32,000 bases of DNA, taken from positions 1,890,001 through 1,922,000 of the forward strand of contig OZ245049.1 of NCBI GenBank assembly GCA_965224465.1, in the 5' to 3' direction. This DNA is from Flavobacteriaceae bacterium. GTDB lineage: Bacteria > Bacteroidota > Bacteroidia > Flavobacteriales > Flavobacteriaceae. Both the position numbers and the translations under genes were made by a program. Shown piece after piece: positions 1-32,000 of the stretch (position 1 is the stretch's first letter; each line of letters opens with the position of its first letter). Below the pieces are notes generated by a model. It did not search any database and was not told the origin of the DNA. It worked only from the letters and a program-made list of their open reading frames with translations.

Positions 1-863
1 TCTCCTTTAAAATCTTTTTTATCAGTCACTTCAGTAAAGTCAACATAACCTTTTGGATCATCAGGAAAAGGATGTTTTTTCCTGTAATTAGAAAATTTCT
101 TATAGTTAGTCCTCCCTGTCAATTGTTTTATACCTTTACCACAAAACATAAACCCATCTCTTGATAACTCATTGTCATTTTCTAATCTGTCTCCATAAAA
201 TCTTGAAAAAAGAGGTTTTCTAAATGCTTTATGCTTTTTTAACATGATTTTAAACTTTAAAACTTCTACTTCCCCTCCTTTTTTGTCTTTTATTTTTTCT
301 TTAACCTCTTTTAATATTATTCTTTTACCAGAATATTTCCCATATAACTTTCTTATGTCTGCTGTTACACTATTATTAACTAACAGGGTTTTGAGTTCAG
401 CATTTGATTTAGAAATAACTTTGTCATCTTTATTCTTGATTTCAAATATTTTTGATAATTGTTTTTCTAGAGAAGACAAAATTATATTATCAATTATTTG
501 ATTTCTGTTAAAATACTTTGCACTCAAACTTGAAAATTTATAATTGTGCCCCTCTTTCATGCTCGTAGATTTAAACTCCATCTCAGCAGCAATTTGAGAT
601 ATAAAATGAGCTTTACGTAAACAAGTATCTAGTTTGTAGTCTTTTCTATATAAATTTAGGTATTCTATAATTTTTTTCGCTAAAGTTTCGTTTGCATTAG
701 GCTCAATATGTTTAATTTGTTCAATAGTAAATTCTTCCTTACAATATGGACAAAGCTCTGTTGCTTTAATGGTAAGTGGTGTTTCTTTAAATGAAAGTAA
801 CTCTCCTTTATAATATACTCTTGGTATATAAGTCCTTGATTTAATTTTTTTATCTTCTGCCAT
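1..863 (-). CDS. Putative T6SS effector: GH19 / COG3179 (putative chitinase) lysozyme-like peptidoglycan hydrolase; 3' end runs off the window
   Basis: Hand translation of the minus strand from ATG 863..861 is open to position 1 (287 codons; not in the ORF track because no stop lies in the window). It contains the two family blocks RKAHFISQIAAEMEF (aa 83-97) and GFMFCGKGIKQLTGRTNYKKF (aa 237-257). The ATG lies 4 nt after the TAA of the upstream hcp gene. Confidence 0.6.
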   Translation of the reverse strand, partial: MAEDKKIKSRTYIPRVYYKGELLSFKETPLTIKATELCPYCKEEFTIEQIKHIEPNANETLAKKIIEYLNLYRKDYKLDTCLRKAHFISQIAAEMEFKSTSMKEGHNYKFSSLSAKYFNRNQIIDNIILSSLEKQLSKIFEIKNKDDKVISKSNAELKTLLVNNSVTADIRKLYGKYSGKRIILKEVKEKIKDKKGGEVEVLKFKIMLKKHKAFRKPLFSRFYGDRLENDNELSRDGFMFCGKGIKQLTGRTNYKKFSNYRKKHPFPDDPKGYVDFTEVTDKKDFKG

Positions 864-866
864 AAT

Positions 867-1475
867 TTATCGATTTAATAACACTTCTCCATTTTTGTTA
901 ACAATTCCTTTAAGTTCTATATTGTTTGTGGGATCATCATCTGCATCTTCTAATACTATTATTAGTTCTTCATCTTCTGCTATATCTTTTACTTTTAAAA
1001 ACAGCTGAGAATTAGAACCAATTTCAGATTCTTTTATAGTGTTTCCTTCTTCATCTCTCCATTCTTTTTTTAGAATTCTTGGTGTTTTTTCAATTTCTTG
1101 CTCTCTCTCTAACACCGTTGGTTCAACTTCTATAAAAGGATCCTCAAACACCCAATTTTCTATTTTTTTAACATCTTTTATTTTAACAGCTCCACACGTT
1201 ATCGCTAAATTAATGTGTAAGGGTAAATTGTCTTGATTGTCAAATTCTTCTGTAAGACCTACAATATAGGCTTTATGGAATTCTACTTTGTACAAGGTTT
1301 TAAACTCATCTCTGTCATAAAATATTAATTCACCGCTAAAACTAGCATTTGGTGAAAACATATAGTGATACAAATCGCTATCAAACCCAGTAGATTCAAA
1401 CATTAAATGGAATGGGCTTTTACGCGTTGTGGTCGTAGGGTTTCCCGTAATATCTTTAAGTTTGTATAATACCAA
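867..1475 (-). CDS. tssD: TssD/Hcp-family T6SS tube protein core with an ~80-aa C-terminal extension; its native first 24 codons lie at 1629..1700 beyond a MITE
   Basis: ORF track, 202 aa. Residues 1-110 match the Bacteroidota TssD pattern by eye (D.TGNP, LMFEST, LYKVEFHKAYIVG.TEEF, ENW). The only start is a TTG directly after an in-frame TAA. aa 1-123 are near-identical to ORF 4195..4827. Confidence 0.7.
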   Translation of the reverse strand: MVLYKLKDITGNPTTTTRKSPFHLMFESTGFDSDLYHYMFSPNASFSGELIFYDRDEFKTLYKVEFHKAYIVGLTEEFDNQDNLPLHINLAITCGAVKIKDVKKIENWVFEDPFIEVEPTVLEREQEIEKTPRILKKEWRDEEGNTIKESEIGSNSQLFLKVKDIAEDEELIIVLEDADDDPTNNIELKGIVNKNGEVLLNR

Positions 1476-1628
1476 TTACAATCCAAAACAACTGATATAA
1501 ATAGTTTATTTTACGTTCTAGCGTTGTTGAAAAATAGAACCATAGCTAAGGCTATACTTAGATTTTTCGCCTAGCTAAAACAAAAAATAATTCCATTTCT
1601 AAACCGTTACTTGGAAATGTATTTGGTA
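1470..1628. mobile_element. MITE-like element copy A1 (159 bp) inserted inside hcp
   Basis: Termini are TACCAATTACA ... TGTATTTGGTA (11/12 inverted repeat, extendable to ~17 bp). It is flanked by TAA at 1467-1469 and 1629-1631. It has no ORF and five in-frame stops. It is identical to 4822..4980. Confidence 0.75.
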
Positions 1629-1700
1629 TAAGGTGTATTCTGCTCTTAATAACGTTCTTTCTTTTCCATCTATAATGGCGATGCCTTTAAAACTACTCAT
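1629..1700 (-). other. tssD: Detached 5' coding segment of hcp (24 codons, MSSFKGIAIIDGKERTLLRAEYTL)
   Basis: ATG at 1700..1698, in the same frame as ORF 867..1475 (225 nt apart). The peptide matches the TssD N-terminal strand pattern (F+..L...GKE..VL...Y.L). As it stands, the frame terminates 9 codons into the MITE. Confidence 0.65.
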
Positions 1701-2094
1701 GGTTTTTCAATTTTTGATTCATCTTTTAATTGGGTACAGCTTTTTTTTAAATCCGTAACTAGCACCCATAATCTCACAATAGCAATCCCGAACATGATGG
1801 TATATCCATATCGTTCACAATACAGGATGGGCTTATTGTTAGGGTGTGCCTATTTTTTTAAACGTAGATCAAATATATAAAATAATGTTATACGCAGCAT
1901 GCTTTTATGGTTAAGCCCCACATTTAGGGGGTAAATCCCCGTAGCACTGTCTAGAAACAGAAAATAATCTTTCGGAGTGCATCTTTTACGCTTATGTAAA
2001 GGATTTTGACCCCATATACAGTGCTGTTTATTTGGTTATCACAAGAGGCTGACTGCTCTTTTACGGAGCTTTAGATGTAAGAATTAATCTCTTA

Positions 2095-2252
2095 TACAAT
2101 TAAAACCCAAAATGACCGATATAAATAGTTTATTTTACGTTCTAGCGTTGTTGAAAAATAGAACCATAGCTAAGGCTATACTTAGATTTTTCGCCTAGCT
2201 AAAACAAAAAATAATTCCATTTCTAAACCGTTACTTGGAAATGTATTTGGTA
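2095..2252. mobile_element. MITE-like element copy A2 (158 bp) between the immunity gene and the second cassette leader
   Basis: Identical to A1 from GATATAAATAG to the TTGGTA end (~125 nt). The other terminus is degenerate (TAC--AATTAAAACCC). It is flanked by TTA at 2092-2094 and 2253-2255. Confidence 0.7.
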
Positions 2253-2331
2253 TTAATACAGCTACCAACAGCAATCTGTAGATAAAATATTTACTTCAAG
2301 TTAACACAGAATCTTAGATATTAAATGGACT

Positions 2332-2952
2332 TTATTCAGACTTAGTTTTTCGCAAATCTTTATACTTACAGTTTTCTGTTCTGTTACACTCAATAACATC
2401 ACTATCAATATTTTTATATAGGATTTCTAATAATTCTTTTCTTAATTTAAGAGGATTCATTTTTTCTGGTATATCAATAAAATTTGCTTCTTTATCGTTT
2501 TTCATAGCGAAAATTAGAACACGATTTTGTGTATAGCCTTCTGTACGCTTTCCTTGTGCATTTTCTACAAAGGGTTTTATAGAAATTGAATCATTTGTAT
2601 GCGAAAGTGTATGCAAATAAAAGATACAGTCTTTTTTATAAGTGTAACTTGTTGTTTTTACAACTACATTATATCTGTTTAAATCTATCAACCTATCCAT
2701 AAATCCAATTCTATTACTCATCCAATCTTGACACTTATCTTTTGTGTATTTAACATCTTTAAGTGTGTTTAGTACTTTTTTTAAATCAAAAGTGCAGGCT
2801 AAAGTATCTTTAATTGTATTAATAGGTACATTATCGTTTAATGTGTCTAAAGCTGTTTGTTCTTTAGGTATGCTATTTTTACTCTTATTATTTGGCTCCT
2901 TACAACCAAAATTAATTAAAATAAGTAGTAAAAAAATTAAATAATTTTTCAT
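2332..2952 (-). CDS. Cys-rich lipoprotein, candidate cognate immunity protein
   Basis: ORF track, 206 aa. It has a lipoprotein signal, MKNYLIFLLLILINFGC. Its ATG lies 2 nt after the stop of the upstream 412-aa ORF. No family was recognised. Confidence 0.45.
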   Translation of the reverse strand: MKNYLIFLLLILINFGCKEPNNKSKNSIPKEQTALDTLNDNVPINTIKDTLACTFDLKKVLNTLKDVKYTKDKCQDWMSNRIGFMDRLIDLNRYNVVVKTTSYTYKKDCIFYLHTLSHTNDSISIKPFVENAQGKRTEGYTQNRVLIFAMKNDKEANFIDIPEKMNPLKLRKELLEILYKNIDSDVIECNRTENCKYKDLRKTKSE

Positions 2953-2954
2953 AA

Positions 2955-4193
2955 TTATTCCTTTTTATTTCTTAATTGAAACAATTCTAACTTCATAGGG
3001 AAGTTAAATCGATATCTATCTACATTATCTAATAGTTTAGAATTTTCTAAATTATTTCCTGTAAAACTTTTTACACCAACCATTTGGTCAATAAATTGAA
3101 ATTCAAAAGTGTCATCTTTTTTATTTACAATAATTGTAAAAGAATGGAAGTCATCGTTATAAGCACCAATAAAAACATAATTACCATTATCGGGACAGTT
3201 ACTTTTCATATAATCAATAGGACTTTCTTTAAAGCCTTTTAAAGCAGTATTAGTATTTCCGGGTTGCCCACTACTTGTTAAAACTTCCTTATTGTAAATA
3301 TCTACAACAGTAAATGTTTTTGATGGTTCTGCGTAAGTTGCTGCTATTGTTTTGTTTCTAACACCGTTAGTTGTAGATTCTCCTGCTTTAACAAAATCAT
3401 TTGGTGTCATTCTATTCGCCGAAGGCAAATGATTTTGGTCTTTTCCAAAATTTAAAACACTAGGACTATCTAAAAGCATATAAATTATATGCTTGTGCGT
3501 ATCTGTACAATGATGATATCTATTTGCATCTCCGCCTCCGCTGTATTTTGCACAATTAGCTCTTGCGTACACTTTAATTTCTTCAATTTTCTCTTTACTA
3601 AACTCCCATTCGTTAGGGGTTTCGTAAACTATTTTCATACACCCACAAAACAAGTTTTCATAATCCCCTGTTGAATACCCCTCTTCATTATCATTAGCTA
3701 AAAAACGAATATAGAATGCTACACTTTCTTCTGTTGTAATATCCACTTCCACTTCTATTTCAGAACCAAATTTAGCTAAAATATTATCACTAAACGTTGT
3801 TTCAGATTTTTGCTTAATTTTTGCTGTAACCCCTTTAACTTCTACAAATTTGTCTTTTTCCTGAGATATTTCTATTTCTATATACCCATCGTCGTCTTCC
3901 CATTGTTCATCAGGACCTCCTTTTTTAATTAGAAAAGGAATTACTGGTTTTTGTAGTGCGGTTAGTAATGTAGTTATAGTTTCGTTTTTTTTACTGTCGT
4001 TAGTTTGGGTTAAGAGGTCTACAAAAACATGTTTATCGTTTTCATCCTTTTCTAAAGGGAGTTTATCTTTTTCAATATTGTATCCTGTCGTATCTCTTAA
4101 TTCTACTAGAGGTATAAATTCTGTCCATTCTAAGCCTTCTCCTGTGTATGAATTACTAGGGTTTCCTGTTTCACTTACTGTTATGGTTCCCAT
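2955..4193 (-). CDS. Candidate Hcp-associated T6SS effector, no recognisable domain
   Basis: ORF track, 412 aa, no signal peptide. Its ATG at 4193 lies 1 nt after the TAG of hcp (4195-4197). It is followed by a lipoprotein ORF. It contains a His/Cys cluster, ANCAKYSGGGDANRYHHCTDTHKH. Confidence 0.45.
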   Translation of the reverse strand: MGTITVSETGNPSNSYTGEGLEWTEFIPLVELRDTTGYNIEKDKLPLEKDENDKHVFVDLLTQTNDSKKNETITTLLTALQKPVIPFLIKKGGPDEQWEDDDGYIEIEISQEKDKFVEVKGVTAKIKQKSETTFSDNILAKFGSEIEVEVDITTEESVAFYIRFLANDNEEGYSTGDYENLFCGCMKIVYETPNEWEFSKEKIEEIKVYARANCAKYSGGGDANRYHHCTDTHKHIIYMLLDSPSVLNFGKDQNHLPSANRMTPNDFVKAGESTTNGVRNKTIAATYAEPSKTFTVVDIYNKEVLTSSGQPGNTNTALKGFKESPIDYMKSNCPDNGNYVFIGAYNDDFHSFTIIVNKKDDTFEFQFIDQMVGVKSFTGNNLENSKLLDNVDRYRFNFPMKLELFQLRNKKE

Positions 4194-4194
4194 A

Positions 4195-4827
4195 CTAACT
4201 ATTTTGTTTTTTAGAGTTTAATTCTATTTTCATAGTATCTGAAGTTATATTAAAACCATTTATTTTATTGTCTTCAAGTAATTGTCCTTGGTGTTCCAGT
4301 GGTGCATTAATTGAACTTAAATCTATATCTGTTTGTTTACCTGTCATATCTTGTGTTTTTAGGATTAAAAACACTTTTACACCTTTTTGTGTCTTAGACA
4401 CTCTTTCTCCTTGACTGTCTTGGAAATAGGTTTCTAAGACAGCTCCTTCTCCACTATTTTCTAACACCGTTGGTTCAACTTCTATAAAAGGATCTTCAAA
4501 CACCCAATTTTCTATTTTTTTAACATCTTTTATTTTAACAGCACCACACGTTATCGTTAAATTAATGTGTAAGGGCAAATTGTCTTGATTGTCAAATTCT
4601 TCTGTAAAACCAACAATATAGGCTTTATGGAATTCTACTTTGTACAAGGTTTTAAACTCATCTCTGTCATAAAATATTAATTCACCGCTAAAACTAGCAT
4701 TTGGTGAAAACATATAGTGATACAAATCGCTATCAAACCCAGTAGATTCAAACATTAAATGGAATGGGCTTTTACGCGTTGTGGTCGTAGGGTTTCCCGT
4801 AATATCTTTTAGTTTGTATAATACCAA
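4195..4827 (-). CDS. tssD: TssD/Hcp-family T6SS tube protein core with a different ~87-aa C-terminal extension; native first 24 codons at 4981..5052 beyond a MITE
   Basis: ORF track, 210 aa. aa 1-123 differ from ORF 867..1475 at only 2 residues and then diverge completely after EVEPTVLE. It has the same TTG pseudo-start after a TAA. Confidence 0.7.
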   Translation of the reverse strand: MVLYKLKDITGNPTTTTRKSPFHLMFESTGFDSDLYHYMFSPNASFSGELIFYDRDEFKTLYKVEFHKAYIVGFTEEFDNQDNLPLHINLTITCGAVKIKDVKKIENWVFEDPFIEVEPTVLENSGEGAVLETYFQDSQGERVSKTQKGVKVFLILKTQDMTGKQTDIDLSSINAPLEHQGQLLEDNKINGFNITSDTMKIELNSKKQNS

Positions 4828-4980
4828 TTACAATCCAAAACAACTGATATAAATAGTTTATTTTACGTTCTAGCGTTGTTGAAAAATAGAACCATAGCTA
4901 AGGCTATACTTAGATTTTTCGCCTAGCTAAAACAAAAAATAATTCCATTTCTAAACCGTTACTTGGAAATGTATTTGGTA
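4822..4980. mobile_element. MITE-like element copy A3 (159 bp) inserted inside hcp
   Basis: No differences from A1 by eye. Same TAA flanks (4819-4821 and 4981-4983). Confidence 0.75.
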
Positions 4981-5052
4981 TAAGGTGTATTCTGCTCTTA
5001 ATAACGTTCTTTCTTTTCCATCTATAATGGCGATGCCTTTAAAACTACTCAT
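4981..5052 (-). other. tssD: Detached 5' coding segment of hcp (24 codons), twin of 1629..1700
   Basis: ATG at 5052..5050; sequence identical to 1629..1700. Confidence 0.65.
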
Positions 5053-5445
5053 GGTTTTTCAATTTTTGATTCATCTTTTAATTGGGTACAGCTTTTTTTA
5101 AATCCATAACTAGCACCCATAATCTCACAATAGCAATCCCGAACATGATGGTATATCCATATAGTTCACAATACAGGATGGGCTTATTGTTAGGGTGTGC
5201 CTATTTTTTTAAACGTAGGTCAAATATATAAAATAATGTTATACGCAACATGCTTTTATGGTTAAGCCCCACATTTAGGGGGTAAATCCCCGTAGCGCTG
5301 TCTAGAAACAGAAAATAATCTTTCGGAGTGCACCTTTTACGCTTAGCTAAAGGATTTTGACCCTATATACAGTGCTGTTTATTTGGCTATAACAAGAGGC
5401 TGACAGCTCTTGTACGGAGCTCTAGAAGCAAGAATTAACCTCTTA

Positions 5446-5480
5446 TACCAACTACAATCCAAAATAACCGATATAAATAG
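5446..5480. mobile_element. 35-bp terminal fragment of the same MITE family (A4)
   Basis: TACCAACTACAATCCAAAATAACCGATATAAATAG matches one terminus of A1, A2 and A5. Similarity stops abruptly at 5480. Confidence 0.6.
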
Positions 5481-5891
5481 GTTGTTATTATTTACTAGCT
5501 GGTCTTTTTTAAATCTAACAAGCTAAACAATCACAGCAGGAAGTTTATTTACAACTGAGTTTAGTCAAGATTTATTATTTGCTCACCCCTATTATTTTTA
5601 CGGATGTTCGCAAGGTACTTCACGTTGCTTCTCCAAAAAATAAAGCAAAAAAAAAGAGATTTTTATAATGTGAATTTTAAGGTAAAAAAAACATATCTAA
5701 AACTGCGAGACTCTCCTAACTTCACTCTTGAATCTTGTAGCTTTTGAACATATATTTTGAATAAAAAACAAGCTCCAATGTAAGATTATTATTACAACCA
5801 GCATTGTTTATCAACACTTTATATAGATAACTATACATTATCACGGACACTGGTTTTATTTTTTCAGGTAAAAAAAAATGATTTATATCTG

Positions 5892-7565
5892 TTATTTAAA
5901 AGGTGTTTGGCATTGTGTTTTCAACACAAGAAACTGATTGGGAAGCAACACCAAATCCCCCATTACTATTTTTTCGTTTGGAAGTAAATCTACCTGAATG
6001 GAGGTTTTACTAAAATTAAAAAAACACCTTATCTTTTCCTGATTCAACACCCTTGTAAATTGAATAACATCCTGATTAAATGTTAAAGAATCGTAGGTTC
6101 CATATTGCAATACAGGTTCTGAGTTTCGCATTAAAATTAATTCTTTATACCTATTTAATATAGAACCTTTGCTCTTTGACAAAGACAAAACATTTGTAGA
6201 TACGTAATTAGCATTCATTTTAATCCAAGGAGATTTTTCAGAAAACCCACTGTATTTTAATTGGTTCCATTGCATAGGACTCCGAGACTTATCTCTGTTT
6301 TTATCGTTTGCAATACTTAATGATGCCTCGGCTGACAGCCCTTTTTTTATCGCTAAATTATAATGCGTTCTTCCTTGAACATCCACGATTTCCTCATAGG
6401 AATTTGCACGAATATTCTCCATCCCTATTTCTTCACCATAATAAATAAACGGCACTCCTTTTGCTGTCAACATCAAGGCAGCCAAGGTTTCCGCCTTCAC
6501 TGTATTTTGATCTGCCAATCTATTCATTAACCGAGGCATATCATGACTTCCAAAAAACAAAGTCGGATAATTCTGCATGTTTTTCTCCATACTCACCAAT
6601 TCATCAAAAATACGCTTTGCTGAAAACTCAGAGATACTTCCAAAATTAAAATTAAACACAACGTCTAATAAGTCCGTTGCTTGGTATTGTTTTAATACAT
6701 CAATCTTATCACTTCCTATTTCTCCGACTATAAATCTATTCTCATATTCATCCACTGTAGCTTTGATCATTCTCATAGCATCCTTCACTCCTTTCTGATT
6801 TAAATCGTACAGATGCTCTTGCTCTCCTTTATCATTAATGGGATTGTCTTTAGAAATACCTTCCGTGGTCAAAAAATTAATAACATCCAATCGGAATCCA
6901 TCTACCTTTAGATCTAACCAAAACCTAAGCACCTGCTGTATTTCTTCCTTAACTTTGGGGTTTCCCCAATTCAAATCAGCCATTTCCACATCAAATTGAT
7001 GGTAATAATACTGCTGTGTGATAGGATCTAATTCCCATGCAGAACCCCCAAATAAGGACTCCCAATTATTTGGGATAGTGGTCCATATATAATAATCACG
7101 ATATGGATTTTCCTTTGACTTTCTAGCTTCCTTAAACCATTTATGCGCTGTAGAGGTATGATTTAAAACCAGGTCCATAATTATTTTAATATCGCGTTTA
7201 TGCGCCTCTGAGATCAGTAATTTAAAATCTTGAAGATTTCCATACGTAGAATCAATCTCATAATAACTACTTACATCGTAGCCATTGTCTACTTTTGGAG
7301 ATTGCAAAAAAGGGGTCAGCCAAATTCCTTTTACACCAAGAGACTCTATATAATCCAACTTAAAAGAAAGCCCTTTAAAATCACTAAAACCATCACCATC
7401 ACTATCTTTAAAACTTGGCATATACACCTCATAAAAAACAGTTTCTTTCCACCAGTTATCCGTCAATTTATACGGTTTTTTTTGAGTACAAGAATTAAAT
7501 ACCATGCTCATAATACATCCTATAATCAATATTTCTTTTTTTCTATCTCTATTTAAAAACAACAT
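5892..7565 (-). CDS. GH13 alpha-glucosidase / oligo-1,6-glucosidase-like lipoprotein
   Basis: All four GH13 conserved regions are visible: DLVLNHTS, GFRLDVINF, VGEIG, FGSHDMPR. The N-terminal block is DSDGDGFSDFKG. A lipobox-like sequence, VFNSC, is present. Confidence 0.85.
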   Translation of the reverse strand: MLFLNRDRKKEILIIGCIMSMVFNSCTQKKPYKLTDNWWKETVFYEVYMPSFKDSDGDGFSDFKGLSFKLDYIESLGVKGIWLTPFLQSPKVDNGYDVSSYYEIDSTYGNLQDFKLLISEAHKRDIKIIMDLVLNHTSTAHKWFKEARKSKENPYRDYYIWTTIPNNWESLFGGSAWELDPITQQYYYHQFDVEMADLNWGNPKVKEEIQQVLRFWLDLKVDGFRLDVINFLTTEGISKDNPINDKGEQEHLYDLNQKGVKDAMRMIKATVDEYENRFIVGEIGSDKIDVLKQYQATDLLDVVFNFNFGSISEFSAKRIFDELVSMEKNMQNYPTLFFGSHDMPRLMNRLADQNTVKAETLAALMLTAKGVPFIYYGEEIGMENIRANSYEEIVDVQGRTHYNLAIKKGLSAEASLSIANDKNRDKSRSPMQWNQLKYSGFSEKSPWIKMNANYVSTNVLSLSKSKGSILNRYKELILMRNSEPVLQYGTYDSLTFNQDVIQFTRVLNQEKIRCFFNFSKTSIQVDLLPNEKIVMGDLVLLPNQFLVLKTQCQTPFK

Positions 7566-7569
7566 CCCA

Positions 7570-9309
7570 TTAATTTAATTTATACCGATAATCAATCACT
7601 GTATCAGCAGCATATAATTTACCTTCTTTAACATAAACGGAAGCCTCTGAAGGCACAAAAACAAGTACACTAGCCATATTCCCAGCGATATCAAAAGTAA
7701 AATCTCCACGTACATTTTTAGCAATAAATGCACGTTTTGTGGTATCATACACCTGTACTTTTTCAGTTCCTACATGTATGCGTACATTTTTAACCATTGG
7801 GTTCGGATTGTAATACAAATAACTAGGAAATGCTTTCTTTTTATAAAAATCAGTTGCCAATAAATCCAGTTGTAAAATATTATCTACAGATGTTCTAGAA
7901 ATAATAGCTCCTGGAATTCCAACATGACCACTTCCATACACACTAAATTGAGACACTTTAGGGTTTTTAGCGTTCCAATGCATTCCATCTCCAATAGCAA
8001 CAGGCGCTTTTATATGTTCATATTGTGGATAATGTGCTTTTTTTATCAATCCTTCATAAGCAATCACTCCTTTGGTATGTGCTTTTTCTTCGGGAATGGT
8101 TTGATGATCGTCTGAAATCTCATACGGATAAAACAACCTGCTTGTATTTGCAGCATTTAGCATCCATTTCCCAATGGTATTTGCATAGCGCTGATCATAT
8201 CTAACAACAGGAACTAAAGGCCACATGGTATCATAGGTATTCATTAAAAAACCAAATCCACCATTATGAGTTGTACTTCCAACAATTCCAGAAACATCAT
8301 ATCCATTCCAATTGTCCACCAGTACTCCCCAACCTTCCCTACAAGTAGAATCACCATTAAAAGTCCAATTCAACAATTTTGAAACATCGTAATTCATTCC
8401 TTCTTCTGCATTTAATCGTGCTGCTACATAGGCTCCAAAAGGCATAAGAATTTCATAAAAATAATTATCTTTTTGTTTTAACAATGCCTCTAGAGAAGAT
8501 TTCGCACCTTCTAAATACCTAACATCCTTAAATTTCTGATACGCAGCATACAACACCATCGCATGTCCAGCCGCAACATCTTGCTGAGTACATATCCAAC
8601 TTTTTTTAGCTTCCATGGAAGCATAATTAAAATAAGAAAAACTATAATCACCATTTAACACCTTATCTGCTTCATAAAATTTATCCGCAATAGATTTTAA
8701 AATAGCATCATTTTCCTTTGTACTCGGATAAAAATCAGCAACGGCATAATACATTAAATTTGGATACACATCATACCACCAATCTCTCGCATATCCACCA
8801 CCTAACTGCGCAACTTCTGGGCAGGTATTGTTCATAATGATATTCCATTTAGTTTCTGAATTAAAATAGTTTTTCAGCATTGCTACATAATTTTCACCAT
8901 GCTGATTTGATTTATCAATCCCTACCAAACTCGCTCCTAAAACAGAACCTATAGTTGCCAAGGACTCGTGAAATATCCCTTTATAATGTTGGGTACCCTG
9001 ACGAACATCACCCATAGCAGTATAAATACCAAACGTTTCTTGATCACTATTTTTCCTAGAATTATCTTTCCATATCAAGGGCCAATAGTCTCCCGTCTGT
9101 GTTGCATCATATACCTTGGCATCATATTGTTCTGCGAGTGTTTTAAAATCCAATATTTTAAAAGGCATCGGTAAATTTGGCATTTCCACAACTCGATTAA
9201 TTTGCAATTGGCTTACTACATGTACCTCCTCAAACGTATCCGTAGTACAGGCATTAAAAAAAGCACCTAGCACTAGAAGAAACATGATTAATAATTTATT
9301 TAGTCTCAT
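7570..9309 (-). CDS. PUL-encoded lipoprotein of unrecognised family (possible glycoside hydrolase)
   Basis: ORF track, 579 aa. Signal plus lipobox LGAFFNAC. Trp/Tyr-rich composition. Located between the MFS and GH13 genes. Confidence 0.4.
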   Translation of the reverse strand: MRLNKLLIMFLLVLGAFFNACTTDTFEEVHVVSQLQINRVVEMPNLPMPFKILDFKTLAEQYDAKVYDATQTGDYWPLIWKDNSRKNSDQETFGIYTAMGDVRQGTQHYKGIFHESLATIGSVLGASLVGIDKSNQHGENYVAMLKNYFNSETKWNIIMNNTCPEVAQLGGGYARDWWYDVYPNLMYYAVADFYPSTKENDAILKSIADKFYEADKVLNGDYSFSYFNYASMEAKKSWICTQQDVAAGHAMVLYAAYQKFKDVRYLEGAKSSLEALLKQKDNYFYEILMPFGAYVAARLNAEEGMNYDVSKLLNWTFNGDSTCREGWGVLVDNWNGYDVSGIVGSTTHNGGFGFLMNTYDTMWPLVPVVRYDQRYANTIGKWMLNAANTSRLFYPYEISDDHQTIPEEKAHTKGVIAYEGLIKKAHYPQYEHIKAPVAIGDGMHWNAKNPKVSQFSVYGSGHVGIPGAIISRTSVDNILQLDLLATDFYKKKAFPSYLYYNPNPMVKNVRIHVGTEKVQVYDTTKRAFIAKNVRGDFTFDIAGNMASVLVFVPSEASVYVKEGKLYAADTVIDYRYKLN

Positions 9310-9432
9310 ATATTTCCTTTTTTCGGGTCAGAATCCCCATTACTATTGATTAAATACATTGTCACAAACACAATTCCAACTAACAGATATAACAAATTAA
9401 TTTCTAATCCGTGATTTAGAATTCGGTGAGTC

Positions 9433-10686
9433 TTATGTTTTTGACTCTTGAAATTCACTTTCCAATACATCTTGCTGCTTCAACAATTGTTTTGTAATAA
9501 CAATTGATACTAATTGCAAGACAGCAATAATTAACAAGGCATAACGCAATGCGATATCGGCATCAGAAAAATAAGCCAAGGCTAGAAAAGTCCCTGCTCC
9601 TAAAAAACGTCCTACAAACAATCCGAATTCATGATTCAAAATATAAGAAAATTCATTTCTATTTTCAATTTTAGACAATAAGTCAATTACTTTTAACTGT
9701 ATCGGAAAGTACGCGATATCTAGAAGAGGTCTTGCTATTAATAATAAAAACATAAAAATGATAACTCCTGTTGCATTGAATAACAATCCATTGAAAAGTG
9801 ACGCTAGAAAAAACAAGATCAACCCTATGCTAAAGATAAGCATCCGGTGTTTTGGCTTGGAATATTTTCCTAAAAACAACATGATACAAGCAGCGACCAA
9901 TGCACCAATAGACTGTGCAGTACCCAATGCGCCCTCCGAGCTAAAAAACTTCATCATCAACATGGCTGGAGCCGTAACAATAAACCCTTGCGCCAATCCT
10001 TTTAACAGCGCTAATTGTAACATTTTATTCCATAATTTATGAAATTTAAAATACAAAAACTTCTCACTTTTAGGTTTATCATACGATCCAAAATGAAAAA
10101 CAATAGAGGCGATGACTGTTATTGCAAAAACAACGCCTGTTACTACCCTATAACTTTCGTTAATATGTGCTGTAGAACCATCGTTTCCTTTTACTAAATA
10201 CCAGCCAATAATTAAAGGAACTATAGAAGCGATAATGGTATAGAAAAATGTTTCCAGACCGTAGTAAAAATTTCGTGTACTATCTTTTGTAGTTGCCAAA
10301 ACTAAATAATCTCTATTTGCCCAATAAAAACCAAAAGACATCCCCATTATAAGCCCCGCAGAGATCAATCCAGTATAAGTGATTTCTGACAAGGACATCA
10401 TGTATACCATGGAAACACCACTCAAAATCATTCCTAAAGAAAATAATTTCTTGACATCAATTTTATTCAATAGATATCCATTGATAAAAAAAGTAATGGG
10501 TATTCCTGTGTAAATTGCTAATTGATACAACATAACCTTTGAAGGATCGTTGGAATTACGCATAATATAGGCGGCTACAAAAATATCTATTACAGGCAAT
10601 ACAAAAGCATAGATAACATTGGTAAGAATTAGTATTTTTGTGTTTTTCGAAAATATATTCAGCCCTATTTTTTCTAATAAATTCAT
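9433..10686 (-). CDS. MFS-type sugar transporter
   Basis: 417 aa with about 12 hydrophobic segments. Adjacent to the GH130 gene. Confidence 0.7.
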   Translation of the reverse strand: MNLLEKIGLNIFSKNTKILILTNVIYAFVLPVIDIFVAAYIMRNSNDPSKVMLYQLAIYTGIPITFFINGYLLNKIDVKKLFSLGMILSGVSMVYMMSLSEITYTGLISAGLIMGMSFGFYWANRDYLVLATTKDSTRNFYYGLETFFYTIIASIVPLIIGWYLVKGNDGSTAHINESYRVVTGVVFAITVIASIVFHFGSYDKPKSEKFLYFKFHKLWNKMLQLALLKGLAQGFIVTAPAMLMMKFFSSEGALGTAQSIGALVAACIMLFLGKYSKPKHRMLIFSIGLILFFLASLFNGLLFNATGVIIFMFLLLIARPLLDIAYFPIQLKVIDLLSKIENRNEFSYILNHEFGLFVGRFLGAGTFLALAYFSDADIALRYALLIIAVLQLVSIVITKQLLKQQDVLESEFQESKT

Positions 10687-10702
10687 TATATTTCTAAGCT
10701 TT

Positions 10703-11734
10703 TTAACAATTCGTTAATAGAGAATGTAGCCAAACCACAAATTCGTCTGCGGCTCCATAGTACATTTTTATTTCATCTCCATGAACAATATGTCCGTTTG
10801 TAAAAATAACTTCTCCAAAAAAACCAGTTTTCTCATAACTAGTCAAAGGTTCCATTATTGGGTTTTCGGATCTTGCAAGCACAATAGAGGGATCCTTTAA
10901 ATCTAATAAAACCAATCCTAAACAGTACCTGTTTTCTACCGTAGCTCCGTGATATATTGCCAACCATCCTTTTTTAGTTTTTATAGGAGCCGCACCAGCA
11001 CCTAGGCGATTGCTATCAAATTTACCCGCCCTTGTTTTTGCAATACACTTATGATTTCCCCAATGCACTCCATCAGGAGACTCCGCAATCCACATATAAT
11101 TCCCTCCTAACTCAGGGCTACTTGGACGATGTAAGGCATAAAATTTACCATTGATTTTCTCTTCAAAAATGGCACAATCCTTATTATGAGGACTTAATAT
11201 CATTCCTTTCTTTTCGAAATTCACCCAATCTTTTGTGGTTCTAAGACCTACCCCAACACCATTGGCAGAAACCATCGTATAGGTAAGGTAATAGGTATCC
11301 TCTATTTTAACTACCCTACAATCTTCAATTCCGTAAGACTCATAATCCCCTTCTCCAAATAAGGAAGGATATGCTTGTTCTTCAGAGAACTGAATTCCAT
11401 CGGTACTCCACAGCAATCTCAAATGTGAAATAGTGGTTAAATAATCCGTCCCATCATAATTTATAACTCGAGAATCGGCGGCGTTTAATTTAGGATCATC
11501 CAATTTAAAATTGATAATTGCTACCGCTCCCTTATCATCGTAAATAGGCACCGATAATTCTCCCTCATGTTGTACGGTACGCTCTGCTACACGAACAAGC
11601 AATCCGATCTTACCATTATACTCAAAAACCCCTGGGTTTAACAAGCATTCTATCCTCATGTTACTGTCACTAGCGTTTAAATCTTTAGGAGACAACAATG
11701 GGTTATTCTTATGTCGATTTAATGTATTTGTCAT
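10703..11734 (-). CDS. GH130 beta-mannoside phosphorylase/hydrolase family protein
   Basis: Typical GH130 blocks are present: NPGVFEYNGKIGLLVRV, GIEDCRVVKIEDTYYLTYT, FYALHRP, GAAPIKTKKGWLAIYHG, KMYYGAAD. Confidence 0.8.
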   Translation of the reverse strand: MTNTLNRHKNNPLLSPKDLNASDSNMRIECLLNPGVFEYNGKIGLLVRVAERTVQHEGELSVPIYDDKGAVAIINFKLDDPKLNAADSRVINYDGTDYLTTISHLRLLWSTDGIQFSEEQAYPSLFGEGDYESYGIEDCRVVKIEDTYYLTYTMVSANGVGVGLRTTKDWVNFEKKGMILSPHNKDCAIFEEKINGKFYALHRPSSPELGGNYMWIAESPDGVHWGNHKCIAKTRAGKFDSNRLGAGAAPIKTKKGWLAIYHGATVENRYCLGLVLLDLKDPSIVLARSENPIMEPLTSYEKTGFFGEVIFTNGHIVHGDEIKMYYGAADEFVVWLHSLLTNC

Positions 11735-11927
11735 GTGATTTTTATTCTATTTTTCGAGTGCTAAACAGCACTATGATTTGTTTTACATTCTTGACTAACA
11801 TTGCTAACAACAAGGATACACTCCTCTTTATCACAACAGAAAGCCATCATAATTACAAGAGGAGAAGCAGCAGATACTACTTCTCTCACTTGTAAACATA
11901 AACTCAAAATTAAATTATAAAACCATA

Positions 11928-13414
11928 TTAATATCCTATATTTTGGGTGATTTTCCCACCTGATTTATCAATATCCCTTTGAGGAATAGGATAAAACACA
12001 TTGTGATCTTGGTAGTTTTTACCTAAAGCATTCAATACTTTTTTTGCCACACCCCATCGTTTTAAATCATTGAATCGTTGAGACTCAAATCCTAATTCCA
12101 CTCTACGTTCTGCCATAATCCAGTTGCGAATTTCGCTTACATCGGTAGAAGTAGCTTTATCCAACAATGTTCCTTGAGGAATAACGGAACCATCTGCTGT
12201 AGGACTTGTTCTTGCTCTATTTCTAATTTGATTGATGCTTGAAATGGCTCCCGCATAATCACCCGTTTCATTCATTGCTTCCGCTTTCCAAAGCAATACA
12301 TCAGCATATCTGATGTAAATTTTATTCCCTGGAGAATCATCATTTCCTTTATAATCGCTAAGAGAACCTAGCAACTTAGAGACATGCTTATTTGGCACAT
12401 CTACGGTATACAATAACCTTGGATCATTTGCTTCAAAAGCATTTATAAAATCAGCTGTTGGAGCAAAAAATCCCCATCCAGCCACAGCAGCAATTCCATT
12501 TCCGTTTTTTGGAGTTTCTCCAGTACGGTGATCATAAGCAAAAATAATCTCGTTTTCAGAAAATTCTAAATTGGCATCAAAACTATCAAAGTAGTTTGTA
12601 TTAAGGCTGTAAAAACCGAGTCCATCCAACTCAGAAATCAACGTTAAAACGGATGTCCAATCTTTGTTGTACAATGCCACTTTTGCCTGTAATGCAATAA
12701 TAGCACCTTTAGAAGCTCTCCATGATTGAGAAGCATCCGATATTTCACATCTGTTGCATTTTTTTTAGCTGCTATTAAATCACTCTTAATTTGCTCCGTT
12801 ACTAATGCTTTTTCTGCTCTTATAGAAACAGCAAATGCTTCTTCAAACGAAACTGGAGTTGTTAAAATTAGCGGTACATCACCAAAATTATTAACAAGAT
12901 CAAAATAATAGAACGCTCTTAAAAAATAAGCTTCCGATATTAATTGTTTCCGCTGAACTTCATCCATTCCTGTTTTTTTGATTAATTCAATATCATTTAA
13001 AAAGCTAAGCGCTAAATTAACTCTACTAACCCCTTCATAATCATATTTCCAAATACCATTAAAGGCTTGGTTTTCTGAAGTAAAACTGAAATCAGATAAT
13101 TTATCCATCCAAGGTTGATCTCCATCAGGATTCCATTTTTTATTCATATCGTTGGAAGCGACATCTTGTAAAAGAATATCATTTCTAAAAACAGTTCCTA
13201 AATCCCATCTCCAACCTTCAATAATTCCATTCAAGGTATTTTTAAGTGGTGCGTATGATGATACTACCGACGATTCTATTGTTGCAATTGAAGGCGTCGC
13301 ATCTACTTGAGCATCTGTCAACAGCCCTATTGGATCATTCTCTAATTCATCCATACATCCCACCATGGCAACAAGGGTGAACAAAAAGAGGATACTTTTA
13401 TATAAATTTTTCAT
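11928..13414 (-). pseudogene. susD: SusD/RagB-family outer-membrane lipoprotein, split by a -1 frameshift near 12737-12741
   Basis: ORFs 12644..13414 (lipobox VAMVGC) and 11928..12680 form one SusD-like protein if one base is restored at AAATAT-CGGATGCT. The second frame reads back as DASQSWRASKGAIIALQAKVALYNKDW. Confidence 0.75.
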
Positions 13415-13426
13415 AATGTATTCTTT

Positions 13427-16400
13427 TTAAAATTTAAGATTTACACCAAACAAAATTGATGTTGATAATGGGTAAGTTCCTAAATCCATTAAATCTGTAG
13501 ATTCTGGATCTAATCCTGTATAATCAGTAATGGTAAATAGATTTTGACTAGAAATATAAAAACGTAGGTTTTGAAGTCCTTTAAACGAATCAATCGTATA
13601 TCCAATTTCTATATTTTTAAGACGAAAATAAGATGCATCTTCTACAAAAACACTTGACACTTTACTACTTCCATTATCTTCAAATGCAACTCTAGGGATT
13701 GTATTAGAACTACCTTCTCCATCCCAAGCACCTAAAATAGCTGTTGTATAATTGAACGGACGGGTATCATAATCCACAATCTGTTTTCCTTGATTGTATC
13801 TTTCCACTCCATCTACTCCTTGGAATAACACAGAGAAATCAAAGCCCTTAAACTCCGCAGAAAAGGACAATCCATAGGTGAATTCTGGGATAGGACTTCC
13901 AATAAACGTTCTGTCTTTATCTGCACTAATAACCCCATCTCCATCAATATCTAAAAATTTGATATCTCCTGGCTTAACGTTAGATCCGCTAGTACCACTT
14001 AAATGCTTGTCAATTTCGGCTTGATTTTGATAAATACCTGTCATTTTATACCCATAATAAGCATTTATTGGCTGCCCTACTTGTGTCTTAGTAACCTTTC
14101 CAATAATGTTAGGTACATTTGGATGTAGCTTCTCAACATTATTAGACAAGGTCGCAATATTTGCATTTATAGAATACTTAAATTCCTTACTAGCCCCTCT
14201 ATAATTCACAGAAAACTCAAACCCTTTATTCATTATTTCACCTGCATTTACAATTGTTGGAGCAACATCTCCTACCACAGAAGGCAAATTAATAGGCAAT
14301 AAGATATCTGTTGTATTTTTAATAAAATACTCTGCTGTCAAAGCCAATTTATTATTCAACAAACCAACATCAAGTCCTACATTAGATTGTGTAGATGTTT
14401 CCCATTTTAGGTTCTCGTTTCCAAATCGGTTGGTTTTTACAATACCATCCACTTGACTCAGTAAGGTTAAATATGCATAATCATCAATTTCTTGATTCCC
14501 TAATTGTCCCCAACTTGCTCTTATTTTTAAATTAGACAACCAACTTACATCACTTAAAAACTGTTCATCAGATATTTTCCATCCTGCAGAAACAGAAGGA
14601 AAATATCCCCATCTATTTTTATCTGAAAATCTAGAGGAAGCATCTGCTCTTAAATTTGCTGTAATCATATATTTACTATCAAACACATACGAAGCAGACC
14701 CAAATAAAGAGAACAATGCCCATTCGGAAGCTGTACCACTATTCCAAATATCATTTTCTACTCCTCCGTAATCTAAGTATCTATATTTACTACCTGTATA
14801 AGGGAATCGTGCTCTACTTGCACCTAAAGATGACTCAAAATTCTCTATGTATTCTGTTCCAACCATTAGGTTTAAATCGTGTTTATCATTGAAATTTTTC
14901 ACGTAATTTAAGGTGTTATTAAAAGTAATAGTACGAGCCTCTCCTCTTTCTTCACTGAGGTTATTAGGTCTATTTTTACGTCCTAAACCTTGATCTACAC
15001 CATTTCCACCACCATCATCGTCCCCATAATTTTCGTTAAATGCCTTGTTGTGAAAAAATGTTAAATCTATTCCTAAATTAGACCTAAAAGTTAAAGACTT
15101 ATCCTCTAGCAATTTGTATTCTGCAAAGATATTCCCAAACGTTTTGTATATTTTACGTTGATCGTCTGTAAAATAAGCTTGTGCAATAGGATTTCCTACC
15201 ATTTCATACATGCTGCGTTGCAATCCTAGATCATAATTTTCTGAGGTAAAAAACGGCATATCCGTAAAAGGATCTCGTTGGCTATACGTTGGATCATTTG
15301 CATCTTTATAAACAGCTAAAACGGGTGCTCTTAACATAGCAAAACGTATAAGACTTTCGCCTTTTGAGGCTGTTTTATCCTGCGTAGAATAAGACAATTG
15401 TAAATTAGTTCCAAACTTCAAACGGTCGGTAACATTTACAGTAATATTAGTTCTATAGTTTAATTTTTGATATTTATCATTATCATATACAACCACTCCA
15501 TCTTGTCCATAATAGCCCAAGGACATTAAAAATTGTAATTTTTCAGAACCACCACTCGCAGTAATTTGAAAGTTTTGTGACTTCCCTTGTTCAAATAGCT
15601 CGTCCAACCAATCGGTATCAGAAAAATCAGATCTACCTCTATCGGTTGTATAAGGATTATTCCCTGTTCTATCAGAATTCCCCCATGCTTTTTCTAAGGT
15701 ATTGATATATTGCGCCGCGTTTAACATATCAGGTAAATTTGATACATTATGCAAACCTGTATAATAGTTTACATCAAATCTTGTTTTTCCAATTTCACCC
15801 GTTTTAGTAGTAATTAAAACCACACCTCCAGAAGCACGAGATCCATAAATAGAAGCGGCAGCTGCATCCTTTAAAACGGTCATTGTTTTAATATCTGCCT
15901 GATTTAAAAAAGTAATGTCTCTTGATGGAATTCCATCAACTATATACAACGGATTGTTATTTCCAATAGTTCCTTCTCCACGAATTCTAATTTGGATAGG
16001 ATCCCCAGGAGCACCTGTACTAGCCGTTACCTGAACTCCTGCAATCTGACCTTGTAAAGATTGAGCGACATTTGTAACCCTTGTTTTTTCTAAATCGCCT
16101 AGATCAACCACAGAAACTGCGCCTGTAATAGTAGATTTTTTCCTAGTAGAATATCCTACTAATACAACCTCATCTAAAGATTGTGCGTCTTCTTTCAATA
16201 CAATATTTAAACGCTTTTTTCCCTTTACGGAAACTTTATTTGTTAGATAGCCCACGTAGCTAAAGATCAATACTGCATTTGCATCCTTAATTTCTAAACT
16301 ATAGTTCCCGTCAAAATCTGTTGAAGTACCATTTGACGTTCCTTTTTCAAGAACATTTACTCCTGGTAAAGTTCCGTTTTTATCTGAAACGACTCCTGTA

Positions 16401-16477
16401 ATTGTTTGCGCTAACAAACTACTTCCTGTGAGCATAGCTATTATTAAAATTAGACTATACAGATTGTTTTTTCTCAT
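13427..16477 (-). CDS. susC: SusC-type TonB-dependent outer-membrane transporter
   Basis: 1016 aa. It has a signal peptide, a carboxypeptidase-regulatory-like N-domain (GVVSDKNGTLPGVNV...FDGNYSL), a plug region and a terminal F. It is paired with susD. Confidence 0.9.
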   Translation of the reverse strand: MRKNNLYSLILIIAMLTGSSLLAQTITGVVSDKNGTLPGVNVLEKGTSNGTSTDFDGNYSLEIKDANAVLIFSYVGYLTNKVSVKGKKRLNIVLKEDAQSLDEVVLVGYSTRKKSTITGAVSVVDLGDLEKTRVTNVAQSLQGQIAGVQVTASTGAPGDPIQIRIRGEGTIGNNNPLYIVDGIPSRDITFLNQADIKTMTVLKDAAAASIYGSRASGGVVLITTKTGEIGKTRFDVNYYTGLHNVSNLPDMLNAAQYINTLEKAWGNSDRTGNNPYTTDRGRSDFSDTDWLDELFEQGKSQNFQITASGGSEKLQFLMSLGYYGQDGVVVYDNDKYQKLNYRTNITVNVTDRLKFGTNLQLSYSTQDKTASKGESLIRFAMLRAPVLAVYKDANDPTYSQRDPFTDMPFFTSENYDLGLQRSMYEMVGNPIAQAYFTDDQRKIYKTFGNIFAEYKLLEDKSLTFRSNLGIDLTFFHNKAFNENYGDDDGGGNGVDQGLGRKNRPNNLSEERGEARTITFNNTLNYVKNFNDKHDLNLMVGTEYIENFESSLGASRARFPYTGSKYRYLDYGGVENDIWNSGTASEWALFSLFGSASYVFDSKYMITANLRADASSRFSDKNRWGYFPSVSAGWKISDEQFLSDVSWLSNLKIRASWGQLGNQEIDDYAYLTLLSQVDGIVKTNRFGNENLKWETSTQSNVGLDVGLLNNKLALTAEYFIKNTTDILLPINLPSVVGDVAPTIVNAGEIMNKGFEFSVNYRGASKEFKYSINANIATLSNNVEKLHPNVPNIIGKVTKTQVGQPINAYYGYKMTGIYQNQAEIDKHLSGTSGSNVKPGDIKFLDIDGDGVISADKDRTFIGSPIPEFTYGLSFSAEFKGFDFSVLFQGVDGVERYNQGKQIVDYDTRPFNYTTAILGAWDGEGSSNTIPRVAFEDNGSSKVSSVFVEDASYFRLKNIEIGYTIDSFKGLQNLRFYISSQNLFTITDYTGLDPESTDLMDLGTYPLSTSILFGVNLKF

Positions 16478-16582
16478 TTTAAAGAAGTGTTAATTTGATT
16501 AATAAATTGATTCTTTTTTTCATTGTCTCTCATTGATACATTAAAATTACAACCGTTTAAAATAACTAAAACGATTGCGTAA

Positions 16583-16638
16583 CAAATTTACAAGAAGGTG
16601 TATTTAACTGTGTACACTATTTCACCAAAAGTGTACAC
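16583..16638 (-). promoter_or_regulatory. Candidate susC promoter (-7 box TAAATTTG) preceded by two GTGTACAC palindromes spaced 21 bp apart
   Basis: On the minus strand, TAnnTTTG lies at 16590..16583. GTGTACAC lies at 16610-16617 and 16631-16638, about 110-160 nt upstream of the susC ATG. Confidence 0.3.
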
Positions 16639-16677
16639 CGACTACAAACAAGTAATAAACAACTACTTAAGTCCTGT

Positions 16678-19600
16678 TTATTTATATCTATGATTTATTT
16701 GGAAACTCTTTGGAGTTGTTTTATAGATTTTTTTAAACTCTCTATAGAAATAAGACCTATTATTAAAACCAGATTCATAACAAATTTCTGAAACTGTTAA
16801 ATTACTTTTTTTCAAAAGCTCTGCTGCGTGTTTTAACTTAATTGTACGAATTAAATCACCTGGCGAAAAACCAAACAATTCTTTAATTTTTCGGTATAAA
16901 TGGGAGCTACTCATCCCTAATTCTTGCTCTAGGAATAGGCTATTTAAATGTTCGTTTTTGATATTCCCTTGAATCAATAACATTGCCTTTTTCATAAAGT
17001 CCTTATCGACCGATTTAACAGCTACATTTCCTACATCATCTATAAATGATTTTTTTTCGAAATGTGCTTTTATCAATTCTTTTTCTTCCAATAATTTCTT
17101 TACTCTGGCGAGTAAATGTGCTGGATAAAATGGTTTAGAAATAAAGGAATTAGCGCCACTTTCAATACCTTCTATGCGATGCTGAACAGAATTACGAGCT
17201 GTGAGCATAATAAAAGGAATATGACAGGTACTTTTAGAATTCTTAACCCTTGAACAAAATTCTATCCCATCCATTTCTGGCATCATTACATCACTAATAA
17301 TAATATCAGGCAACAGTGATTCCATTAATTTTAATGCTTGAACACCATTGGAAGCAGTTAATATTTTATACGTACCTTCTAACAATGCGTCTAGCAACAA
17401 TTGAATTTCCTTTTCGTCTTCTACAATAAGTATTGTTTTTTTATCAACCAATACGGCATCTAAAGCTACTATCTTATCCTTTTCTAAGATTTCATTTTCT
17501 GAAGCATCCTCTAATATATTCTGAAGGTGGCTGGAAATAAATGCAGACTTATTAGTATCGTCTACTTGATCTTCCTTAAAAGAAGTTCTCTTACAAGGCA
17601 AAGAAACCCTAAAGGTTGTAAATTTATCTACCACACTCTGCACCTGAATAACACCATTTAAAATGGTTACCAATTTTTTTACATAAGCCAAGCCAATTCC
17701 TGTCCTATACAGACTACTCTGCGTGTTTTCTTGTTTATCTACCAAAAAGAAACGATTGAATAAGTCCGCTATTTTTTCCTTTGGAATACCCTCTCCCGAA
17801 TTTGAAATTTCAATTTCTAACTCAGCTAAAGAAGCAATACGCGCCTTTATTATAATTGTCCCTTGATACGGAGTATATTTAAACGCATTTGACAACAAAT
17901 TAAATACGATTTTTTCAATTTTATCTTTATCAAACCAGCCCTCCAAATGCGACTCAAAACAAACTTGGTAGTCTATTTTATTTCCCAATGCCAACTCGTC
18001 AAACAATTCTGCTATTTGTTCTAATAGATGTACGACATCAAAGTGATTTACCGAAACTTCTAAATGATCATATTCTGCCTTTCTAAATTCTAATAATTGC
18101 TGTGTTAAAAACAATAAACGAGATGCGTTGCGCTGAATCATTTTTACAAATCGATGATTGCTGTCTGTAATAACATCTGACGCTGATAGTTTTTGAGCTG
18201 GCCCCACTATGAGCGTTAGAGGCGTTTGAAGTTCATGGGCTATATTTGTAAAAAACGTCAACCTATTTTGGTGAATTTCTTCGTCTTTTTTTCTGAAAAT
18301 AATGGTCTGTTTTAAAGACTGTCTTTTCTGATAATAACTAATTAGCAGCACAATTAACAGCACAAACAGGAGTGTATAAATCACAATAGCCCCTGTTGTT
18401 TTCCATATAATAGGCTTAATTTTTACATCAATGGCTTTTACTGCTTTGGACCAAACACCATCGCTATTAGACCATCTTACCCATAGTGAATAATCACCAT
18501 CGGGTACATTTGTAAAAGAAATTGTTTTGCGTGTTCCTATTTGGTTCCATCCCTCATTAAATCCTTCTAAAAAATAAGAATATTCACACTTATTGGCGTT
18601 TATATAAGTGAGTGCAGACATTTCAATATCAAAAAAATTTTGATTATAGTCCAAAATTATAAATGGAGATTTGTTAGAATTTGCAGAAACCCTCAGATTT
18701 TGATAAAAAGGTTTTTCTTGATTCTGACCACTAATACTATGAATAAATAAATCAGGGATATGCTGAGATTGTTTAATTTTTTCTGGCTGAAAATAATTAA
18801 ATCCCTTAATTCCTCCCATATAAATAACACCCGAAGATGCATCTTTATAAAATGCACCATCAGCAAACTCATTATTTTGCAAACCATCCTGCTTGGTGAA
18901 ATTCACAAAGGTATGAGTTACGGGATTCAATCGAGACAAGCCATAATTAGTACTCAACCATATATTTTTGTTTTTTTCCGCTACGATTCCATGAATAGAA
19001 TTATTTGGAAGCCCTTCTTTTACCGTATACCTTTCAAACTTTAAAACATCACTTTGGGGATTTCTAACTACATTTAAACCAAAACTAGTTCCGATCCATA
19101 AGTTCTTTTCTTGGTCTTCAAACAAGCATAAAACATCATTATTAGACAAAGAATTTGCATTGTTTTCAATGTTTTTATAGACTTTAAAGGTCTCTTTTTC
19201 TTTATCAAAGACATTTAGCCCTCCAAGTCTAGTTCCAATCCATAATTGATTATTATTTTTAGGCAAGATTGAAAAAACAATATTACTACTCAGTGCATTG
19301 TCTTCTATGGCTCCTGCTTTATAGCTTTTAAAATTTTCAACTTTTAAACGATTCCCTTGACGAGAAATAACACAACGCATCAAACCATATCTATTAGATC
19401 CAATCCACAACACTCCCTGAGTATCTTGGTAAATCGCATACACAGCCGTAAAATAAGGATACAAGTCACTATTTAATACCTGATCCCACCCTACTATGCG
19501 TTTCGATCTTTTATCGTAAATACTTATTCCACGTCCATCAGTCCCAATAAAAACAAGTCCATCCTTCCCTTCAAACAAAGAAAACACCGCATTGTTAAGC

Positions 19601-20844
19601 ACACTATTATTCTGATTGTAATTTATATAATCTCCCTTTTTTAAATGCTCTTTAGATTCAAAAACAAACAAACCTTTCCCTTTAGTTCCAACAATAAGTT
19701 GATTGAATTCCGTAATACAAAAAGTCCTAACAATCCCTTTATTAAAGGCAGGAAGCATTGCATTAGAAACAATTTCAAACTTTGTTTCAGGAAGGTACAT
19801 TTTTAACAATCCATCACCATCAGAACCTGTCCAAAGAATACCATCCCTACTTTCAAATAAGGTGGTGATCGCTCGATTTTTCAACTGAGCAACCCATCGT
19901 TCTTTAATCATAGTCCCTTTAAACGTGTATGTGTGCAATCCTTTTTTAGAAGACAATACAACGCCTTTAGCTGTTTTTCCTATAATTTTAAAAACCTCTT
20001 TTTCTATGACGCTACGTGTCCCATTAGTTAAATCCAAGTGTACTAACTTGGAACTCCAATTCAAAAACAGCAGTTGATTTGAATTTAAAACACTAAAGTT
20101 TTGAATTTCACCACTGCGTTTTTTTACAAAAGAATTCACCATCCGACCCTGCCTATTCAACCGAAACAAAAGGCTATATAAATCGCCATTTTCAAATAAC
20201 AAGACCAAAATACCTTCCTTAGTAAAGGACATTTTTTTAACTGCGCTATCTGGCAATCCACGGACTCCTATTTTTACAAAAACTCCTTTTCTATAATATC
20301 CAATACCCCAATCTTTAACAGCACAATACAATATACCCTTGTGATTAACTGCCATGTTATATTCACTTTCAGAAAAAGTGAATTTACTCGTACTCTTAAA
20401 TTTGAATTGTTGGAATGTGTTTTTTTTCTTGTGATAACTATTAATCCCATTCATCGTTAGCACCCAAATAAGCCCCTGATTATCTTCTTCTATTTTAAGA
20501 ATCACCTGATTGCTCAAACATTCTTTATTATTGGGTTCTGGTCTGTATATTTTAAAATTACTCCCATCATATCTATTTAAACCATCCCAAGTACCAATCC
20601 ATAAAAAATTTTCTGAATCCTGAAAAATTGTATTTACAGAACTATTGGAAAGCCCTTTTGTATTATCAAGATTTTCTAAAGCATAGCGATTATTTAAAAT
20701 CGAATTAGCATCCGTGTCCCTGATTTCTAAGTATTGATTTCCCTTGATAGAATCAAGACTCTTTGACGGTATTGTTAGGCTGCTTTTAGCCGATGCTAAA
20801 AACACGAGAAACATAAAAAAGTAACATAAAGGTAAATTTTTCAA
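16678..20844 (-). CDS. Hybrid two-component system sensor kinase / response regulator with AraC-type HTH (HTCS PUL regulator)
   Basis: 1388 aa. It has periplasmic beta-propeller repeats (WIGT motifs), a TM segment, an H-box FTNIAHELQTPLT, an ATPase block GTGIGLAYVK, a receiver domain (ILIVEDE...SDVMMPEMDG) and a C-terminal AraC HTH. The start is a TTG; the first downstream ATG is at 20814. Confidence 0.9.
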   Translation of the reverse strand: MKNLPLCYFFMFLVFLASAKSSLTIPSKSLDSIKGNQYLEIRDTDANSILNNRYALENLDNTKGLSNSSVNTIFQDSENFLWIGTWDGLNRYDGSNFKIYRPEPNNKECLSNQVILKIEEDNQGLIWVLTMNGINSYHKKKNTFQQFKFKSTSKFTFSESEYNMAVNHKGILYCAVKDWGIGYYRKGVFVKIGVRGLPDSAVKKMSFTKEGILVLLFENGDLYSLLFRLNRQGRMVNSFVKKRSGEIQNFSVLNSNQLLFLNWSSKLVHLDLTNGTRSVIEKEVFKIIGKTAKGVVLSSKKGLHTYTFKGTMIKERWVAQLKNRAITTLFESRDGILWTGSDGDGLLKMYLPETKFEIVSNAMLPAFNKGIVRTFCITEFNQLIVGTKGKGLFVFESKEHLKKGDYINYNQNNSVLNNAVFSLFEGKDGLVFIGTDGRGISIYDKRSKRIVGWDQVLNSDLYPYFTAVYAIYQDTQGVLWIGSNRYGLMRCVISRQGNRLKVENFKSYKAGAIEDNALSSNIVFSILPKNNNQLWIGTRLGGLNVFDKEKETFKVYKNIENNANSLSNNDVLCLFEDQEKNLWIGTSFGLNVVRNPQSDVLKFERYTVKEGLPNNSIHGIVAEKNKNIWLSTNYGLSRLNPVTHTFVNFTKQDGLQNNEFADGAFYKDASSGVIYMGGIKGFNYFQPEKIKQSQHIPDLFIHSISGQNQEKPFYQNLRVSANSNKSPFIILDYNQNFFDIEMSALTYINANKCEYSYFLEGFNEGWNQIGTRKTISFTNVPDGDYSLWVRWSNSDGVWSKAVKAIDVKIKPIIWKTTGAIVIYTLLFVLLIVLLISYYQKRQSLKQTIIFRKKDEEIHQNRLTFFTNIAHELQTPLTLIVGPAQKLSASDVITDSNHRFVKMIQRNASRLLFLTQQLLEFRKAEYDHLEVSVNHFDVVHLLEQIAELFDELALGNKIDYQVCFESHLEGWFDKDKIEKIVFNLLSNAFKYTPYQGTIIIKARIASLAELEIEISNSGEGIPKEKIADLFNRFFLVDKQENTQSSLYRTGIGLAYVKKLVTILNGVIQVQSVVDKFTTFRVSLPCKRTSFKEDQVDDTNKSAFISSHLQNILEDASENEILEKDKIVALDAVLVDKKTILIVEDEKEIQLLLDALLEGTYKILTASNGVQALKLMESLLPDIIISDVMMPEMDGIEFCSRVKNSKSTCHIPFIMLTARNSVQHRIEGIESGANSFISKPFYPAHLLARVKKLLEEKELIKAHFEKKSFIDDVGNVAVKSVDKDFMKKAMLLIQGNIKNEHLNSLFLEQELGMSSSHLYRKIKELFGFSPGDLIRTIKLKHAAELLKKSNLTVSEICYESGFNNRSYFYREFKKIYKTTPKSFQINHRYK

Positions 20845-20954
20845 GAGCTCTATTTTAATTACTTCAAAAATATACTGTTTAAATACATAAATCCATGAAA
20901 TAAATCATTATTAATGTGTAATCCTAAAAAAAAATCCTCCTACCAAGCATGTAA

Positions 20955-21110
20955 TACCACACAATCCAATATAACCGATATAAATAGTTTATTTTACGTG
21001 CTAGCGTTGTTGAAAAATAGAACGATAGCTAAGGCTATCCTTAGATTTTCCGCCTAGCTAGAACAAAAAACAATTATATTTCTAAACCGTCAATGAAAAT
21101 GTATTTGGTA
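20955..21110. mobile_element. MITE-like element copy A5 (156 bp), intergenic, 111 nt upstream of the HTCS start
   Basis: Same termini (TACCACACAATCC ... TGTATTTGGTA) and same orientation as A1-A3. About 10% diverged. Flanked by TAA at 20952-20954 and 21111-21113. Confidence 0.75.
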
Positions 21111-21155
21111 TAATTAAAACAATATGTATATTTGTTAGTACTAAAAATTACATTT

Positions 21156-21605
21156 ATGAAAACATACAAAGAAACTTTCAAAACAGTTTGGGCAAATTTT
21201 GATCCGAACTTACACATGCGTCATACCGCATATAATGATTATGCAGCAGAAGTACGTGCACGTTTCTTTAAAGCACATGGTTTTGATTTAAAAGCCTTTT
21301 CAAAAAGTAATTTAGGGCCTATTTTATTCAAGGAAGAGACCTCTTTTTTTAAAGAGATTCATTTAGGAGATGACATCACCATAGACTTACATTTAGAGGC
21401 TGTTTCTAAAGGAGGTGAACGTTGGAAATTAAAACATAATATTTACAATGAAGAAGGAGAATTAGCTGCTCAAATTAAAATTTATGGAGCTTGGCTGGAC
21501 TTAAAACATAGAAAATTGACAAGCCCTCCGTCAGAAATGCTAGGTATTTTAAATAAATTAGCCAAAACTGATGATTTTGAAGAGCTTGTTTTAACTAAGA
21601 AATAA
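21156..21605 (+). CDS. Hotdog-fold acyl-CoA thioesterase (4HBT/YbgC-like)
   Basis: The ORF track gives 21132..21605. The first ATG, at 21156, gives MKTYKETFKT. The size and pattern are typical of a thioesterase. Confidence 0.6.
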   Translation: MKTYKETFKTVWANFDPNLHMRHTAYNDYAAEVRARFFKAHGFDLKAFSKSNLGPILFKEETSFFKEIHLGDDITIDLHLEAVSKGGERWKLKHNIYNEEGELAAQIKIYGAWLDLKHRKLTSPPSEMLGILNKLAKTDDFEELVLTKK

Positions 21606-21628
21606 ATAAACATTGTAGCCAAAAGAAA

Positions 21629-22507
21629 ATGAAAAAGAAAAGCCCACTGTACACCATTATAGCCATTGTTATTGCCATTGGTTATTATTTTATAAACAAC
21701 AATTCTAAATCAACAGAGCAAACACCTAAAGAAACAACTACCAACGTTTCTAATACTCCCAAAACAAAAACAACGGAGATAAAAACGGATGTAAAAACCA
21801 AAAACACCACGGTAATAACAGGAAGTAACGCATTCAATTACCTACCTACATCTACGACCAATCAGATAGTAAAACATGACTACTATACACTTTCTTATAG
21901 TGAAAAACACGAACAATCGGAATGGGTAGCCTACGAATTAACTAAGAACCAAATTTCTAGCAGTCATTTCAAACGCCCTTATTTCACCGACGACACAAAA
22001 GTAAAAACAAAAAGTGCCCAATGGTGGAATTACAAAAAATCTGGGTATGACAAAGGACATTTATGTCCCGCTGCTGACCGTAAATTTTCTAAAAAAGCGC
22101 ATGACGCCACTTTTTTAACCTCCAATATTAGCCCTCAAAAACATGATTTTAACGCTGGAATTTGGAATAGACTCGAACAAAAAACACGTTATTGGGCTAA
22201 GAAATACGACAAATTATATGTGATTACCGGAGGTGTTCTCACGGATAATTTAAAAACAATAGGCGATGAAAAAGTAAGTGTCCCTACTCATTTCTACAAA
22301 ATATTATTGGACTATACCCAACCAGAGGTAAAAGCAATTGCTTTTTTAATGCCGCATAAAGAAAGCCACAAACCCTTGTATGAATTTGTGGTTTCAATAG
22401 ATATGATTGAACAAGTAACCGGAATTGATTTTTTCCCTAATTTACCAGCGCATTTAGAAAACACCTTGGAAAAATCAACTGATTATAAAGCTTGGAGTTT
22501 TAGATAA
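21629..22507 (+). CDS. Membrane-anchored DNA/RNA non-specific endonuclease (NucA/EndoG family)
   Basis: It has an N-terminal TM segment and a Thr/Lys-rich linker. The catalytic block GYDKGHLCPAADR and the downstream NISPQ motif are present. Confidence 0.75.
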   Translation: MKKKSPLYTIIAIVIAIGYYFINNNSKSTEQTPKETTTNVSNTPKTKTTEIKTDVKTKNTTVITGSNAFNYLPTSTTNQIVKHDYYTLSYSEKHEQSEWVAYELTKNQISSSHFKRPYFTDDTKVKTKSAQWWNYKKSGYDKGHLCPAADRKFSKKAHDATFLTSNISPQKHDFNAGIWNRLEQKTRYWAKKYDKLYVITGGVLTDNLKTIGDEKVSVPTHFYKILLDYTQPEVKAIAFLMPHKESHKPLYEFVVSIDMIEQVTGIDFFPNLPAHLENTLEKSTDYKAWSFR

Positions 22508-22517
22508 AATAAACGTA

Positions 22518-22537
22518 CCTTACTAATTATAGTAAGG
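22518..22537. terminator. Hairpin between convergent genes, possible bidirectional terminator
   Basis: CCTTACTA-atta-TAGTAAGG, 8-bp stem. It has no strong T tract on the plus side and a partial one on the minus side. Confidence 0.35.
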
Positions 22538-22601
22538 CAGTTATCAATACTAATAAAACTAGGAAAGACCTTTTAAAACACCATTTCCCTTGACGCATAA
22601 T

Positions 22602-23510
22602 TTAGCCTCCAACAGAAGCTTTGATTCCGTATTTATTAAATACAGAAATCATATTAGACAACTGTAGATCCGTAGGCTCTTCAAAGGAAGTAAACCCTCC
22701 TAAATCCCCTAGTTTTTTGTATTTGTTCTCCGCAATACTGTGATATGGCAATAAATTTATGACATCCCTATTTCCTTCTAAGGAATTCATAAATTCCGCA
22801 GTTGCAATCGTATTCTCATCAGCTGTATTGACCCCAAAAATCACAGGCATTCTAAAGATAATATCGACCTCTTTTTTAGCGATTTCAATAATATTTCTAT
22901 GTATTTTTTTATTGGACACACCTGTATGTTTTTTATGACTGGCATTATCCATTATTTTTAAATCAATTAAAAAAAGCTCTGTATTATCTGCTACTTCTAC
23001 AATGGTTTCTAAACTAGAAAACGCTGTGGTATCAACTACTCTATGGTAATAACGCTTGCCACATTCTTTCAATGCAGCAATCAAATAAGAAGCATGTAAT
23101 AAAGGTTCCCCCCCAGAAAATGTAACACCACCACCAGACTGATCAAAAAACACAGCCTCATTGTCAATAATTTTCATCAAATTATCCAAGGGTTTAAACT
23201 CCCCTAACATTTCAAAAGCTTTTGTTGGACATACCTCAGCACATTTACCACATAAATTGCACGCATTTACGTCTGTTACAATTCCGTTTTCTGTCAACAT
23301 TAAGGCATCATTCGGGCAAACATCTAAACATTTAGTACTACCAATGCATTTGGTAGCATTGTACATTTTTTGCCTTTTTACAGAAATACTCTCTGGGTTA
23401 TGACACCATTGACATGCCAAATTACAGCCCTTAAAAAACACGGTTAAACGAATTCCAGGACCGTCATTTATAGCATACTTTTTAATATCAAAAATTAACC
23501 CTGTGCTCAT
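22602..23510 (-). CDS. Glycyl-radical enzyme activating protein (radical SAM)
   Basis: CNLACQWCHNPE (a CxxxCxxC motif) plus two ferredoxin-type Cys clusters (CIGSTKCLDVCP, CNLCGKCAEVCP). The ATG abuts the stop of the GRE gene. Confidence 0.85.
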   Translation of the reverse strand: MSTGLIFDIKKYAINDGPGIRLTVFFKGCNLACQWCHNPESISVKRQKMYNATKCIGSTKCLDVCPNDALMLTENGIVTDVNACNLCGKCAEVCPTKAFEMLGEFKPLDNLMKIIDNEAVFFDQSGGGVTFSGGEPLLHASYLIAALKECGKRYYHRVVDTTAFSSLETIVEVADNTELFLIDLKIMDNASHKKHTGVSNKKIHRNIIEIAKKEVDIIFRMPVIFGVNTADENTIATAEFMNSLEGNRDVINLLPYHSIAENKYKKLGDLGGFTSFEEPTDLQLSNMISVFNKYGIKASVGG

Positions 23511-25967
23511 TTAAAAGGAATCATTTTCTGTTCTGTCGATGACTTCTTGCTGTAAATCTGCATTCATATCATTAAAATAATCACTATATCCCGCCATACG
23601 CACCAGTAAATCTTTATAATCTTCTGGATTTTCTTGTGCAGCATACAAAGTCGCTGTATCTACAATATTAAACTGAATATGATGTCCTCCTAGAGAGAAA
23701 TAAGAACGAATTAACTGGGCTAGTTTTTTCAAATCTTGATCGCGCTTTAAAAGACTTGGTAAAAAACGTTGATTCAACAACGTTCCTCCAGATTTAATAT
23801 GATCTAGTTTTGTTAACGATTTAATCACTGCAGAAGGCCCGTTGATATCTGCTCCGTGAGAAGGCGAAGTTCCATCAGAAATAGATTTCTGTGCTAAACG
23901 TCCATTTGGGGTCGCACCCATTACTTTTCCAAAATACACATGGCAAGTAGTAGACAACATATTTAGATGAAATGATTCTCCCTTGGTATTAGGTTTCCCA
24001 TCAATGGCATCAAACAAATCATTGTAAACCCTTAAGGCAATATCATCTGCATAATTATCATCATTGCCATAAAACGGAGTATCGTTTATAATGGTTTGAC
24101 GCATAATTTCATCATTCTTAAAATTTTCTGACACCGCTTTTAATACAGCATCCATCGTGAAATTTTTAGTTTCAAAAACATGTTTTTTTAAGGCTACCAA
24201 ACTATCCGTTACCGTCCCTAAACCAGTACATTGAATATAATTGGTATTGTACCTAGGACCTGCATCATAATAATCTTTTCCTTTGGTGATACAATCTTCA
24301 ATAACGATAGATAAAAAAGGAGCAGGACTATACTTGGCAAACATGCGATCAATATAATTACTGACCAATATTTTTTGTTCAATTATAAAGTTCAATTGTT
24401 TTAAAAATGCTTGGTACAACTCCTCAAAATCTTTAAAATCTCTAGGATCTCCGGTTTGAATTCCTGCAATCTCTCCCGTTACAGGATTTATCCCATTGTT
24501 TAAAGTCACCTCCACAATTTTAGGCACATTTAAATACCCTGTTAGTACATAAGCCTCTTTTCCAAAAGCACCTACTTCTATACAACCGCTACATCCACCT
24601 TCGCGTGCATCTTCTAAAGATTTCCCTTGACGAAGCATTTCTTGGATGTACACATCCGCATTAAAAACAGAAGGATATCCATGTCCTTGACGGATTACTT
24701 TTGCAGCTTCTCTTAAAAATCGTTCAGGAGTTTTTGTACTAATATGCACTGAGTTCCCAGGTTGTAACACATGTAATTCTTCTACAATTTCTAGCATTAT
24801 ATAAGAAACATCGCTTACACCACAAGCCCCATTTATTTTTACTCCTCCGATATTAATATTGGTGAAATCATTATACGTACCACTTTCTTTAGCTGTAATC
24901 CCCACTTTTGGTGGCGCTGTATGGTTATTTACTTTGATCCAAAAACAGCTCAATATTTCTTTTGCTTCTTCTCTAGTTAAAGTTCCTTCTGCAATTTCTT
25001 TTTCATAAAAAGGTGTCAAATGCTGATCAAAATGCCCTGGATTCATAGCATCCCATCCATTTAATTCCGTAATTGTCCCCAAGTGTACAAACCAGTACAT
25101 TTGTACCGCTTCGTGGAAATTTCTAGGTGCATTTGCAGGCACCCAACGGCATACTTTTGCTATTTTTAATAATTCTAATTTCCGCTGCTCGTTGGTTTCA
25201 ACAGCAGCCATTTCCTCTGCTCTATCTGCATGTCGTTCTGCAAAAATAATGGCAGCATCACAGGAATGCAACATCCCAGTAAGTTGTTCTTTTCTGTCGG
25301 TAGCATGCCTATCATTTAAAAAATCAAGTTTATCAATTTCCGCTTGGATATCGACTTTAAAATCCAACATTCCTTTCTTATATATCTTGCCATCCAATGC
25401 CGTATGTCCAGGAGCACGTTGCTCCATAAACTCGGTAAACAAGCCCGCTTCATAAGCACGTTTCCACTCAATAGGCACATGACTAAATATGCGTTCTCGG
25501 ATGGTTTTTCCTTCCCAATAGGGAATGATATCACGTTCGTAAATATCTATATCTTCCTGAGAAATGCTATAGGGCTGCATGTCTCTTTTGTTCAATACAT
25601 GAAAGTCTTCCACACTATGACAGGTTAATTCTGGAAAGGTAGGCACACATTTAGGTGCAGGCCCTCTCTCTCCAACAATCAATTCATCAGCTCCAAAATA
25701 GATGGTTTTCTTCTTACAAATATTAAGAAAATTCAAGCCTCGCAATATCGGAACAGCAAATTTTCCGTAATTTATTTTATAAAAATTGGTTTGAATTTGA
25801 GCACGCTCAATAGATAAGCTAGGCTGCGCATCAAAACTTAATTTTCTTAATCGCTGAACACGCGCGTTCATTCCTGGGCCTATATTATTTTTAAGAGGAG
25901 CATAAAAATTACCCTCTGCTGATGCGGGTCTTTCTGGTTGTGTAAGTGTATTGTGTACGGTTTCCAT
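23511..25967 (-). CDS. Glycyl-radical enzyme, PFL2/dehydratase-lyase class, substrate unknown
   Basis: 818 aa. It has a C-terminal glycyl radical motif, LVRMAGYSDYF. The thiyl loop GGCSGCIEVG has a Cys-x-Glu arrangement, not the Cys-Cys pair of PflB. Confidence 0.8.
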   Translation of the reverse strand: METVHNTLTQPERPASAEGNFYAPLKNNIGPGMNARVQRLRKLSFDAQPSLSIERAQIQTNFYKINYGKFAVPILRGLNFLNICKKKTIYFGADELIVGERGPAPKCVPTFPELTCHSVEDFHVLNKRDMQPYSISQEDIDIYERDIIPYWEGKTIRERIFSHVPIEWKRAYEAGLFTEFMEQRAPGHTALDGKIYKKGMLDFKVDIQAEIDKLDFLNDRHATDRKEQLTGMLHSCDAAIIFAERHADRAEEMAAVETNEQRKLELLKIAKVCRWVPANAPRNFHEAVQMYWFVHLGTITELNGWDAMNPGHFDQHLTPFYEKEIAEGTLTREEAKEILSCFWIKVNNHTAPPKVGITAKESGTYNDFTNINIGGVKINGACGVSDVSYIMLEIVEELHVLQPGNSVHISTKTPERFLREAAKVIRQGHGYPSVFNADVYIQEMLRQGKSLEDAREGGCSGCIEVGAFGKEAYVLTGYLNVPKIVEVTLNNGINPVTGEIAGIQTGDPRDFKDFEELYQAFLKQLNFIIEQKILVSNYIDRMFAKYSPAPFLSIVIEDCITKGKDYYDAGPRYNTNYIQCTGLGTVTDSLVALKKHVFETKNFTMDAVLKAVSENFKNDEIMRQTIINDTPFYGNDDNYADDIALRVYNDLFDAIDGKPNTKGESFHLNMLSTTCHVYFGKVMGATPNGRLAQKSISDGTSPSHGADINGPSAVIKSLTKLDHIKSGGTLLNQRFLPSLLKRDQDLKKLAQLIRSYFSLGGHHIQFNIVDTATLYAAQENPEDYKDLLVRMAGYSDYFNDMNADLQQEVIDRTENDSF

Positions 25968-26347
25968 ATCTAAAAATTGAATACAAATGATGACAGATAA
26001 AAATCTAATAAATTTTAAAAAAAGTGTGGTAATTTACACGTAGATATCAAAAAATAAGAGACACTCAAACAATTGTCTATACGACTTTGTAAAAATAGTA
26101 TTACTGTTAGGGTGAGACATATTATTAGAGTTTCTCAAAGATAAGAAATCCAACTCAATATACCTTAAAATGAGAAAATACGTGTGTTATGTGTGAATAT
26201 GGTATCAATACGCCTGTTTCAAAAAGGAGTTAGCCCATCAACCAGGAGTAGAAAATGTTCATTTCCTTGAGATACAACTACCTCCGCAGTAAACCCAAAG
26301 AACTAATTTAAAATAATTTATACTTTTTTCACTTTTAAGAAATGGCA

Positions 26348-27007
26348 TCAAAAATCAAGTTTTATTGCATTCAAATTTCTTCCATGAACCAATTGAGTAC
26401 CCGGACTTCTCTTCTTTAGATAACGTTTAAAATACTCAAAAGACTCCCTTGCAATCACAGTATTATCTCCTGGCATTTGATTGTAAATAACACTGTGTAA
26501 ACGCACAGCATATTGCAAGCACAATTCGATACTCAACAAGGTATGGTTGATACTCCCTAACTTAGAAGAACTCACCAAAATAAGTGGTAAATCATATTCT
26601 TTTATATAATCTATGGTCAAGTAATTTTCTGTAATTGGCACCATCAACCCACCAGCTCCTTCTGCCAATACAATATCATAATTAGTACACAATTCCTTTT
26701 GTGCTGCTCTTATTATTCCAAAATCAATGCTGCGTTTATCAATCGCTATTGCCACATGTGGTGAGGCAGGAAACGTATATACAAACGGACACGTAGTACC
26801 GTCCAAATCTTCAGGTAACAGCGCTATTCCCATAAGTCTTCGATGTTCAATAATATCTTCAGAAGCCCCTACACAACCCGTTTGTACCAACTTTGAAGTA
26901 ATAACCTGAACACCCTTTTCTTTTAATTCTTTTGCCAACAATCCAGTGATATAAGTTTTCCCACAATCCGTGTCTATTCCACTGATAAAATATTCGTTTT
27001 TTTTCAT
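26348..27007 (-). CDS. bioD: Dethiobiotin synthase
   Basis: N-terminal GIDTDCGKTYITG P-loop, 219 aa, last gene of the bio cluster. Confidence 0.8.
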   Translation of the reverse strand: MKKNEYFISGIDTDCGKTYITGLLAKELKEKGVQVITSKLVQTGCVGASEDIIEHRRLMGIALLPEDLDGTTCPFVYTFPASPHVAIAIDKRSIDFGIIRAAQKELCTNYDIVLAEGAGGLMVPITENYLTIDYIKEYDLPLILVSSSKLGSINHTLLSIELCLQYAVRLHSVIYNQMPGDNTVIARESFEYFKRYLKKRSPGTQLVHGRNLNAIKLDF

Positions 27008-27774
27008 TTCTTTTTTGCTATAATTATCATGGGATTGTAGGTCAAATTAACCGAACAATCGTCGTTTGAAAAACACCCTTGATATTTTTTTATAAATGCT
27101 TGTATTTTTTCTTTTCCAAAAAACGATTTACTTACACCTGTAACCCCTGTAAGTTTCATATGCCTCAATACTTCTATTGGATTGGAAAACCGTGTTGTCA
27201 ATTCCCATTCTTTAGCAACTAAAACTTCGAAATTTGGCCCTAACATTTTTTTTATTTCAGAAAGCGATGTATAGTTTAAACCAACGTTTGAAACCGCTTT
27301 TATTTCTTTAAAATTAGCTGTTCCGAAAGTACTAAAGGCAAAAAAACCATCGCTATTTAAACTCGCATGCACCTTTAAGAAAAACGCATCAAGTTGATTG
27401 AACCATTGGATGGTAGACGAAGATACAACACCATCTAAACCTTCAGGGAAATTGATCACTTCTGCATCTCCTGGTATTTTTATAAAACTATTCGTTTTTT
27501 TTGCATTCAAAAACGCCCTGTTTTCTTTATAGGCAACATCTGCTAAATCATTTAAAAAATAATTAGAAACTTTTATTTTTGATATTATTTGATGCGTTAA
27601 AAAACCAGTACCACAGCCCACTTCTAAAACATTCCCTATAGATGTAATCCCTAATTCCACTAAAAGATCCGCAAGCTCTATAGCTATTTCTTGCTGAACG
27701 ATTGCCTTTTGATGATAGGTTTCAAAATTTTTATTAAAACACTTCCTTACCAATTGTTTGTCCGTATAATTCAT
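27004..27774 (-). CDS. bioC: Malonyl-ACP O-methyltransferase
   Basis: SAM-binding motif VLEVGCGTGFLT. The start was moved to ATG 27774 (MNYTDKQLV), 1 nt after the bioG stop. The longer ORF-track start would overlap bioG by 68 nt. Confidence 0.7.
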   Translation of the reverse strand: MNYTDKQLVRKCFNKNFETYHQKAIVQQEIAIELADLLVELGITSIGNVLEVGCGTGFLTHQIISKIKVSNYFLNDLADVAYKENRAFLNAKKTNSFIKIPGDAEVINFPEGLDGVVSSSTIQWFNQLDAFFLKVHASLNSDGFFAFSTFGTANFKEIKAVSNVGLNYTSLSEIKKMLGPNFEVLVAKEWELTTRFSNPIEVLRHMKLTGVTGVSKSFFGKEKIQAFIKKYQGCFSNDDCSVNLTYNPMIIIAKKK

Positions 27775-27775
27775 A

Positions 27776-28417
27776 TTACAAACGTATAATTTGTTTCCAA
27801 TTTTTAAAATAACTAAAAGGATAATGAGGAACTGAAACATCAATTATCTTTGTTTTTCCCTTCCAAAACAGCCATTGATTGCTCGGTATAAAAATTAAAT
27901 CTGACTGCCCAATTAGCACACTATCAAAATAAAAATTTGATTGTTTTCTTCTCGAAACTTCTCTCAAAATACTTTTCAATTCTAACTGCTGGTCCGCTAG
28001 CCTTCTAAGGGACAACTCCTGACCCGTTTTACCTCCCAACACACGCCTATTAAATCGCATTCTGTTAGAAATATTCCAGTTCAATTGTGTATTTTTAAAA
28101 ATACTTGGTGCAATCCCAAAACGCACATCTACGGGTTGCAGTGTCCCATTCAAAGCAATAGCCTTCTCTATGTTAATTGTTGTCTTTGAAAGCACCTCAC
28201 CTGCAGCCCACACACCTAAAGACCAAGCCACAACTATTACTTTTTGATAGGCACTAAAATCCTCCTCCAAAGAATCTAATGTTGTATAATCGTAACACAT
28301 ACATATATCAAGTCCTGACATGTCTATGTGAGATACTGCCATTTCATCCATTCCCCAACCATTAAAAAACAATACGCACTGTTTGTATTGTTTCCTATTT
28401 AGCCATTTCGTTTTCAT
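27776..28417 (-). CDS. bioG: DUF452-type pimeloyl-ACP methyl ester esterase
   Basis: 213 aa with LFFNGWGMD and a nucleophile elbow, AWSLGV. It sits between bioF and bioC, as expected in Bacteroidota bio clusters. Confidence 0.6.
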   Translation of the reverse strand: MKTKWLNRKQYKQCVLFFNGWGMDEMAVSHIDMSGLDICMCYDYTTLDSLEEDFSAYQKVIVVAWSLGVWAAGEVLSKTTINIEKAIALNGTLQPVDVRFGIAPSIFKNTQLNWNISNRMRFNRRVLGGKTGQELSLRRLADQQLELKSILREVSRRKQSNFYFDSVLIGQSDLIFIPSNQWLFWKGKTKIIDVSVPHYPFSYFKNWKQIIRL

Positions 28418-29528
28418 AATTTTCTATTATTTTGAGTATCGGTTTTAGTTCTTCTAGGCAGTGATTGGCAGTGAGCGAAAAACGCAATCTCGCTGTGTTT
28501 TTTGGCACTGTAGGCGTCCGAATTGGAAGCACATTAAATCCTGATGATTTTAATTTTGTTGCAAGTTGGATAGCATGATGATTGCTCCCAACAACATAAG
28601 GAACAATTTGACTTTGAGATACAATCCCCATGAATTCAGAAAACTGAGAGCTTATTTTTTTTAAATTTTCACGCTGTACTTTAAAGTCTGAGATCCGTTC
28701 AAATACATAATGCGTCCATGCCACATTTACGGGAGGCAAAGCTGTTGAAAACATAAAAGAACGTGCCTGATTTATCAAAACTGTTTTAAAGAGTTCAGAA
28801 CAAATAACAAAGCCACCTACAGACGCTAATGCCTTTCCAAAAGCCCCTACAATAAAATCAACTTGATCTACAAGCCCTTGCGCAGCAACACAACCTAAAC
28901 CTGTTGCTCCTACTACCCCAATAGCATGTGCTTCATCTACATGTAAAAAAGAGCTGTATTTATTTTTTAAATACACTAATTTCTCCAAATCTGCAACATC
29001 ACCATCCATACTAAAAACACTCTCCGTAATAATAAAAACATGTTCATAATCCTTTCGATAGCGCATTAACAATTGTTCTAAATGCTCATAATCTAAATGT
29101 TTATACCTCATCAATTTTGCAGGGCTCAATAGCGCTCCATCAATACAGCTGGCATGTACAAACTTATCTGCAATTACCAAATCATTTTTAGATGCCAATG
29201 CAGATATCACTCCTATATTACACAGATAACCTGAATTAAAAAGCAAACAAGATTTCTCTCCATAACTCACTGCTATTAAACGCTCTAAATCTAGGTGTTG
29301 ACATGCGTTTTTTAATAACAACCGCGATGAACTTGCACTAAACCGATAGGTGTTTTTCATAAATTCCTCCAAGAATCCATGGTACAATACTTCGTCCGAA
29401 TTCAAGCCTAAATAATCATTACTAGTTAAATCTACAGGATACACCCTTTGATCCTCCGACAAAAACCTGAAATTATCCTTGGATTTTAGCTCCTCCATAT
29501 TCCGTATGTATCTATTCATCCTCAGCAT
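28395..29528 (-). CDS. bioF: 8-amino-7-oxononanoate synthase
   Basis: 377 aa PLP-dependent acyltransferase pattern ([14 protein letters not shown] lysine region) in bio-cluster context. Confidence 0.8.
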
Positions 29529-30807
29529 ATACCTTTTGAATGCTTGTACAAATACCGATACACAACTGATTTAATTCCTCTTCCGAGATTACAAATGGAG
29601 GCATGGTATAAATCAATTTTCCAAAAGGACGCATCCATATTCCTTGTTTTATAAATTGGTCTTGTAAGATCTTCATATCTACATTTTCTTTCATTTCTAT
29701 CACGCCAATGGCGCCCAACACACGTACCTCTTTTACTGCTTTTAATAATCTTAATGGTCTTAAGTTTTTTACAAGTTGCTGTTCAATTCTAGCTATATTT
29801 AAGTGCCATTTTGTCCTTAATAAAAGATTGATACTATCCAATGCCACAGCACAAGCAAGAGGATTCCCCATAAACGTAGGTCCATGCATAAAAACACCCG
29901 GTGACGCACTTGAAATAATCGAGGCTACTTTTGACGTACAAAGTGTTGCTGCAAAAGACATATAACCACCCGTCAAGGCTTTCCCTATACACATAATATC
30001 TGGAGTTACAGCCGCGTGTTCACAGGCAAACATTTTTCCTGTACGACCAAAACCAGTGGCTATTTCATCTGCCACCAACAATACATTATACTGAACACAT
30101 AAATCTTTGACTCTTTTTAAATATTCGGGATGATAAAAACGCATGCCTCCTGCTCCTTGAACAATAGGTTCCAATATAAATGCCGCTAATTGCGCATGAT
30201 TTTCCTGAAAAAAAAAATGCACCTCTTCCATTTCTTGCGCATCAAACTCCTCGTAAAAACCAGCTTTAGGAGCCGATAAAAAATACTGAATAGTCAATTT
30301 ATTATTAAAGATATGATGCATCCCTGTATCGGGATCACACACAGACATGGCATGCCAAGTATCCCCATGATACCCGTTTTTTATAGTAACAAAAGTATTT
30401 TTCTGACCTTTATCTTGGGCATGCCAATACTGCAATGCCATTTTCATAGCTACCTCTACTGCTACAGATCCCGAATCACTATAAAACACATGCTCCAATC
30501 CCTTAGGAACAATACTCAAAAGTTTTTTTGTTAATTCTATCGCTGGTTTATGCGTCAATCCCCCAAACATAACGTGAGCCATTTGCTCCAATTGATTCGT
30601 AAGCGCCCTATTTAACACGGGATGATTATACCCATGAATAACAGACCACCAACTAGACATACCGTCTATCAGTCTAGTCCCATCCTCCAATTCTATAAAC
30701 ACCCCTGTTGCTTTTTTTACCAATAAGTTATCCATCGGTTTTGTCGCTGAAGCATAGGGATGCCAAATATGTTTTTTATCAAATGCGATCATTTTTTTTA
30801 TTTGCAT
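29512..30807 (-). CDS. bioA: Adenosylmethionine-8-amino-7-oxononanoate aminotransferase
   Basis: 431 aa class-III aminotransferase ([28 protein letters not shown]). Confidence 0.85.
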
Positions 30808-30814
30808 GGCCTTT

Positions 30815-31774
30815 TTAATCTATTGAAAACCCAGCATTTGTAAAATCTATAATATCTTCCTCTATATTTGAACCAATTGTGGTAAGGTAATCACCTGTTA
30901 ATGCAGCACTAATCCCAGCGTGTAATGCCTTGTCTTGGAATTTTTTTATTTGCATACGTCCCCCAGCAAAACGCAAATTTGCTTTAGGATTTAAAAATCG
31001 GAACATTGCTATGGAGGTTAAAATTTCCTCTTCTGACAACATTTTAGTCCCTTCCAAGGGGGTTCCTTCTACAGCATTCAATAAATTTAGAGGAATAGAC
31101 TGCACATTTAACTCCTGTAACATCATAGCTAATTCTACACGATGCCCCATATTTTCTCCCATACCTATAATACCTCCAGAACAAATCTTGATACCTAAAC
31201 TTTGGGCTGTTTTTATAGTTTCAATTTTTTCATCAATGGTATGTGTTGTTACCAGTTCCTTAAAAAAAGAAGGTGCTGTTTCTAAATTACAATGGTAATG
31301 TTCAATCCCAACTTCGTCTTTTAACCTTGCCAACTGCTTTTTATTTATCAAGCCCATAGAGGCACATAAACTAATGTCCGTTTTCTTTTTTATTTCCTTA
31401 TAAATAGGAATCAACTTATCTAAAGTTCTATTATTAACTCTTCTACCACTTGTAACCAAAGAATGTCGCTTTACACCTTTTGCTGCATTTGCGACTACTT
31501 CTGCTACGGTATCCTTCATATCAACAATCTCATACTCGTCTACCTTAGTTTCGTAATGTCTGGATTGGCTACACCATTTACAATCCATAGCACAAGCACC
31601 CGACTTTGCATTTGTAATAGAACATAAATCCATGACGTTCCCGCAAAAATGTTCTCTAATTTCATCTGCCGCTTTATATAAAGCTTCTTTGTCTTTTACT
31701 TGAGTCAACAACAATCCGTCCTCATAGCTTAATAATTCGCCGTCTAACACTCTTCTTTTAAATAATTCTATCAT
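30815..31774 (-). CDS. bioB: Biotin synthase
   Basis: Radical-SAM [10 protein letters not shown] motif, 319 aa, first gene of the bio cluster. Confidence 0.9.
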
Positions 31775-31783
31775 AATTTTAAT

Positions 31784-31823
31784 AAAAAAAAAGTCCGTAT
31801 TCTATAAAATATAGAATACGGAC
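31784..31823 (-). terminator. Rho-independent terminator of the upstream minus-strand gene
   Basis: Perfect 13-bp stem, GTCCGTATTCTAT/ATAGAATACGGAC, with a 5-nt loop. On the minus strand it is followed by T9. It lies 5 nt after the stop at 31829-31831. Confidence 0.8.
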
Positions 31824-31828
31824 TAGGT

Positions 31829-32000
31829 TTAGTTCATATATGTCATGGTCGAATAACCGAAATTATTTAACCTTAGTAATTGTAATAATATTGCTGTTTC
31901 CAGCATTTTATGTAAGGCAGCCTTTTCTCCGTAATCATCCTCGCTGATCCCTCCATTTTTCTCCAAATTAAACAAACGAATAGCCGATTGTTTTTTACTG
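31829..32000 (-). CDS. 3' end of an unidentified protein-coding gene (5' end outside the window)
   Basis: Hand translation is open from the window edge: ...SKKQSAIRLFNLEKNGGISEDDYGEKAALHKMLETAILLQLLRLNNFGYSTMTYMN, then a stop. A strong terminator follows. Confidence 0.4.
   Translation of the reverse strand, partial: SKKQSAIRLFNLEKNGGISEDDYGEKAALHKMLETAILLQLLRLNNFGYSTMTYMN

Follow-up and report, generated by a model that had tools for sequence, protein, structure and literature searches.

A 159-bp MITE interrupts two hcp (TssD) genes at the same codon in a Flavobacteriaceae genome

A gene for Hcp (TssD) in a 32,000-nt stretch of Flavobacteriaceae DNA (the window) carries a 159-bp element that interrupts it after codon 24, and removal of the element with one copy of its 3-bp flank restores the reading frame exactly. 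Is such a gene freshly inactivated, or does it depend on removal of the element? The first-pass annotation of this locus had left both answers standing, and had listed precise DNA excision in an ON/OFF switch, an RNA-level event and, as an unlikely case, ribosomal bypassing as ways in which the element could be removed or skipped. The data fit inactivation; dependence on removal is not borne out, as the element is a member of a MITE family. The locus is very probably an ordinary recent transposon knock-out, with no new splicing, bypassing or switching device.

Anatomy of the split genes

The interrupted gene, hcp1, lies on the minus strand (Table 1). Its start, as assigned by the gene caller, is a TTG at 1475 within the element and immediately after a TAA, giving the ORF 867..1475 and the protein P0001 (202 aa). 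In the same frame, 225 nt upstream, an ATG opens a fragment of 24 codons. From this fragment the frame enters the insert, continues for nine extra codons and ends at a TAG, forming a 33-aa ORF (1599..1700); in the hcp reading frame the insert holds five stops (three TAG and two TAA). The minus strand at the two junctions reads ACC TTA / TACCAAATAC...ATTGGTA / TTA TAC AAA, and deletion of 162 nt, the element plus its 3-bp flank, joins ACC TTA to TAC AAA. All of this agrees with the first-pass description when checked against the minus-strand reading and the ORF table.

The repaired hcp1 encodes 223 aa and matches the Pfam TssD family (PF17642) over positions 2–128 of 128, with 87.5 bits. The truncated ORF matches positions 27–128 only, with 73.8 bits, so that Pfam positions 1–26 are missing from it and positions 2–26 are recovered only after the 5′ piece is joined. 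Because the joined protein matches PF17642 end to end, the 24-aa piece is, judged by its sequence, the genuine Hcp N-terminus, as the first-pass annotation had proposed by comparison with Bacteroides TssD. The same 24 residues form the N-termini of the intact paralogues P0002, P0017 and P0018. The 3′ part encodes the remainder of the Hcp domain and a C-terminal extension of ~85 aa.

To see what the break means for the protein, the intact paralogue P0002 was modelled with AlphaFold (AF2), at moderate confidence (mean pLDDT 72.5). The structures that the model matches best are Flavobacterium johnsoniae Hcp1 (6BDC; TM 0.76 normalised to the target) and Hcp proteins of Bacteroides fragilis. In the model, residues 5–10 and 13–22 form the first β-hairpin, both strands lying before the break, and a separate β-rich C-terminal domain occupies residues ~150–228. 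Because the insert cuts after residue 24, a product started at the internal TTG would be without this first β-hairpin, which extends the earlier observation that the ORF lacks the first TssD strand. Within the hairpin that the element forms (see below), the internal TTG belongs to the 3′ arm. We infer that the split hcp allele is null.

A second hcp gene, hcp2 (4195..5052), 3352 bp from hcp1, is split at the same codon, and the orientation of the element and its target-site duplication (TSD) also agree with those in hcp1. The Hcp domains of hcp1 and hcp2 are 98% identical, while their C-terminal extensions differ. An intact counterpart of hcp2 in the same genome, P0018 (231 aa), has the same extension with one residue different, the peptide concerned being ...VSKTQK in hcp2 and VSKIQK in P0018. 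The first-pass annotation had noted neither this second split gene nor the further copies of the element described below. For annotation, hcp1 and hcp2 are best treated as MITE-disrupted pseudogenes, not as proteins of 202 and 210 aa with TTG starts.

A scan of positions 800–2400 with a sigma-70 promoter model, which is ill-suited to Bacteroidota promoters, gave no more sites than shuffled sequences, and the accompanying terminator scan gave none. A tRNA scan was likewise negative.

Table 1. Positions of the split hcp genes, the element copies and the shared leader in the window
Feature	Position	Strand	Remarks
hcp1 3′ part	867..1466	−	codon 25 (TAC) to stop
Second 3-bp TSD copy, hcp1	1467..1469	.	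TAA on plus strand, TTA on minus strand
MITE in hcp1	1470..1628	+	159 bp; termini TACCAATTACAATCCAAAA...TTGGAAATGTATTTGGTA, imperfect terminal inverted repeats
hcp1 5′ fragment	1629..1700	−	ATG and codons 1–24, MSSFKGIAIIDGKERTLLRAEYTL; codon 24 is TTA (1631–1629), the first TSD copy (1629–1631)
Leader/promoter module common to hcp cassettes	1701..2091	−	copy at 5053..5445, 96–98% identical
MITE copy, independent insertion	2095..2252	+	97% identical; ~400 bp upstream of hcp1; TSD TTA at 2092–2094 and 2253–2255
hcp2 3′ part	4195..4818	−	called as P0004 (210 aa), TTG start at 4827
MITE copy in hcp2	4822..4980	+	159/159 identical to hcp1 copy; TSD at 4819–4821 and 4981–4983
hcp2 5′ fragment	4981..5052	−	identical to that of hcp1; ends in the TTA duplication (4983–4981)
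MITE stub, 54 nt	5446..5499	+	counterpart, in the hcp2 cassette, of the upstream MITE
Degenerate MITE relic	near 9361..9402		from repeat search
MITE copy, third independent insertion	20955..21110	+	~90% identical; intergenic, between divergent genes; TSD TAA at 20952–20954 and 21111–21113

The insert as a miniature transposon

The ends of the element are terminal inverted repeats, as seen when TACCAATTACAATCCAAAA is compared with the reverse complement of TTGGAAATGTATTTGGTA, and these termini are kept among the copies. When the copies are aligned with their flanks, the common termini are TACCAATTACAATCC... and ...GGAAATGTATTTGGTA, imperfect inverted repeats of each other with the motif TACCAAWTACA.... 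The entire element is a long imperfect palindrome that pairs over its full length and folds into a single long hairpin of −48 kcal/mol (z = −5.3), with none of 200 shuffled sequences folding as well; the long helix of the first-pass annotation is therefore real. The hairpin is retained in five distinct copies, which are too alike to give a covariation signal. At 159 bp the element is short and without coding capacity, overlapping ORFs being no longer than ~41 aa.

In the 32-kb window the element occupies three independent sites, besides the stub and the relic. On the plus strand, the duplications flanking these insertions are TAA/TAA for the hcp copy, TAA/TAA for the copy at 20955..21110 and TTA/TTA for the copy at 2095..2252. 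Because both sides of the latter change concordantly, the trinucleotide is a TSD and not part of the element. The three target sites have nothing in common beyond TWA in AT-rich DNA. The element thus has the small size, the lack of coding capacity, the terminal inverted repeats, the TSDs and the dispersed copies of a MITE.

This anatomy accounts for the features that had suggested a removal device. That no coding base is lost or gained is correct as a fact of the sequence, but it follows automatically from a TSD, and exact restoration upon deletion is therefore a signature of transposition and not evidence of design. Similarly, the TTATAC hexamers at both hcp1 junctions (GTATAA on the plus strand, at 1464–1469 and 1626–1631), previously viewed as possible take-off and landing sites for bypassing, are the TTA duplication plus a TAC. 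Only the TAC half of the match is due to chance, TAC being both the first three bases of the element and the next codon of the gene; no hexamer of this type occurs at the other two insertions.

The window ORFs that were scanned against Pfam carried no transposase or recombinase domain. A search of the available DNA for ends resembling the terminal inverted repeats returned only the MITE copies themselves, and no insertion sequence with MITE-like ends was found beside the IS30-, IS256- and IS1595-like genes of three ENA contigs (L001–L003) or in the window. A 23-mer from the core of the element had no match in the GTDB representative genomes, a set that does not include the source genome, and a two-block pattern of the element had none in the JGI metagenomes. 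On these sequence searches the MITE family seems to be new and restricted, and it is offered for cataloguing as an apparently undescribed 159-bp family with TWA duplications.

Inactivation of bacterial genes by MITEs, including genes for secretion-system effectors, is well documented (PMC10969869). Examples are MITEaba12 in hns, MITEs in the type III effector genes avrA and hopX1 and in the mcy cluster, and Correia elements that disrupt ORFs (PMC10969869). The present element resembles these reviewed prokaryotic MITEs: it is small and non-coding, ends in terminal inverted repeats, duplicates a short target site, has several copies per genome that are mostly intergenic, and disrupts a secretion-system gene whose homologues show the empty site. 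It differs from them in that the same insertion is found in several paralogous hcp cassettes.

Among transposase families, IS5/PIF-Harbinger and IS30 are candidates because of the 3-bp TAA/TTA duplication at all three insertions; the ends of the element are TACC...GGTA. Duplications of 3 bp with the sequence TWA are typical of IS5/PIF-Harbinger-type transposases and Tourist-like MITEs, and duplications of 2–3 bp are typical of the IS30 family. REPIN/RAYT elements and palindromes derived from IS200/IS605 are likewise repeated, ~100–160 nt long and folded into long hairpins. They insert without a TSD and have asymmetric ends, whereas each independent copy here has a concordant 3-bp duplication and symmetric terminal inverted repeats. 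Rickettsia palindromic elements are also palindromic repeats of ~150 bp found inside coding genes, and their length too is divisible by three. These elements are open in the host frame and are translated; the present element, with its five in-frame stops, allows no read-through.

Intact paralogues and flanking haplotypes

The source genome, a contig of 5,241,564 bp, encodes a whole family of such Hcp proteins, with the intact paralogues P0002 and P0017 (232 aa each), P0018 (231 aa) and P0010 (235 aa). The junction predicted for the repaired gene, ...RAEYTLYKLKDITGNPTTTT..., occurs exactly in P0002, P0017 and P0018, and also in the relatives P0020, P0003 and others. The residues at the junction in the intact paralogues are AEYTLYKLKD; the MITE-truncated products P0001 (hcp1) and P0004 (hcp2) begin with MVLYKLKD. 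The earlier proposals of PCR, split RNA reads and detection of an AEYTLYK peptide as evidence for removal are confounded, because intact paralogues with identical flanks in the same genome would give the same signals.

The ENA contig L001 holds a third gene truncated by the element, P0006, whose C-terminal extension is again different. A contig of the same ENA sample, L003, carries the intact gene P0020; at the junction its DNA is gaatacaccTTAtacaaact, an empty site in which TTA occurs once. The intragenic copies of the element in hcp1, hcp2, L001 and L002 are all 159/159 identical, and in all four interrupted genes the ORF halves on both sides are undecayed. The 33-aa interrupted 5′ ORF is recorded only for contigs of the source organism.

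An alignment scan of metagenome contigs with the Hcp N-domain gave 13 related loci, 11 of them, from other metagenomes, uninterrupted, and the element was found within 3 kb of none of the 13. Uninterrupted alleles are thus available from paralogues in the same genome, from L003 and from these loci. One of the 13, L017, has an unrelated 5′ deletion that leads to a premature stop, so decay of an hcp paralogue is not unusual in this family. No relatives of P0002 were found in the GTDB representative genomes. The paralogues P0011 and P0019 are truncated in another way, beginning at Met46.

At least nine hcp cassettes are present in the genome, with a near-identical 5′ module of ~1 kb, and with C-terminal extensions and downstream genes that differ. 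The homology between hcp1 and hcp2 covers the 5′ module alone (~1108–2100 versus ~4460–5450), which consists of the edge at the upstream MITE, a leader of ~390 nt and the Hcp domain. At its 5′ edge lies the copy at 2095..2252 in hcp1, and in the hcp2 cassette the homology terminates inside the stub; at the other side it ends exactly at the start of the C-terminal extension (after EPTVLE), and the downstream genes differ. As hcp1 and hcp2 share only the 5′ module, they belong to a cassette family whose 5′ modules are in concerted evolution, and the leader module would serve as a substrate for gene conversion between cassettes. Variants at the protein level (L/F and A/T/E) are mixed among P0011, P0018 and P0020, and this mosaicism reflects frequent recombination.

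The presence of the element was then compared with its flanks. Between hcp1 and hcp2, both of which carry the element, the flanks differ at 11 of 624 positions, while the element and its duplication differ at 0 of 162 (P ~0.06 for a uniform rate). Between hcp2 and the MITE-less L003, the flanks differ at only 1 of 623 positions. A second flank haplotype is made up of hcp1, L001 and L002. The nearest SNPs that discriminate the haplotypes are 116 nt upstream of the element (window position 1748) and 11 nt downstream (window position 1458). The presence of the element is thus uncoupled from the flanking haplotype, because the flanks of hcp2 match those of L003 over those of hcp1. More broadly, the genome holds a large orphan family of Hcp cassettes, with a common 5′ module and swappable C-terminal extensions, across which the MITE state has been reshuffled.

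Origin of the interrupted copies

We consider it highly likely that the split genes go back to a recent knock-out by the MITE, and that gene conversion carried the lesion from one hcp cassette to its paralogues. A non-autonomous DNA transposon of 159 bp would have inserted at codon 24 of an hcp gene, where its target was a TTA that became duplicated. Its mobility was presumably supplied in trans, by a DDE transposase whose gene lies elsewhere in the genome. The insertion would part the promoter, start codon and first β-hairpin from the rest of the gene, and the in-frame stop nine codons on would complete the knock-out; at best, a product minus the first two strands would be made from the TTG buried in the hairpin. 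The 5′ module with its MITE would then have been copied to hcp2, and to the third cassette on L001, by gene conversion or duplication. During conversion a 162-nt loop may escape mismatch repair, or may block extension of the heteroduplex, while nearby point markers are converted. The event is taken to be recent because the four copies are 159/159 identical and the ORF halves are undecayed, and there would be little selection against the lesion because intact paralogues back up both interrupted genes. The loss is buffered by P0018 and, for the hcp1-type extension, by P0014 and P0021, which carry that extension on a divergent Hcp domain.

Loss of function, the type of transposase and the route by gene conversion are the parts of this account that we infer. 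Gene conversion is the simplest reading of the haplotype pattern; on the sequences compared, precise loss of the element from the L003 lineage, or repeated insertion, would explain that pattern equally well. The discriminating SNP only 11 nt away would, under simple gene conversion, call for a close tract end or patchy mismatch repair.

Could single Hcp-effector cassettes instead be switched ON and OFF reversibly, by precise loss and regain of the element at a useful frequency? We regard this as unlikely. Loss may proceed by slippage between the TTATAC repeats, by transposase excision or by conversion from intact paralogues, and hairpins flanked by direct repeats do favour slippage deletion of palindromes and transposons. 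Consistent with a switch, the strong hairpin is bracketed by 6-bp direct repeats, none of the four interrupted copies has a damaged ORF half, intact genes exist alongside interrupted ones within a single genome or population, and the state of the MITE is uncoupled from the flanks. However, recent insertion combined with concerted evolution of the gene family leads one to expect every one of these observations equally. L003 is not an hcp2 allele but a different cassette, with another C-terminal extension and other upstream DNA, and the other two insertions lack the three additional nucleotides that make up the hexamer. Furthermore, the element itself is non-coding, no recombinase or transposase was found nearby in the window ORFs scanned, and the element is absent from the related organisms at the hcp loci scanned. 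What the first-pass annotation proposed as a DNA switch is a multi-copy MITE with TSDs.

A related idea, that the MITE-bearing 5′ module acts as a movable ‘off’ cassette and that conversion or hairpin-assisted excision toggles the Hcp-extension and effector cassettes, is similarly improbable; if true, a clonal population would vary in its type VI effector repertoire. Precise excision by slippage between the 6-bp repeats at the base of the hairpin may occur at low frequency, as may reversion through gene conversion from intact paralogues. Were gain and loss of the element frequent, they would provide cheap variation in which type VI cargo modules are expressed.

It is very unlikely that copies of this MITE entered different hcp paralogues at one and the same TTA in two or more independent events, as at a hot spot. 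Such a history would place the element on two flank haplotypes, as observed, with a discriminating SNP 11 nt away. Against it, site, orientation and 159/159 identity are shared at four loci, the independent target sites are alike in TWA only, and mosaic paralogues already point to frequent recombination.

Removal at the RNA or translational level would yield full-length Hcp from a self-excising or processed insert, or from a ribosome hopping from TTA-TAC to TTA-TAC. The matching hexamers, juxtaposed by a stable hairpin, and an insert length of 162 nt that keeps the frame speak for such a mechanism, but junction identity and frame preservation both follow from the TSD. In Rfam, neither group I nor group II introns nor any other relevant family matched at gathering thresholds in the window or at E ≤ 1 in positions 1300–2350; the permissive threshold gave only a chance hit to a CRISPR direct repeat (E = 0.65). 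At 159 nt, the insert is smaller than known self-splicing introns, and it is a simple hairpin without a multi-helix core. Phage T4 gene 60 and the byps of Magnusiomyces mitochondria also have matching take-off and landing codons and a hairpin that begins at the take-off site. In known cases the bypassed gaps are ~50 nt or less, and the gap here, 162 nt, is about three times as long. Unlike in gene 60 and the byps, the take-off codon has no adjacent stop, the first stop coming nine codons later, the TSD accounts for the matching codons, and the element occurs in many copies, outside genes as well. It is a transposon. As the element is also intergenic, with duplications of its own, its ends are transposon ends and not splice sites, and we attach almost no probability to RNA-level or translational removal.

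Two further candidates were rejected. Composite transposition of the two MITEs that flank the leader is contradicted by the matching duplication that each of them has of its own (TTA/TTA for one, TAA/TAA for the other). An assembly artefact is contradicted by the recurrence of the structure: the window holds it two times, and each of two ENA contigs holds it as well.

Architecture of the hcp cassettes

The two split hcp genes, hcp1 and hcp2, head cassettes in which a shared 5' module of leader and Hcp domain precedes a differing C-terminal extension. Relative to hcp1, hcp2 differs in this extension and also in its downstream genes, which for hcp2 are 412-aa and 206-aa ORFs, with no Pfam family found in either.

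Features of the hcp cassettes (window positions unless an ENA contig is named)
Feature	Position	Strand	Description
hcp2, second split hcp paralogue	4195..5052	minus	MITE 100% identical to the hcp1 copy, at the same codon
Cassette leader, ~390 nt	1701..2091 and 5053..5445	minus	high conservation between cassettes
C-terminal extensions of hcp1 and hcp2	867..1107 and 4195..4459	minus	variable, beta-rich, ~85 aa
Transposase genes: IS30-like, IS256-like (two copies), IS1595-like	L001 2387..4744; L002 5419..9929; L003 2509..3450		

The leader is also conserved in the cassettes on ENA contigs L001–L003, and a search of Rfam with it returned no family match. In hcp1 it carries a Bacteroidota-type −7 promoter motif, TATATTTG, on the minus strand (1877..1870), and this position implies a 5' UTR that is both long, at about 160 nt, and conserved. 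Across the related Hcp proteins P0001–P0021, the point at which the extensions are swapped is fixed, lying just after EPTVLE, and in two of them (P0014 and P0021) the hcp1-type extension is joined to a divergent Hcp domain (47% identical). The fixed junction, together with these combinations, indicates that Hcp domains and extensions are shuffled as modules among the cassettes of a single genome, of which there are at least nine.

Surroundings of the cassettes

On L001–L003, the transposase genes adjoin the cassettes directly on the downstream side; the cassettes therefore lie in IS-rich, rearranging regions. Within the window, a degenerate piece in an intergenic gap (9361..9402) resembles one MITE terminus, with 67% identity over 42 nt, and may be either an old relic of the element or a chance match.

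Other genes with actual or possible disruptions

Two further hcp paralogues from the same 5.24-Mb genome, encoding P0011 (188 aa) and P0019 (186 aa), have their start called at Met46 and not at the MITE-internal TTG, which suggests a 5' disruption of another kind. Separately, a related hcp from another organism, on metagenome contig L017 (PDWJ01024890.1, 2978..3013), has an internal 5' deletion of codons about 10–28. This deletion creates a premature TAA, and is an independent case of decay in the hcp family.

Elsewhere in the window, a SusD-like gene consists of two overlapping minus-strand ORFs (11928..12680 and 12644..13414), with its N-terminal part (SusD-like_3) in one frame and its C-terminal part (SusD_RagB) in another; it is either a frameshift pseudogene or the product of a sequencing error.
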